From Candidatus Latescibacterota bacterium (GTDB lineage: Bacteria > Latescibacterota > UBA2968), in NCBI GenBank assembly GCA_038279365.1, contig JAYODI010000013.1, positions 1 to 64,000 of the forward strand: 64,000 nt of DNA, given 5' to 3'. Shown piece by piece: positions 1 to 64,000 of this stretch (position 1 is the stretch's first letter; every line of letters begins with the position of its first letter). Under the pieces are notes generated by a model. That model was not told the origin of the DNA and did no database searches. It was given only the letters and a program-made list of their open reading frames with translations. The position numbers and the translations under genes were made by a program.

Positions 1-226
1 CAATCGTTTGTGGTCTGATGCCACGAATGACCGCCAAAGCTTCCACCCCACTTATCCCTGGCATACGAATGTCTAATGTAATCAAATCATAATCGATTAA
101 AATGGCTTTTCCAATGGCATCTTGCCCCGAAGACACCACATCTACTTGTTCACATCCATACAAACGCGCACCTTCAGCCAAAATCTCCGCAGCTTCTGGC
201 ATATCATCTACAATCAAAACCTTCAT
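1..226 (-). CDS. Response regulator receiver domain protein (5' part; continues off left edge)
   Basis: Not in the ORF track. Manual translation from ATG at 226: MKVLIVDDMPEAAEILAEGARLYGCEQVDVVSSGQDAIGKAILIDYDLITLDIRMPGISGVEALAVIRG. Shows the CheY-like VLIVDD and D-x-x-MP motifs; GAGG upstream. Confidence 0.9.
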   Translation of the reverse strand, partial: MKVLIVDDMPEAAEILAEGARLYGCEQVDVVSSGQDAIGKAILIDYDLITLDIRMPGISGVEALAVIRGIRPQTI

Positions 227-309
227 CAAAACCTCAAAGAGCTTATATGGTAATCACCCCCGGCAGGAATGACGGGTTTAAACTATAAGAATACTGACCT
301 TGGAGCAAT

Positions 310-347
310 AAAAAAGACGTCAGTCCGATGGGTCGAAGCTGACGTCT
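310..347 (-). terminator. Intrinsic terminator
   Basis: AGACGTCAG/CTGACGTCT stem (347-339 with 323-315), extendable by UUCGA/UCGGA, followed by a U-run on the minus strand. Confidence 0.8.
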
Positions 348-378
348 GGTAAGGATAGTAGCGATGCCGAATCGCTAT
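310..378 (-). ncRNA. Candidate small RNA (~70 nt: hairpin, single-stranded seed, terminator)
   Basis: Begins just after a sigma28-like promoter. 7-bp hairpin UAGCGAU/AUCGCUA, unpaired CUAUCCUUACC, then the terminator. Confidence 0.45.
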
Positions 379-383
379 TGTAT

Positions 384-411
384 GTATCGGTTTCTGAGGC
401 CTCAATCTTGA
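384..411 (-). promoter_or_regulatory. Sigma28 (FliA/SigD)-like promoter
   Basis: Minus strand TCAA-N16-ACCGATAC versus consensus TAAA-N15/16-GCCGATAA; same geometry as the site at 19103. Confidence 0.45.
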
Positions 412-493
412 GAGTAAAATCTTGTTTTATATTTCCCCACCCAATATAGCCCAATAACCTTGCCGATCTCTCATCATCTCATAGAGAAAAAAC

Positions 494-3400
494 TCATAAA
501 ACTTGCTTTTCAACAGGTTCAATATCCAAAACAGACAAATCCAATTTGGGTGGTTTTCCAGTACCATGAAGCCAGTATTCGGCAATTTGACGTGCGGCTT
601 GCATCTTGGGCCAAATAACTTCGCGATATCCTCGCACCTCATTTGGCAAACACAACACTTTCACATATGTCCAATATCGCTCTTCATCTTCATAAACAAA
701 TGCATCCACCATGCTCATATACCAATCGCGGTATGCTTTCTCTTCTTGATGCCAAGCCGGAAGAAATTTTCGCAAAAACTTCATACCGCGCATCATTTTC
801 AACATCCAGTCCTTGGTATGAAACGAAAATTTGATGTCTTTTCCCAAAACCTGGAAATGAGGCCGTGTTAAATGTACATAAGAAATTTGATCCCCACGTG
901 AAGGGTCGATATGATATCGTTCATAATCTCGTCGTCGTTTTTCTTCACTGGTTAGCAAGTGTGCCACATAGATCTCATCTTTATAGGCCATCACCCGTGC
1001 TAAATAGCGAATAACCGCATCCGTGGCGGCATAATCATAGGTGATATTGTCTTGCCGATACACCGTTTGAACCCGAGAAACATATTGCAAAGCATACGCT
1101 TGCCCATCCCACTGAAACAAATCATAAACACCTAATGCAAACTGTACTTTACTTGTTTCATCAATGTCCCAACCAACCACCTCAGATGCCATTTTTCGGT
1201 AGGCTTGGGCAACGGCCATTCCTTTGTCTTTTTCTAAAATTGTTGTCTTATCCAATATCAAATCATCAAAAGTCGTTGGAGGTTTTGTTTTTGACAACAC
1301 ATTGGGGTCCATCGCCGCTTTACGCCCCATTTCAAACGCTTTGAGGTTTGCTTCCAAATCGCTGGATTTGATATTCTGCTTCATGGCCCATCGTATGTTT
1401 TCTAAAGAAAGAGGCAATACCCCACGTTGAAAGGCCGCACCCAACAGAATGCTATTGGCATAAATTTTATTACCCAAAAATCGCTCAGAAATCTCGCCCA
1501 AATCCATGCCAAAGTATGTGTCAGCATTTGTATAACGCTTCAATATGGTTTCCATTTCCTGAACATCAAAATCATCTTTTCCAGTGAGCGTCAAAATGGT
1601 ATCGCGCTTGCCTGTTTCAACCACAGCTGTCGTGCACTCTGGGCTGGCCACTCTGCTCGTTCCTGCGGGGTCAATGGCGCGCACAGCCTCCAAAATATCT
1701 AAACCAATCAACAAATCGGCATGCCCATAGGGCGTCAGCTGTGAAATCACACGATCATCTTTGGTAAAAGAAACATGGGAATACACGCTGCCATTGCGAA
1801 TGGCCAAACCTTTTTTGTTCGTAAATCGAACCGTATAACCTTCACGGGCACCTGCAACTGCAAGAATAGCCGCAATGGTATTAATGCCCATACCTCCAAC
1901 CCCAGCAATATAGGCATACCAGGCCGTATCAAATTCATGAACGGGTGGCTCGGGTATATTGGCCAAGTCGATGGATTCTGTTTGTACTTGTGGGGCCTTT
2001 GAACGCGTAATGGTAACTTCTTCAAATGAGGGGCACGTTTTATCCCCATTGGCAACTTCCACTTTAGTACAAGCACCGTCAGCAACACACAATGACAAAT
2101 CTGTTGTTATTTTTTTGCCATGTAACGTTTCTTCGGTAGAAAGCCCACTACACCCAGTGGCACGCGTACATTCCAAACAATATTCACATACTTCGGAGGT
2201 AATATTAATGTGTTTTTCTTGAGCCAAAAAGCCTTTCTCTTTTATCTGGCGTCCTTCCTCTGCTCTTCGACGACGATGATATGTAATGCCACACTCCTTA
2301 TCAGCAATCACAATCTTAACACCGTCCATCAACAAGGCCGCTTCTAAAACATCGCGATACGCCTCTCGATCTGCCGGATTCATACGCACAATCATTGCTG
2401 GCGCTGAGTTTTCACTGCCCCCCCCAAGCCCCCGAACCACCTCTTCAATATCTTGAGCAAACGTCGGTCGCCCCATAATGTCTATATCGACACCAGGGGT
2501 CGGTTGGTGCCCTGTCATGGCTGTTGTTTTATTGTCTAAAATGACAAACGTAATATCCTGCCCATGTTTGATAGCATCAGAAATCGCAGTCATGCCACTG
2601 TGGAAAAATGTAGAATCTCCCATAAACACAAGCTGTTTGTTATTGATAAATGGGTCAATTCCTGCCCCCGTCCCTCCCCCCAAACCCATTCCTGACAAAT
2701 TGTGCATCAAACGATCAAAGGGCTCATATTTTAGCAAAGAATAACACCCAATGTCGCCATGAAAAATCAATTCGACCGGATCGTGATTGTGCAAACGACG
2801 CATATAAGCTTCATCATTAAAATCATCAATGATTTTGTTGAGCACACTGGCAGAATCTCGATGTGGACACCCAGGACAAAAAGATGGCGTACGTGCCAAA
2901 GCTTGTAACTTGTAGGATTGAGTATCCACCATTCGAGAAACAGTATCGTCTATTTTTTGTCTATCGACATGCACCGTGCTATCATTGAGATCTTTTAAAA
3001 CAGGTGCCAATACTTGCAAAACAATTCCAGGATTTAATCCTTTGCTTTCAGGAAACCCATTTCCATTTAGAAACTTTTTACCCCAAATACGGAATGTGTC
3101 AATATCACCTTGCTGACACATTCTTTGCAAGGCAGTTGTCACTTGTTCTTCTAAAAAACCTCTTTTTTCTTCAACCACATAAATTTCGTCTACCATGCCT
3201 ACAAATTCGCGTAATATCTCAGAATCTATGGGATGTGTGATGCCATATTTCAAAATGGGAAAAGCACCTTCTAACCCCACCATATTTAACGCATGTTCCA
3301 AATAACAATAAGCCAAGCTGCTGCTGATGAAACCAATCTGTTTTTTACCCGAATCTGGTGGATATAAAATGCGATTGAGCTTGTAGGACCGCGCCAAAGA

Positions 3401-4117
3401 CAACAACTTTGGAAATCGTTCTTCGAGAACTTCCATCTCCTTAACAACCGTGTGAGGTGGAATAATAACCCGCTCATCAGGGGAGATTGCTCGTGGATTT
3501 AGGGTGACTTTGTTGTTTGTTGAGCGTTCAGGATATTCATTAGGCGACATCCACACCGTGCCCCCACCATCCGCCTGATTAGAGGTTACCAAAAAGGCCA
3601 TATACAGGCGCGTTTTTTCTGATAACTCAAATGCAATACGCACCCAATCTTTGATCTCTTGAAATGTGCTGGGTTCCATTACGGGCATATAAAGATGCTT
3701 GGCAATAAATCGGGAATCGGCAGGAACTTGCGTGCCTTCAGACCAGGTGTCATCTCCGATGACAACAACTGCAGCCGCCCCATCTCCTGTGCCAGCCATA
3801 TTCCCCAATGCCAATGCATCAGATGCCACATGAACCCCAACACTCTTCATCACCGCCATAGCCCGAATGGCTTCCATCTGTGCACCATTTAACCGAGCTG
3901 CCCCCAATGCTTCATTGTTGGCAATTTGCACCATAACACCATTGTCACGCAACAATTCACGTATGCGTTCAGCGGCATCAAAAACCTCTGCCACAGGCGA
4001 CCCAGGATAACCCGTCATAAACCCCAGACGGCCTTCCAACGCACCTTTTACAATTAACTCATTGCCGGTAAAAATACCTATGCCATCTTCTTGTATAAAT
4101 CGTCTATCAATGTTCAT
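494..4117 (-). CDS. Fused indolepyruvate ferredoxin oxidoreductase family protein (alpha+beta)
   Basis: GYPGSP, MKSVG, FCPGCPH, GDIGC, TPP-binding GDSTFFH...DNKTTAMTG, ferredoxin-like Cys cluster and GVGGMG beta domain. Confidence 0.92.
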   Translation of the reverse strand: MNIDRRFIQEDGIGIFTGNELIVKGALEGRLGFMTGYPGSPVAEVFDAAERIRELLRDNGVMVQIANNEALGAARLNGAQMEAIRAMAVMKSVGVHVASDALALGNMAGTGDGAAAVVVIGDDTWSEGTQVPADSRFIAKHLYMPVMEPSTFQEIKDWVRIAFELSEKTRLYMAFLVTSNQADGGGTVWMSPNEYPERSTNNKVTLNPRAISPDERVIIPPHTVVKEMEVLEERFPKLLSLARSYKLNRILYPPDSGKKQIGFISSSLAYCYLEHALNMVGLEGAFPILKYGITHPIDSEILREFVGMVDEIYVVEEKRGFLEEQVTTALQRMCQQGDIDTFRIWGKKFLNGNGFPESKGLNPGIVLQVLAPVLKDLNDSTVHVDRQKIDDTVSRMVDTQSYKLQALARTPSFCPGCPHRDSASVLNKIIDDFNDEAYMRRLHNHDPVELIFHGDIGCYSLLKYEPFDRLMHNLSGMGLGGGTGAGIDPFINNKQLVFMGDSTFFHSGMTAISDAIKHGQDITFVILDNKTTAMTGHQPTPGVDIDIMGRPTFAQDIEEVVRGLGGGSENSAPAMIVRMNPADREAYRDVLEAALLMDGVKIVIADKECGITYHRRRRAEEGRQIKEKGFLAQEKHINITSEVCEYCLECTRATGCSGLSTEETLHGKKITTDLSLCVADGACTKVEVANGDKTCPSFEEVTITRSKAPQVQTESIDLANIPEPPVHEFDTAWYAYIAGVGGMGINTIAAILAVAGAREGYTVRFTNKKGLAIRNGSVYSHVSFTKDDRVISQLTPYGHADLLIGLDILEAVRAIDPAGTSRVASPECTTAVVETGKRDTILTLTGKDDFDVQEMETILKRYTNADTYFGMDLGEISERFLGNKIYANSILLGAAFQRGVLPLSLENIRWAMKQNIKSSDLEANLKAFEMGRKAAMDPNVLSKTKPPTTFDDLILDKTTILEKDKGMAVAQAYRKMASEVVGWDIDETSKVQFALGVYDLFQWDGQAYALQYVSRVQTVYRQDNITYDYAATDAVIRYLARVMAYKDEIYVAHLLTSEEKRRRDYERYHIDPSRGDQISYVHLTRPHFQVLGKDIKFSFHTKDWMLKMMRGMKFLRKFLPAWHQEEKAYRDWYMSMVDAFVYEDEERYWTYVKVLCLPNEVRGYREVIWPKMQAARQIAEYWLHGTGKPPKLDLSVLDIEPVEKQVL

Positions 4118-4213
4118 AAATAAGTTTGAAAAGTTATGGCGTTAAAGAAATAATGACAAACACGAACCCAAAGCCTGATGCAACCTGCTTTGCAGATAAA
4201 ATTCGGTGACGCA

Positions 4214-5587
4214 TTAAAATATCGAATCGCGCCAATTCGGGTTATACAATTCTCCCGACATCGTCGAGTGAACCAATTCGTAAACACCCGTACCACGCAA
4301 ATCGACAAAAACAAACACATATCGTCCAGACTTTTCGTAGATCCACGTGTCAACGGCTTTGCCTGCCGCCGCCGAAGTCTGAAAATCTCGATCACTGGGG
4401 GGGCCGTATTTGATATAGACACGCCCCTTATCTGTGTCTGATCCAAGTTTACCGGGTGTAGATGTAAAATTTTCGTCTGCATATTTAGACCATATTAAAT
4501 GATCTCGCAGACGCTCATTTAGCGGTGTCTCTTGTGTTGGATCCAATTTTTTCCAAAAAGCTTTCAAAAAATCCATCTGAGCTTGACCATCTAATTTGGC
4601 CAACATATCCAAATCTTTTTCCGATGCCACATAACGAATATCTTTAAAATACCGCAACTTCTCTTCTTCTTCTTTCGTCAGTTGTGGTGCATCTCCTTCT
4701 TCCGAAATCAAGAAAAGACGACGGCGATGGCGCACGTGTTCACGCGTTGTCCGATCAAAAAGTTCAACCTGTAAAAAATAGACCCCACCCAAAAGTGCAT
4801 CCGTGTCCAACGATTCTGTTTTTACAACACTTTCACCAGGTTTTCGCAAGCGTTTAGCAGGATATTTTTTGACAACCACCCCCCCAGTGTCTACCAAGCT
4901 ATAACCCAACACAAAGGAGTCATTTGAATTATCTGGCTGAGTCTTAAAATTGTAAACTTCGTAATAAAGGTTAATGGCTTGCCCTACTCGAAAAAAGCGT
5001 GTGGTATTGGGAATCACTTCCCAGCCATTTTTCACAAAACGGCCTGTTTCTGTGGCCGTTTCCAATGTCGATGAAAACAACAAATCACTCACAACCAACG
5101 CCCCTGTATCAAATGCACGCACATCAAATGCGTCTTCACATTGCCCCGTTAAGTCGCCATAAATATCTTCTACCACAAACCGCAACTTATATCGGCCAGG
5201 AGGCAAATCGAAAGCCACCATATCGCGTACCAATGCCCCCGTTTTTTTGACGCTTTGTATATCGTCAACAGACACATTGCGGGTCCAAAATTGTCGTTTG
5301 ACCTCTTGCCCTGCTGTATCGTACAATGCCGCAGTAAAGTCAATTTGCGAGACATACTTTTGAGCTTCTGGTACAAATTGCAGTTGGCGTGCATCCAATA
5401 AGGAATAGACTTCAAAACGAGACAGGCCATTGGGACCTCGAAAACTGGCTGTTTCAACAAACACTTGTAAATTACCTTCTGTACGCAATGGCAAATCACG
5501 AGAAACCAAAACCTGTTTTTCTTGTGCATCTGCAAACCCACACACCAAAAAAGCCCCAAGCCATAATACCACACGTCCAATCATCAT
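4214..5587 (-). CDS. GWxTD domain-containing exported protein
   Basis: Signal peptide; C-terminal FWKKLDPT...NE...GSDTDKGRVYIKYGPP pattern. Confidence 0.8.
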   Translation of the reverse strand: MMIGRVVLWLGAFLVCGFADAQEKQVLVSRDLPLRTEGNLQVFVETASFRGPNGLSRFEVYSLLDARQLQFVPEAQKYVSQIDFTAALYDTAGQEVKRQFWTRNVSVDDIQSVKKTGALVRDMVAFDLPPGRYKLRFVVEDIYGDLTGQCEDAFDVRAFDTGALVVSDLLFSSTLETATETGRFVKNGWEVIPNTTRFFRVGQAINLYYEVYNFKTQPDNSNDSFVLGYSLVDTGGVVVKKYPAKRLRKPGESVVKTESLDTDALLGGVYFLQVELFDRTTREHVRHRRRLFLISEEGDAPQLTKEEEEKLRYFKDIRYVASEKDLDMLAKLDGQAQMDFLKAFWKKLDPTQETPLNERLRDHLIWSKYADENFTSTPGKLGSDTDKGRVYIKYGPPSDRDFQTSAAAGKAVDTWIYEKSGRYVFVFVDLRGTGVYELVHSTMSGELYNPNWRDSIF

Positions 5588-5770
5588 TTTTAACCTCCAA
5601 GAACATGCTCAATAAATAAAAAATGTGGCAATACGAATGGTCGTTATAAGAAAAGACATCAATGACCAAAATGCACGGGAAATTTAGGTAGGTAGAATAA
5701 AAACTTGGGTTGCTTCAGCAAAAAATAGATATCAGGCACATCCATTTCACCAAATCAAAACTGGCACATT

Positions 5771-6658
5771 TTATATATGTGTCACTTGATCTGCTGCATG
5801 ATAAGAACTGCGTACCAACGGACCCGATTCTACATGGTGAAAACCCAAAGACAAGGCATACGTTTTTAGCGCCAAAAATTCATCGGGGTGATAGAATTTT
5901 TCCACAGCAACATGCTTGGGTGATGGCTGCAAGTATTGCCCTACCGTTAAAATGTCGGTGCGTTGGGCGGCCAAATCTTGAATGGCTTGATAAACCTCGT
6001 CTATAGATTCACCCGCTCCAACCATAATGCCCGATTTTGTGGGAATATCGGGGCGCATATCTTTTGCACGATCCAACAGAGCCAATGAACGCTCATATTT
6101 GGCTTGTGGGCGCATGGTTTTATAAAGCCGTGGCACGGTTTCTAAATTGTGATTTAAAATATCGGGGGCCGCATCCATCACTTGCTGCAGTGCCTCCCAC
6201 TTGCCCTGAAAATCGGGGATCAAGACTTCAACACTGGTATCAGGACACAAGCGATGCACTTCCAAAATGGTCTGAGCAAAAATACCTGCCCCACCATCGG
6301 GCAACTCATCGCGGTTCACTGATGTGATCACCGCATGGCGCAAATTCAACTGCTGAATTGCCTGAGCAACTCGTTTGGGCTCTTCGGTATCTAACCACTC
6401 AGGGCGGCCTGTTTTAACGGCACAAAAACCACAACTGCGAGTACAAACATCGCCTAAGATCATAAAGGTGGCCGTACCACTGTTCCAACATTCACCAATG
6501 TTGGGGCAGCGCGCACTTTCACAAACCGTGTGCAAATTCATCCCTTGCACCAAGTCTTTAAGTTCGCGATAGCGACTGCTCCCTGGCGCTTGCACCCGAA
6601 ACCAACTTGGCAATCGACGTTTGGGTTTTGCATGGGCACTTTCAATATCCAGCAACAT
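5771..6658 (-). CDS. lipA: Lipoyl synthase
   Basis: [20 protein letters not shown] and RSSY motifs. Confidence 0.97.
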
Positions 6659-6661
6659 ACC

Positions 6662-8041
6662 TCACCTCACAATTTTTCCCATCAAAGTACGCAAAGTGGC
6701 TTCTTTAATTTCTACATTTACAAAAGAATTATCCTCAGCACCCTCTCGCGGAAAAACCACGGTCTTAAAACCGTCCGTTTTACCAACAGCCATGCCTTGC
6801 CCTTTACGCGCATCACCGTGAATAAGAATCGTTTCTACTTTTCCAATATAGCTCTGGTTTATTTCTTCAGAAATCGCATTTTGTAACGAGATAATCTCAC
6901 CCAATCGTCTGGTCTTTTCATCTTCTGTAACCGTATCGGGCAATTCTCTAAAAGCAGCCGTTCCTTTGCGCTCGGAGTATTTAAACATAAAAGCCGAATC
7001 GAATCTCACTTCGCGCATCAATGCCACAGTGGCCTCAAAATCAGCTTCCGTTTCTCCAGGAAAACCAGCGATGACATCTGTGCTTAAACACAACCCCGGC
7101 ATGGATGTTCTCAATTTATCAACCAGTCTCATATACGCAGCCACAGTATAGCTGCGTTTCATGGCCTCAAGCACAGGATCTGACCCAGACTGTAATGGCA
7201 AATGAATAAACCGACAAATTTTGTCATTGGTTGCCATGATGTCAATGACTTTATCGGAAAAGTCGCTCGGATGAGGCGATGTAAAACGTACCCGCTGGAT
7301 ACCTTCTACGGCTGTAACCATCTGCAATAAGTCGGCAAAGTCGTACTGGCCATCAGAATAGGAATTTACGGTTTGCCCCAATAGGGTGACTTCTTTAAAA
7401 CCCTCTTGAGCAGCAACTTGCACTTGGCGCACAATTTCTGGAGCAGACACACTGCGTTCACGCCCCCTGACATAGGGGACAATGCAAAATGTGCAAAACT
7501 TATCGCAACCGCGCATAATCGTAATCCAGGCATTGGTACCTTCTTGGCGCAATGGATCAAGCCCTAAATAACCTTCTTCACGGTCTAAACGCACATCCAT
7601 TGCCGAATCACCCGTGGCTTCGGCAATCAGTTCTGGCAATCGCCGATACGAGTCTGGCCCAACAACCATATCCACATAAGGGGCTTTTGCCATCAATGAC
7701 TCAGAAAGGTGCTTGGCCATACATCCCGATACGCCCATAACCACATCGGGGCGTTGACGTTTGATCTCGCTCAGCTGCGACAATCGCCCAATCACTCGCT
7801 CTTCGGCATGTTCGCGAATTGCACAAGTATTGAGCACAATCACATCTGCCACTTCTGGAGCAGAGGCATTGTGAAAACCTGCACGTTTCAACACACCCAT
7901 CATCAACTCGGTATCTGACACATTCATCTGACAACCATACGTCTCAATATAAACGCGTCTCCCAGTGACGGGTACAATCGGTAATTCTGGCTCGTTTTCA
8001 ACGGCCTTCCCATTTAATTCTATGCCTAATAATTCGCTCAC
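6662..8041 (-). CDS. miaB: tRNA-2-methylthio-N6-dimethylallyladenosine synthase
   Basis: TYGCQMN, NTCAIRE, CDKFCTFC motifs and C-terminal TRAM domain. Confidence 0.96.
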   Translation of the reverse strand: MSELLGIELNGKAVENEPELPIVPVTGRRVYIETYGCQMNVSDTELMMGVLKRAGFHNASAPEVADVIVLNTCAIREHAEERVIGRLSQLSEIKRQRPDVVMGVSGCMAKHLSESLMAKAPYVDMVVGPDSYRRLPELIAEATGDSAMDVRLDREEGYLGLDPLRQEGTNAWITIMRGCDKFCTFCIVPYVRGRERSVSAPEIVRQVQVAAQEGFKEVTLLGQTVNSYSDGQYDFADLLQMVTAVEGIQRVRFTSPHPSDFSDKVIDIMATNDKICRFIHLPLQSGSDPVLEAMKRSYTVAAYMRLVDKLRTSMPGLCLSTDVIAGFPGETEADFEATVALMREVRFDSAFMFKYSERKGTAAFRELPDTVTEDEKTRRLGEIISLQNAISEEINQSYIGKVETILIHGDARKGQGMAVGKTDGFKTVVFPREGAEDNSFVNVEIKEATLRTLMGKIVR

Positions 8042-8058
8042 AGCGCAATCAACCTTTG

Positions 8059-9180
8059 TTAATTTTGAATAACTTCTAACGCCAAAAGAATCTCTTTCAA
8101 TACTTCGGCATCTGTTTCTTTTTGCATCCGATCTTTTAAAACGTCACCAGCCTCATCCCCACCTATTTGCCCAAGTGCCCAAGCGGCATGGCCACGCACA
8201 AGCGGTTCCTCATCACAAAGTGCCAAAGCAAGCACAGGCACATCAACTACAGACCCAACATTGCCCAATGCAACAGCCGCATTGCGCAACAGCCCACGCC
8301 TTTTGGTTCTTTTAATGGGGCTGTTTTTAAATTGCGCAGAAAATGCCGCTTGATCCATTTGCAAAAGATCGGCCAATTTGGGATGTTCCAAACCCTGCCG
8401 AGATTGAAAAACAGGATCATCTGTTGGCTGGCTGTGTTTGATATTCCAAGGGCACACATCTTGGCAAATGTCACACCCATAAACCCAAGCACCCATTTGG
8501 GAACGCAAATCGCGTGGCACCGAACCACGCAACTCAATCGTTAAATACGAAATGCACCGCCGAGAATCTACCACATAAGGTGCAACAATTGCATCTGTAG
8601 GGCAAGCCTCAATACAGCGCGTGCACGTACCGCAGTGGTCAAGTTGGGGCACATCGGGCTCTAATTCCAACGTCAATATAATCTCAGCCAAAAAAAACCA
8701 AGAACCTTTGCACTTGTCAATCAACCCCGTATGCTTACCAAACCACCCCAATCCGGCACGCGCGGCAAAGTCGCGCTCTAAAACAGGCCCTGTATCGACA
8801 TAGACCCGTCCATCTGCAGAGGGTTCCACATCTTGGATCTGAGCCAAAAGATTAAACAAACGTGCCTTAATGACCTCGTGATAGTCATCACCTCGTGCAT
8901 ATTTTGAAATGACACCCCGTGGTTCATCATCTTCAACCTTGGATTCATGCGGCAAATAATTTGTGCCCAAACACAAAATGGATTTGGCTTCCGGTACCAC
9001 TTCACAAGGATCGGCACGACGCGCTAAGTTGCGCCCCAAATACGCCATTTCCCCCGCATATCCCAAAGACAACCACTGCTGATAAAAAGCCCAGTGTTCT
9101 GGTTTTTGAGCCGGTGCAATGCCCACCCATTCAAACCCCAACGCATGGGCCATTTCTTTGATTTTTTCAGTTAGACTCAT
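8059..9180 (-). CDS. queG: Epoxyqueuosine reductase
   Basis: ISKYARGDDYH, VDTGPVLER, CGTCTRCIEACPT, GCDICQDVCPWN and a HEAT-like tail. Start moved to ATG 9180. Confidence 0.95.
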   Translation of the reverse strand: MSLTEKIKEMAHALGFEWVGIAPAQKPEHWAFYQQWLSLGYAGEMAYLGRNLARRADPCEVVPEAKSILCLGTNYLPHESKVEDDEPRGVISKYARGDDYHEVIKARLFNLLAQIQDVEPSADGRVYVDTGPVLERDFAARAGLGWFGKHTGLIDKCKGSWFFLAEIILTLELEPDVPQLDHCGTCTRCIEACPTDAIVAPYVVDSRRCISYLTIELRGSVPRDLRSQMGAWVYGCDICQDVCPWNIKHSQPTDDPVFQSRQGLEHPKLADLLQMDQAAFSAQFKNSPIKRTKRRGLLRNAAVALGNVGSVVDVPVLALALCDEEPLVRGHAAWALGQIGGDEAGDVLKDRMQKETDAEVLKEILLALEVIQN

Positions 9181-9240
9181 GGTGCCCAACAGAAGCAAAG
9201 GGCAGAAGCATCGCAATGCCCTGCCCTTTGCCCAATTATT

Positions 9241-9624
9241 CTATGACGCTGAAATAGAAAGAGCATATTCAGCCAACGCAGATCGCACAACATCAATGGC
9301 AAGATCAGCCGCATGCTTGCGGGTAGGCGGCAACCCCCCCAATGCAATTTCGACATCATCACGCGTAAGCATCTTGGCATCGTCTATCGATTTGCCAATC
9401 AGCAACACCGTTAACATCGATCCACAAGCAATGGTTGCCGCACAGCCCTGGGCTTGAAAAAATGCCTGTTTGATCACATTTTCACAAACAGCCAAATACA
9501 AGACCAACGATGCGCCCGATACGGGGTTTTCGGCAGTCCCCATTGCATCTGGTTGATCTAATGTGCCCACATGCCGTGGATGCTCAAAATGATCGCGCAC
9601 ACATTCTGAATAGGCTTCGGCCAT
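9241..9624 (-). CDS. IscU/NifU-N-like scaffold protein with degenerate cluster ligands
   Basis: YS..V.DHFEHPRHVG, GCAATIA and LGGLPP motifs, but NPVSGA replaces NPxCGD and KHAA replaces xHC. Confidence 0.8.
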   Translation of the reverse strand: MAEAYSECVRDHFEHPRHVGTLDQPDAMGTAENPVSGASLVLYLAVCENVIKQAFFQAQGCAATIACGSMLTVLLIGKSIDDAKMLTRDDVEIALGGLPPTRKHAADLAIDVVRSALAEYALSISAS

Positions 9625-9627
9625 AAT

Positions 9628-11424
9628 TTATAAGCTGTCGGCTGCGCTTTGCGGGCCATTCTGCTTGGCCTGTTGCACTTGCTCGCCATCAGAATGATCA
9701 GCAACACCATTGATATCGCTCTCACTTCTGCCATTGCCATTTTTGCGGTCTGAACGACCACGACTACGATCAAAACGACGCCCGCCACGCCCCCTTGGGC
9801 GATTGTTTTTGGGGCGGCGTTTGGTATTGGGCCTACCAGCCCAGTCGGTGGCGATGGTTTGGCGAATCACAGTAATTTGCACTTCACCCGGATAGGTCAT
9901 TTCATCGCGAATACGTTGCGCAATCTCATATGACAAAGTCTTTGCTTGCTCGTCATTGACACGCCCCGCATTGACCATCACACGTACTTCTCGCCCAGCA
10001 TTAATGGCATAGGCATCTCGCACGCCTTCAAAAGACTGAGCAACCTCTTCCAAATCTCTCACACGTTTAATATAACCTTCGGCATCGTCGCGTCGCGCGC
10101 CAGGACGCGAGGATGATATCGCATCGGCAGCTTTCACCAAAAAAGAGATGGGTGTGGACGCTTCGGCTTCTCCATGGTGATAAAAAATACCATTAATCAC
10201 CTCATCCCCTTCGCCATACTTGCCAACCAAAAACGCACCAATATCGGTATGTTTGCCCTCTTGTTCTTGATCGACAGCTTTGCCAATATCGTGTAAAAGT
10301 GCACATCGGCGGGCAAGTTTTTCATCTATGCCCACTTCAGCAGCCATTGCTCCTGCTAAAAAAGCAACTTCTTTGGAGTGCCCTAAGACACTTTGCCCAT
10401 AACTTGTTCGATATTTTAGCTTGCCCACCAACTTCACCAACTCGGGGTGTAAATCATCAATGTTCAGATCTCGAACGGCTTGTTTGCCTTCTTCAAGAAT
10501 TAAGCCTGCAATCTTTTGTTCACAATCGGCAACCACTTCTTCTACCCGCCCCGGGTTAATGCGTCCTTCACGCACCAACTGTTCCATGGCCAATCGGGCA
10601 ACATCGCGTTTGATCGGGTCAAAACTCGATAAAACCACAGCTTCGGGGGTGTCGTTGACAATCACCTTTACACCAGTAGCCGCCTCAAAAGAAATGATAT
10701 TTCGGCCTTCTTTTCCCACAATACGGCCTTTGATATCATCATCGGGCAATGAAACAACAGAAATGGATGATTGAACGGTTTGGTCGGTAGAGCAACGTTC
10801 TATGGCCAAGGACAATATCTTTTTGGCTTCACGATCGGCACGTTCGCGGGCCTGATCAATAATTTCGCGACCAATATTGGTGGCTGTTTGTTTGAGATCA
10901 TGCTTGATGGTTTCCAACAACATTTCACGTGCATGATCGGCATTCATACCTGAAATGCGCTCAAGTTGTGAGCGTTGCTGAATCAAAATATCGTCAAGTT
11001 CGGCCTCTCGTTTTTCTAACCGCGCACCCCGTTGACGAACTTCACGCTCGCGCCGTCCCAAGTCTCTGTCGCGTTGTTGAGCCACTTCCAAACGCTCAGC
11101 CAACTTTCCTTCCTGCTCTTGTTGCTGGTCCCCAACTTGATCGAGCTCGCGCTGTTTTTCATCCAATTCACGTTCAAAGCGTGCTTTGTTTTCATACCAT
11201 TTATTTTTTTCTTCTAAAAAAGAAGCTTTTCGATCTCTATCTGCTTTTTCCACAAGTTTTGCAACACGTTTTTCCGTTTGTTGCTCTGCATCGCGAATCT
11301 TCTGTCCATTAATCCAGGCACACAAGAGCCATCCCGAAGCAAGACAAAGGAACGCACCGACAACAGCCACCCAGATACCGTATTCTGCCAATATCTGTTG
11401 AGCTCCTTGCAATAGTGCATCCAT
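9628..11424 (-). CDS. rny: Ribonuclease Y with long basic C-terminal tail
   Basis: N-terminal TM helix, coiled coil, KH domain (KGRIVGKEGRNI), HD domain (LLHDIGK), AINAGREVRV. Confidence 0.95.
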   Translation of the reverse strand: MDALLQGAQQILAEYGIWVAVVGAFLCLASGWLLCAWINGQKIRDAEQQTEKRVAKLVEKADRDRKASFLEEKNKWYENKARFERELDEKQRELDQVGDQQQEQEGKLAERLEVAQQRDRDLGRREREVRQRGARLEKREAELDDILIQQRSQLERISGMNADHAREMLLETIKHDLKQTATNIGREIIDQARERADREAKKILSLAIERCSTDQTVQSSISVVSLPDDDIKGRIVGKEGRNIISFEAATGVKVIVNDTPEAVVLSSFDPIKRDVARLAMEQLVREGRINPGRVEEVVADCEQKIAGLILEEGKQAVRDLNIDDLHPELVKLVGKLKYRTSYGQSVLGHSKEVAFLAGAMAAEVGIDEKLARRCALLHDIGKAVDQEQEGKHTDIGAFLVGKYGEGDEVINGIFYHHGEAEASTPISFLVKAADAISSSRPGARRDDAEGYIKRVRDLEEVAQSFEGVRDAYAINAGREVRVMVNAGRVNDEQAKTLSYEIAQRIRDEMTYPGEVQITVIRQTIATDWAGRPNTKRRPKNNRPRGRGGRRFDRSRGRSDRKNGNGRSESDINGVADHSDGEQVQQAKQNGPQSAADSL

Positions 11425-11710
11425 TGGAGCCTCCTGTCTTCAATATTGAAATCCAAATTTAGGTCCAAGACGCACGCATATTTATGCCCAAGCCACGCCA
11501 TCACGCCCCATTCATGCGTACACGACATGATGCCAAAAGGAAAAAACGCCAAACGGCGCCCAGTCAATACCAAAAACACCCCTGTCAAATTCCAAATGGA
11601 CATCACAAAACACACCTTCAATAACAATTTTGCCTACATGATGTGGAAGGGAGAAGCCAAAAAGACCCCTCCCCTCCTACACTATTTTAACAACTATTTG
11701 GTGTTAGAAA

Positions 11711-12037
11711 CTACACACTAAAAGATTCTCCGCAACCACATTGATTCTTAGCATTTGGATTGTTGAAGCGAAACCCTGTACCCATAAGACCATCATCATA
11801 ATCCAATTCTGTTCCAGTCAAGTACAAGGCACTTTTCATATCCACAAATACACGCACGCCAAATGCTTCAATGGTGCTATCGTCTTCTCCTGCTGCTTCA
11901 TCAAAGTCAAGCTGATACTGTAAACCAGAGCAGCCACCACCAATCACCTTCAAACGCAGACCATGATCATCGGAACGCCCTTCACGCACCATCAGGTCTT
12001 TAATTTTACGAGCAGCCATCTCTGTGACGGTAACCAT
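11711..12037 (-). CDS. A-type Fe-S carrier (IscA/ErpA/HesB family)
   Basis: GGCSG and CGCGESF motifs. Start at ATG 12037 after GGAGG. Confidence 0.95.
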   Translation of the reverse strand: MVTVTEMAARKIKDLMVREGRSDDHGLRLKVIGGGCSGLQYQLDFDEAAGEDDSTIEAFGVRVFVDMKSALYLTGTELDYDDGLMGTGFRFNNPNAKNQCGCGESFSV

Positions 12038-12051
12038 TTCATCCTCCAGAA

Positions 12052-12531
12052 TCAACTGAGACCTTTAAGACAAGCTTTAATCGCTTCAAAATCGGGAACC
12101 ACTTTGGGATCATCCGATACCGAAGCAAATTGTACAACACCATTTTTATCAACAACAAAAGCTGAGCGTTTGGCAACACCTTTAAAACCCAACAAGTCTG
12201 CAAATTGGGAGCCATAGGCGGCACTGACTTCTTTGTTAAAATCGCTCAACAACGGAATGGTAATGTTATTGGCTTTAGCCCATGCTTCTTGTGCAAAAGG
12301 ACTGTCTACACTAATACCCAATACTTGAGCATTCAACTGGCCATAGGCATCAAGGCCTTGGCTCACCGAACACAGTTCGTCGGTGCAAACAGACGTATAT
12401 GCCAAGGGGAAAAATAAAATAACGACATTCTTTTGCCCTTTGAAATCACTTAAACCAATATCGGCCAAACCGTCGGCATTTTTGCTTTTAAGTGTAAAAT
12501 CGGGCGCGTGATCACCAACATTGAGACCCAT
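12052..12531 (-). CDS. Peroxiredoxin (AhpC/TSA superfamily, AhpE/PrxQ-like)
   Basis: FFPLAYTSVCTDELC (PxxxTxxC), GISVDS, LLSDF. Confidence 0.92.
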   Translation of the reverse strand: MGLNVGDHAPDFTLKSKNADGLADIGLSDFKGQKNVVILFFPLAYTSVCTDELCSVSQGLDAYGQLNAQVLGISVDSPFAQEAWAKANNITIPLLSDFNKEVSAAYGSQFADLLGFKGVAKRSAFVVDKNGVVQFASVSDDPKVVPDFEAIKACLKGLS

Positions 12532-12555
12532 AATTATTTTTTTCCTCAAGTTAAT

Positions 12556-13167
12556 TTATAATGCGGCTTCATACCGACGATTGACTTCTTCCCAATTAAT
12601 GGTATTGACCCAAGCGGCAATATAAGCGGGACGAAGGTTTTGGTAGTTTAAGTAATAAGCGTGTTCCCAAACATCCAACCCCAAAATAGGTGTACCTTCA
12701 CCGGTCATGAGTGGGTTGTCTTGATTGGCAGTGCTCATAATTTTGAGCTTGCCATCTTTCACCACGCACCAAGCCCAACCACTACCAAAACGGGTTGCTG
12801 CAGCAGCAGAAAACTTTTCATAAGCGGCTTCAAAACCACCCAAATCACTGACAATAGCTTTGGCAACTGCACCCGTTGGCTCTCCGCCACCATTGGGGCT
12901 CATAACGGTCCAAAACAAGCTGTGATTGGCATGACCGCCACCATTGTTGCGAACAGCTGTGCGAATACCTTCGGGTACGCTGTCTAAATCACTGATCAAA
13001 TCTTCAATGGATTTGCTGGCCAAGTTGGGATGATCGGCCAATGCGGCATTCACATTGGTCACATAAGCATTGTGGTGTTTGCTGTGGTGTATTTCCATTG
13101 TGCGCGCATCAATATGCGGTTCTAAGGCATCATATGCATAAGGTAATTTAGGAAGTTCATAAGCCAT
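12556..13167 (-). CDS. sodA: Superoxide dismutase, Mn-type signature
   Basis: [26 protein letters not shown]. Start at 13167 after AGGAG. Confidence 0.95.
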
Positions 13168-13243
13168 TTTACTTCTCCTTGAGTTAAAAGATGAACTGCT
13201 GTGTGTATTATGCAAAAACAATAAATGAATTTGATGAGTTGAA

Positions 13244-13272
13244 AATATAATGAAGTCTTACGGGGGCGTCAA
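13244..13272 (-). promoter_or_regulatory. Sigma70-type promoter of sodA-prx-iscA
   Basis: TTGACG-N17-TATATT on the minus strand. Confidence 0.7.
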
Positions 13273-13338
13273 GTCTTGCGAACCAAAATCTAATCAATGA
13301 GAAAATAGGCACTTATCTATCAAATCTGGAATTTATTT

Positions 13339-14190
13339 TTAAGACTTTTCTACCCAAATGTTGTCGATTAATCGGGCCTTTCCAAAATACACGGCCACAG
13401 CAAGCAAAACCCGTCCAGACAAAACCGACAGTGGTGCCAAACGGTCCATATCGACGGCTTCAACATAGTCAATTTGTGCATGGGGCGCCTCGGCAATAAG
13501 GTTGCGCATGGCCCCCAATACTTGGCCTGCATCTCGCACGCCATCTTCAATCAGAGACTTTCCCAATTGAAGCGCGCGATAAAGCACGGGCGCTTCCTGC
13601 CTTGCTTCGGGGGTCAAATAGACATTGCGAGAACTTTTTGCCAACCCATCCGATTCGCGTATTGTGGGTGCCACAACCACGTCCACATCCAAGTTTAAAT
13701 CGCGAACCATGCGCTGAATCACCAACACCTGCTGTGCATCTTTTTGACCAAACACGGCCACATGAGGCTTTGTTGCAGTAAAAAGCTTGGCCACCACAGT
13801 CGCAACCCCTCGGAAATGCCCAGGACGCGAGCGCCCACACAAATTGTCTGTTAGGCCCTCCACATTGACATAGGTTGCAAAACCATCAGGATACATCTCA
13901 TTCACATCTGGCACATAGGCAAAATGCGCACCCGCTTCGGAAATTTGCTTTAAATCGCGATCCAAATCGCGTGGATAAGCGGCCAGATCTTCTTTGGGGC
14001 CAAATTGGATTGGATTTACAAAAATGCTCACCACCACTTGATCGGCATGTTGTAATGCCTGCGTAACCAAACTCAGGTGCCCTTCATGTAAGTATCCCAT
14101 TGTGGGCACCAGCCCAATGCGGTTGCCACGTTGTCGCAATTGATCGGCCACAGTGTGCATGTGCGAAACAGTTTTGATCACATCAACCAT
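13339..14190 (-). CDS. panC: Pantoate-beta-alanine ligase
   Basis: VPTMGYLHEGH, RPGHFRGV, FGQKD, SSRN, RLIDN. Confidence 0.97.
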   Translation of the reverse strand: MVDVIKTVSHMHTVADQLRQRGNRIGLVPTMGYLHEGHLSLVTQALQHADQVVVSIFVNPIQFGPKEDLAAYPRDLDRDLKQISEAGAHFAYVPDVNEMYPDGFATYVNVEGLTDNLCGRSRPGHFRGVATVVAKLFTATKPHVAVFGQKDAQQVLVIQRMVRDLNLDVDVVVAPTIRESDGLAKSSRNVYLTPEARQEAPVLYRALQLGKSLIEDGVRDAGQVLGAMRNLIAEAPHAQIDYVEAVDMDRLAPLSVLSGRVLLAVAVYFGKARLIDNIWVEKS

Positions 14191-15037
14191 GGGAGACCTG
14201 CAGGATGTTTTCTAACTGAGCCTTAAATGCACGCAATTCTTTGTTTTTCATTAAAAAACGATGTTCCTCATCTGGAAATTGTTTCGTTCTGACATCGGCA
14301 CAATAATCTTCAAACGCTTTTTGCATCACATCTTTTACTTGGGCGTATTGCTTGACAAACCGAAACATCTTGTCATTGACACCCAACAAATCGTGAACAA
14401 CCAACACCTGCCCATCACACACACGCCCCGCCCCAATGCCAATGGTGGGTATGGCAACCTGTTCGGTCACAGCTTCTGCCACCCGCTCGGGAATGCATTC
14501 GAGCACAACACCTACAGCCCCAGCCCCTTCTAAGGCCAACGCATCTTCAAAAACCACAACGGCTTCATCGGCCCGATCCCCATAAAGTGGGCGTTCTCCA
14601 ATGCGCGTTTGGGGAGTATATCCCACATGGCCCACAACAGAAATACCCACCTCCACCAATGCCGTCACTTGGGCACTGACTTCTCGCCCACCTTCCAACT
14701 TTACCAACTCGGCCCCCGCATCAACCAACAACTGCCCATTCTCAACAGCCATTTGGGGCGTTTGATAACTGCCATAGGGCAAATCAACCATCAAAAGTGC
14801 GTCCTTAACGCCTCGCCGCACCGCCCGTGTATGGTGCAACATATCGGCCATTGTCACATCCTGTGGCCCATCATATCCCAACACATTTTGCCCAACAGAA
14901 TCCCCCACAAAAACCACATCTACACCTGTAGCATCTTGTAACTTAGCCGTAGGAAAGTCATAACACGTCATGACAACAATGGGTGTTTTGTCTTTCTTCA
15001 TCTGTGCCAATGACTCTATTTTTATCCGCAACCCCAT
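14183..15037 (-). CDS. panB: 3-methyl-2-oxobutanoate hydroxymethyltransferase
   Basis: VGDS, VKLEGG, GHVGYTPQ, PTIGIGAG..CDGQVLV. Confidence 0.95.
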   Translation of the reverse strand: MGLRIKIESLAQMKKDKTPIVVMTCYDFPTAKLQDATGVDVVFVGDSVGQNVLGYDGPQDVTMADMLHHTRAVRRGVKDALLMVDLPYGSYQTPQMAVENGQLLVDAGAELVKLEGGREVSAQVTALVEVGISVVGHVGYTPQTRIGERPLYGDRADEAVVVFEDALALEGAGAVGVVLECIPERVAEAVTEQVAIPTIGIGAGRVCDGQVLVVHDLLGVNDKMFRFVKQYAQVKDVMQKAFEDYCADVRTKQFPDEEHRFLMKNKELRAFKAQLENILQVSHG

Positions 15038-15058
15038 AAAGTAAACTCCCAATCCCAA

Positions 15059-15715
15059 TTAAACATTGACATGCACTGGCCGATAATACCGCGTTCCGGC
15101 AGGTGGTGACAATATCTGTTCAACCAAATCGTCTAAGTCTTCTAATTGATTGGCAAAATCAATTTCAGACACATTAACAACCAACAAAGGCGTATCGGTG
15201 TAATGAAAAAAGAAATGATTATACCCTTCACTTAATCGAGCCAAATATTCTTCAGAAATCACACGTTCATACCCTCGGTCGCGTGCCCGAATACGGCGCA
15301 ACAAATGAGGTACAGAATCTTGTAAATAAACCACCAAATCGGGCCGAGGAATTTTTTCACTTAACGTATCGGCCAAACGTTCGTACAAAGCAAACTCTGC
15401 ATCATTTAAACTTGCATTGGCGTAAATGCGGTCGCGCTCAAAAATAAAGTTGCTGATCACAAATTTTTCAAACAAATCCATTTGGTGCAACTCTTGTTGC
15501 AAGCGATAGCGACTGAGCATAAAAAACACCTGCGTCTGAAATCCATAATGCTGAGGATTTTCGTAAAAAAGAGGCAAAAACGGATTTTCGGCCACGTCTT
15601 CAAGTGCCAAACGCGCCTTGAGACGCCCCGCCAATAAACGAGCCAGTCGGGTTTTACCAACGCCCGTAACACCTTCTATGGCAATATAACGCACAGCCAC
15701 GGGTTTTTCCCTCAT
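15059..15715 (-). CDS. Deoxynucleoside kinase family protein
   Basis: IAIEGVTGVGKT P-loop, NPFLPLFY, PDLVVYL, RIRARDR; typical folK-panB neighbourhood. Confidence 0.9.
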   Translation of the reverse strand: MREKPVAVRYIAIEGVTGVGKTRLARLLAGRLKARLALEDVAENPFLPLFYENPQHYGFQTQVFFMLSRYRLQQELHQMDLFEKFVISNFIFERDRIYANASLNDAEFALYERLADTLSEKIPRPDLVVYLQDSVPHLLRRIRARDRGYERVISEEYLARLSEGYNHFFFHYTDTPLLVVNVSEIDFANQLEDLDDLVEQILSPPAGTRYYRPVHVNV

Positions 15716-16221
15716 GCCCACAATGAAAGATGCGCAACACGATGTACCGCACCATCATCGACATCATTTAACAACGACGCAAATGAACACCCCAAAACAG
15801 GGTGTTTTTCTTCAGCGACAAGATCGCAAAGCGGATGCAAAACAAAACCGCGAACATGCAAATAGGGATGTGGCACAGTCAAGCCAGGCTCGTCGATAAC
15901 AGCCTCACCAAATAACAACACATCCAAATCCAAAATGCGTGGTCCCCATTTTTTGAGACGTCTTCGACCAAAAAACAACTCGGTCTCAAGCAACACACCC
16001 AACAATGCTTGTGCGGTTAAAGATGTTTCTACTTGTACAACGGCATTTAGAAAATCGGGTTGATCCAAAACACCCACAGGCCCCGTTTCGTAAACCGAAG
16101 AAACCGCCACAACATCTATTTGTTTATGGGTATCTAACCGATCTACAGCCAAACGCAAAGTCTCTGCTCGATCTCCTAAATTGGCACCGATGCCCAAAAA
16201 AGCTGTTGTTTTCTCAGACAC
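15712..16221 (-). CDS. folK: 2-amino-4-hydroxy-6-hydroxymethyldihydropteridine diphosphokinase
   Basis: GIGANLG, SSVYET, FLNAV, WGPRILDLD, LTVPHP. GTG start at 16221. Confidence 0.95.
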   Translation of the reverse strand: MSEKTTAFLGIGANLGDRAETLRLAVDRLDTHKQIDVVAVSSVYETGPVGVLDQPDFLNAVVQVETSLTAQALLGVLLETELFFGRRRLKKWGPRILDLDVLLFGEAVIDEPGLTVPHPYLHVRGFVLHPLCDLVAEEKHPVLGCSFASLLNDVDDGAVHRVAHLSLWA

Positions 16222-16576
16222 CGCGACACACCTCAACTTCAACCCCATCAAATTGTGTGGCTACTGGCGGGTTGGGCTTGCGCACTCTGACCACCACATT
16301 TTGCAATTGCAACGCAGATAACAACACCTCAGCAATCCGATCGGCCAATGCCTCAACCAACCCAAACCGTTCCTTTGTGACCACCTGCTCAACCAACTCA
16401 CATACGCGCGGGTAATCTACGGCCTTGGGGTGGGTATCCAGTTTGGACCACCCACGGAAATCGCCAGCCACATCCACATCCACCTCAAACTGCTGCCCCA
16501 ATGTGGCCTCTTCATTTAATAAACCGTGATAACCGTAAAAGGTCATATTTCGAATTCGTAACGTGTCTTTTTTCAT
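16214..16576 (-). CDS. folB: Dihydroneopterin aldolase
   Basis: FYGYHG..EE..GQQFEVD, VDY, LVEALA, VRKP. Confidence 0.95.
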   Translation of the reverse strand: MKKDTLRIRNMTFYGYHGLLNEEATLGQQFEVDVDVAGDFRGWSKLDTHPKAVDYPRVCELVEQVVTKERFGLVEALADRIAEVLLSALQLQNVVVRVRKPNPPVATQFDGVEVEVCRGV

Positions 16577-16583
16577 AGCGCCT

Positions 16584-16612
16584 AATATTTACAAAACACA
16601 CACTTAAGTCAA
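16584..16612 (-). promoter_or_regulatory. Possible sigma70 promoter directly before the folB ATG
   Basis: TTGACT-N17-AATATT, 7 nt from the start codon. Confidence 0.45.
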
Positions 16613-16658
16613 GTTATTTATAGCACTTGCAATACCTCACCCCAATATCCATCTGCAC

Positions 16659-17714
16659 TTACTTTTTAACTTCCACAAACGGCAGTGACACAATTTCCCC
16701 TTCTGCCTCACCAACCAGCACCCGTTGCCCCACATCATGCATACCTCGCTTTATAACAGCCAAGGCAATCACGCCATTCAAAGCCATTGAATGGACACAA
16801 CTCGTAACACGCCCAACAACCTTATCATCAACAACCACTTCGGTATTGGGTGCAATCAATTTTTCCCTATCCAAACGCACACCAACCAAATAACGCCGAG
16901 GTTTGCCCCGAAAATGCATCTTGGCAATTACCTCCTGCCCGATATAGCACCCCTTATTAAAATCAACGGTATCTTCTAAACCCACTTCCAAAGGAGCGAC
17001 TGCTTCATCAATCTCAATACCGCAAAGCGGAATGCCGGCTTCTATCCGCAACACTTCTTGTGCCAATGTGCCCACGGGTATCGCCCCAGCCCCCACCAAC
17101 GCCCGCCATAAATCTGCCCCGACACCCACAGAAACACGAACATCAAAACCATCTTCACCCAAAAACGAGCACCGAGTGACCCATATCGGCAGCTCATTCC
17201 ACTGCCCCATTACCGTATGATGTTCAGACAAATCATCTCCAACAAGCCCAACCACCTTTTTGATATTTGACCCTGCCAGAGGTCCTACCACACCCAAAAT
17301 AACCCAATTTTGTGTCTCATCGGTCATCACAACATCGTCTGCAATTAAATACCGATCCAATGTGTCATACAACCTGGCTTGATACCCAAATTCTGTTTCC
17401 AACCACAAATATTCGCCCAAATGATGCACCCACAAATCCAAAAGCGTTTGCCCATGAACCGTTGTGAGTGCCGCGTGATTGCCCGCCCACTCTGATAAAC
17501 CCTGCACAGTATTGGTCACCATCCCGTGTAAAAACCGTGTGCGATCTTTGCCCGTTATGCGCAATTTACCTCTGCCACTGCGATCTACCAATCCTACCCC
17601 AGTTTTCACGGCTTGATATTCAAAAGCAGAATCGCCATAATGAATAGGGGGCAAAGATCCATTTTCTTCATTGAATACCGCCCCTGCCTCAACCTGCAAA
17701 TCTTTCAATGACAC
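16659..17714 (-). CDS. Folate-binding GcvT/YgfZ family protein
   Basis: GcvT fold motifs with the YgfZ signature KGCYIGQE. Confidence 0.88.
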   Translation of the reverse strand: MSLKDLQVEAGAVFNEENGSLPPIHYGDSAFEYQAVKTGVGLVDRSGRGKLRITGKDRTRFLHGMVTNTVQGLSEWAGNHAALTTVHGQTLLDLWVHHLGEYLWLETEFGYQARLYDTLDRYLIADDVVMTDETQNWVILGVVGPLAGSNIKKVVGLVGDDLSEHHTVMGQWNELPIWVTRCSFLGEDGFDVRVSVGVGADLWRALVGAGAIPVGTLAQEVLRIEAGIPLCGIEIDEAVAPLEVGLEDTVDFNKGCYIGQEVIAKMHFRGKPRRYLVGVRLDREKLIAPNTEVVVDDKVVGRVTSCVHSMALNGVIALAVIKRGMHDVGQRVLVGEAEGEIVSLPFVEVKK

Positions 17715-17940
17715 GCCTTATCCTCCATTTTGCGTAAAATATACTCAATAAATCAAATATTTGCGCACAAAGACCAAGATTGGACCATCTTTTGCCTTTG
17801 CGTCTTTTATCTTCTCTTATATAATAATTGGATAACGTATGGCACTTGCCTTGCCTGTCAAGGGATGATTCCCAAAGTTTCACAATCCAGACATTGCTCA
17901 CTGAACCATTCAACAAATCAGCTTAAAGGAGCCAGACCCC

Positions 17941-18909
17941 ATGAAAGCCATTCGCATCAGCCAATATGGTGGCCCAGAAGTTTTATCACTTGAAGACATA
18001 GACACACCATCACCGGGTGACGGACAAATACGCATCAAAGTAGAAGCTGCAGGACTCAACTTTATTGACACCTATCACCGCACTGGCCTTTATCCACTCA
18101 ACCTCCCGCTCACACTGGGATTAGAAGGTGCTGGCGTGATCGACGCCATCGGTACCAACGTTTCCCAATTATCTGTTGGAGATCGCGTTGCGTGGAAAAG
18201 TGTGCCTGGCTCCTATGCCGAATATGTGGTCGCCAAACCATCCGACGTGGTCAAAATTCCTGACAATGTCGAAACCAAAACCGCCGCCGCTGTGATGCTT
18301 CAAGGACTCACAGCACATTATTTGTCAAACAGCACTTATCCGTTGAGCCAAAACGACACCTGCCTCATTCACGCGGCAGCGGGTGGTGTGGGTCTCTTGC
18401 TTGTTCAAATGGCCAAAATGCGTGGTGCCCGTGTTTTTGGCACCACATCGACCCCCGAAAAAGCCGAGCTCGCCCGCAAAGCAGGTGCAGATGAAGTGAT
18501 TCTTTACACCGAAAAAGACTTTGAAGCCGAAGTCAAACGCCTCACCGATGGCAATGGTTTGAATGTGGTTTATGACTCCGTTGCCAAAGCCACCTGGGAA
18601 AAAAGCATCAACTGCCTCAAACCACGCGGATACATGGTCTTTTTTGGCAATGCAAGTGGCCCCGTTCCGCCCATAGATCCCTTATTGCTCTCACAAAAAG
18701 GGTCTATTTTTATGACACGCCCAACCCTCAACAGTTACACCCTCACAGCAGAAGAATACTTAGGCCGTACCAACGACATTATGGGCTGGATTGGCAGTGG
18801 CAAACTCGACGTGCGTATTGGCGAAGAACACCCCCTTGCCGATGCCGCAGAGGCCCATCGCCGTTTAGAAGGTCGCAAAACAACAGGCAAAGTGCTTATC
18901 GTGCCATAG
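17941..18909 (+). CDS. qor: NADPH:quinone oxidoreductase (zeta-crystallin family)
   Basis: GLNFIDTYHRTGLY, HAAAGGVG, FGNASG, GRKTTGKV. Confidence 0.93.
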   Translation: MKAIRISQYGGPEVLSLEDIDTPSPGDGQIRIKVEAAGLNFIDTYHRTGLYPLNLPLTLGLEGAGVIDAIGTNVSQLSVGDRVAWKSVPGSYAEYVVAKPSDVVKIPDNVETKTAAAVMLQGLTAHYLSNSTYPLSQNDTCLIHAAAGGVGLLLVQMAKMRGARVFGTTSTPEKAELARKAGADEVILYTEKDFEAEVKRLTDGNGLNVVYDSVAKATWEKSINCLKPRGYMVFFGNASGPVPPIDPLLLSQKGSIFMTRPTLNSYTLTAEEYLGRTNDIMGWIGSGKLDVRIGEEHPLADAAEAHRRLEGRKTTGKVLIVP

Positions 18910-18931
18910 GCATTAAAAATACATAAGGCAT

Positions 18932-18982
18932 AAACCAAAAGAAGCCCGTTCCGCAGCAATTGGAACGGGCTTCTTTTGGTTT
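18932..18982. terminator. Intrinsic terminator (21-bp perfect inverted repeat)
   Basis: AAACCAAAAGAAGCCCGTTCC / GGAACGGGCTTCTTTTGGTTT. Confidence 0.9.
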
Positions 18983-19102
18983 TAAAATGGCTAAGTGGTA
19001 AAAAACACCCATTCTCCGCCACACACCATTCAACCTAAGTCATTATATAATAAATACATGTCATTTATTTTAAAAAAATATTAAAAAAAAGTAAAAAAAT
19101 AC

Positions 19103-19130
19103 TAAAGATACCTGCCCTATGTGCCGATCT
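19103..19130 (+). promoter_or_regulatory. Sigma28 (FliA/SigD)-like promoter
   Basis: TAAA-N16-GCCGATCT preceded by an A-rich UP-like tract. Confidence 0.6.
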
Positions 19131-19399
19131 ATAGAGATACAGGGGTTATATACCTTGCGCGATGCCGACGCGAAGAAGCACATATCCACCCAATTACGAT
19201 GGGTCATTCCGATGCACCGACAACCGATGTCGAGACTCCAGTCGGATCTGTCTAAACTGTTTTCTCATTTACTCGAAGAAGACATTGTGCTGTCTCCTTA
19301 TCAAGCACACCAGATTGCCTCACAAGTGACTCTCACGTATCACACGTTGGATTTGGAAACAAATCCAAACACTCCCAACGGGAAACAAGGATAGCCGTT

Positions 19400-19705
19400 A
19401 TGCCTACAGGAATCAGTCAAACCGCCGTTAACCCAGCTGCATTGACCCCACGCCCAGCAACGCCTCCGCGTGAACCGTCAACACCAACGGCAACAAGCAC
19501 AGAAAATGCCCAAGCGACTTTGGCCACAGGCAGTCAAGATGTGGTTCGGGCACCAGAACCAGCAGCCGGTAGCCAGGGTGCTGAAAACAATACCAATGCA
19601 AATGCTGGCCAAAACGGGCAAGCCGCATCTGCTGGTAACCAACCCGTAAGGTTGGAACAAGAAGTCAACCGTGGTTTGGGCGGAAACGTCGATATCACGG
19701 CCTAA
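19400..19705 (+). CDS. Hypothetical low-complexity protein with a C-terminal GLGGNVDITA motif (YjfB/motility-protein-like terminus)
   Basis: RBS AAGGA; P/T/A/N/Q-rich body; terminal G-x-x-[VI]-D-[IL]-x-A. Confidence 0.7.
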   Translation: MPTGISQTAVNPAALTPRPATPPREPSTPTATSTENAQATLATGSQDVVRAPEPAAGSQGAENNTNANAGQNGQAASAGNQPVRLEQEVNRGLGGNVDITA

Positions 19706-19826
19706 GAAAACCTCGCGGAATCTGCCACAATCCTACGCGGACGGGTTATGATCAGAGGGTTTTCTAAATTGTATGACTCAGCTCGTATCGTCGATAAAAG
19801 TGTTCACGTTTGGTTAGGATAGAACC

Positions 19827-20870
19827 ATGCCGATCTTTACCTCGCGGTTTTCTTCCGAGCGATCGCTGGTGGGCAGTATTGCAACCAGTCGCATCCAGGA
19901 AAGCAAAGATGCCGAATCTAAAGACAAAAACCGCCGAACAGACAGTGCAAACTCACGTACTTCTCAAAAGGCAACAACAGATCGTTTAGAAATCACCAAC
20001 AATCAGCAAGACGCATTTGCTGCCTTGTTTCGATCTTCTGAAAAAACTGTTGATGCACGTGCAGATAAAAGTGCGGCCGACGCACAAGTTGCCCGACAAC
20101 TTACTCTGCGCAAAGCCTCACAAGAAACCGTGGTTGCACGCTCCAACCTCAGTTCTTCTCCACAAGAACTTCCAATTGGTGTCTCTGCAAGTAATAACAC
20201 GCAGAGCGCATCCATCGCGCAACAAACCACAATTACAAAAGAAAATTTTAGTGCCTTACAAAGCGCTTTAACCAACCGTCTGGACACATTGGTTAAACAG
20301 CTCAACAATGTACGTGCTCAGCAATCTGTAAGGGCCAATGCCAAAGAGAACACCACGGCCGCACAAAATGCCACGCCGGAATCTTTGGATGCGCTGACCC
20401 AAAGTGTCGCACAACCGACACCATCAACGCCAACCTCAATCAGGGACGATGAGGTGGCCGTTGACCCCACCGCGCGACTGGAAGCACGCATTGAAAAACT
20501 GCGTGACAAAAAAGTGGAATTGGCTTCCGCATTTGTACCGCCCGCACCGCCGGAAGCAGAAGAACAAAAGGCAGAACTGCGCACCAATTTGCAGGCCATT
20601 TCTACGGGATTGCAAAACGATGCCGCCATAGAAAAACAACGCAATGCTTCAGAAACACAACGCAATGCAGATGTTGTCGCAAAACGCGAACAACGCCAAA
20701 CCATTCGAGAAAACCAATCTGAAATTTCCAATTTGCAAGTCAGTCGACGACAACTGGATCAGGAAGCACAACGCACCGATCAAGCCATTCGTCAACTACA
20801 AAATGAAACAGCGCGCTTAAAAAATGGTGCAACGTCGTCAGGGACAGCACTCAACATTTTGGCGCAGTAG
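19827..20870 (+). CDS. Hypothetical coiled-coil, low-complexity protein (FlxA-like C-terminus)
   Basis: 347 aa with RBS AGGA; S/T/A/Q-rich with heptad segments; ends GTALNILAQ. Confidence 0.8.
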   Translation: MPIFTSRFSSERSLVGSIATSRIQESKDAESKDKNRRTDSANSRTSQKATTDRLEITNNQQDAFAALFRSSEKTVDARADKSAADAQVARQLTLRKASQETVVARSNLSSSPQELPIGVSASNNTQSASIAQQTTITKENFSALQSALTNRLDTLVKQLNNVRAQQSVRANAKENTTAAQNATPESLDALTQSVAQPTPSTPTSIRDDEVAVDPTARLEARIEKLRDKKVELASAFVPPAPPEAEEQKAELRTNLQAISTGLQNDAAIEKQRNASETQRNADVVAKREQRQTIRENQSEISNLQVSRRQLDQEAQRTDQAIRQLQNETARLKNGATSSGTALNILAQ

Positions 20871-20974
20871 TAAATAGGTTCTGAAGCCTACCTATTCCAA
20901 GTGGCTTCAGATGATGTGACATCGGAGTGGCGCATCATCACTTGTACCACTCGCCCAGTGGTGCCGATTGGTCA

Positions 20975-21008
20975 GCCCCTCTTCCCTATCATTGGGAAGG
21001 GGGGTTTT
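20975..21008 (+). terminator. Intrinsic terminator, last of four consecutive hairpins
   Basis: CCCCTCTTCCC/GGGAAGGGGGG stem followed by TTTT. Confidence 0.7.
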
Positions 21009-21070
21009 CGGTTTGTATCTTAACTCTTTCTACTCAAAACAGCTGATATCTTATCTGGACGTCTTATCAC

Positions 21071-21099
21071 TTGCCTTGTTTTTTTTCATATGCTATATT
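21071..21099 (+). promoter_or_regulatory. Sigma70-type promoter of the ArsR gene
   Basis: TTGCCT-N17-TATATT with TG extension. Confidence 0.6.
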
Positions 21100-21143
21100 C
21101 GGGCACATTTGATATTTCAGTTATAATTTTAGAGGAACAAACT

Positions 21144-21431
21144 GTGCAAACACTTGCCGACAGTTTAAAGGTGCTTGCAGATCCAGCTCGTCTGCGCATC
21201 TTAAAAGAGCTCACTGGCCCTAAAAAAGAAAAATCTTGTTGTGTGCGAGACTTAGCCAATCGACTACAAATTTCTCAACCCAATGTTTCCCACCACCTCA
21301 AAGTACTCAAAAATGCAGGATTTATTGCCTGTGAAAAATCAGAGAAAAATGATCAACGCTTTGCCTATTACTCTGTCAACCTCGACCAAATTGAAACTTT
21401 GTTTCACGACGTTCGCCAAAACATATCGTAA
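21144..21431 (+). CDS. ArsR/SmtB family transcriptional regulator
   Basis: LADPARLRIL, CCVRDLA, SQPNVSHHLKVLK. GTG start after GAGGA. Confidence 0.92.
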   Translation: MQTLADSLKVLADPARLRILKELTGPKKEKSCCVRDLANRLQISQPNVSHHLKVLKNAGFIACEKSEKNDQRFAYYSVNLDQIETLFHDVRQNIS

Positions 21432-21495
21432 CCCCCACACAAGGCCCCTTCCCCAACAAACTTTTTGACCCACATCCAATCTTATTCGCCCTTAT

Positions 21496-23178
21496 TTGGT
21501 TCTTGGTGACATGTTTACATCCATCCAACAAAGATATACTTTTGCGTTTTTATGTATCCTTTATCTATCGACGCCCATTATGTCACAAAAACAACACCCC
21601 ATTCGCACCCAAACCATTCAGCAAGCAGAAGCCCTTATTGGCCTGAATTTTACCCCCGCAGAACGTGACTCTTTATTGGATGAAGCAAAAGAGCACCTTA
21701 AAAGCTTCGAAACACTCAGAGCCCAAGCCTTACCGAATGCCATACCACCGGCATTGCATTTTCATCCCATCCCCGTGGGTTTTCAATTTTCACCCCACCA
21801 AAACCCCATTTCATTTGGCCCACCAGCTCATACAGATGTGCCTGCAAACGAAGCAGAACTTGCATTTTATTCGGTACGCGACTTAGGCGAACTCATTCGC
21901 ACCAAAAAAATGACCGCCACACAACTGACCCAGCTTTACCTGAAGCGCCTTAAAACATATGGTCCCGAGTTGGAATGTGTCATTACCCTTACCGAAGAAC
22001 TCGCCCTTGCACAGGCCAAACGCGCAGATGAAGAAATTGCTGCGGGTAAATACCGTGGGCCTCTTCACGGCATACCATATGGCGCCAAAGACCTCCTTGC
22101 CACAAAAGGGTATAAAACCACTTGGGGCGCAACCCCCTACAAAGAGCAAATCATTGACCAAGATGCCACCGTGATTCAGAAATTAGAAACAGCAGGGGCC
22201 ATCTTGGTTGCCAAACTCACCTTAGGGGCTTTGGCCTGGGGCGATGTTTGGTATGGTGGCACCACGCGCAACCCACACGACCTCAAACAAGGGTCAAGCG
22301 GTTCATCTGCAGGTTCTGCATCTGCCACATCAGCAGGCTTGGTTGCCTTTGCCATTGGCAGTGAAACCTGGGGCTCAATTGTCTCTCCAGCAACCCGATG
22401 TGGCGTTACGGGATTGCGCCCCACATTTGGACGTGTCAGTCGTACGGGTGCTATGACATTGAGCTGGTCCATGGACAAACTGGGCCCCATTTGCCGAACG
22501 GTAGAAGATGCCGCCATTGTCTTTGATGCGCTTCGTGGTGGCGATGGCATAGATCAAACCGTTGTAGACGCACCTTTTAATTACACCCCTCAAATCGATA
22601 TCAAATCTCTGCGTATCGGCTATGTCCAATCACTGTTTGAAGACAAAGAAAAAACCACCCAAACAGACCTTGCCACATTAGACGCCATAAAAAATTTGGG
22701 TGTCAAACCCATTCCTACAACATTGCCAGATGCCCCAATAGAAGCACTTTCTTTTATTTTATCAGCAGAAGCCGCCGCCGCATTTGATGACCTAACACGA
22801 ACCAATCGCGATGACCTTTTGACCCGACAAATTAAAAATGCGTGGCCCAATGTTTTTCGGGCAGCACGGTTTATTCCAGCCGTCGAATACATACAAGCCA
22901 ACCGATTGCGCTACCAACTGATACAAGACATGCAACAGATTATGCAAGACATTGACGTTTATATTGTGCCATCTTTTGGCGGAAACAATTTGTTATTAAC
23001 CAACCTCACTGGCCATCCGTGTGTTACACTGCCCAACGGCTTTGATGAAACAGGGCACCCCTTAAGCATCAGCTTTATTGGACGTCTCTTTGATGAAGCC
23101 ACACTGCTTGCAGTGGCACACCAATACCAAGTGGCCACCACTTTTCACTTGCAACACCCTGTGCGATATCGCAAATGA
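21496..23178 (+). CDS. Amidase-signature family protein
   Basis: GPLHGIPYGAKD, GSSGSSAGS, GSETWGSI. True start is probably downstream. Confidence 0.92.
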   Translation: MVLGDMFTSIQQRYTFAFLCILYLSTPIMSQKQHPIRTQTIQQAEALIGLNFTPAERDSLLDEAKEHLKSFETLRAQALPNAIPPALHFHPIPVGFQFSPHQNPISFGPPAHTDVPANEAELAFYSVRDLGELIRTKKMTATQLTQLYLKRLKTYGPELECVITLTEELALAQAKRADEEIAAGKYRGPLHGIPYGAKDLLATKGYKTTWGATPYKEQIIDQDATVIQKLETAGAILVAKLTLGALAWGDVWYGGTTRNPHDLKQGSSGSSAGSASATSAGLVAFAIGSETWGSIVSPATRCGVTGLRPTFGRVSRTGAMTLSWSMDKLGPICRTVEDAAIVFDALRGGDGIDQTVVDAPFNYTPQIDIKSLRIGYVQSLFEDKEKTTQTDLATLDAIKNLGVKPIPTTLPDAPIEALSFILSAEAAAAFDDLTRTNRDDLLTRQIKNAWPNVFRAARFIPAVEYIQANRLRYQLIQDMQQIMQDIDVYIVPSFGGNNLLLTNLTGHPCVTLPNGFDETGHPLSISFIGRLFDEATLLAVAHQYQVATTFHLQHPVRYRK

Positions 23179-23660
23179 AAGTCACTACCCTCCTGCTTCT
23201 GGTTCAAGGTGATCCCATTTCAAAAGTGTTATTGGGATTTAAAAAAGTAGGGTTTGGTAAGGGAAAGTTTACGGGCATTGGTGGAAAAGTTGAAGCAGGT
23301 GAAACCATTGAATCGGCAACGGTTCGGGAAATGCGCGAGGAAACCAGTGTTGTTGTTGCCGAAAAACACCTCCAATTAGCAGGACATATCACCTTCTACT
23401 TTCCCTCAAAACCCAAATGGGACCTCACCATTCATATTTTTTTGGCCAAACACTGGCAAGGAACGCCCACCGAAAGCCTTGAAATTAAACCCCAATGGTT
23501 TCACCCAAAAGAACTCCCCTACAATGCCATGTGGGCCGATGCTTCCTATTGGTATCACAGGGTGCTCAATGGCGAAAGAATTGAAGCCACCTTTACATTT
23601 AATTCTGACAATGAAACGATCAACACGTTTCGGTTTCACAATGACGAGGCGATTTCTTAA
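23175..23660 (+). CDS. NUDIX hydrolase, 8-oxo-dGTPase (MTH1-like)
   Basis: KKVGFGKG..TGIGGKVEAGET....REMREET, MWAD. Confidence 0.88.
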   Translation: MKVTTLLLLVQGDPISKVLLGFKKVGFGKGKFTGIGGKVEAGETIESATVREMREETSVVVAEKHLQLAGHITFYFPSKPKWDLTIHIFLAKHWQGTPTESLEIKPQWFHPKELPYNAMWADASYWYHRVLNGERIEATFTFNSDNETINTFRFHNDEAIS

Positions 23661-23753
23661 GGCTTATCACACAATCAGCAGGAACCGCGTACAATCCACC
23701 TTGTTATCTCTCTCAAATGATGTGATTGTTGTAGAATATTTTCAGAAACTGGG

Positions 23754-23782
23754 TTGACTTTAGGCGTATAACTGCCGATAAT
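23754..23782 (+). promoter_or_regulatory. Sigma70-type promoter upstream of the sigma factor gene
   Basis: TTGACT-N17-GATAAT; a second TTGACA lies at 23824. Confidence 0.5.
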
Positions 23783-23902
23783 TTTCAATGTGCTTTCTTT
23801 AGGGTGTCGTCAAATATTTAAACTTGACAACACAGATAAAAACACTATATACAGATTTTAAGAAAATCTAATACGTGGTGTTAGTTCTCTCCGAAGAACG
23901 AG

Positions 23903-24778
23903 GTGATTGGATTGGCAAGACTAACGGCATCATCTAATGACGCAAAAGATGCGTTGCATCGCTACCTTGAAGATGTGGCTTCATCACAGCCATTGTCATC
24001 AAAAGAAGAAGTGGCCCTTGCACAGCGCATCAAAAAAGGAGACCTCAAAGCACGTGCAACACTCGTGGAGGCCAATCTGCGATTTGTCATTACCGTTGCG
24101 CGCGATTACCAAAACCAAGGCGTTCCATTGGTAGATCTGATCAGTTCTGGCAACTTGGGGCTTATCACCGCTGCCGAACGCTTTGACGAAACCAAAGGCT
24201 TCAAGTTTATCTCCTATGCCGTGTGGTGGATTCGCCAATCTATTTTACAAACCCTGGCCGAACATTCGCGCATTGTGCGCCTTCCCCTTAATCGAGTGGA
24301 TCTTTTACGGCGCATTTCTCGCTACACCAACACCCGCCAACAAGAAACCACCATTCGCCCACAAGAAGAAGAAATTGCCGACGAATTGGGGCTTACCGTC
24401 GAACAGGTGATGGACACCCTTGCAAGTGGGCAACGCATTTTATCGTTGGATGCCACATTGGGTGAAGGCGAAGACAACAGCCTTTTGGAAATTATGCCCG
24501 ATGCCACACAAGAATCGCCAGATACAATGGCGATGCGAAATTCCTTGGAGCACGAAATTGAATCGGCACTGGAAACATTAGACGAACGTGAACAACAAGT
24601 CATTCGCCTGTATTTTGGAATTGGTGGCAACCGAGAGTTGACACTCGAAGAAATTGGCTCACAGTTTCGCCTCACCCGAGAGCGTGTTCGCCAAATCAAA
24701 GAAAAAGCCCTGCGCAAACTTCGGCATCCTACACGGGGAAGAAAATTGATGCCGTATGCAGAGGAAGAAGGTGCTTAA
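23903..24778 (+). CDS. RNA polymerase sigma factor, RpoD/SigA family (short, lacks region 1.1)
   Basis: ANLRFV, GFKFISYAVWWIRQ, TLEEIG, TRERVRQI. Start may be TTG 23912. Confidence 0.95.
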   Translation: MIGLARLTASSNDAKDALHRYLEDVASSQPLSSKEEVALAQRIKKGDLKARATLVEANLRFVITVARDYQNQGVPLVDLISSGNLGLITAAERFDETKGFKFISYAVWWIRQSILQTLAEHSRIVRLPLNRVDLLRRISRYTNTRQQETTIRPQEEEIADELGLTVEQVMDTLASGQRILSLDATLGEGEDNSLLEIMPDATQESPDTMAMRNSLEHEIESALETLDEREQQVIRLYFGIGGNRELTLEEIGSQFRLTRERVRQIKEKALRKLRHPTRGRKLMPYAEEEGA

Positions 24779-24797
24779 GGTTTCTTGTTTATAAAAT

Positions 24798-24832
24798 AAA
24801 AAGGCGTGTGATCACAAATCACACGCCTTTTT
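24798..24832. terminator. Bidirectional intrinsic terminator
   Basis: AAAAAGGCGTGTGAT/ATCACACGCCTTTTT between convergent genes. Confidence 0.88.
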
Positions 24833-24917
24833 TGTCTTCTGCAAGACACCTTCTTTAGCCCTCCCCTTGGGGCCCATTCAAGTTTTTGGGTGCCCTCTTG
24901 TTCAAATTTCATATCGC

Positions 24918-26288
24918 TCAGTGCGGTAATTGATCAACCAAGTCTTTGAATGTATTTCCGCGCGCTTCGAAGTTTAAAAACTGGTCATAGCTTGCTGATG
25001 CAGGTGAGAGCAATACCGTTTGGTGGGGGGTTGCCAAACGGTGGGCCAAAGAAACAGCTGAAGGCAAATCTTTCACAAAGTGAATGTGTGTGTTTGCTGT
25101 TTTGGGAACCACGTTTGCAATGACTTGGGCCGTTTGCCCCATCACAATCAGATGCGCCACTTTATTTGCAATGGCCTGCGCCAAACCATCATATGGAATT
25201 TTTTTGTCGTATCCGCCAGCAATCAATATACAGGCACGATCCATAGCGCTTAATGCAACAAGGGTGCGATCGGGGCTTGTGGCAATGGAATCGTTCACGT
25301 AAGTAACATCATTGATCACGGCCACGCGTTCTAAACGATGAGGAACACCCGTGAATGACCGAAGCACCGACACAATATCCTCATTGGGCACACCACACAC
25401 AAGAGCCACACCAACCGCAGCCAATGCGTTGGCCAAATTGTGACGGCCTGGCAATTGTACCCCATCTACATGACAAATGGTGCCAACCGCATCCCCTTTT
25501 TTATACATCACCTTATCATCACAAACAAATACACCCTTACTACACGCGCCAGATACGCTAAACGGAAGATGCAGTCCATCACCTTGCCATAGACTTACAT
25601 CGCCATCATCCGCATTTACAATGGCCCAGTCGCTTGCCATTTGATGAGCAAGTATGTTTTGCTTGGCACACCGATAGGCGTCTAATGAACCATGAATATC
25701 AATGTGATTGGGTGCAAAGTTGGTCACCACACCAATGTGTGGGCTCCAAGATAAATCGCCCAAACGATCCAACTGAAAACTGGACAACTCCAATATCACA
25801 GGTGTATCAGGTGAAATATGTTCCACATCGTCCAATAACGACCGACCTATATTCCCGCCCACCAACGTGCGTGGATCAACGCGTTTGAGCATCTCACCAA
25901 TCAAGGTGGTCGTTGTGGTTTTGCCACTGCTGCCTGTCACGCCAATGATTTTGGCAGGGCAATATGTGACAAACAAACAAATCTCTGTTGTAATGGGAAC
26001 GCCTGCTTTTTCTGCCGCCAATAAAAAAGGCGACGACCGGGGCACTGCTGGATTGGCCACCACCAAATCTGATTGGATAAAATCGCTTTCATCATGGCCA
26101 CCCAATTTCCATGTAACAGGCAAACCTTTCAAAGCATGTAATGAAGATGCCAATGCATCTTCAGAACGCAAATCCGTTACCGTTACACGTGCTCCTTGAC
26201 GCACCAAAAAACGTGTGGCCCCCACCCCACCACCAAACAAACCCAGCCCCATCACCAACACCCGTTTGCCCCTCAAATCGTGCCTCAT
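24918..26288 (-). CDS. murD: UDP-N-acetylmuramoyl-L-alanine--D-glutamate ligase
   Basis: GVTGSSGKTTT, GGNIG, ELSSFQL, HRLE, NDSIAT, LSPASASYDQF..FEARG. Confidence 0.96.
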   Translation of the reverse strand: MRHDLRGKRVLVMGLGLFGGGVGATRFLVRQGARVTVTDLRSEDALASSLHALKGLPVTWKLGGHDESDFIQSDLVVANPAVPRSSPFLLAAEKAGVPITTEICLFVTYCPAKIIGVTGSSGKTTTTTLIGEMLKRVDPRTLVGGNIGRSLLDDVEHISPDTPVILELSSFQLDRLGDLSWSPHIGVVTNFAPNHIDIHGSLDAYRCAKQNILAHQMASDWAIVNADDGDVSLWQGDGLHLPFSVSGACSKGVFVCDDKVMYKKGDAVGTICHVDGVQLPGRHNLANALAAVGVALVCGVPNEDIVSVLRSFTGVPHRLERVAVINDVTYVNDSIATSPDRTLVALSAMDRACILIAGGYDKKIPYDGLAQAIANKVAHLIVMGQTAQVIANVVPKTANTHIHFVKDLPSAVSLAHRLATPHQTVLLSPASASYDQFLNFEARGNTFKDLVDQLPH

Positions 26289-26315
26289 AACACCCTTTCA
26301 CCTTTGCTAAATACT

Positions 26316-27323
26316 TTATGCCCCCACATCGCGCCCGTCTAAAATAAAAGTCAACACTTCGGCAGTGGTCAAAAGATCCAAGGCATTGTGATGCAAAATA
26401 TCGCGCATTTGTACGGCATTGCCCGACTGCACAAACCGGTGATAGGCATCGGGAATATCTGCTCCTGGAATATCACCACGTCGAACCCGTTTACAAATGT
26501 ATTGTTCCAATGTTTGCAACTTACAATTGGGCAACCGCTTGCGCCACCGACGCCGACCAACATGCAACATGTCTATATGCGCTTGTTTGAGCTGAAAGGG
26601 AATGCCCATAAACAAAGACCTGTCGCGAATATAAGGCAGGTCATATGTTTTGCCATTAAAACTCACCACCACATCGGATGCACTGAGCATATTGGCAAAA
26701 TAAGACAACAAAGCGGCTTCTTCTGTATAGTCTCTTGCCAACAATTGTTGTACACGCAACTCCCCCTTCCAATAGCCCAACACACCGATCAAAAACAGGG
26801 GGGTGCCTGCCGTTAGTCCCGTGGCCTCAATATCGACATATATCACATCTTCGGGTTTGGCATCAATAAGCGCATCAAATGTGTTGTGTGGATCGGATGG
26901 CACATTGGCCAAATTGACACCATTGATCACCTTTACATAATGCGCCCGAAAGCCGTCGCCACTACCTGGCAACAACTCATCTATAGACAGATCAATTATA
27001 AAAAACTGTCCGGCCTCCGTTTGAATTTCGGCCCCTTGAGCCACTTCATCCAAACGCAGTCTCAAACGTGCATCGGCCGCTGTGGCCATTACACGTAAAT
27101 CTTTGGGCAACGGCAAAGGGGCTTGTGGAGCAGAAGGCTTTGACACTCGTCGTGATGTGGGCTTGGTTGCTTGTGCTGGCACCTCTGTTCTTTCGGGTAC
27201 CTCACCCACTTCAATATCGTCTTCATGTTTTAAATCACGCCGATTCAGCGCCGCAATGCGCTTGCGCATGTCTTCAGAAAGCATCACCATCTCCGCTACA
27301 TAAAATATCAACGCATAAGACAA
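26316..27323 (-). CDS. RNase H-like (YprB-type) exonuclease domain protein
   Basis: DIEATG, SFNGKTYD, HIDML, HNALD. True start is probably around 27287. Confidence 0.85.
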   Translation of the reverse strand: MSYALIFYVAEMVMLSEDMRKRIAALNRRDLKHEDDIEVGEVPERTEVPAQATKPTSRRVSKPSAPQAPLPLPKDLRVMATAADARLRLRLDEVAQGAEIQTEAGQFFIIDLSIDELLPGSGDGFRAHYVKVINGVNLANVPSDPHNTFDALIDAKPEDVIYVDIEATGLTAGTPLFLIGVLGYWKGELRVQQLLARDYTEEAALLSYFANMLSASDVVVSFNGKTYDLPYIRDRSLFMGIPFQLKQAHIDMLHVGRRRWRKRLPNCKLQTLEQYICKRVRRGDIPGADIPDAYHRFVQSGNAVQMRDILHHNALDLLTTAEVLTFILDGRDVGA

Positions 27324-27341
27324 AACATAACTGAATATACA

Positions 27342-29411
27342 TTGAGGAACACAAGCCCGTCAAGGCATAGGATCAGGTCAAATAATACTGGCATAAAACG
27401 ACAGATTTCATTATGTTGGCGCGTCACTTTTAAAGACCCATTGCGAAAGAACACATACTTGTTAAATAAAAATGTCATCACCTTCTTTCAACGCGTGTCA
27501 CTTTGCTTGACGGTTATCTATGGCTTGGGTTGCTTGCCATCAGACCCAACAAATCAACCCGACCAGAAACAGGCCCAAGAAAAATCTGCAACAGAAACAC
27601 CCCATCACGCACCCGTACCCCAAACCATTGACCCACAAATATTATTAAATCGAAACTTTGGCGAAGCACCATTATTAACAGAACAAGCCAATAAGGGCAA
27701 CATTCTTCAAGTCGCCCAGCGCTTACCAGAAAACCCCCTTGTGGTGGTGCCTCTTGAAGCCATTGGTCAATATGGTGGTGCCATTCAGCGCGGTTTAACG
27801 GGCGATATTGCTCAGTGGCCAGGTATTGCAAAATGTATGGCAGAAAACCTATTGGCATTTAAACGGCCAATGGGAGATGGCATTGAACCCAATCTGGCAG
27901 AACATTATGAATTTCAAGATGATGGCAGAATCGCCATCCTGCATTTTAGAAAAGGCGTTCGTTGGTCAGATGGGCACCCCTTTACGGTAGATGATGTCCT
28001 TTTTTATTACAATGACATGCTCTTTAATGAGAATGCCCGCTCAAGTGATATCCCAACCCCACCACCGGCTTGGCTGGCAGATGGCAAACCCATTCTACTC
28101 GAAAAAATAGACGATTATACCCTGCGCATTCGCTCAACCAAACCCTTGGGCCGGTTGCGCGAAACATTGGCCTCTCCAAGTGATTTTGCTGCACCCAAAC
28201 ATTATTGGAAACAGTTTCACCCCAAGTATACACCTGGTGCAGATTATGGCGAATTTCGCCAAAACACCACACGCGCCAAAATGCTGATGACACCTGGCAT
28301 TCCCCGTTTGTCGGCGTGGGTTGCCAAAGATTGGATACGCGGTCAACGTATCGTTTATGAACGAAACCCTTATTATTGGAAAATAGACACGGCAGGCAAC
28401 CAACTGCCCTATGCCGATCAAATCGTATTTAGTGTTATTGCAGACACACAAGTGATCTTGCTCAAATTTATGAATGGCGAAATTGACCTTTTTGGACGCT
28501 ATTCCGATGTGAACATGTTTCACTCGCTCAAGTTAGAAGAGAAAAAAGGCGCTTTCAAAATTGTCATTTCTGGCCCCAATTCTGGCCCATCGTTTTATCT
28601 CAACTGGGATGTTGAAAAACCCGCACTCAGAGAAGCCTTTCGAAACAAAAATGTGCGCATTGCCCTCTCCCATGCCATCAACCGTGAAGAGGTCAACCAA
28701 ATTCTTTACAAAGGTTTCCTCGAACCATCGGGCTATTCGTTTTTGCCAGGCAATCCTTATTTCTCACAAGAAAACTATCAAAAATACACCGAATACGATC
28801 CCGTTTTGGCCAACCGTCTATTAGACGAAGAAGGATACAGAGACACCGACGGAGATGGCATACGCGAGCTCAAAGATGGCTCACCCTTTCAAGTGATCAT
28901 CGACGTTTCTGGCCGATCTTCCATTTCGGATATTTGTGAACTCGTTACAGATCATTGGGCAAAAATAGGCATCAAAGTACATACCTATGTGGCTATGCGA
29001 GACATCATTTGGCCACGCCGTTTTAATGGTGAATTTGAAATTCATCAATGGGGGCTCGAAGGGCCAGGTGATCCATTAGACAGACTGGACGATTGGGCCA
29101 TCACGGGCGCCAACACTCCCTTTTGGCACCGAAACGCATCGAAGGAAACACAACCGTGGTTCCAAGAAGCCACAGACCTCATGATCAAAGCAACAACCAC
29201 CGTTGACACGGCCCTTGTACGCACCTATATGGAACGGGCCAGTAGCTTGCATTCAGATAATGTGCCCGTTATCACCATTGGTTCAATCTATCGCATTTGG
29301 GGCAAAAGCACGCGCTTGGGCAATGTGCCTGATGACATCAGTTTTTTAAGTGTTCACGGCGCATGGGGCCGCCCCATATTTCACGAACAAATTTTTGTTA
29401 AGCGCAAATAA
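27342..29411 (+). CDS. ABC transporter substrate-binding lipoprotein (family 5), paralog 1
   Basis: Lipobox LGC, RLPENP, GVRWSDGHPFT, ERNPYYWKID..GNQLPY. Start likely around 27459. Confidence 0.9.
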   Translation: MRNTSPSRHRIRSNNTGIKRQISLCWRVTFKDPLRKNTYLLNKNVITFFQRVSLCLTVIYGLGCLPSDPTNQPDQKQAQEKSATETPHHAPVPQTIDPQILLNRNFGEAPLLTEQANKGNILQVAQRLPENPLVVVPLEAIGQYGGAIQRGLTGDIAQWPGIAKCMAENLLAFKRPMGDGIEPNLAEHYEFQDDGRIAILHFRKGVRWSDGHPFTVDDVLFYYNDMLFNENARSSDIPTPPPAWLADGKPILLEKIDDYTLRIRSTKPLGRLRETLASPSDFAAPKHYWKQFHPKYTPGADYGEFRQNTTRAKMLMTPGIPRLSAWVAKDWIRGQRIVYERNPYYWKIDTAGNQLPYADQIVFSVIADTQVILLKFMNGEIDLFGRYSDVNMFHSLKLEEKKGAFKIVISGPNSGPSFYLNWDVEKPALREAFRNKNVRIALSHAINREEVNQILYKGFLEPSGYSFLPGNPYFSQENYQKYTEYDPVLANRLLDEEGYRDTDGDGIRELKDGSPFQVIIDVSGRSSISDICELVTDHWAKIGIKVHTYVAMRDIIWPRRFNGEFEIHQWGLEGPGDPLDRLDDWAITGANTPFWHRNASKETQPWFQEATDLMIKATTTVDTALVRTYMERASSLHSDNVPVITIGSIYRIWGKSTRLGNVPDDISFLSVHGAWGRPIFHEQIFVKRK

Positions 29412-29581
29412 CATCCGTCTTTAACGCTCAAATCGGGTTAACAAACAACCCTTTGTATATTGGGCCCTGAACTTTTGACACGCACCTAAAAAATTGTAAG
29501 CTTTATGAAACACACCTGCTTTATCAGCCACATTTTCGATTCGATGGAAATCCGATACGCCACCCATTGGACATATATTTT

Positions 29582-31522
29582 ATGATTTTTAAAACAGCAA
29601 AAAAATGGCTTTTTCATTTTATCATCTGTAGCCCACTGTTCATCTTAACAGGTTGCTTGGCCTCAGATCCTGGTCATGTGGCCATAGGCACTCAGGCCAC
29701 ATCCAATGCCGTCCATTTGGAAACCCGTGCGCCCAAGTACATTGACCCAACCATTTTAAAAAAACGCACATTTGGTGAAGCACCTATATTGGCCGAAAAA
29801 GTCAAACGTGGCGAACTTCCTCCCGTATCAGAACGCCTACCCGAAAATCCATTGGTTGTCATCCCCATTGACACCATTGGTCAATATGGCGGAACTCTGC
29901 GTCGCGCCCTCACGGGTGACATTGTGCAAACCGCGGGTGTCAGCAAAACCCTCGGTGAAGATTTAATGGGGTTTTCACGCCCACTCCCCGACAGCATCGA
30001 ATTTAACTTGGCCGAAAGTTACGAATATCAAGACGGCGGAAAAACGGCCATCTTTAAATTGCGCAAAGGCATCAAGTGGTCAGATGGACATCCTTATACC
30101 GTTGACGACATTCTGTTTTGGTATTACGACATGACGCTCAACGACGATGCCCGCGATGCCGTGTTGCCTCCCAGCGTGTGGTTTGTGGGCAAAGACCCCA
30201 TCCAAATGGAAAAGCTGGATGACCATACACTGAAGGTCAAATCGTCTGCCCCATTGGGGCGCGTACTTTACGCATTTAGTGGTGGCACCAGTGCCCAACC
30301 CAAACACTACTTTTCCCAATGGCACCCCAAATACAACCCAAATGCAACTTATGAGGCTTTTCGCGACAGCACATCTGCGGGGCAACTGAATCTTAAACCA
30401 GGTGTTCCCAGTCTCTCTGCTTGGGTACCTGTGGAATGGATTCGCGGCCAACGGATTGTTTATGAGCGCAATCCTTACTATCACAAAATAGATACGGAAG
30501 GCAACCAATTGCCCTATGCAGATCGCATCACATTTACTGTTATCCAAGACCCACAGGTTATTTTGCTCAAATTTGTAAATGGCGAAATTGATCTCTTTGG
30601 ACGCTACTCCAAAGTAAGCATGTTTCCCACCCTCAAATCGGAAGAAAAAAAAGGCCGTTTCAAATTGCGCATCACTGGCCCAGATCGGGGCCCATCTTTT
30701 TATATCAATTGGGACACGCCCAAACCCAATTTGCGCGAAGCCTTTCGCAACATAAACGTGCGCATTGCCATGTCGCACGCCATCAACCGCGAAGAAATCA
30801 ACCAAATTGTTTACCACGGCTTGCTTGAACCGGCCGGATATTCTTTTGGCCGATCCAACCCTTACTTTAATGAAGAAGCGTATCTCAAGTATTCCACATT
30901 CGATCCTGAAAAAGCCAAAGATATACTCGACAAAGCCGGCTACCGCGACACCGATGGCGATGGCTGGCGCGAGCTCAAAGATGGCTCACGTTTCGAATTT
31001 AACATCGACGTGATTCCAGGTGAAGGTGTTGATGTATCGGAACTGGCATCTGAACAATGGCGTGAAATTGGCTTAAAAGCCAACCTCAACATTTCGTTGC
31101 GCGACATCATTTGGCCTCGCCGCCTCAACGGTGATTTTGATATTCACCAATGGGGGCAAGAAGGCCCCGCCGATCCATTGGGGCGCTTGAACGATTGGGC
31201 CATTATGGCACCCACCGTTCCCTTTTGGCACAGAAATGCAACCGCAGATGGGCCAGAGTGGTTATACGAAGCCACCGATCTCATCAAAAAAACGCTGATT
31301 ACCATCGACCCAGAAAAAGTAAAAGCACAAATGTCGCGCGTGCGTGACTTGCACACAGACAACGTACCCGTCCTTACGGTTGGTTCATCTTTTTCAGTAT
31401 GGGGCGCCAGCACCCGATTGGGCAATGTACCTTTTCAAGGCACAGGTGCCGATGTGTATCGGGGATGGAGTCGCCCCGTTTTTCACGAACAAATTTTCGT
31501 CAAACAACCCACGGGCCAATAG
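29582..31522 (+). CDS. ABC transporter substrate-binding lipoprotein (family 5), paralog 2
   Basis: Lipobox LTGC and the same motifs as paralog 1. TTGACA-N16-TAAGCT at 29475-29502. Confidence 0.92.
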   Translation: MIFKTAKKWLFHFIICSPLFILTGCLASDPGHVAIGTQATSNAVHLETRAPKYIDPTILKKRTFGEAPILAEKVKRGELPPVSERLPENPLVVIPIDTIGQYGGTLRRALTGDIVQTAGVSKTLGEDLMGFSRPLPDSIEFNLAESYEYQDGGKTAIFKLRKGIKWSDGHPYTVDDILFWYYDMTLNDDARDAVLPPSVWFVGKDPIQMEKLDDHTLKVKSSAPLGRVLYAFSGGTSAQPKHYFSQWHPKYNPNATYEAFRDSTSAGQLNLKPGVPSLSAWVPVEWIRGQRIVYERNPYYHKIDTEGNQLPYADRITFTVIQDPQVILLKFVNGEIDLFGRYSKVSMFPTLKSEEKKGRFKLRITGPDRGPSFYINWDTPKPNLREAFRNINVRIAMSHAINREEINQIVYHGLLEPAGYSFGRSNPYFNEEAYLKYSTFDPEKAKDILDKAGYRDTDGDGWRELKDGSRFEFNIDVIPGEGVDVSELASEQWREIGLKANLNISLRDIIWPRRLNGDFDIHQWGQEGPADPLGRLNDWAIMAPTVPFWHRNATADGPEWLYEATDLIKKTLITIDPEKVKAQMSRVRDLHTDNVPVLTVGSSFSVWGASTRLGNVPFQGTGADVYRGWSRPVFHEQIFVKQPTGQ

Positions 31523-31588
31523 CAAGATGGTCGCTCTTGGCAAAATAAAAAATCTTAACCCCATCCTCCAATAGCTGGAGTAACAACT

Positions 31589-32587
31589 ATGCTCAATTAC
31601 ATCCTTCGTAGATTGTTACATATGATTCCCACCTTGATTCTGATTTCTATGGTCAGTTTCGCGGTGATTCAAGCACCGCCCGGAGATATGCTCACATCTC
31701 GCTTGGCCGAACTGGCCGAACAAGGTGAACTGGGCTCCGAAAGCGCAATGGCTCAAATAGAGGCCTTGCGAGAGCGTTATGGTCTTAATGACCCCATTTA
31801 TGAGCAATATTTTCGCTGGATCAGTAAAATTATTTTTGAAGGCGATTTTGGTGAATCCTTCACTTACGAAATGGACGTGATTGAACTCTTGGCCGAACGC
31901 CTCGGGCTTACGTTGATGCTCACCTTGTCTACTCTTGTTTTCACGTGGGTCGTGGCCATTCCCATTGGCATCTATTCTGCCACACGGCAATATTCTCTTG
32001 GTGATTATGGGTTCACATTTTTGGGGTTCATTGGTTTGGCCACGCCCAATTTTTTACTCGCCCTTGTGATCATGTTTATTCAGGTCACGGTTTTTGAAAC
32101 CGCATCGGTTGGGGGCCTTCTGTCACCTGAATACATTGGGGCAGATTGGTCTTGGGACAAATTTATGGATCTCTTGGCCCACATTTGGGTACCCATTTTG
32201 GTCATTGGCACAGGCAGTACTGCTGGAGTTATTCGTATTATGCGTGGTAATCTGCTCGATATTTTGGGGCAACAACACATTCAAACCGGTCGTGCCAAAG
32301 GTCTCAAAGAAAGCAAAGTGATTGTCAAATATGGTGTGCGCATTGCCATCAACCCCCTGGTCAGTCGTTTGGGGCTTGAGTTACCAGGCTTGCTCTCTGG
32401 TGCTGTTGTTACAGGCATTGTGTTGGGTTTGCCAACAGCTGGCCCCATTTTTCTAACCGCGCTAACGTCCCAAGACATGTTCTTGGCGGGCGCGTTTTTG
32501 TTGTTATCTGCTACCTTCTTGTTAATAGGCAACCTCCTGGCCGACATTTTATTGGCCTGGCTTGATCCGAGGATTCGATATGAGTAG
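31589..32587 (+). CDS. ABC transporter permease (DppB/OppB-like)
   Basis: YILRRLL, GDFGES, TGRAKGL, LDPRIRY. Confidence 0.95.
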   Translation: MLNYILRRLLHMIPTLILISMVSFAVIQAPPGDMLTSRLAELAEQGELGSESAMAQIEALRERYGLNDPIYEQYFRWISKIIFEGDFGESFTYEMDVIELLAERLGLTLMLTLSTLVFTWVVAIPIGIYSATRQYSLGDYGFTFLGFIGLATPNFLLALVIMFIQVTVFETASVGGLLSPEYIGADWSWDKFMDLLAHIWVPILVIGTGSTAGVIRIMRGNLLDILGQQHIQTGRAKGLKESKVIVKYGVRIAINPLVSRLGLELPGLLSGAVVTGIVLGLPTAGPIFLTALTSQDMFLAGAFLLLSATFLLIGNLLADILLAWLDPRIRYE

Positions 32588-33731
32588 TGTCGCCGAAACA
32601 CCCACACAAATGCCCGACCCCAATGCGCCCCCCGTTGTCGTAGAAAAAGCCACAACGGCAACGTATTCACAACGCAAGCTAATTTGGCGGCGTTTTAAAA
32701 AACACAAAGCCGGCGTTGTGGGCGGTTATATTGTGGTCTTGCTCTATGCCTGTGTGTTCTTAGGAGAAATCTTAGCGCCCCACAACCCATCACACCGCTT
32801 TTACAAATTTGTGCATTTGCCCGCACAACGCATCCACATCTTCTCAGACGAGGGGATTCATTTTCCATTCGTCTACGGTATCAAAAGCAATTTTGATCGC
32901 CAAACAGGCATCAAAACCTATACCGAAGATTCGAGCAAGCGATACACCATTTACCCATTTGCACGGGGGCATGAATATACGTTTTATGGCCTCTTCACTT
33001 CCAACATTCACCTGTTTGGCACCGGGCAAGACAACCCCATGTTTCTGCTTGGAACAGATCGTTTTGGGCGAGACATGCTTTCTCGCATTATTGTAGGCGG
33101 GCGCGTATCGCTCACCATTGGCCTTTTTGCTGTATTCATCAGTCTTACCCTGGGCTCGGTGCTCGGAGTGATTTCTGGTTTTTATGGTGGCCAAGTAGAC
33201 AACGTCATTCAGCGCATCATCGAACTCATATTTGCCTTTCCGTCCATTCCCATTCTCATGGCCTTGAGTGCCATCTTACCACCCGAATGGCCTTCACACT
33301 TTGTCTTTATGGGCATTGTTACCGTACTCTCACTGGTGGGTTGGGGAGGCTTGGCACGTGAAATTCGTGGCAAAACCCTCTCCATTCGTGAGGCCGACTT
33401 TATCTTGGCCGCACGTGTGGTGGGCGCAAAAGATAATCGCATTATCTTTCGTCACCTTTTGCCCTCTATGTTTAGCCATATCATTGTCATCGCCACACTC
33501 GCCATTCCGGGTTTTATTTTGGGCGAAAGCACTTTGAGCTTTCTCGGGTTGGGCATTAAACCCCCGATGACATCTTGGGGGTTGCTCTTATCAGATGCCA
33601 TGAACATTCACTCCCTCAGCCTCTACCCATGGCTCTTGTTGCCAGGTGTGTGCATCATCATTGCCGTGTTGGCATTTAACTTCTTAGGTGACGGCTTGCG
33701 CGATGCTGCCGACCCTTATTCAAGCAGATAA
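32580..33731 (+). CDS. ABC transporter permease (DppC/OppC-like)
   Basis: LGTDRFGRD, ESTLSFLGLG, GDGLRDAADP. Confidence 0.95.
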   Translation: MSSVAETPTQMPDPNAPPVVVEKATTATYSQRKLIWRRFKKHKAGVVGGYIVVLLYACVFLGEILAPHNPSHRFYKFVHLPAQRIHIFSDEGIHFPFVYGIKSNFDRQTGIKTYTEDSSKRYTIYPFARGHEYTFYGLFTSNIHLFGTGQDNPMFLLGTDRFGRDMLSRIIVGGRVSLTIGLFAVFISLTLGSVLGVISGFYGGQVDNVIQRIIELIFAFPSIPILMALSAILPPEWPSHFVFMGIVTVLSLVGWGGLAREIRGKTLSIREADFILAARVVGAKDNRIIFRHLLPSMFSHIIVIATLAIPGFILGESTLSFLGLGIKPPMTSWGLLLSDAMNIHSLSLYPWLLLPGVCIIIAVLAFNFLGDGLRDAADPYSSR

Positions 33732-33735
33732 ATCA

Positions 33736-33835
33736 GGCAAACCGCAAACGTGAAACGGCAAACAAACCCACACAACCACCCAAATTCAAAGATGGCTTCG
33801 TTTTTACATTTGCCGTTTGCCATTTGCCATTTCAC
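33736..33835. repeat. Inverted arrays of heptamer repeats (GGCAAAC/GTGAAAC type), copy 1
   Basis: Left: ggcaaac cgcaaac gtgaaac ggcaaac. Right: atttgcc gtttgcc atttgcc atttcac. Confidence 0.85.
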
Positions 33836-33851
33836 TGCTTAAGGACTTCCA

Positions 33852-34859
33852 ATGGCTCAAACCGATCTCAAAAAGCAACCGCTGTTAGACATCCGCAATC
33901 TTAAAACCTATTTCCATACAGACGATGGTGTGGTGCGTGCGGTCAATGGAGTATCTCTATCCATTGAGCCAGGTAAAACACTGGGTGTGGTTGGTGAAAG
34001 CGGTTGTGGCAAAAGTATTACGGCCTTTTCAACCATGCGCCTTATTCCCAGCCCACCTGGTAAAATTGAAGACGGCCAAATTCTCTTTCGCAAAGATCCA
34101 ACAGCCGAAGCCATTGACCTCACAACGCTCAACGCCAAAGGCCCAGAAATGCGCAGCATTCGGGGCAACGACATTGCAATGATCTTTCAAGAACCAATGA
34201 CCTCCTTAAGCCCTGTCCACACCATTGGTAATCAAATTGGTGAAGCAATAATGCTGCATCAAAACGTAGACAAACATGAAGCCCGTGAACGGTCTATTGA
34301 GGCTTTGAACAAAGTGCGTTTGCCCCGACCAGACCGACAAGTAGATGCCTACCCACACGAACTGTCGGGTGGGATGCGCCAACGCGCAATGATTGCAATG
34401 GCCCTTTCTTGTAACCCCAGTTTATTGATTGCCGACGAACCCACCACGGCTCTCGATGTAACGGTTCAGGCACAAATTCTCGACCTGATGCAACAGCTCC
34501 AAGATGAAATTGGGATGGCCATTATGCTCATCACCCACGACTTAGGTGTGGTGGCCCATATGGCCGATCATGTGGCTGTGATGTATTTGGGCAAAGTGGT
34601 AGAATATTCTGACACACGCACCATCTTCAAACACCCCAGGCACCCTTATACCAAGGGATTGCTCAATTCATTGCCCAAAATTGGCAAAAAGCAACGCTTA
34701 GAACCCATTGTGGGCTCTATTCCAGATCCCTTTGAAATACCCACAGGTTGTACATTTGCACCACGTTGCCCACATGCAATGGACCAATGCCGGGAAGAAC
34801 CCCAATTGCTTGAAATTGCCCCCAACCACCAAGTCAGTTGTTGGTTAGAAAAGAAATAG
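33852..34859 (+). CDS. ABC transporter ATP-binding protein (DppD/OppD-like)
   Basis: [24 protein letters not shown] and C-terminal Cys motif. Confidence 0.96.
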
Positions 34860-34865
34860 TGAAAA

Positions 34866-34956
34866 GATAAACGGCAAATGTGAAACGGCAAACAAACCAA
34901 CATTCCCATCTGCCGTTTGCCGTTTCACATCTGCCGTTTGCCGTTTGCCTTCTGCC
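34866..34956. repeat. Inverted arrays of heptamer repeats, copy 2
   Basis: Left: gataaac ggcaaat gtgaaac ggcaaac. Right: atctgcc gtttgcc gtttcac atctgcc gtttgcc gtttgcc ttctgcc. Confidence 0.9.
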
Positions 34957-34987
34957 TCTATCTTAGCCCTAAAAGTGAGCCATAAAC

Positions 34988-36022
34988 ATGAATAATCCCA
35001 ATAACGATCCCATTCTCGAAGTAACCGGCCTAAAAACCTACTTCCCCATTAAAAAAGGTATTATGCGCAAAGTAGTGGGTCACGTCAAAGCCGTTGATGG
35101 TGTGGACCTCACGCTACAAAGAGGTGAAACACTGGGCCTTGTGGGCGAATCGGGCTGTGGCAAAACCACCACTGGGCGATCCATTATTCGGCTTGTAGAA
35201 CCCACAGCAGGCAACATCATTTTTCATCACAACGACAAAGCCATAGATTTGCGCACCCTCGAAAAAGAAGACATGCGCAACTTAAGGCGCGAATTGCAAT
35301 ACATCTTTCAAGACCCCTTCTCATCACTTAATCCGCGAATGACCGTCTTCGACATTGTGGCCGAACCCCTCGTGGTCAATCAAATTGCCACAGGCAGTGA
35401 TCTCGAAGGTCGCATTGAACAACTCCTCATTCGCGTGGGCTTGCGCCCAGATCACTTGCGCCGTTACCCACACGCCTTTTCTGGTGGCCAACGTCAACGC
35501 ATTGGCATTGCACGCGCACTGGCTCTCAACCCCAAGCTGGTAATCGCCGACGAACCTGTGTCCGCCTTAGACGTATCCGTTCAAGCCCAAGTGATCAACC
35601 TCATGGAAGATCTCCAAGCAGAATTCGATCTCACCTACCTCTTTGTGGCACACGACCTAAGCGTTGTGGAACACATTTCAGACCGCGTGGCCGTGATGTA
35701 TCTCGGGCAAATTGTCGAAATTACGACTGCCGAACGCCTCTACGAAAAACCCCTTCACCCCTACACCGCCGCACTGATGTCTGCCGTTCCTGTAGCAGAT
35801 CCAGATATCAAGGTCAATCGCATTCCTCTTGAAGGGGATGTGCCCGACCCCGCCGACGCCCCTCCCGGCTGTAAATTTCACGTACGTTGCCCACACGTTC
35901 AGGACCGTTGCAAAACAGAAGAACCCAAACTCAGAGAAGTTGAGCCAGGGCATCAAGCCAGTTGCCATTTTGCGGGCGAACTCACGTTCACAAATTTAGA
36001 AATTGAACCTGCCAAAACTTAA
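34988..36022 (+). CDS. ABC transporter ATP-binding protein (DppF/OppF-like)
   Basis: [24 protein letters not shown]. Confidence 0.96.
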
Positions 36023-36189
36023 TACTTAAATCAAAAAAACGGCCTGTAGGTCCTAGAAAACAGGTTAAAAACCTGGTAAGCTCTAAAAATAAACGACAAA
36101 ATCACTCCTTGAAATAGTTATACAAATCCCAAATAACCTAATTTTTTTCAAGCCAAAATCAAATTCGTTTACATAAACACAAAATTATA

Positions 36190-36223
36190 AAAAAGCTCAC
36201 ACAATATTTCGTGTGAGCTTTTT
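36190..36223. terminator. Bidirectional intrinsic terminator
   Basis: AAAAAGCTCACAC/GTGTGAGCTTTTT. Confidence 0.85.
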
Positions 36224-36225
36224 GT

Positions 36226-38571
36226 TTACTGATTCACAAAAAAGCGATCCACAATCTGCTCCTCACTATCCATCACCACAGCCCGCACTTCCCCATCGGT
36301 TCGCAAAATGATCCGCGCCTTTCCATCGTGCGTTGGCACATGAACCACAAATCCACCAGGCGTCTGCTCCAACGTTGCCTCCCCGATCAAACGTTCCCCT
36401 GTTCGATGTGGGCGAAACACAGTCACAAATTCTTGTTGTAAGGAAGGCGTAGGCGTCTGCGCCGTCAAATGATACTCCACCAACTTCACACGAGGGCGAG
36501 GGGGCACATCAAATTTATCGGTTTGTGAAATGCCCAACCCTTGGGGCCACAAAAACGACGCCTGCGCACTGGCTCCATTATTTACCACCCGAATATCTTC
36601 CTGACGATTCACCGTCATTTCTGTAGGCGTGTGCAAATGCCATGCAAAAGAAGAAGCTTCAGGCGCTTCCAAACGGTCATAAACCACAATAACATCCGGT
36701 TTCACAAACAAAATATGCCGTGTAAAACGTTTCAACAAACCTTCAGGATAGGCCTCAGCAGCCTCACCTACCACATAATCAAACCGCTTGCTGGTCTCAA
36801 ATTTGACAATCTCCCCAACCGCCGATGCCGTACGCTTGCCTTGGCCCTTGCCATTAACCGTGATGCTATTGACCGACTTCGTTTCCCACATCCAATTTTT
36901 ATGGTGATCACTGCCATAAGAATCTCTTCGCCCCGTGCGAATAAACAACCGTTCGCCAAAGGCATAAATCAAAAATGCGTTTTGCGACTCATAGCCGTGG
37001 CTTTGTGTTCCAAACGGACTGCTTTTAAACACCACATGAACATTCTCTTTTCCATCTATCAAATTACTGTTCAACATCGCCTGCCCAATCCCCCGAAACA
37101 CGCGCGAAGAAGGCAAATCATCAGGTGTTTTTGCCGTTACCTTTGGCAAAGCCGCCCGAACAAAACCAATATACCCTCCTTCAGGCTTTGCCCCACCATT
37201 GGCCTCCACATACCACTGCCAATAAGGGTTCTGTGCTTGTGCAGCAAAAATAGATGTCAACGCCACATTGCTGCCACTTTTGCGCGTGGCCGTCAAATCG
37301 CCAAACCCACCGCCCTGCGTACCGGGTGGCATCAAATACATGGGATAGTATCCTGCTTGGGAGAAAAAGGGCTTATCAAAAGCATCAATATCCATGGCCG
37401 CCTTCATCACATCGGCCCACCACGTAAACCGATTCAAATAGCTGTTCCAATACGCATTTCCCTCGTGCCATCCCCCATCGGCATCACTCCAAACAGGGTA
37501 AGCCGTCATAAACACGTGCATCGAAAACCACACCCACTCTTTGGCCTCAGGGATTTCATCCAAAAACGCAATGCCCACTTCGCCCAAAAAGTGCCACGCC
37601 CGATTGGAATGACTGCTATAGGGTTGCCACAAATGACGCGGGTGCAAATGTTCATACATTTCTTTCCCACGCACACGCATCACCTCACGGCATTTTTCAC
37701 GTTCTGCATCACTCAATTTATCGTACAAAAATGTGTAGGTACGCGAAAAATAATAATTATAAGGCATACCCGCTTCATCATTGTAGCGATATCCCGTAGA
37801 GCCCTTAGGGTCCCACTCGGCACAGGCCATTAACAAATTTTTGGCCAATTGACCATATTGTTCATTGCCATCCAACCGATACGTAAACGCCAATGTTGCC
37901 GCCGCATCCAACACCCTTTGTGTATATCGCCGATTGCCCCACCATATTTTCCGCCACGGATCACTGCCTCGTTGCATACCTTCTTCATACAAAGGCGGTT
38001 CTGCGGTTTCGGGTGGTTCAGCCACCCACCTATTGCATTCCTCAACCAAGCGCTCATAATGCGGTTTCAAGTCGCTCACAATACGCGCTTGGTAATCTGC
38101 TATCCACTCTGGCCTTACAAACAGTCGAGGGTGTTCTTGAGGTATACGTGCCAACAAATCAGCCTTTAATGGCAAAGGCATTTCCCGTGCATCATTTGGC
38201 ACAGTAAAGGATCGACCCGAACTCCACGCTGACCATTCGGCCCCATCAAAATATCGAAATCGCCAAAACCAAACACCAGCATCCATCTTTGTGGGGGGCG
38301 AATGAACAGAAAATTCCAAATCATTTGCTTCATAAACCACATCTTTAAATGCCGCATCTTTGGCCACCTGAAGACCATAATTCTTGGCCTCTTTTTGTGG
38401 CCGCCAAACAAAGCCTGGCGGGGTCACTGCCACCACCTCATTCACTCCAGGCCGAAAACCCCATTCACCCGGTTTGGCTGGGGTTTCATCTACAATTAAT
38501 GCAGCTTCGACATTCACCCACAACATCGCCAAGACAACACCTAAAAACCCACGAATCACCAACAAAAACAT
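36226..38571 (-). CDS. Exported heparinase II/III-like polysaccharide lyase with DUF4962-like N-terminus (PL15-like)
   Basis: Signal peptide after GGAGG-ATG 38571; HPRLF, SHSNR, GGWHEG..YW, FKSSPFG..SH...QNAF. Confidence 0.8.
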   Translation of the reverse strand: MFLLVIRGFLGVVLAMLWVNVEAALIVDETPAKPGEWGFRPGVNEVVAVTPPGFVWRPQKEAKNYGLQVAKDAAFKDVVYEANDLEFSVHSPPTKMDAGVWFWRFRYFDGAEWSAWSSGRSFTVPNDAREMPLPLKADLLARIPQEHPRLFVRPEWIADYQARIVSDLKPHYERLVEECNRWVAEPPETAEPPLYEEGMQRGSDPWRKIWWGNRRYTQRVLDAAATLAFTYRLDGNEQYGQLAKNLLMACAEWDPKGSTGYRYNDEAGMPYNYYFSRTYTFLYDKLSDAEREKCREVMRVRGKEMYEHLHPRHLWQPYSSHSNRAWHFLGEVGIAFLDEIPEAKEWVWFSMHVFMTAYPVWSDADGGWHEGNAYWNSYLNRFTWWADVMKAAMDIDAFDKPFFSQAGYYPMYLMPPGTQGGGFGDLTATRKSGSNVALTSIFAAQAQNPYWQWYVEANGGAKPEGGYIGFVRAALPKVTAKTPDDLPSSRVFRGIGQAMLNSNLIDGKENVHVVFKSSPFGTQSHGYESQNAFLIYAFGERLFIRTGRRDSYGSDHHKNWMWETKSVNSITVNGKGQGKRTASAVGEIVKFETSKRFDYVVGEAAEAYPEGLLKRFTRHILFVKPDVIVVYDRLEAPEASSFAWHLHTPTEMTVNRQEDIRVVNNGASAQASFLWPQGLGISQTDKFDVPPRPRVKLVEYHLTAQTPTPSLQQEFVTVFRPHRTGERLIGEATLEQTPGGFVVHVPTHDGKARIILRTDGEVRAVVMDSEEQIVDRFFVNQ

Positions 38572-38743
38572 ATCCACCTCCTGCACAGATAAATAAAGTA
38601 TTGAGGCCACCAATATAAAGGGTCTTCACAACTTGTCCAGCACCTTGACAGAAGCCCATATACACCCTATTTTCCAGTGTCTTAAATAACACACAAAAGC
38701 GCCAGCCAACAATTCGATTTCATTGTTTCCATTAGGGGCAAAC

Positions 38744-39433
38744 ATGTCTCAAACCATTATTCTCAAAGCCGACGACATTCGTTATGATGCCGAACACATT
38801 TTGCCCCCACGTTGGCAAACATTTATCGATTACATTGAAACGCACCATATCCAAGCCGGTTTGGGGCTTATTGGCAACTCGCTCGAAGGTGATCACCCCC
38901 GCTATTTTACGCGCCTCAACGAATTGCACAACAGCTCTCATTTTGAAATTTGGCACCACGGCTACGACCACGTGCTTAAAGGCACAAATAAACGCGGTGA
39001 AATCTATCACGAATTTTTCAACACCTCATTTGACCACCAGTTGGAACACCTACAAAAAACACAAACCCTGGCCAAAGAAAAAGCAAACATTACCTTGCGC
39101 ACATTTGGAGCCCCAGGAAACGGAATTGATGAAACAACCCGTGACGCTCTTTCCCATCTGACAGACATCAAAGTTTGGTTATATGGTGATCCCGATGGCC
39201 ACCAATTTAACCTCAAACGAACCATTAACCTCGAATACCCCACCCACAATCCCGATTTTGCATCTTTCCAAGAACACTATAAAAGTGACCTGCCCTGTTT
39301 GGTGCTCCAAATGCACCCAAACAGTTGGGACGATCAACGCTTTGAACAATTTGACAAAATTATGCAATTTCTCTTACACCAAAATACAACCTTTGTATTA
39401 CCTTACGACTATTATCTTCAACAATCTGCCTGA
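38744..39433 (+). CDS. Polysaccharide deacetylase-like (NodB/DUF2334) protein
   Basis: LKADD, EIWHHGYDH, TFGAPGN, LQMHP. Confidence 0.75.
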   Translation: MSQTIILKADDIRYDAEHILPPRWQTFIDYIETHHIQAGLGLIGNSLEGDHPRYFTRLNELHNSSHFEIWHHGYDHVLKGTNKRGEIYHEFFNTSFDHQLEHLQKTQTLAKEKANITLRTFGAPGNGIDETTRDALSHLTDIKVWLYGDPDGHQFNLKRTINLEYPTHNPDFASFQEHYKSDLPCLVLQMHPNSWDDQRFEQFDKIMQFLLHQNTTFVLPYDYYLQQSA

Positions 39434-39441
39434 GGTGATTT

Positions 39442-40248
39442 ATGGTTGTTTCATTTGAACAACGCGAACAATTCCAAGAACTCGGTTATTGCACCGTGCC
39501 CGACATGTTTTCAGCGCGAGAAGTCGCTGCCATGTGCGCAGAGCTCGACCGCTTCAAGCGCGAAAACCTCTTGCGCAACGTGACCACCGAAGGAGATGGC
39601 AAAACCCATTCATCAACAAAAATCAACTTACAAATTTGCCCCATTGCCCCCAAGAGCACATTTTATCGGTCACTCCCATTTCACCCCAAAGTCATCATCA
39701 CTGTCGCGAGTCTCATTGGGAACCCCTTTGTTTTTTATCTGGATCAAATCTTTCTCAAACCACCCAAACAAGGGCAAGGCACATCCTGGCATCAAGACAA
39801 TGCCTATTTCAAGGTTAGTGACCCATCCAAGGGGGTGGGCATGTGGGTTGCCCTTCACGATGCCACAGTGGCCAATGGCACGCTTCACATCATACCAGGC
39901 AGTCACACAGCACCTATTCCGCACCAACGAGACCCCAACAGCGACCACCACATCTGTTGTTCCGTAGAGGAATCCAAAGCCATCCCCATCGAGTTAACAG
40001 CAGGTGGTGCCGTCTTTTTTAATTTTGGCATTGCCCATTCTACCAAAGCCAATCAAACCGACAGAGAACGTGCAGGGCTTGCCTTACACTTTCTCCACAC
40101 AGATTACATCCCCCTTGAAGCCAAAGATAAAAAAAGTTATGCCCATTTGACAGGTTACCGTGCAACAGGTGGCCAAAATGAATATGGCACACGTATTACA
40201 GGTACTTGGCCCAATGAAGTGGCACGCGTTTTGGGTGAAAAAATCTAA
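39442..40248 (+). CDS. Phytanoyl-CoA dioxygenase (PhyH) family Fe/2OG enzyme
   Basis: FLKPP, WHQD, WVALHDATVANG, IPGSH and a distal His. Confidence 0.9.
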   Translation: MVVSFEQREQFQELGYCTVPDMFSAREVAAMCAELDRFKRENLLRNVTTEGDGKTHSSTKINLQICPIAPKSTFYRSLPFHPKVIITVASLIGNPFVFYLDQIFLKPPKQGQGTSWHQDNAYFKVSDPSKGVGMWVALHDATVANGTLHIIPGSHTAPIPHQRDPNSDHHICCSVEESKAIPIELTAGGAVFFNFGIAHSTKANQTDRERAGLALHFLHTDYIPLEAKDKKSYAHLTGYRATGGQNEYGTRITGTWPNEVARVLGEKI

Positions 40249-40329
40249 TGTTTTGCACAAACAAGTCGATGATAAAATAACATCACAGTGAAAATGCTTC
40301 ACTTTTTCAGGTTGGCCTTTTAAAGCTTT

Positions 40330-41715
40330 TTGTTTGGAGATATTTTGAGCATAAAATTTACGCCCATTGGCACAACAAATGAAATAGGCGATGCCTGTTT
40401 TCTGCTCAATCTAAATGGCAGTACCGTTCTTTTGGATACGGGTTTACACCCACGTAAAGAGGGGCTGTCCAGCATGCCTGACTACAGATCGGTGCGCGAC
40501 CAAGATGTAGATGCCATCTTCGTCTCACACTGCCACTTAGATCACCTGGGGTCACTGCCTGCCGCACTTTCATATTTCCCCCAAGCCAGTGTGCTCATGT
40601 CTGAAGCATCGGCCACCTTAGCCCCCATTATGCTCCAACACACCGCAGGGGTTATGCGTCGTCAACACCTCGACGACAATGGTCCCGTTCCCCTTTATAC
40701 TCGCGACGACATCGACCTTATTTCTTACGTCTTCCAAGGCATTCGCTCAGAACATGATTTTCCTGTGTTCAACCTCGAAAAATGGAAACACGATCTCACC
40801 GTTCGCTTTTATGATGCGGGTCACATTTTAGGGGCCGCAGGCATTTGGCTTGAGAGCAAAGATGGCACCGTATTCTATACAGGGGACACCTGTGCCCACG
40901 ATCAAGAAATCATCCCAGGAGCCGTTTATCCCGAAAAACCTGTGGATGTCCTGATTCTCGAAGCCACATTGGGGGCCGATCCAACTGCCGAAGAGAAAAG
41001 CCGTCAAAGCGAAGAAAAGCGTTTTTCCAAAGCCATTTACGATGTCATTGACAATCAGGGCAGTGTGCTTATTCCAGCTTTTTCGCTTGGGCGTACACAA
41101 GAAATGCTCGCACAACTCCATCGTATGCGCGAGCAAAGCCTCATTCCCGATGTCGAAATCTATACCGCAGGTTTTGGCGAAGTCATTTCCAAATATTATG
41201 ACCGCACCCTGCGCTACACCCGCCGTTGCGACCCCGACCTGCGCTTAGAAAACCTCGATATTCGTCCCCTTCCCCCCAGAGACATTCGCCAAGGTCCTCA
41301 TCTACAAAAACCCAGCATCATTCTTGTGTCCTCAGGCATGATGGCCCCACACACCATGTCTTATCGCCTTGCCGAAGTCATGCTCAACGACCCACGCCAC
41401 GGCATTTTTTTTGTGGGCTACATTGCCCCCGACATGCCCGGCTATCAAGTGCAGTTGGCCAAACAAGGTCAAACCGTCCAACTGTCACCCTTAAGCCCAG
41501 AGTTACAAGTACAGTGTCGCATTGAAAAGTTTCATTTTTCAGCACATTCCAACCGGCAACAACTCCTCAACATTGTCGAAAGATTGCGTCCCAAACGCGT
41601 CATATTGGTTCACGGTGAACAAGGTGCTGCGGGTTGGTTGCGCGAAACCATCAAAATGCAATTCCCCAAAACCGATGTCACCATTGCCCAGCAAGGTGTC
41701 ACTGTCGAATATTAA
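40330..41715 (+). CDS. MBL-fold beta-CASP family nuclease
   Basis: SHCHLDH, AGHILG, YTGD, PAFSLGRTQE, FSAH, LVHGE. Confidence 0.92.
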   Translation: MFGDILSIKFTPIGTTNEIGDACFLLNLNGSTVLLDTGLHPRKEGLSSMPDYRSVRDQDVDAIFVSHCHLDHLGSLPAALSYFPQASVLMSEASATLAPIMLQHTAGVMRRQHLDDNGPVPLYTRDDIDLISYVFQGIRSEHDFPVFNLEKWKHDLTVRFYDAGHILGAAGIWLESKDGTVFYTGDTCAHDQEIIPGAVYPEKPVDVLILEATLGADPTAEEKSRQSEEKRFSKAIYDVIDNQGSVLIPAFSLGRTQEMLAQLHRMREQSLIPDVEIYTAGFGEVISKYYDRTLRYTRRCDPDLRLENLDIRPLPPRDIRQGPHLQKPSIILVSSGMMAPHTMSYRLAEVMLNDPRHGIFFVGYIAPDMPGYQVQLAKQGQTVQLSPLSPELQVQCRIEKFHFSAHSNRQQLLNIVERLRPKRVILVHGEQGAAGWLRETIKMQFPKTDVTIAQQGVTVEY

Positions 41716-41747
41716 AAAAAGCCCAATACCGTTACCGATATTGGGCT
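41714..41747 (-). terminator. Intrinsic terminator
   Basis: AGCCCAATA/TATTGGGCT stem with an adjacent A7 run. Confidence 0.7.
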
Positions 41748-41766
41748 CACAAAATGATCTAAAAAA

Positions 41767-42060
41767 CTATTCTTCTTTGGTTACAGCCGTCTTCACTTTA
41801 TGCATCACATGCACATCTTCCCACCACAATCTTTGGTTGCCTTTCTCATCATCACTAATCACCAAACCATCATCGCTCATTCGTATAATCGTGCCCTCAA
41901 TGGCCACATCATCAGTGGTCACAATTTTAATGCGATCTCCCACCTTCAATTGCCCAGGTGAATGCACCAGTTCATAATACGTATAGGTTTGGCTTTTATA
42001 GGTGCTTTCACAGGCCACAATACAAAAACACAAAACACAAAACAATACACACAATCTCAT
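41767..42060 (-). CDS. Small putative lipoprotein (SH3/Sm-like beta content)
   Basis: Hydrophobic N-terminus with IVAC lipobox; ATGA overlap with the upstream gene. Confidence 0.7.
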   Translation of the reverse strand: MRLCVLFCVLCFCIVACESTYKSQTYTYYELVHSPGQLKVGDRIKIVTTDDVAIEGTIIRMSDDGLVISDDEKGNQRLWWEDVHVMHKVKTAVTKEE

Positions 42061-42956
42061 AAGCCCTCCTTGCGAATCTCTGCTGAAAAAACCTGCAACC
42101 GATCCACGGGGCGAAACTTCATCTTAAATTGTCGCAAACCATCCAAGCCCAAGTCACCTGCATCGTTTACCCATTGATAATGCGACAGTGTTTGATAAAC
42201 ACGCCATCTCAAATATTCAGACAAGCCCCAAACATCTGGATCGGTCTTTGCAATAAAAAAATGGGCCATCTGCGGAAGCGTTTCACCCACCAATGCAAAT
42301 GCCTTCATCTTCCCATCAATCTCCAAACACCACCCAGTTAAAAACTCAGACGTCCACTGATCAAAAGCATCCAACGCGGCTTTGGTATACCCCCAATCGA
42401 GCAAAAACGGGTGTTTGCGCCCCTGTCTTTTTCGCCAATATTTTAACAATTCATGACAAGCAGAAACATCATCAACCAACATCGTCCGAAATTGTGATGC
42501 ATGCTCGCGCTCAAAACGATGTACCCGTTTTCTAATGTCACGAAAGGCTCGCCCTTCGGCATTTGCGATCAGATGAGGATCATAAATATATTCTTCGTCT
42601 TTTGCTTTTAATTCAAACAGAGACGCATCCAACAAAGTCGCATCTGTTTCGTCAACCCATAATACACGTGTCGATCGCTCACCATTAGCTGCCAACACCT
42701 TAGCCAACACCGCATCAAACACCTTTAGATCAAAAGGTAATGGAGGGCACAAGAAATCGATGCCGTCGGGGCGTTCTAACAACAAACAAACACTTTGACC
42801 GTGTTTTAAAACCCTTACAATACGATTGGGTGGCAAGCTAAATGCACATAAAAAAGGTACAAAATAACACCAAGCTTTTTTATTCGCCTGAACAAATGCC
42901 GCACGTAGCATTCCCGCATGTGCTGGCGAAATAACCTCCCCCCACCCATCATTCAT
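42057..42956 (-). CDS. DUF2156 / lysyl-PG-synthase-C-like GNAT-fold protein
   Basis: EYIYD, R..RKRVHRF, AKTD, VNDAGDLGLDGLRQFKMKFRP. ATG 42956 overlaps the upstream stop. Confidence 0.8.
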   Translation of the reverse strand: MNDGWGEVISPAHAGMLRAAFVQANKKAWCYFVPFLCAFSLPPNRIVRVLKHGQSVCLLLERPDGIDFLCPPLPFDLKVFDAVLAKVLAANGERSTRVLWVDETDATLLDASLFELKAKDEEYIYDPHLIANAEGRAFRDIRKRVHRFEREHASQFRTMLVDDVSACHELLKYWRKRQGRKHPFLLDWGYTKAALDAFDQWTSEFLTGWCLEIDGKMKAFALVGETLPQMAHFFIAKTDPDVWGLSEYLRWRVYQTLSHYQWVNDAGDLGLDGLRQFKMKFRPVDRLQVFSAEIRKEGL

Positions 42957-43944
42957 CGCGTAAAATCCGCTTCCGTTTGCGATCTGCCGTATACAAATCA
43001 CCCATAAACGTTCCGACCACCAATGGTTTGGGTTTGCCCGTAGCCACCAACCGAATCATCTGACTGACGCCCCCCAACACTTGCGCACCCTCATAGGCAT
43101 TAAAATTTGGAAATATCTCAACAGGGGCAAATCCCATTTCTACCAAAGAACCCATTGCCGCCGCTGTTTCTGCTGGCGTTCGCCGTCCAAAACAAACATA
43201 TCCTTGCTTGCTTACTTGAGGCAACAAAGCCGACACACCGCGCGACACAAACAATTCTAATCCTGGCAAGGTATAAGGTGGATCGGTCAAAAACACATCA
43301 AATTGTCCAACCAATTCCGTCGGAATTTCTTCACGCAGATCATGAGCAACAACAACAATGGGCAAACCTTCTTCTTGTGCCACCTCGGTCAAATAAGCCA
43401 CCAATCGCCGATCAAATTCCAAAACGACAATACGCCTTATTTTGATCTTCAAATGTTTGGCAAACAAACCCAATGCCAGCGATGTTAAATCATCATCGCC
43501 CAAAATCAAAATGTCTCGCCCTTCAAGAGCATCGTTTTGATACAAATAAACCGCACGTTTTAAAATTGTCTCTACAGTGGCGTGCGATTGATCGAGCTTC
43601 ACATCCACTTTGGGTCTTTTTTGACCCAATGCAGCCAATTGGGCACGCACCCCATCCAAAGAAGCCGGCGTGGACGGAAAGTCAAATTTGGTAAAACGCT
43701 CCTTACTCGAAAACCCCAATAAATTTTCGACTACCCCCAATCCATCGCCCGTTAATGCCACACCACCCTTACGCGTCAAAATGCGCCTTTTTTCCAATTC
43801 ACCCCGCACAGCAGCCACAACAGGCACCGGCAACCCAACCATTTGCGCCAAGTTGCGAATAGGTACAGCACCTTCCAAATACACAGTACGCAAAATGCGC
43901 CGCACCCCTTCAGGCCCTTCAGCCAACCGCGCACCAATGGCCAC
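42949..43944 (-). CDS. Branched-chain polyamine synthase-like protein (BpsA/DUF43, bis-aminopropyl spermidine synthase family)
   Basis: N-terminal wHTH-like region, LDQSH, LEGRDILILGDDDLTSLA, HDLR, FDVFLTDPPYT, FNAY. Confidence 0.85.
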   Translation of the reverse strand: MAIGARLAEGPEGVRRILRTVYLEGAVPIRNLAQMVGLPVPVVAAVRGELEKRRILTRKGGVALTGDGLGVVENLLGFSSKERFTKFDFPSTPASLDGVRAQLAALGQKRPKVDVKLDQSHATVETILKRAVYLYQNDALEGRDILILGDDDLTSLALGLFAKHLKIKIRRIVVLEFDRRLVAYLTEVAQEEGLPIVVVAHDLREEIPTELVGQFDVFLTDPPYTLPGLELFVSRGVSALLPQVSKQGYVCFGRRTPAETAAAMGSLVEMGFAPVEIFPNFNAYEGAQVLGGVSQMIRLVATGKPKPLVVGTFMGDLYTADRKRKRILRDE

Positions 43945-43993
43945 ATCATTTAACAGAGCGTGGCCATCGGGCGAAAAGGTTATTTCTCGTTTT

Positions 43994-45154
43994 TTAGGTA
44001 TCAGTTGAATCGTCTTGTTCCTTTTTCATTGGTTCAGATTCACCTTCTTCATCATCTAAATGTTCTTCATCTCTTGCTGCATTTTCATCCACAAAGTCCA
44101 CGTGTCCCCAATCATCCATTTCCCATTCCAACATGTTTTCACCGTCTTTGTAGCGTCGCAAAACCACATAAACCAATGTCAACCCCGAAGCGTGCGCCGC
44201 AAACCCATACGCCAAAACAATGCCCGTAATGGCCACAAGCATCAAACCCAAAATGCGTCCGCTCCACTGCTCTGCCCCAGACAAAACACCAGGGTCTGGC
44301 AAATTGGCCAACACCAAAGACCACTGTTTGGGCACAAAAGGCATATATCGGGTTGCAACATCAAACATATTGGCCAATTTGAGATCCATAAACAACCCAC
44401 AAGACCACGTAATCAACCACAAGGATGCCAATGACAAAACACTTAAAACCAAAATACCGATCCAAGCCGATATTTTCACCCAAGCCAAATACAAAACCAA
44501 GCGCCACGGTTGAGACCACACCAATGAAAATGATTGTATGACCACTTCCAAAGCATCTTCACCAACAGTCCCCACAATAGCAGGTGACAATGAAATAGAA
44601 AACAAAAACACAATGGCCATAAATACAGCCAACAAGGATGCAAAAAAAATGGGGATAAAACCAAGCGCAAAACCCAACTCACCCAATACCGGCACCCAAC
44701 CAGCCACCAAACCAATCACAATCCCAATCACCACAAAAAACAAAAACAAAGCCAATGCCCCCAAAGGCCCAAACAAAACAGCTGTTCCATGTTTTTTTGC
44801 AAACGCCCACGCGTCACCCGATGAATAAAACGCATCGCCTCGCAACTGTTGGAACGTGATCTTGCAAATCATACACATCATCACCAAAACCACTGCCACA
44901 ACCCACACCATTGCAAAAATATGCAACAAGGTTCCCCACACATCAAACGCCCCCATAGGCGCACCAGGAAACAATCCATATTGGTGCCACAACGCGCTCA
45001 TAGAAGTGCCATTGTGCCAATGGGCAAACACCAACAAAATCGAATATCCCACCCAAGCCAACAACAACCCCATCAATCCAATCCAAATTTTTTTACCAGA
45101 CCACCCCAAACGCACACAAGTAAACAAATCACGGCTGTCAAAATGTAATGTCAT
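43994..45154 (-). CDS. Hypothetical polytopic membrane protein with acidic tail
   Basis: Several hydrophobic helices and a D/E-rich C-terminus. Start moved to ATG 45154. Confidence 0.8.
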   Translation of the reverse strand: MTLHFDSRDLFTCVRLGWSGKKIWIGLMGLLLAWVGYSILLVFAHWHNGTSMSALWHQYGLFPGAPMGAFDVWGTLLHIFAMVWVVAVVLVMMCMICKITFQQLRGDAFYSSGDAWAFAKKHGTAVLFGPLGALALFLFFVVIGIVIGLVAGWVPVLGELGFALGFIPIFFASLLAVFMAIVFLFSISLSPAIVGTVGEDALEVVIQSFSLVWSQPWRLVLYLAWVKISAWIGILVLSVLSLASLWLITWSCGLFMDLKLANMFDVATRYMPFVPKQWSLVLANLPDPGVLSGAEQWSGRILGLMLVAITGIVLAYGFAAHASGLTLVYVVLRRYKDGENMLEWEMDDWGHVDFVDENAARDEEHLDDEEGESEPMKKEQDDSTDT

Positions 45155-45308
45155 GGCATACCATCCAAAAAAGCTCAATATTGTGACGTGAAATGCCTTT
45201 CATCCCACCCAAATCAAAAGATTTTCTGCACGCCAATGATGCTAAAACACCTCGTTTAAGTCAAGCGCAAAGACAGTTTACATTGTATGCTTACGTCCCA
45301 CCTTTACC

Positions 45309-45346
45309 TCAAAAAGCCTTGCTCCATATAGAGCAAGGCTTTTTGA
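45309..45346. terminator. Intrinsic terminator
   Basis: TCAAAAAGCCTTGCTC/GAGCAAGGCTTTTTGA. Confidence 0.85.
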
Positions 45347-45365
45347 CACATCCTCTTAAATGTCA

Positions 45366-46487
45366 TCACCACCCACGACCGCGCCAGCCCCCAGCAGGTT
45401 TTCCCGAAGGAGGGCCCAATCGAAACGTGCTGTTGGGCGTGCCCCGAAAATGACGTGGATGAAACGGGAATGTATCGGTAATAAAATAATGGTAAATGCC
45501 GTTAGGATATTCCGGTGTAACGCCAAACCGCCCATTGTTTTCATCCAAATCACCCAAACCCTGCACATATTCATAATCTTGTGTATATGTGCCATCATAT
45601 GTACCACTCGGGCCATTGCTGGGGCGCGAGCCACTTTTTAAGCGATAGCTCGAAGAAAGTTTTTTAACCGCACTGTTGGCGTTGTTTGCATCTGTATAAC
45701 CATACAAAATATAAATTGGAAACCCATCAGCCGCATACCCATAAAGGGTCGAATGCTGCATAGCACTTTGATTGGCAATCAAACCATTTGGCACACCATG
45801 ATAGTGATAAGAGCCTGTCGGTTGCACATGGGCTTGATTTTGATCTAAACCCAAATTGAGAGTACCAATTGCCTCAATGTTCCATCCCAAACTGGGATCC
45901 CTTCTCCAATACTCTACCGTTGTCACATCAAAAGGAATACCATTAATGGCCACACCCACTTGATAAGCCGGTCGGTTGTTTGAACCCAACACAGATGTGG
46001 TCGTGCTGGCCACTTCAGGGTTTAATGGCACACGATAAACATGCGATTGCTCCGTAATGGTATGAGGGTTGCCACTGTTTGGAAAACTGCCCGTTTCATG
46101 GTTGGGCAATCCATTAGACCGAATCACACGCTCATTACCTTCAATGGTAACCGTGACCACATTACCAAAATTTTGGGTTGTTGTATCGGTTGTGCCGCCC
46201 CCCGAACCGTCGCTTTCTGTTTTTCCAAATGAAGCCGCAAACACCAAAAAATCTTGAAAATCAATACTTCCACCACTGCTGTTTAAATCATAAACCGCAT
46301 TATTTCCCGTGGCTTCTTTTCCAAAAGCACTTGCAAATTGGATAAAATCTGTAAAATCAACTTTGCCACTGGCATCAAAATCACCAGTCACCGACATCAA
46401 AAAATGCACGTGCCCCACATGAGCCCCCACAGGCACAGTCAACCCAATCCAAAACACCAATCCCCATATCCAGGTCATAGATTTCAT
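45366..46487 (-). CDS. Secreted YHYH domain protein with N-terminal dockerin-like/EF-hand pair
   Basis: GGAGG-ATG 46487, signal peptide, GDFDASGKVDFTDF / YDLNSSGGSIDFQDF, HVQPTGSYHYHG, GYAADGFPIY, GDLDENNGR. Confidence 0.85.
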   Translation of the reverse strand: MKSMTWIWGLVFWIGLTVPVGAHVGHVHFLMSVTGDFDASGKVDFTDFIQFASAFGKEATGNNAVYDLNSSGGSIDFQDFLVFAASFGKTESDGSGGGTTDTTTQNFGNVVTVTIEGNERVIRSNGLPNHETGSFPNSGNPHTITEQSHVYRVPLNPEVASTTTSVLGSNNRPAYQVGVAINGIPFDVTTVEYWRRDPSLGWNIEAIGTLNLGLDQNQAHVQPTGSYHYHGVPNGLIANQSAMQHSTLYGYAADGFPIYILYGYTDANNANSAVKKLSSSYRLKSGSRPSNGPSGTYDGTYTQDYEYVQGLGDLDENNGRFGVTPEYPNGIYHYFITDTFPFHPRHFRGTPNSTFRLGPPSGKPAGGWRGRGW

Positions 46488-46704
46488 ATTCCCACCCTCC
46501 AACTGAAAACAGTCAATAGATACGTCCACGAATTTAGCTGATATCTTTGCAAAACCTGAGCCAATTTTCCACCAAAACACAAACCAATTATAAACAACCC
46601 TTTTCAAAAAAACAACACCACTTTAACACAACATTCATACCTGACCAAAATGATCATATGCGATCACACGTTTCACAAACCACCAATCCCAAATCACGTG
46701 TGTC

Positions 46705-48699
46705 TCAAAAATACAAACTGTGACCTTGCCCTTGAAACCAAATCGCATCAATCAAAAATGAAATGCCTGCCCCACCAAAATGCCCAACCACCAAACCAAT
46801 AAAAAATGGCTTTGCACGATTGTACAACATCAATCCACCAAAACGAATCAACAACACCTTTAAAGCCCACGCCGTAAACAAAGACAATACCGTCCACTGC
46901 ACTTGCCCCACAGAGGCAATTGAAAAGCCAATAGGGTGCAAACGCCACCAGGTGAGTCGGTGGCGCAAATACGTCAACAACACCGTGGCCAATACCCCAA
47001 TGCCCAAAAACACAAAATGCCATACATTCAACGGCTCAGCCGCTTTAATTTTTGTTACCATTGTGTCATATGGCACTTGCCCCCCCTGGCGAAACACCCA
47101 TTCGCCAAAGTTGTATCCGCCAGAAGCATATGCCAACTTGAGTGAAAACCAAAACGAAACCACCAAACTGATGCCCAGTGCCAACCCCACTGCCGTCAGA
47201 TAGACCCCTCTCGGAAATTTTCTGTCGCTGTGAACACGGGCCGCATTGGCTCCAAATGGCATAAAGGTCGCAATCGGGTCACACGCCCATCCATAAGACA
47301 AGGCCAACCCCGTCATCGTCCCCCCCCCCAAAGACGCCGGCCCAATCAAATGCATCGCAAATGCCTGGGGCAACAATGGGCCACGCACAAAGACCAACCC
47401 ACCTTCAATAACAATACGCGTTAACCCCAAATACAGCGTAACAACACCCACCAACAACAAAAAGGCCACACTGGGCTGAATGCCAATTTGGTTTAACCAA
47501 AACAATATATAGACAGCCGCCATTCCCCCACCAAACACCGCAAAACGATATGACAAAATCTCATCTTTATCAGAAACCCCATTTTTCCCCAATGCCGTTT
47601 GCCACACCCCGCGCAAATGTTCTCGGGCCACCCAAATCCCCCCCGCCACGATTGCACCAAAGGCACCAAAACCTTGCCATGCCAATGCCGCAGGACTCAC
47701 CGAATAAATTTCCGAGTTGCCAATTGTAAATCCCGTGCGATTAAAAATGGCAATTTCTGCCAAATTGAATAAATTGAAAAACCACACACTAAAAATAACA
47801 TCTACATTGACAAAATAAGTCAATCCCACAAGTGGAAATGATAAGTTAGAGCCAATGCCAGGAAACACTTTCCCCCCAGGAATACTCAACCGAATATTGG
47901 GAATACTTGGCCATCCTTCAAAAAAATAACTCGGAATATTCCAAGCAATTTTTCCTGCTGCAATGCCCACCCCCATCCAAAACAGCTTACTGCGCATAAA
48001 TGCAGGCAATCGCCTTTCAGATTCGGCGTCCTGCATCATCGCAAGAGGAACGTCTACCAAGGGAAAATTTAGCCGTTCCTTTTCTACCCACTGCTTACGG
48101 AAAATCGCAATCAAACTGATACACATTGTCAGCGTGGCCAAAATAAGCGACCCCCACCAAAAAAAAGGCATGATCCAAATGTGCCACGGAATTTCGGCAC
48201 CAGGCGGCAATCCTTCAAAAAACCACGCCACTTCTGGCCCATCTCCTGGCACCGCCCACATTGGTATGTGTTGATGCAAAAAGTCGGCCCACCCATTTTC
48301 CGTATTGGCAAAATAAAAAGGCGAAGCAGACACCGAAATCACATACCCCGTAATGCCATAAGTCGGCACAGATACGGCCGCCAACAGCATCATATACACC
48401 ACACCCAATTCATCACCCGTCAACCCACGTCTTTTGTTCACCACCTTAAGCAGGGGATTAACAATCACCACCACAAAAATGAACACAGACGCCAAACCGA
48501 GCGAAAAATAATTTGTAGTCATATGGGTCGAACGCACAACCCATTCCGAATATGGGGCCAACAAATTAACCCCAACCACAGCCAAGAGACCAACAAGCAA
48601 CGCCTTTGGGGTCAAAATACGCCGTTTTTCAGACTGTGGCTCAGACACCTTCTCCGTTTGCAATTCAGCCAAGATCATCAATCCTTTTGTTGTCTGCAT
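46705..48699 (-). CDS. DUF6785/DUF6784-like membrane protein (OPT-like putative transporter)
   Basis: RKQWVEKERLNFPL, WWRLHPIG, AKPFFIGLVVG and many TM helices. Confidence 0.75.
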   Translation of the reverse strand: MQTTKGLMILAELQTEKVSEPQSEKRRILTPKALLVGLLAVVGVNLLAPYSEWVVRSTHMTTNYFSLGLASVFIFVVVIVNPLLKVVNKRRGLTGDELGVVYMMLLAAVSVPTYGITGYVISVSASPFYFANTENGWADFLHQHIPMWAVPGDGPEVAWFFEGLPPGAEIPWHIWIMPFFWWGSLILATLTMCISLIAIFRKQWVEKERLNFPLVDVPLAMMQDAESERRLPAFMRSKLFWMGVGIAAGKIAWNIPSYFFEGWPSIPNIRLSIPGGKVFPGIGSNLSFPLVGLTYFVNVDVIFSVWFFNLFNLAEIAIFNRTGFTIGNSEIYSVSPAALAWQGFGAFGAIVAGGIWVAREHLRGVWQTALGKNGVSDKDEILSYRFAVFGGGMAAVYILFWLNQIGIQPSVAFLLLVGVVTLYLGLTRIVIEGGLVFVRGPLLPQAFAMHLIGPASLGGGTMTGLALSYGWACDPIATFMPFGANAARVHSDRKFPRGVYLTAVGLALGISLVVSFWFSLKLAYASGGYNFGEWVFRQGGQVPYDTMVTKIKAAEPLNVWHFVFLGIGVLATVLLTYLRHRLTWWRLHPIGFSIASVGQVQWTVLSLFTAWALKVLLIRFGGLMLYNRAKPFFIGLVVGHFGGAGISFLIDAIWFQGQGHSLYF

Positions 48700-48816
48700 T
48701 AAAAAACAAAAAAGCTTTCAATTTTTATCAGATATATTGTTTTTTAGTTATCCTTATGCTATGAGATATACAGACTATCCATATATCATCTAAAAACACA
48801 TTTAAAGGAGCGTCTC

Positions 48817-49656
48817 ATGGAAGCCTTAGAACTATATGACCGCGTCTACCAGTGGTTATTCGAAAATGGTTTAGACTTTGCCAAATCCTTTCTGAAGTTT
48901 GTCATCATTCTCCTTGTCGGCAAAATTGCCATCAGTGTTATTTGTCGTGTGGTCCAACGCATCTTAAGTCAGGCAAGCAATGTCTCAGCCATTCTCGAAA
49001 AATTTACCGTTGACACGCTTGGCAAACTCCTATGGTTACTCGTTTTCTTGGTCGGGATTTCCAGTTTTGGTATCAATGTCGTTCCCATCATCACAGGGCT
49101 TGGTGTTGGCGGTTTCATTCTCGGTTTTGCCTTTCAAGAAACCTTGGGAAACCTTGCAGCTGGCCTCATGCTCTTGCTCAATGCCCCTTTTAAAGTGGGT
49201 GATTTTATTGAAGCTGCAGGCACAGCCGGAGTCGTTCAAGAAATGAATCTCATGGCCACCACCCTCACCACCCCCGACAACAAAAAAATTCTTATCCCCA
49301 ACAACAACATTTGGGGTGGCAACATTGTCAATTACTCAGCCCTGGAAACCCGCCGCGTTGACATGACTGTGGGCATTTCTTATTCGGCAGATATTGGCAA
49401 AGCCATAGAGGTCATTCGCAATGTCATCGACGCCACCGAATTGGCACACAAAGACCCATCACCTGTTGTTGAGGTGGTAGAAATGGCCGATTCATCCGTC
49501 AACCTCGTTGTGCGATCTTGGTGCAACACCCCCGACTACTGGGCCGTATTCTTTAGCCTCCAACGCAACATCAAAGAAAACCTAGATGCCAACAACATCG
49601 AAATTCCCTTCCCACAAATGGATGTACATCATCATGGTCTTCCGCAACAAAGTTAA
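48817..49656 (+). CDS. mscS: Small-conductance mechanosensitive channel
   Basis: GFAFQETLGN, PFKVGDFI, IPN, RRVD, EIPFPQ. Confidence 0.93.
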   Translation: MEALELYDRVYQWLFENGLDFAKSFLKFVIILLVGKIAISVICRVVQRILSQASNVSAILEKFTVDTLGKLLWLLVFLVGISSFGINVVPIITGLGVGGFILGFAFQETLGNLAAGLMLLLNAPFKVGDFIEAAGTAGVVQEMNLMATTLTTPDNKKILIPNNNIWGGNIVNYSALETRRVDMTVGISYSADIGKAIEVIRNVIDATELAHKDPSPVVEVVEMADSSVNLVVRSWCNTPDYWAVFFSLQRNIKENLDANNIEIPFPQMDVHHHGLPQQS

Positions 49657-49676
49657 TTCGTTAGAAAGGATAATTC

Positions 49677-50515
49677 ATGAAGTTTTTGTATTTGATGCTC
49701 TGTTTGGCCTTTATGCCCTACCCTACCCAAGCGGCAGATGCCCCCCCCAGTATGGGTGGAAAACCAAAATGGTGTTTTCGCTGAGCCTCACCCAAGCCAG
49801 TTTTAGCAACTGGTCCAAAGGGGGCGAAAATTCTTTGGCGTGGCAAACCAAAGTCAACAGTCAGTTTACCAACAACCAAGAAGGCTACAATTGGGACAAC
49901 AAAGCCAAATTTTCATTTGGCCAAAGCAAAGTAGGCGACACGGGCACACGCAAAACCGCCGATGAAATCAAGCTCGAAACCGTCTTCACGCTCAAGCGCA
50001 ATCTGCATCTCAACCCATTTGTCTCAGCCACGGCATTGACCCAATTTAAAGCGGGATACAATTACAGTGGCACCACAAAAACCAAAGTATCTCGTTTTCT
50101 AGACCCTGGTTACTTTACACAAAGTGCAGGTGTGGGGTATTCAAAAAGTGATGCCTTCAAAGCCCGCTTAGGTGCAACAGTAAAAGAAACCTACACCCGC
50201 AACTTTCCAAACTATGCCGATGACCCCGCTACCCCCGCCATCGAAAAAACAAGGATCGAAGGAGGTATTACGGGTGTTGCCGAACTCAATCGCAAAGTCA
50301 GTGAAAACATTACGCTCGCATCTGAACTCACAGTATTTTCCAACCTGAAAGCCTTCAATGAAATAGATGTCTCTTGGGAAAACCTTTTCACGGCCAAAGT
50401 CGCCAAATACATCAGCGTCAATCTGGCCATAGATTTGGTTTACGACCGGGATACCATCAATAAATGGCAGTTTCGTGAAGTGCTCTCAGCAGGTTTTACA
50501 TACGACATATTCTAA
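49677..50515 (+). pseudogene. DUF3078-like outer-membrane beta-barrel gene, frameshifted in a C8 tract
   Basis: AAGGA-ATG 49677 encodes the signal peptide MKFLYLMLCLAFMPYPTQA. The barrel body (QASFSNWSKGGENS...GFTYDIF) is in another frame; C9 at 49741 would join them. Confidence 0.75.
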
Positions 50516-50539
50516 ACCCAAACAGCAATCAAACCTCAG

Positions 50540-50575
50540 GGCAGAAAATCAGAATGCAGATTTTCTGCCTTTTTT
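50540..50575 (+). terminator. Intrinsic terminator
   Basis: GGCAGAAAATC/GATTTTCTGCC followed by T6. Confidence 0.85.
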
Positions 50576-50623
50576 ATTGCCAAAAAATCGCATTATTTTG
50601 AAAAAAAACCTCGTATCCAACAC

Positions 50624-51460
50624 TCATTTATCAAACCATATCCGCAGTGGGGTTGTTTCTAAAATTTCTGTCTGCTCAACCAAGCTCAATCCCCAAGCTT
50701 CCCTTACCAAAGCCAAATGCTGTGCATACGTGGCTTTCTTAAGCCACAATTCACACGGAAAATCAGAACCCCACATACACCGATTTGCACCAAATGCCTG
50801 CACGATCTTTTTAACAATGGCAACCATATCTAAAAAAGGATACCCCATATCCGAACCCGTAACTGCAAATGTCAACTTAACGTTTAAGTTCTTAAATTTC
50901 GCCAATGCCATTACACGCCGAACGGTTTCTGAATCCACCCCATCCGCAGCTTTTGGATAGGCTGCATGATCCAACACCACAGGCACCTCAGGATAGGCCT
51001 TTAACATATTTGCCAATTGCCCCACAAATTGCGATTGAATATGCGCACAAATTACCACCCCCAACTCACGCGCCTTTTTCCAAAGCCGATGTGCACCCTC
51101 ATGGTCATAAATTGCAGGAGAGGCTTTTGTAGGTTCCATACGCAACCCCTTTACCTGAAACCCATCTACCAAACGCTCAAGCATACGCACACTTTCTTCT
51201 GCTACAGGATCCAATGTACACACGCCCACGGCCCAATCTGTATTTGCTTTTGCCGTATCGGCCAACAAACGATTGTCCCACTGATAAGCCGACCCTGTTT
51301 GTACCAACACCACCCGCCCAATGTCATTATCCAAAGCATTTTGCTTTAAATGGGCAATGGTGCCCGTACCCTTTGGTGGACGCAGTGGATCAGATTTCAT
51401 TGGATACAACACTTCGTCTTCATGATAAATATGCGCATGAGTATCAACAACAGTCATCAC
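50624..51460 (-). CDS. Amidohydrolase family 2 protein (lactonase-like)
   Basis: DTHAH, VLVQ, VVLDH, VKL, RCMWGSDFP. Confidence 0.88.
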   Translation of the reverse strand: MMTVVDTHAHIYHEDEVLYPMKSDPLRPPKGTGTIAHLKQNALDNDIGRVVLVQTGSAYQWDNRLLADTAKANTDWAVGVCTLDPVAEESVRMLERLVDGFQVKGLRMEPTKASPAIYDHEGAHRLWKKARELGVVICAHIQSQFVGQLANMLKAYPEVPVVLDHAAYPKAADGVDSETVRRVMALAKFKNLNVKLTFAVTGSDMGYPFLDMVAIVKKIVQAFGANRCMWGSDFPCELWLKKATYAQHLALVREAWGLSLVEQTEILETTPLRIWFDK

Positions 51461-51671
51461 CAGTATCCTCTTACCAGTTTATCATATTCACCGTCTCAAG
51501 ATTTGCAATGTACGGTAATCTCCAATGACAATCAAACGCCTTTTTTGCATAAGGTTCACAATATTTTCATGCGATCTCGGCAACCGGAATTTTCTCAAAA
51601 CACACAATTTCGAAACCTCAAAACAAATATTGGGTCTAACCTCATAGACCCCAAGCCTCAAGGAGACCACA

Positions 51672-52550
51672 ATGCTACACCACATGCTCATCGCCGTTTT
51701 ATGTCTGACCTCCTGTATTTCTTCGGCCAGTGCCAAATCGGAAATTGAAGAAACCATTGAACAAACACTCGATTTTAAATCGGGTCAACAGCTCAAAGTG
51801 TCGGGCGTCAATGGCAGCATCACCATCAAAGTCGGAAACGAAAATCGCATTCACATGGTGGCCATCAAAAAAGCCAAAGCAAAAACCAAAAAAGAAGCCC
51901 AAGACGTGCTTGATGCCACTTGGATTGAGATATTGCCCATCACAGATGGCCTCAAGATCGCAACCAAACACCCAAACAAAAAGATGCTCCGTGGAGGCAA
52001 AAGCGTCCTTGTCAACTACACACTCACCGTTCCTCAGGTTTTAACTCTGAGTGCAAGCACCACCAATGGAGAAATTGAGATAGCAAACACCGAGGGTGAA
52101 ATACGCGCAAAAACCACGAATGGAAAAATCACCATTGATGGTTCAAAAGGCGTCCTCATCACAAGAACCACAAACGGTGAAATCGAAATTAAAAATGTTG
52201 CAGGTTCAGTTGATGCAAAAACCACAAATGGTGGCATCAAATTAGATCAAATTCGTGGCGGTATCAATGCAAAAACCACAAATGGATCAGTGGATGGCAA
52301 TATTATTAAATTGCCCAATGAGTCTGTTCAAATTCAAACCACCAATGGCAGAATTTCACTCACCCTACCAACAGATGTTCAAGCCCAACTTAAAGCACAA
52401 ACCGCAAATGGCAGAATTTCAACCGACATTCCGATCACCCTTCAAGGAAATTTTAGCCGCAGATTCCTTCAGGGAGCACTTAATGGTGGCGGCAATATCC
52501 ATATCAGCCTACAAACCACCAATGGCAACATTAACATAGATCCACAATAA
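51672..52550 (+). CDS. DUF4097-type beta-strand repeat exported protein
   Basis: Signal peptide and repeated TTNG-x-I units. Confidence 0.85.
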   Translation: MLHHMLIAVLCLTSCISSASAKSEIEETIEQTLDFKSGQQLKVSGVNGSITIKVGNENRIHMVAIKKAKAKTKKEAQDVLDATWIEILPITDGLKIATKHPNKKMLRGGKSVLVNYTLTVPQVLTLSASTTNGEIEIANTEGEIRAKTTNGKITIDGSKGVLITRTTNGEIEIKNVAGSVDAKTTNGGIKLDQIRGGINAKTTNGSVDGNIIKLPNESVQIQTTNGRISLTLPTDVQAQLKAQTANGRISTDIPITLQGNFSRRFLQGALNGGGNIHISLQTTNGNINIDPQ

Positions 52551-52588
52551 AAAAAAGCGAATGATTCGTCTGCGTCATTCGCTTTTTT
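52551..52588. terminator. Bidirectional intrinsic terminator
   Basis: AAAAAAGCGAATGA/TCATTCGCTTTTTT. Confidence 0.88.
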
Positions 52589-52607
52589 ATGTCTATTTAA
52601 AAATACG

Positions 52608-54800
52608 CTACACCAACGTATCACCCAACTTTATAGCCTTACCATTCCAACGCAACGTATCACCATTTACCAAAATCAAATTCTCAATCTTACCATCCCC
52701 CACCATCATTCCACCCGCCTCCGCATTTGTTTCCCCTAAACCGGCTCGAATCAATCCCGTGCCCAATTCAGCTTGCACAAAATAAAACGCCTTGCCATCA
52801 TCAAATCCCACACGTCCAGCAATGGCCGCCCGTTCCCCCTCTGCCATGACCGGAAATGTATCGACTTGCACCACGGGCGACTTTTCACCTGCACGAATGG
52901 GGTACAACACATAAGACATCACCACAGTGCCCTTGCCCTGCGCTTTAAAAACTGGTGTGGGAATGGGCTGACATTCATAGGGCTTGCCACGCGGTATCCA
53001 ACCTTGCACAATGGGTTCTTCTTGCCCTGAAACCACCTCAATCGAAAATTCTGTATTGGCAATGCCATAAATACCAAAATTGCTTTCACCGACCCCATTT
53101 CGCGTTTCTACTCCCCGCCCATCTTGAACCAACGCCGCACCATCGGCATCCAAATGAAACATTGCGTCATAGGTATGTACATTTTCATCCGAAGCCTTCA
53201 AAAAATCGGTCACAATCCAAAAGTCGGGCTTTACAAACAGAATAGATCGTGTATGTGTCACCGTTGTGTCGCGTTCGGGGCCATATCCCAAATCATAACT
53301 GGCCGACACATAGTCAAAATGTTTTTCTGAAATCCACGTATGTGGCAAAGGTTCTGACACCACATATTCTTCACGAGGTTTTCCGCGCTGATTTTGCTCC
53401 AGACCATCGACCATCACCGTATTATGCGCCCGAGTGGACAATACATAGGCACGCCATTGCGACGAATCATATGGGTAATTGCCAGGGTCAACAACATGCA
53501 CGCGACCATAGGCATACACCATCATATTCAATTTGTCTTCATGTTGGTGGCCATATCCAAACGGCCCACCATCAAAAAACAAATACCGATCTTGTTCATC
53601 CCATCCAGATCGCATCACAAAATGCCCCGCATAAGGAAACGCACTCGACACATTGGCAGGTGCAGTACCCTCTTTACGACCCGTTGCCGCCCATTGAAAA
53701 TCTTTGCGTTTAGGGAAAAACTTAAATCCACCTCGCAAATACGTGCTGATATCGGTCTGACCGCCATCATTGAGTGCAGGCATCAACAAATTGGGCATGG
53801 CCATAAACAAATCGTAGTGGTACATGCGCTCCAATTTATCTACAAAATCATCCGGTACAGGCATCCCATTCAGTTGCCCAATCGCATATCCCATCACAAA
53901 ATTGCGCAAGCTCACCTGATGATATCCACTTGAAAGTTCTATTTGCGCCCCATCGGGATACACCTGTGCGTCCAATTCCAAATACAACGATTGTATCGCC
54001 AAATCGCGCCATTTTTCAGCTTCTTTAAACTCTGGAAACAACACCCCCACATGATATTGCCCATTGGCCTGCATCGTTTGCCAATTGCCCCCCCGTGGCC
54101 ACAACGTTAAATGTCGGGCGTGTTCCACCATACTTTTAACCATCAAACACACATCGTCATTGGTAAATGTGGGAGATGACAAAAAATAATAAAAAGCCGC
54201 AGGCCATGTTTGCCCCATCCGAATGCCACACTCAATGGTGCGCCAGCAATTCGTTTCAGACGTTCCCATCTTGGCATCGGTTTTCCACCCATTGCCATCT
54301 TCACCCACAGGCACCAACACATTTCCAATCCAATGGCGCATCTGCCTCACAAATGCTTGGGCATATTTTTCATCACCCGTTTTCCAATAGGCCTGCCCCA
54401 GTGTCACCCAAAAAGGATGACGCGACAACTGCCACGTCCACTCTTTGTAATTAATTGGGTCCAATTCCCAGTTGATCTCATCGCCAAAGTCTTGTTCCAC
54501 CCGGCAACTGGTAAGCACATTGGCCACAATGCGATCGGCAAAATCCAAATCCACATTTTTGATGGCACGATCCCCCACCCGCACCAACTCCACCTCGGCA
54601 TCGCGATCTTGAGGCTCAGAACGGTTCTTCCAATCGGCAAACCAAATCGGCTTTTCACGGCTGCGCACATGTTCGGCAAACGCCTTTTTTGCACCTGCCC
54701 AATCGCCCGTATCAACAGCCACCTTCACCGCTTTTAAATCTTCACGCGACAAATCCATTGCATCGAAAAAATCCTGATCACTTAATCGGGGGCCATTCAT
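52608..54800 (-). CDS. Heparinase II/III family lyase (PL12-like), no signal peptide
   Basis: WQLSRH, WRTIE.G.R, GNW, PDGAQIELSSGYH, MRSGW, HQHEDKL, AHNTV. GGAGG before ATG 54800. Confidence 0.85.
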   Translation of the reverse strand: MNGPRLSDQDFFDAMDLSREDLKAVKVAVDTGDWAGAKKAFAEHVRSREKPIWFADWKNRSEPQDRDAEVELVRVGDRAIKNVDLDFADRIVANVLTSCRVEQDFGDEINWELDPINYKEWTWQLSRHPFWVTLGQAYWKTGDEKYAQAFVRQMRHWIGNVLVPVGEDGNGWKTDAKMGTSETNCWRTIECGIRMGQTWPAAFYYFLSSPTFTNDDVCLMVKSMVEHARHLTLWPRGGNWQTMQANGQYHVGVLFPEFKEAEKWRDLAIQSLYLELDAQVYPDGAQIELSSGYHQVSLRNFVMGYAIGQLNGMPVPDDFVDKLERMYHYDLFMAMPNLLMPALNDGGQTDISTYLRGGFKFFPKRKDFQWAATGRKEGTAPANVSSAFPYAGHFVMRSGWDEQDRYLFFDGGPFGYGHQHEDKLNMMVYAYGRVHVVDPGNYPYDSSQWRAYVLSTRAHNTVMVDGLEQNQRGKPREEYVVSEPLPHTWISEKHFDYVSASYDLGYGPERDTTVTHTRSILFVKPDFWIVTDFLKASDENVHTYDAMFHLDADGAALVQDGRGVETRNGVGESNFGIYGIANTEFSIEVVSGQEEPIVQGWIPRGKPYECQPIPTPVFKAQGKGTVVMSYVLYPIRAGEKSPVVQVDTFPVMAEGERAAIAGRVGFDDGKAFYFVQAELGTGLIRAGLGETNAEAGGMMVGDGKIENLILVNGDTLRWNGKAIKLGDTLV

Positions 54801-54834
54801 CACATCCTCCAATACGTTAAAATATCACAACCGC

Positions 54835-54899
54835 TTGACAAACCACATCACACACTTATACTTACACTGCGAAACTGCGAAACAACAAATCTGCGAAAC
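54835..54899 (+). promoter_or_regulatory. Sigma70 promoter followed by three CTGCGAAAC direct repeats
   Basis: TTGACA-N16-TATACT (54835-54862); repeats start at 54867, 54875 and 54891. Confidence 0.65.
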
Positions 54900-54954
54900 A
54901 AAACCTATTCGTCCATTTGCCTCTACACTTTAAAAATTTCCCAAAGTGAACATC

Positions 54955-56382
54955 ATGCACCTACCCAACAACCTCGTTCTCGAAGCCCAAGGCCGTGTTT
55001 GCACCGGCCCCCACCAATCACGCCCGCTTGGCAAAAAAGCCGATGACCCACAACCCGAACCTGTGCTTGAGGCCATTCTCCAAACCCTCCAAGGCCAACA
55101 CCCGCAACCTGTTTCAACCGCACAAATGGGTGCTTTTTTTATTGCCATGAATTTGCGCCGAAATTTTCCGGAAGCAACCAACTGGAGCCAGGCAGAAACC
55201 CAAGCGTTTGCCCAATATAATACCTCATTACAAAAACACCTAACACCAGATCTCGCGTTCATTCTTGGTTTAGAGTCTGATTGCGCGGCCGAAACCGAAC
55301 AAGAAAAAATAGTTATCGACGCACTCAAAATCATCATGACCGAACAACATTTGTCATACGCACAAACGCGACAAATGTGTGAAGTCATTTTGACCCCTCA
55401 GGTGCGCGATTCCTTAAAAGGGGCCGTGCTTATTGGTCAACGCATGAACCGTGAAACCGACGACGAAGTACGCGGTTATCTCGACTCCGCCTTTTCACCC
55501 GACAGTGTCTACTCCGTCAATGCCACCAACCTCACCCATTTTGGCCAACCCTACAATGGCTCCACACGCTACTTTAAGCCGACCCTCTTTGTTGCGGCCA
55601 TACGCGCGGCTCTTGGTCGTCCCAGTGTGCTTCACGGCGTTGACACACTCCCGCCCAAGTGGGGTGTTACCGAAGAGCAAATGCTCACCGCCCTCAACTG
55701 TCGCACCAACCTTTCTCTGCAAGAAGTCGCCCAAAACCTCGAAAACCCAAACATTGGCTTTGCCTACATCAGCCAACGTGAATACGCGCCTCAAGCCTAC
55801 TCGATTCGTGACATTCGTGCCCACATTGGCAAGCGCCCCCCTTGGTCTGCCACCGAAAAGGCCCAACAAATTTTCTCCTGTACAGGAACCAATCACATTG
55901 TGATCGGCTACTACCACGCCGGTTACGAACGCCCCCTGCTCAACCTCGTTTGGGCGCGCAATTTTCAATCTGCCCTCGCCATCAAAGGCGAAGAAGGCAC
56001 CAGTCATTTTTCTTTGCGCCTTGGCAAACCATCCGACGAAGAGCGCAAAGCCATCAACTATGCCCAAGGGTTCCATCGTCTCAACAACCAACGACAAGAT
56101 TTTGCCTGCGATGTCGATCCTGCTCAATACGGCTTGGAACACGATCCCAACCCACGCCCCGAGGCTGTCGATCCACAAACCTTCGTCCAACTCGGTATCG
56201 CCGCACTATCAGGAGAAAAAGGTCACGTTTACGACCGACTCATTCTCAACACCGCCCTCACCGATCACCTGCTCGGTTTTACAGCAGATCCACATCAAGC
56301 CATAACCGAAACCCAAAAAGCCATTGACTCTGGGCGTGCATATGCACACCTGCAAAATTATATCACCCAAAATGCAAAATAA
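54955..56382 (+). CDS. Anthranilate phosphoribosyltransferase-like protein (TrpD2/YbiB-like, glycosyltransferase family 3)
   Basis: AQMGAFF, HFGQPYNG..RY, LHGV..LPPKWGVT, IGKRPP..TEK, KGEEG; lacks the canonical TrpD GTGGD. Confidence 0.78.
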   Translation: MHLPNNLVLEAQGRVCTGPHQSRPLGKKADDPQPEPVLEAILQTLQGQHPQPVSTAQMGAFFIAMNLRRNFPEATNWSQAETQAFAQYNTSLQKHLTPDLAFILGLESDCAAETEQEKIVIDALKIIMTEQHLSYAQTRQMCEVILTPQVRDSLKGAVLIGQRMNRETDDEVRGYLDSAFSPDSVYSVNATNLTHFGQPYNGSTRYFKPTLFVAAIRAALGRPSVLHGVDTLPPKWGVTEEQMLTALNCRTNLSLQEVAQNLENPNIGFAYISQREYAPQAYSIRDIRAHIGKRPPWSATEKAQQIFSCTGTNHIVIGYYHAGYERPLLNLVWARNFQSALAIKGEEGTSHFSLRLGKPSDEERKAINYAQGFHRLNNQRQDFACDVDPAQYGLEHDPNPRPEAVDPQTFVQLGIAALSGEKGHVYDRLILNTALTDHLLGFTADPHQAITETQKAIDSGRAYAHLQNYITQNAK

Positions 56383-56400
56383 ATCCTTCCCTTAAAAACA

Positions 56401-56436
56401 AAAAGCCCCCAACCAAGTTATTGGTTGGGGGCTTTT
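56401..56436. terminator. Bidirectional intrinsic terminator
   Basis: AAAAGCCCCCAACCAA/TTGGTTGGGGGCTTTT. Confidence 0.9.
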
Positions 56437-56454
56437 CTACATCGGCATCTGTTT

Positions 56455-57096
56455 TCAATTTCCGGCCCAACGCACCCCTTGCGTAATCACCTGTTGCATC
56501 GCGGGTCGTTCAAATGTATTGGGGCCATGCCCAAGGGTGGTATAAAATACCCGCCCATCCCCGTAGGGTTTTACCCACGCCATAGGATGTTGTTTTTCTG
56601 CCCACTCGGCAGTTGCCAACACATGAATATCGGGATCCCAAGCAGACATATATATTTCATCTTCTACTTCAAAGTCATCAACACCACGCATAATACGATG
56701 ATCTGAGTCTGTAATATGAACCGTAAATGTCAAACCTGGCGGGTGCCAATTTGCATGACCACCAATTAAATCAACTGCTCGCCCACCAATCCACCACGCC
56801 GTACCGTGAATGCCCACCAAGCCTTTCCCTCCTGCAACAAACTTAAAAAGGCCATCTTCCTGTGCTGGCGTCAAATCGGGCACGCGCTTGCTTGAGCCAT
56901 CAGCTTGTTTTTCAGAACGCCGAAAACCTGTACCAAATACCATCACATCAAATTCGGCCATCTTATCCGATTGCAAAATGTCTTTATCTTCTTCTATAGT
57001 GACATCCAAATCGTTTTCTTTGCTTAAAAATGCGTGAATCACCTCTGCACTTTGATTAAATCGATGATTTGGACCCGACAACACAAGCACCTTCAT
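56455..57096 (-). CDS. ThuA-like (class I GATase-like) domain protein
   Basis: FVAGGKGLVGIH, HPP, DEIY, YGDGRVFYTTLGH. Confidence 0.88.
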   Translation of the reverse strand: MKVLVLSGPNHRFNQSAEVIHAFLSKENDLDVTIEEDKDILQSDKMAEFDVMVFGTGFRRSEKQADGSSKRVPDLTPAQEDGLFKFVAGGKGLVGIHGTAWWIGGRAVDLIGGHANWHPPGLTFTVHITDSDHRIMRGVDDFEVEDEIYMSAWDPDIHVLATAEWAEKQHPMAWVKPYGDGRVFYTTLGHGPNTFERPAMQQVITQGVRWAGN

Positions 57097-57140
57097 AACA
57101 ACCTCCCTGAGAACAATTCAATCATAAAAATCAAGTCACC

Positions 57141-57169
57141 TTGCACATCTCAAAATATCGAAGTATACT
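57141..57169 (+). promoter_or_regulatory. Sigma70-type promoter
   Basis: TTGCAC-N17-TATACT. Confidence 0.6.
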
Positions 57170-57259
57170 TATAAGAAGAACAAATAAGAAACATTAACAG
57201 GCTACATATCATCCTACAGATAAATTCATTTTCTTTTTTAATTTGCAGGGAGGGTTGCC

Positions 57260-57451
57260 ATGCAAACGCTAAAAGATGTTTTGAAACGCGAAAACGAACG
57301 GGTCCACTTAAAAAACGGAGCCATCTGTATATCCATTGTGATCATTGTTGTCTTGCTTGCATTTGGGCTCAAAGGCATGCACTTCGCCTTCCAACAATCG
57401 CCCCCCACAACACCAACCTCTGTTATTACAGATGGTGAAAACAACAACTAA
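57260..57451 (+). CDS. Small single-pass membrane protein (63 aa)
   Basis: GGGAGG RBS, one TM helix, its own promoter and terminator. Confidence 0.7.
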   Translation: MQTLKDVLKRENERVHLKNGAICISIVIIVVLLAFGLKGMHFAFQQSPPTTPTSVITDGENNN

Positions 57452-57460
57452 ATGCACCTC

Positions 57461-57494
57461 ATCGCGAGTCATACGAAATGACTCGCGATTTTTT
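57461..57494 (+). terminator. Intrinsic terminator
   Basis: ATCGCGAGTCAT/ATGACTCGCGAT followed by a T run. Confidence 0.88.
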
Positions 57495-57636
57495 GCGCTT
57501 GCAATATGTCACCATAAAATGTTTCTGTCAACAGCGAACCCATTGACAAGTTTCTCAAATCCCATTTATATTTCAACACAGATCACCCAACTTCTTTCTT
57601 TTATATTTATCTTTCACGCCCACTTTGAGCCATGAA

Positions 57637-58563
57637 ATGTCCTATCATAAAATTTGCATCTTCCGCACGGGTGCATTGGGCGACGTCATTCTCACATTGC
57701 CCGTCATTCATAACCTGCAATACGCATTCCCCCTAACCCACATAGACCTTATTGGCAATCCCAACCTTTTATCTCTTGCACCCACGAATCACATTCAAAT
57801 CCACGACATCAACCGTGCCTTATGGGCACCTTTATTTGCACCCAATGCTCAAATCCCACCAGAGATCACCCACATCTTTCAAAACACCGACCTCGTCATC
57901 TCTTACTTACCCGATCCCGACCAAGCACTGACTCACAACCTCCACAATTTAGGTGTTACACAAATAGATACCTGCTTGCCACGTCCCCCCAAAACCATTC
58001 ACGCAACAGACCACTTGCTTACCCCCTTGCACAACCGCAACATCCCCACCCCCATCACCCACCCCACCATTCAACTCAACCAAAAAGATTTCCCAGATAT
58101 TACACGCCCACATCCAAAATATGCCACATTGCTCATCCACCCAGGAAGCGGTGGCAAAAACAAATGTTGGTCACCCAACCATTTCGCCATCACCGCAGAC
58201 ACCCTCATTCGTCAAACAGGATGCCAGGTCTTCCTATCCTCTGGCCCTGCCGATGGCAACTTGGCTGAAAAAATAAGCCATCTTATGACGGAAAAAAATA
58301 CCCTGTTGCCCCCTTTGCCCATACGACAATTTGCTGCATTTATGACCACCTGCCAAGCCTATTTGGGCAATGACAGTGGGCCAACACATCTTGCAGCCGC
58401 TCTTGGATTACCCACCCTTGCACTCTTTGGCCCCACCAACCCACAAATATGGTCCCCCCGGGGGCCTCAAGTACACATTATTCAATCTTCCAATCAACAC
58501 ATCAATACCATTTTACCCTCCTCTGTTGTCAAAACCCTCACACCACTGCTCTCCCAAACCTAA
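57637..58563 (+). CDS. Glycosyltransferase family 9 (heptosyltransferase-like)
   Basis: GALGDVIL, IHPGSGG..KCW, GNDSGPTHLAAA, LFGPT. Confidence 0.9.
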   Translation: MSYHKICIFRTGALGDVILTLPVIHNLQYAFPLTHIDLIGNPNLLSLAPTNHIQIHDINRALWAPLFAPNAQIPPEITHIFQNTDLVISYLPDPDQALTHNLHNLGVTQIDTCLPRPPKTIHATDHLLTPLHNRNIPTPITHPTIQLNQKDFPDITRPHPKYATLLIHPGSGGKNKCWSPNHFAITADTLIRQTGCQVFLSSGPADGNLAEKISHLMTEKNTLLPPLPIRQFAAFMTTCQAYLGNDSGPTHLAAALGLPTLALFGPTNPQIWSPRGPQVHIIQSSNQHINTILPSSVVKTLTPLLSQT

Positions 58564-58590
58564 AGCCAAATTTCACCCGTTTGTTCCCGC

Positions 58591-58619
58591 TTGACTGATC
58601 TCCACAAACTCGGTAAGAT
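58591..58619 (+). promoter_or_regulatory. Sigma70-type promoter
   Basis: TTGACT-N17-TAAGAT. Confidence 0.65.
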
Positions 58620-58680
58620 TATATGCTCAAATATCTCACAAGTTGATTTTATCTTAACCCATACAGCTTATATCCTCTTT

Positions 58681-59037
58681 ATGAAATCACTCCTCTTAGT
58701 GGATCACGGATCTCGCCGAGCCGAAGCCAATAACATGCTCGAAGATGTTGCCCATATCCTACGCCAAAAACGTCCAGGTCTGATCATCCAGATTGCCCAC
58801 ATGGAACTGGCCGAGCCTACCATCGCACAAGGCATCCAAGCATGTGTTCAAAACGGTGCAACAGAAATTATCGTACACCCCTATATGCTTTCACCTGGCA
58901 GACATGCAACTCAAGACATTCCCCAAATGGCACAAGAAGCCGCCCAAGCGTATCCCAACATCACAGTCACCACAACTGCCCCCTTGGGCCTTCACGAAAA
59001 ATTAGCCGACGTTGTGCTCGAACGCACCAACCTATAA
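58681..59037 (+). CDS. Short CbiX/SirB-type chelatase domain protein
   Basis: VDHGSR, HMELAEP, PYMLSPGRH..DIP, PLG.H. Confidence 0.9.
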   Translation: MKSLLLVDHGSRRAEANNMLEDVAHILRQKRPGLIIQIAHMELAEPTIAQGIQACVQNGATEIIVHPYMLSPGRHATQDIPQMAQEAAQAYPNITVTTTAPLGLHEKLADVVLERTNL

Positions 59038-59072
59038 TCTCATAAAAAACACTTCACCTACTTGGAAATCCT

Positions 59073-60257
59073 ATGTCCGCCCCACCACAAACATCACTTC
59101 GTCGTGTCTGGTATGTCACTGGTGCACACTTGGCCATTGACTTTTACATGACACTCACCCCTCCCTTGTGGGCCTTTTTTCAAACCTACTTCTCGCTCAC
59201 AGTGGCACAATTTGCCTATTTGCCATCAGCCATTGTTTTTTGTGGTTCCATCACCCAACCCTTCATGGGCTATTTTAGCGATGGCCGCAACCGCATGGCC
59301 CTTGTGGCTCTCGGCGTTCTTATTTGTGGTGTATTCGTCTCCTGCATTGGCTTTGCTCCTTCTGCGCTATTCTTAGCTCTCTTCTTAATCTTTGCTGCTT
59401 TTGGATCATCCCTTTTCCACCCCACCGCAGGTGGCTTGGTCACGGCACTTGCCCCCAAACGTGCCAACTTGGCCATGGCCATCTTCCTTACGGGTGGCAC
59501 ATTGGGCATGACATTGGCCTCTGTGGCAGGCACCCAAATTGTTGAAAATTACGGCTTAGAATACCTCTACCTCATCGCCATTCCCGCCCTCATTATTGCC
59601 CCCATACTCTACTATCAATCGCGCCAAATGTCATTGGGCGAACACAACACCAATGCCGGAAAAATAGACTTTTCCGTCTTGCGTGCTGCCGAAACACGCC
59701 CCCTTTGGACACTTTATTTCATCAGCGTCTTTCGCTCCGTCATCCACACAGGTTTTGTCAGCTTTACGGCCATCTTAGGCGCTTCACGCGGTTGGTCCAC
59801 TGGCACCATCGGCTGGATATTCTCTGGCTACTTACTTGCCAGCACCATTGGTCGTCTATCAGGCGGTTACCTTGCCGACCGCATGTCTCAACGCAAACTA
59901 TTGGCCTTTTCTTGTGGTTCATCGGCCATCTTTCACGCCGCCTTTTGCCTCACCGACGGCCCTCTTTCCATTGCTTGCCTTTGGATCGCGGGCTTCACCT
60001 TCGACTTAGGCATCACCACCAACATCGCCCTTGCCCAACGCTTTCTCCCTCGCAATACCAGCACGGCCACAGGCCTCATGATGGGCTTCTCCTGGAGCGT
60101 TGCTGGCATCGCCATGTTAGGAGTAGGTCGCGTAGCCGAATGGACATCCATTGCCACCGCACTTACAGGCGTCTCCCTCTTTCTCATACCCGCCACCCTC
60201 TTAGTGGCCCTCTTACCCTCCGAATCCCAACGCGCCAATACCATCGCCGCCGACTAA
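59073..60257 (+). CDS. MFS transporter (Fsr-like)
   Basis: About 12 TM helices, H..ID, QPFMGYFSD, SLFHP, GGYLADR. Confidence 0.9.
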   Translation: MSAPPQTSLRRVWYVTGAHLAIDFYMTLTPPLWAFFQTYFSLTVAQFAYLPSAIVFCGSITQPFMGYFSDGRNRMALVALGVLICGVFVSCIGFAPSALFLALFLIFAAFGSSLFHPTAGGLVTALAPKRANLAMAIFLTGGTLGMTLASVAGTQIVENYGLEYLYLIAIPALIIAPILYYQSRQMSLGEHNTNAGKIDFSVLRAAETRPLWTLYFISVFRSVIHTGFVSFTAILGASRGWSTGTIGWIFSGYLLASTIGRLSGGYLADRMSQRKLLAFSCGSSAIFHAAFCLTDGPLSIACLWIAGFTFDLGITTNIALAQRFLPRNTSTATGLMMGFSWSVAGIAMLGVGRVAEWTSIATALTGVSLFLIPATLLVALLPSESQRANTIAAD

Positions 60258-60548
60258 TCGCCCATGAAAAATCTACTCACACAAAAACCATCCCACCGCG
60301 TCAATCCATCAACGATTTTCCGCGCCAAATCCGTGGTCCACAATCTCTATAAACACCTCCTCAGGTTGCAGGCTATCTTATTCCATGAACCCTCACAAGT
60401 GATTTGCAGAAAATCAGCCCCCCCGGCACTTGATGGGCGACTGTTTGTCCCACTTTTTAGTCGTTTACAAAGTGGGGCGCCGAAGGCAACTCGCCCAAAT
60501 AAACCGCCCCAAAATTTCACAAACGCACCATTCATCACAAAACCGACC

Positions 60549-63500
60549 ATGTTTTGTCTTTTTTTGATTTTTTCTTTTTTGATTTTTCCTTGCGCCACCT
60601 CCCATTCCCAACCTTTCATCACCCCAGGCGAAATCCTCGTCAAGTTCCACAATGCCACCACCAAACCCACATCCACCGAACTGCAAAACATCGCCCAACA
60701 ATACGGCGTCATCCAAATCGAACCACTCACCCCAGCACGCCTCACCAAACCTGCATATCCCCACCCCTTTACCAACCTCTACAAAATCCACCTCACAGGT
60801 GACCCCATTGCCGCCGCCCATGCCTACAGCCAACACCCTAACATTGCCTATGCCCAACCCAATCATTTGTTTTTCCCCCAAGAAACCCCCAACGACCCCC
60901 AATACACGGTCCAATTCAGCCTCTCCAACATCAACTGGCAAACCCTCTACGACGCCTTACCCCCTGCTCAAAAACAAATTATAGTTGCCGTTCTCGACTC
61001 TGGCGTAGACATCACCCACGAAGACCTACAAGCCAACATTTGGCAAAACACCAAAGAAGCCAACGGGCAACCCAACATCGACGATGATGGCAATGGCTAC
61101 ATCGACGACATTTATGGGTGGGATTTTACCGACGCCCCAAACATTCCTGGATTTGGCGATTCGACAGAACGCGACAACGACCCCAAAGACGAAACATCAC
61201 ACGGCACCAACATTTCGGGTGTGATCGCCGCTGTGACCAACAACAACTTGGGCATTGCCGGCATTGCCCCCAATGCCAAAATTATGCCCCTACGCGCAGG
61301 CGCATCCCTTCTTGCAGGAGGCAGTTTTTTACAAGAAGATGATCTTGCCGCAGGCATCATTTATGCGGTTGAAAACGGCGCCCACATCATCAACATGAGT
61401 TGGGGCGGTCCAGAAAATGCATTTGTCATTCGCGATGCCCTCACCTATGCCGCAAACCAAGGTCTTGTGCTTGTGGCATCTGCCGGAAACAGCGGAACTC
61501 CCAATCTCTCATTCCCCGCGGCCAACAACCACACCATTGCCGTGGGTGCAACAGATCGCTCAAATGCCTTGGCCAACTTCAGCAGCACGGGTGCCGCCAT
61601 AGACCTTGTCGCCCCCGGTCTCAATGTGCTCACCACCCAACTCAACAACACCTATACCGTACGCTCGGGTACCTCCTTATCGGCGCCCCAAGTATCTGGT
61701 CTTGCGGCCCTCATTTTATCGCGCAACCCCACCCTCAATCCCCAGCAGGTTCGCAGCCTCTTGCGCACCACCGCCAAAGACCTTGGCACACCAGGTTTTG
61801 ACAACAGCTTTGGTGCTGGGCTTATAGATGCAGGTGCATTGGTCACCCTCATCAGCACCGTTCCGCCCACAGTAGAAATTCTCACTCCGGAAAATGAAAG
61901 CGGTGCGACAAACACCGTGAACATCACTGCAAAAATCACAGGAGGTGAAATCACCTCTTATCGCCTCTCATTCGGCATAGGTCGCGACCCCCAATCGTGG
62001 ACCGTTCTCAAATCAGGTGCCCCTACCCAAGACATGCAACACACCTGGAACGTAAGCGGTCTTCAAGACACCATAACCATTGTGCGCCTAGAAGCACTTC
62101 GCAACAATGGGCGCACCCTCGAAGACCGTGTGCAAGTTCACATACAAGCCACAGCACCCACCCTATCGGCACTGGCCTATGGCCCCATCATAGACAAAGA
62201 ACGTTTAACCTATGAGTTTCGCTGGCTTACCGACCAACGTGCCCTCGGCGGGGTGGCCATCAAGCCCTTCGGCACCACAACTTTCGATACCCTCTACACG
62301 GGCCTTGTTGATACAGCACACCAACTTCTTCTTCCCAACAACCTACCGGCTGGCCCTCTCACTTTTCAAGTCATAGCCAAAGGCGAAAATGGCAAAACAG
62401 GCAGCGTCACACCACCCGCTTTTACCTATGTGCCTTACCGCATTCCCACAAATGGATACACCGAAGTAGGCACCTTGCCAGACGGTTTTTTATCTGAACG
62501 CCCAACAGACTTTAATGGAGATGGCCTCCCCGAAATTGTAATCATGCCTTATATCGAAGGCAAAACTTTTGGGCCCGTCAAAATTTTTGAACACCAAACC
62601 AACGGCACCTTCCAAACGGTTTTAACCACCACTGAAAGTTTTTTGCCCTGGGCCATTGGCGATATCACCAACAACGGCAAAGACGATTTATTAGGATCGG
62701 CCATCTTGCAATTTATGGTCTATCAAGGTACCAACACCAATCCCTTTCCTTCCCAACGCATTTTTGATTTAAGCAACACCTGGGGCGGTGAAATAGCCGA
62801 TACCGATGGCGACGGCATCAACAACATTGTGGCGCGCTCGGGCACAGATCGAGGCATTCGCATTTTGCAACGGGGCAATGATGGTGCCATTCGCGAGCAA
62901 TCCTTTCTCTTTGACCCCACCACTGGCACAGGCGACTTGGGCACGCGATTTGTTATTGCCGACTTTGATGGCGACGGCAACACCGAAATACTCACAGGCG
63001 ACGGCGATGGCGATTTGTGGATCACCGAACACCGTGTGGGCGGATACACCCAAACGTGGCTCTCACACGGTGAAGGAGATACCCGATGGGTGGGCGGGGG
63101 CAAAGATATTGACAACGATGGTCAAATCGAATTTGCCGTTGCGCGCGCTACCACAGACAGCAACGACGAGTTCAACGGTTATTGGGACCTCGAAATTTAC
63201 AGCATGATTGCCCCAGACCAATATGCCATCGAATGGTCTACCCGCATCACAGGAGTGGCAGCAACAGGCAATGGCATCATCTTTGGAGATGCCGACGGCG
63301 ACCAAAAAAACGACATCATCGTATGCCTGCGCCCAGACCTTTACGTCTTTCGATCCGATGCGCCCAACCTCTATCGCCCCATTTGGTACACCCCCGTAAG
63401 CCTCATGCATCGACCGATGCTGGCTGACCTTAATGCCAATGGACAACCCGAAATTTTATATAATTACAACAACGCCATACACATTGTTGAGCGTTCAGAA

Positions 63501-64000
63501 ACGGCCTTCACCGTCATATCCCCTCAAATCATTTCTGCCCGACCATTAGACATATCTCGCGTAGAAATTGACTGGATGCAAACCCCCGAAGCCACCACCT
63601 ATCGCATTTACAAATCAACAGGCAACACGCCACTCACCTTACTGACCAGTCTTTCAGATCGCACCATTTACACAGACACACTGCTGGTCGAAAACCAAAC
63701 CTATCGTTACCAAATTGCCGCGCTGCTTGCCGATGGCACCGAATTGCGCTCTGCCATTGCATCAGTCACGCCCAACAAACCACCCACAGTCACCAAACTC
63801 ACTGTTCAAAATGCCACACAGCTTGAAATTTTATTTAGTGAACCCATGGCCCCCATCACTTCCGAACCATCGGGTTATCGCATCAACACCCTCGGTCACC
63901 CCACATCAGTTATCTTAGACAAAAACAACAAACGCGCGTTGCTCACATTTGCCCAAGCCATTCCCACTCAATCTGCTACCCTCACCATCTTAAAAGCCAC
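60549..64000 (+). CDS. Large secreted S8 (subtilisin-like) serine peptidase with FG-GAP/VCBS repeats and FN3/Ig-like domains (3' truncated)
   Basis: Absent from the ORF track because no stop falls in the window. Signal peptide, VAVLDSG, SHGTNISG, ASAGN, SGTSLSAP and repeats such as DFNGDG/ADFDGDG/GDADGD. Frame spot-checked at 61191, 61662 and 63960. Confidence 0.9.
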   Translation, partial: MFCLFLIFSFLIFPCATSHSQPFITPGEILVKFHNATTKPTSTELQNIAQQYGVIQIEPLTPARLTKPAYPHPFTNLYKIHLTGDPIAAAHAYSQHPNIAYAQPNHLFFPQETPNDPQYTVQFSLSNINWQTLYDALPPAQKQIIVAVLDSGVDITHEDLQANIWQNTKEANGQPNIDDDGNGYIDDIYGWDFTDAPNIPGFGDSTERDNDPKDETSHGTNISGVIAAVTNNNLGIAGIAPNAKIMPLRAGASLLAGGSFLQEDDLAAGIIYAVENGAHIINMSWGGPENAFVIRDALTYAANQGLVLVASAGNSGTPNLSFPAANNHTIAVGATDRSNALANFSSTGAAIDLVAPGLNVLTTQLNNTYTVRSGTSLSAPQVSGLAALILSRNPTLNPQQVRSLLRTTAKDLGTPGFDNSFGAGLIDAGALVTLISTVPPTVEILTPENESGATNTVNITAKITGGEITSYRLSFGIGRDPQSWTVLKSGAPTQDMQHTWNVSGLQDTITIVRLEALRNNGRTLEDRVQVHIQATAPTLSALAYGPIIDKERLTYEFRWLTDQRALGGVAIKPFGTTTFDTLYTGLVDTAHQLLLPNNLPAGPLTFQVIAKGENGKTGSVTPPAFTYVPYRIPTNGYTEVGTLPDGFLSERPTDFNGDGLPEIVIMPYIEGKTFGPVKIFEHQTNGTFQTVLTTTESFLPWAIGDITNNGKDDLLGSAILQFMVYQGTNTNPFPSQRIFDLSNTWGGEIADTDGDGINNIVARSGTDRGIRILQRGNDGAIREQSFLFDPTTGTGDLGTRFVIADFDGDGNTEILTGDGDGDLWITEHRVGGYTQTWLSHGEGDTRWVGGGKDIDNDGQIEFAVARATTDSNDEFNGYWDLEIYSMIAPDQYAIEWSTRITGVAATGNGIIFGDADGDQKNDIIVCLRPDLYVFRSDAPNLYRPIWYTPVSLMHRPMLADLNANGQPEILYNYNNAIHIVERSETAFTVISPQIISARPLDISRVEIDWMQTPEATTYRIYKSTGNTPLTLLTSLSDRTIYTDTLLVENQTYRYQIAALLADGTELRSAIASVTPNKPPTVTKLTVQNATQLEILFSEPMAPITSEPSGYRINTLGHPTSVILDKNNKRALLTFAQAIPTQSATLTILKA

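Follow-up and report, generated by a model that had tools for sequence, protein, structure and literature searches.

Two loci lie 19 kb apart in the window, by which we mean the whole 64,000-nt stretch of DNA analysed here: a short RNA gene on the minus strand near one end and a three-gene operon on the plus strand, whose third gene, ORF3, belongs to an orphan family (Table 1). The window is part of a 6.03-Mb assembly that is 98.5% complete (genome G000), and genes in it were called with crude ORF heuristics.

Table 1. Coordinates of the sRNA gene and of the three-gene operon within the window
Feature	Position	Strand	Description
sRNA	310..378	-	~68 nt; hairpin 1, linker and terminator
sRNA hairpin 1	376->360	-	loop UUCGGCA
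sRNA linker, single-stranded	361->347	-	CUACUAUCCUUACCA
sRNA terminator stem-loop	346->316	-	loop CUUCGACCCAUCGGA; followed by U6 at 315->310
sRNA sigma-28-type promoter	384..411 (411->384)	-	TCAAG-N15-ACCGATAC
Operon sigma-28-type promoter	19103..19130	+	TAAAG-N15-GCCGATCT
Leader hairpin	19158..19172	+	predicted fold; 7-nt loop AUGCCGA (19162-19168), complementary to sRNA hairpin-1 loop
ORF1 start region	19197..19214	+	CGAUGGGUC ... UCCGAUG; complementary to sRNA terminator loop GACCCAUCGGA
ORF1	19212..19394	+	60 aa; earlier read as leader; assigned to no family
ORF2 start region	19387..19404	+	second target of the original prediction
ORF2	19400..19705	+	101 aa; no known family
ORF3 start region (-21 to +8)	19806..19834	+	main conserved pairing site (predicted) of the 5' 37 nt of the sRNA
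ORF3	19827..20870	+	347 aa; orphan family
Operon structured 3' UTR and terminator	20871..21008	+	34 predicted pairs, 6 with changes on both sides (6 sequences)

The two loci share a sequence motif. The plus strand at 347-370 (TGGTAAGGATAGTAGCGATGCCGA) nearly copies the initiation regions of ORF3 and ORF2, and both stretches read as originally described: 19811-19833 (TGGTTAGGATAGAACCATGCCGA) matches it at 11/12 plus 7/7 positions, with spacers of 4 and 5 nt, respectively, and 19387-19404 (AAGGATAGCCGTTATGCC) matches at 8/8 plus 5/5 positions with identical spacing. In addition, GCGATGCCGA at 361-370 is repeated at 19159-19168, over the loop of a predicted 4-bp hairpin in the operon leader. On both strands of the 6.03-Mb assembly, AGGATAG occurs 175 times and AGGATAG-N4-5-ATG 18 times. 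The motif AGGATAG-N4-5-ATGCC is not common among the starts of this genome: it occurs 3 times in the assembly, at exactly the three sites 347-370, 19387-19404, and 19811-19833. This count indicates rarity rather than significance because the motif was defined from those sites, and GCGATGCCGA alone is weak because it has 43 occurrences in the assembly. The above-chance signal derives from comparisons with relatives and with shuffled sequences, not from motif counts.

Sequence comparison argues that a genuine RNA gene, conserved and equipped with a sigma-28-type promoter and a terminator of its own, occupies the minus strand from 378 to 310. BLAST matches were obtained in 9 of 41 relatives and only over window positions ~297-412, indicating a compact conserved element with diverging flanks, and a covariance model matched in 13 of the 53 genomes of one Latescibacterota order. 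The fold shown in Table 1 is the minimum free energy structure of the window copy; a consensus fold was built from 9 sequences. Across the 13 sequences, 95.3% of cells were paired in the sRNA structure (28-50% when the structure was slid), 6 pairs had changes on both sides, and the terminator hairpin and U6 were conserved, with covariation. The genes flanking the sRNA vary among the 13 genomes: on the upstream side two different genes occur, and on the downstream side 6 genomes have a response regulator. A T[AC]AAG-N14-15-NCCGAT promoter ends 6 to 8 nt 5' of the start of the RNA model in 11/13 homologues. The sigma-28 consensus is TAAA-N15-GCCGATAA. The flagellin gene of G000 carries the same type of promoter (TAAAG-N15-GCCGATAA), the sRNA promoter is of the consensus type, and a FliA over the cut-off is encoded in this genome at C48:13352-14020. 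Exactly one sigma-28-type promoter also lies 416-842 nt 5' of the ORF3 start in 13/13 operons, in agreement with the prediction that sRNA and operon both stand behind sigma-28-like promoters. No Rfam 15 family matched at gathering score across the window, and none of its covariance models matched at E<=1 for positions 1-2000 and 19000-21100. Among metatranscriptome contigs from four runs, X20 contained positions 305-377 within a 354-nt contig with unlike flanks, and X14, X18, and X19 (assembled contigs, not reads) covered 386-626 together with parts of other genes.

The main conserved pairing site in the window is the start region of ORF3. The duplex predicted for G000 has 26 bp (-35.0 kcal/mol), and 21-27 bp of complementarity, including 1-4 G.U pairs and running from -20/-21 to +4/+8, were found in 11/11 genomes with both partners, across 8 genera. 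The complementarity to the Shine-Dalgarno (SD) sequence and start codon of the gene at 19827, noticed first in G000, is therefore kept in every genome with both partners. The observed energy was reached by 0/300 dinucleotide shuffles in 10/11 genomes; the site in G036 is weak (24/300). Differences between sRNA and site are wobble-compatible (GGGUAG with CUGUCC; ACGUUUGGU with ACCAGACGU, ACCGAACGU, or ACCGGACGU) and one-sided only. Cognate and noncognate sRNA/ORF3 energies are alike because both partners are too conserved.

Genome-wide ranking of the ORF3 site depended on the score. By raw RNAduplex energy the site was not first (18/31,482 and 23/8,259), and this ranking was dominated by G/U-rich internal sites with long wobble duplexes. 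A quick score combining a suboptimal duplex with opening energy gave the full 19827 duplex only -2.0 kcal/mol, the opening cost of this duplex being about 20 + 15 kcal/mol. The quick score was replaced by a home-made IntaRNA-like dynamic programme run over 8,259 start regions (for ORF1 the scanned region had its centre one base off, at 19213; ORF1 starts at 19212). In this accessibility-aware scan the G000 ORF3 site scored -6.2 kcal/mol and ranked 177/8,259, and the anti-SD linker yielded many mid-ranking matches.

The strongest predicted target in G000 lies outside the window. ORF3 has one paralogue in this genome, at C134:243 on another contig and behind a sigma-70-like promoter, so that the family has exactly 2 members there. 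The paralogue start region ranked 1/8,259 (-13.5 kcal/mol) in the accessibility-aware scan, which was blind to paralogy. Shuffles supported this site in most genomes (0/300 in 5/9 and <=3/300 in 2 more), with weak results in G007 (14/300) and G008 (19/300). A second site, AGGA[U/C]AGUAG, is found at the 5' end of the paralogue mRNA, just 3' of a conserved TTGACA-N17-TAxxTT promoter, in 6/9 genomes. This site covaries with the sRNA linker: the pairs are GGAUAG/CUAUCC in G000 and G001, GGACAG/CUGUCC in G004 and G011, and AGACAG/CUGUUU in G007. With its targets 19 kb off and on another contig, the sRNA is not cis-antisense.

Further contacts are predicted upstream of ORF3. The original prediction that the sRNA is also complementary to the leader at 19159-19168 extends to relatives: TG[CT]CGA occurs at predicted mRNA positions 27-42 in 11/13 operons (0.05 expected per 100 nt), and shuffling of the first 130 nt gave 0-3/200 in 5/11 genomes. 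The region before ORF2 had been taken for a plain leader, a view that has to be corrected because it contains a third small ORF, ORF1. Homologues of 37-60 aa were found in 7/13 operons by motif search; by eye, ORF1 is also present in G003 and carries an in-frame stop in G008 and G011. Just 5' of its start codon, 9 bp can form with the sRNA terminator loop in G000. Compensatory changes are seen here in G004 and G011 (sRNA GACCCAUUG with mRNA (C)AAUGGGUC) and in G008 (sRNA GACCCAAAG with mRNA CUUUGGGUC), G003 breaks the pairing, and the pairing was not significant by energy alone. ORF2 fared less well as a target. Its motif match is real, but shuffles were significant in only 4/10 genomes (1/300 in G000, 4/300 in G002, 2/300 in G041, and 0/300 in G007) and not in the 6 others, so the match at the 19400 gene is probably secondary or due to chance. 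In G000 the ORF2 site ranked 82/8,259 with accessibility and 2038/8,259 and 2724/31,482 without it.

The operon ends in a conserved, structured 3' UTR that carries the same motifs as the sRNA target sites. The same motifs occur in a genus-specific, sigma-28-driven RNA on contig C26, which looks like a truncated operon copy.

Genomes with the sRNA are essentially those with FliA. FliA was over the cut-off in 12/53 genomes of the order; 11 of the 13 sRNA genomes had it, and G003 had a partial match. None of the 36 g5 and g7 genomes had FliA, the sRNA, or the paralogue. In a phylum sample, the sRNA was found in 11/151 genomes, all from families f1 and f2, and in 0/102 from the other 12 families. 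A strict sRNA pattern matched 10 records among 185,579 species, all of them uncultured MAGs. In 7/7 genomes with both on one contig, sRNA and operon were 18-24 kb apart on opposite strands. The targets are present and the sRNA was not detected in G005 and G043, whose assemblies are 82% and 80% complete; G029 retains the sRNA (88 bits) without its promoter, FliA, ORF3, or the paralogue.

The original prediction carried the caveat that AGGA and ATG, shared by many starts, or a CsrA site might account for the match. Mid-ranking matches of the anti-SD linker are numerous, and CsrA is encoded in the genome. A chance or SD-driven resemblance is nevertheless hard to reconcile with a full motif at only 3 genome sites and with the long complementarity kept across 8 genera. 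As for CsrA, the minus-strand RNA has one GGA, in the terminator loop, and this is lost in G003, G004, G008, and G011; because the GGA is single and not kept, the sRNA is not a CsrA sponge. CsrA-sequestering RNAs of the CsrB/RsmZ type have several GGA motifs in hairpin loops. Chance, SD sharing, and CsrA are thus largely refuted as explanations and retain hardly any credibility. Slightly more can be said for the view that the downstream gene for a CheY-like response regulator (2..229, minus strand) has in this RNA its 5' leader or attenuator, which is still very improbable. In G000 this receiver-domain gene lies on the same strand and starts about 80 nt past the terminator, similar genes lie downstream in 6/13 genomes, and sigma-28 regulons often include chemotaxis genes. 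However, the downstream gene is different or absent in 7/13 genomes, and between terminator and gene a TTGACC...TACCTT promoter-like motif of its own intervenes in G041, G042, G029, and G007. The leader reading, which was largely rejected, also leaves unexplained why ~27 bp of the RNA are complementary to start regions far away.

Two other alternatives concern what the complementarity does. It could derive in part from a target 5' end that was duplicated in inverted orientation: at 347-410 the plus strand resembles a start region with a 15-codon ORF after it (frame judged by eye). If so, the sRNA gene might have arisen from an inverted partial copy of the 5' region of a family member and been kept for another role, such as protein binding or termination of the upstream gene, the complementarity being a fossil without regulatory pairing. 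The one-sided changes at the ORF3 site and the survival of the RNA without targets in G029 are in keeping with this. It does not account for the double-sided compensatory changes, which link the linker to the 5'-end site of the paralogue and the terminator loop to the start region of ORF1, and every difference at the ORF3 site goes in a wobble-compatible direction. The sRNA also carries a conserved promoter of its own and follows either of two upstream genes. We consider a pure fossil improbable, if worth keeping in mind. Activation is an unlikely alternative of a different kind, in which the sRNA pairs and yet activates or stabilizes the mRNAs, by opening inhibitory structure at the ORF3 start or by protecting 5' ends. 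The ORF3 start is indeed predicted to be structured (opening costs about 15 kcal/mol for -21 to +18 and 5.8 for -15 to -5), and both mRNAs have conserved sites at their very 5' ends. Against activation, the conserved duplex spans the SD and AUG in 11/11 genomes and should exclude the ribosome regardless.

Taken from genome comparison, the likely reading is a trans-acting antisense sRNA, expressed from a sigma-28 (FliA)-type promoter, that represses ORF3 and its paralogue in flagellated members of one Latescibacterota order. From the features described we infer that the RNA is transcribed, pairs physically with its targets, and acts repressively; since it is complementary to the ribosome binding site and start codon of an orphan family, it most likely turns these genes down late in flagellum building. 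In the proposed mechanism, a FliA-type sigma factor would transcribe the ~68-nt sRNA. Its 5' two-thirds (hairpin-1 loop, linker, and first terminator-stem bases) would pair across the SD and start codon of ORF3, in the sigma-28 operon, and of the paralogue, expressed from a sigma-70-type promoter. Accessory contacts may form near the 5' ends of both mRNAs, at the AUGCCGA loop of the operon leader and the AGGA[U/C]AGUAG of the paralogue. Occlusion of -21 to +8 would block 30S binding and repress translation, a step that mRNA decay probably accompanies. In the late stage, activity of the flagellar sigma factor would thereby lower the paralogue and damp or delay the coinduced ORF3, forming an incoherent feed-forward loop. 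Hfq (PF17209) had no match in the 98.5% complete assembly, in which controls did match, and this fits long-duplex antisense action. A more elaborate scheme is possible but doubtful: a 68-nt RNA of three modules (hairpin-1 loop, linker, and terminator loop) would engage two sites on the paralogue mRNA and up to four on that of the operon, namely the AUGCCGA loop in its leader and the start region of each of its three ORFs. It would switch the paralogue in the late flagellar phase, with the operon 3' UTR and the C26 RNA as competing sponges, as a self-contained, Hfq-free timing circuit.

Sigma-28-dependent base-pairing sRNAs have already been described; what is new is the Latescibacterota RNA family. 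Of the undescribed sigma-28 feed-forward sRNA circuit originally claimed, the RNA family is indeed undescribed, but this type of circuit is known in Escherichia coli and Campylobacter, and the repressive sign here is deduced. In the account of Melamed et al. (eLife 2023, PMC10578931), the sigma-28-dependent E. coli sRNAs are UhpU, MotR, FliX, and FlgO; MotR and FliX pair with sites inside coding sequences, and the targets of UhpU probably number in the hundreds. These sRNAs and the one described here would share flagellar-sigma-dependent expression, base pairing, and a posttranscriptional layer over the flagellar cascade. The E. coli sRNAs, as portrayed there, are UTR-derived and Hfq-linked, whereas the Latescibacterota sRNA is a free-standing gene that carries a promoter of its own, and a search of its genome did not find Hfq. 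It also differs in its ~27-bp complementarity centred on SD and AUG and appears dedicated to one orphan family. Neither its sequence nor an Rfam 15 search revealed a relation to the E. coli sRNAs. In Campylobacter jejuni, CJnc170 (FlmR) is reported to be FliA-dependent and CJnc230 (FlmE) to repress translation of its targets directly (Konig et al., Nat Commun 2024, PMC11187230). CJnc170 is likewise a FliA-dependent sRNA of a non-enterobacterial organism and tunes flagellar expression at the late stage. It belongs to another phylum, has no homology to the sRNA here, and, by that report, the targets are flgM and Cj1387c rather than an uncharacterized family; the C. jejuni sRNAs were bench-tested, and ours is known from sequence comparison alone. 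The paralogues CjNC1 and CjNC4 of thermophilic Campylobacter (PLoS One 2015, PMC4626219) are also conserved sigma-28-promoted noncoding RNAs with targets predicted by cross-species complementarity. As given in that paper, these targets are sigma-54-dependent flagellar genes; in Latescibacterota one predicted target is under the same sigma type as the sRNA and the other lies behind a sigma-70-like promoter.

No representative of the Latescibacterota is in culture, and a narrow literature search on their flagella returned genomic surveys and no regulatory RNA work. The sRNA, its promoter class, its targets, and the covarying contacts are readable from genomes alone, giving a concrete candidate posttranscriptional layer to the flagellar cascade of this phylum in an RNA that no Rfam 15 family matches. 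Its small size would allow the system to be reconstructed in E. coli reporters. It also flags an orphan protein family whose two paralogues differ in promoter type and are both predicted targets of the same sRNA.

ORF3 had no Pfam family, no sequence relative in the PDB at E<0.05, and only hypothetical neighbours in the Atlas, below 0.9. A link of the family to late flagellar assembly or to motility is probable. Its identification as an anti-sigma-28 factor was considered and dropped, as canonical FlgM-domain ORFs exist. Relatives comprised 59 representatives at E<=0.001 among 1.84 billion. The N terminus of ORF3 is invariant (MPIFxSRFS), and a disordered middle and a C-terminal helix of ~100 residues come after it. 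The AlphaFold model of ORF3 has a disordered N-terminal region of ~78 residues followed by long helices, with pLDDT >90 for residues ~250-330.

The candidate sRNA family (in the window, minus strand, 378->310) and its predicted target set are, in our verdict from sequence comparison and computed energies, real and undescribed. BLAST with the 271-nt gap gave matches in 9 of 41 related genomes, confined to the equivalent of window positions ~297 to 412. A covariance model built from nine sequences matched 13 of the order's 53 genomes. When the phylum was sampled evenly, the sRNA was present in 11 of 151 genomes, all from families f1 and f2, while the model found nothing in the 102 genomes of twelve other families. 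A strict pattern scan over genomes of 185,579 species returned 10 records, all MAGs, six titled Candidatus Latescibacterota and two "Gemmatimonadetes bacterium." Across the 13 sequences, the 20 predicted pairs showed standard pairing in 95.3% of cells (slid controls, 28 to 50%), with both-side changes at 6 pairs. A search of Rfam gave no match to the sRNA.

Features of the sRNA gene and of the predicted target operon, in window coordinates
Feature	Position	Strand	Sequence, size, or basis
sRNA promoter, TCAAG-N15-ACCGATAC	411->384	-	sequence
sRNA hairpin, AGCGAU-UCGGC-AUCGCU	376->360	-	predicted fold
sRNA linker, CUACUAUCCUUACCA	between hairpin and terminator stem-loop	-	predicted unpaired
sRNA stem-loop, GACGUCAG/CUUCGACCCAUCGGA/CUGACGUC, then U6	346->310	-	predicted fold
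sRNA-region copy	347-370	+	TGGTAAGGATAGTAGCGATGCCGA
ORF3 start-region copy	19811-19833	+	TGGTTAGGATAGAACCATGCCGA
ORF2 start-region copy	19387-19404	+	AAGGATAGCCGTTATGCC
Repeated decamer GCGATGCCGA	361-370 and 19159-19168	+	exact repeat
ORF2	19400	+	101 aa
ORF3	19827	+	347 aa

The sequence T[AC]AAG-N15-NCCGAT precedes the sRNA in 10 of 13 homologues and an N14 form precedes it in an eleventh (G042); in all eleven the box ends 6 to 8 nt before the model start. The exceptions were G009, with a CAAAG variant, and G029, where none was found. In the host genome (G000), a loose sigma-28-type promoter pattern had 16 matches versus 3 in a reversed control. One of these, TAAAG-N15-GCCGATAA, precedes a 396-aa ORF that we take, from its N terminus (MPLRVNTNIPALNTRR...), to be a candidate flagellin. 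TAAAG-N15-GCCGAT occurred exactly once in each of the 13 operons, 416 to 842 nt upstream of ORF3. FliA (TIGR02479) scored above the cut-off in 12 of the order's 53 genomes and in 11 of the 13 sRNA genomes (G003 had a partial match of 173 bits and G029 none), and 21 genomes of genus g5 and 15 of g7 had no FliA over the cut-off, no sRNA, and no paralogue of ORF3; since kin are not independent, this pattern is co-occurrence and not a test. FlgM-domain ORFs are also present. A further sigma-28-like box, TCAAGATTG..ACCGATAA, with a -35 half nearly identical to that of the sRNA, was observed at C13:12947 (+) of G000. About 3 kb downstream of the operon (23903-24778, +) lies a 291-aa sigma-70-family factor with regions 1.2, 2, 3, and 4, which matched FliA/WhiG at 132 bits, below the cut-off; sub-cut-off matches to the same model were also seen, ~1 to 10 kb from ORF3 and on its contig, in G002, G003, G004, G007, G008, G011, G036, G041, and G042.

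The original prediction paired the sRNA with the Shine-Dalgarno sequence and start codon of both ORF3 and ORF2 and with a leader site, and the four stretches that it quoted agree exactly with the sequence. In the whole G000 assembly (6.03 Mb in 199 contigs, with the window as bases 1-64000 of contig C96; either strand), AGGATAG-N4-5-ATGCC was not frequent among starts, occurring three times, exactly at the three window sites, although its derivation from these same sites means that this rarity is not yet significance. AGGATAG-N4-5-ATG occurred 18 times and GCGATGCCGA 43 times. We ranked 8,259 start regions from 5,507 crude gene calls with a home-made IntaRNA-like programme that scores hybridisation plus the opening energies of both RNAs. 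The ORF3 start ranked 177 (-6.2 kcal/mol), the ORF2 start 82 (-7.25 kcal/mol), and the leader-site window 48 (-8.0 kcal/mol), within the top 0.6 to 2%, but none was at the top; ORF1 ranked 922 and flagellin 2424. Rank 1 was C134:243 (-13.5 kcal/mol; start region UAAGGACGAGUAGCGAUGCC), a 374-aa gene (MPVFVSRFSS...) that is the sole other ORF3-family member in G000.

Complementarity to the ORF3 start was borne out by cognate pairs in each of the 11 genomes that carry the two partners. There, the 5' ~37 nt of the sRNA would pair with -20/-21 to +4/+8 in duplexes of 21 to 27 bp (1 to 4 G.U; -24.8 to -42.1 kcal/mol). Dinucleotide shuffles reached the observed energy in 0 of 300 cases in 10 genomes and in 24 of 300 in G036. 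The duplex is longer than first read, as upstream ACGUUUGGU pairs with ACCAGACGU, including the 5' arm of the terminator. Differences between the partners are wobble compatible (GGGUAG with CUGUCC; in the upstream helix, U faces A or G), and in genus g1 a single inserted base is found at matching positions of sRNA and site. From coordinates, 18 to 24 kb separate the sRNA from the operon, which is on the other strand, in each of the seven genomes with both on one contig (G000, G003, G008, G011, G036, G041, and G042).

Other contacts within the operon were more uneven. TG[CT]CGA, complementary to the nearly invariant loop of sRNA hairpin 1, occurs at predicted mRNA positions 27 to 42 in 11 of 13 operons (expected, 0.05 per 100 nt); the motif is doubled in some cases, and in G000 it makes up a predicted hairpin loop. 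For the first 130 nt of the operon mRNA, 0 to 3 of 200 shuffles matched the observed pairing in 5 of 11 genomes. The ORF1 start region, GAUGGGUC plus UCCGAUG, is complementary to the terminator loop GACCCAUCGGA, with flanking bases that covary in G004/G011 and G008 and are broken in G003; because the site was not significant in shuffles by energy alone, it is only a suggestive contact. The ORF2 part of the prediction stood in G000, G002, G041, and G007 (0 to 4 of 300 shuffles) but was not significant in six other genomes, and the site is probably either lineage specific and secondary or due to chance.

Thirteen of the order's 53 genomes have the paralogue, and these belong to the same FliA-bearing genera. 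For its start and the cognate sRNA, no shuffle of 300 reached the observed energy in 5 of 9 genomes and at most 3 did in 2 more; pairing was weak in G007 and G008. All 11 paralogue loci carry a sigma-70-like promoter, TTGACA-N17-TAxxTT, and none a sigma-28-type box. An extended promoter-like motif, TTGAC[AC]C(C)CTGTTTT..AA..TTAC[CT]TT, precedes the paralogue at 11 of 11 loci (C134:100-130 in G000) and also the response-regulator gene beside the sRNA, downstream of the terminator, in G041, G042, G029, and G007 (loci L022, L024, L030, and L032); it may mark a common regulator.

An sRNA lying over -21 to +8 should keep the 30S subunit from binding, and repression is thus what we read by default for both ORF3 and the paralogue. 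Inducing ORF3 and its repressor alike, sigma-28 would then form an incoherent feed-forward loop, and the sigma-28-driven sRNA would also shut down the sigma-70-type paralogue. Several observations count against our overall reading: accessibility correction leaves a modest ORF3 energy in G000, the pairing in G036 is weak, G029 has an orphan sRNA, and no change on both sides was seen at the ORF3 site among the genomes compared. Less probably, the sRNA activates its targets or protects their 5' ends. A linker-complementary site lies directly downstream of the paralogue -10 box in 6 of 9 genomes with the sRNA (one mismatch in G002; missing in G008, G041, and G042). There, site and linker covary as AAGGAUAGUAG with CUACUAUCCUU (G000 and G001), AGGACAGUAG with CUACUGUCCU (G004 and G011), and AAGACAGUAG with CUACUGUUUU (G007). 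These exchanges, U-A to C-G and G-C to A-U across two molecules, provide the strongest evidence that the two RNAs pair directly, set against complementarity as a fossil of an inverted duplication.

It is unlikely that the resemblance reflects chance or a CsrA element. CsrA was found in G000; the lone paralogue would top the list by chance about once in several thousand. Another, improbable rival is that the RNA serves as leader to the response-regulator gene. In G000, a receiver-domain gene begins at 229, and a response regulator lies downstream in 6 of 13 cases. Upstream genes are of two kinds; in G000, a 1,207-aa ORF on the minus strand ends at 494 and is, by eye, presumably an indolepyruvate:ferredoxin oxidoreductase. 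With flanks that vary in this way, the sRNA is probably its own transcription unit.

Sigma-28-dependent sRNAs are already known in E. coli (PMC10578931) and Campylobacter (PMC11187230; PMC4626219); the logic is shared but the sequence is not. The Latescibacterota sRNA differs in being a free-standing gene in a genome without detectable Hfq (none found in G000), and it appears dedicated to one orphan family.

The 260-nt "leader" of the operon encloses a small ORF revealed by relatives, ORF1 (19212-19394 in G000; 60 aa), recovered by motif search in 7 of 13 operons and by eye in G003. The ORF3 protein has an invariant N terminus (MPIFxSRFS..RSL.G), a variable middle, and ~110 conserved C-terminal residues. 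It had no relative in Pfam or PDB, and homologues at E<=0.001 numbered only 59 representatives among 1.84 billion. The predicted structure has a disordered N terminus and a confident C-terminal helix of ~100 residues. In G003 (L016), ORF3 is split into a 103-aa frame and a C-terminal domain in another frame, and by eye ORF1 has an in-frame stop in G008 (L015) and G011 (L018); these, with the partial FliA of G003, point either to a decaying system or to errors in the MAGs.

The ORF3 3' UTR (20871-21008, +) is conserved as a structured RNA in ~10 relatives and comprises several hairpins and a terminator; of the 34 pairs predicted in six aligned sequences, 6 had changed on both sides. Its loop CAUCGGAGUGGCG resembles the sRNA terminator loop and 3' arm, and its CGAUUGGUCAG is similar to the ORF1 start region. 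This element may act as an RNA derived from the 3' UTR, or it may compete for these contacts. Locus L054 of G000 (C26:28471-28720, +) has a convergent pair of sigma-28-type promoters, the minus-strand one at 28796. The plus-strand promoter precedes a ~215-nt terminated RNA, without a match in Rfam, that resembles a truncated operon copy: a leader-like AAGCAC..ACCCAUUGGGUCGAUUCGG is followed by ACGUUUGGUCAG fused to a terminator. This RNA is conserved in the genus only (G001 and G002; 76 to 77% identity).
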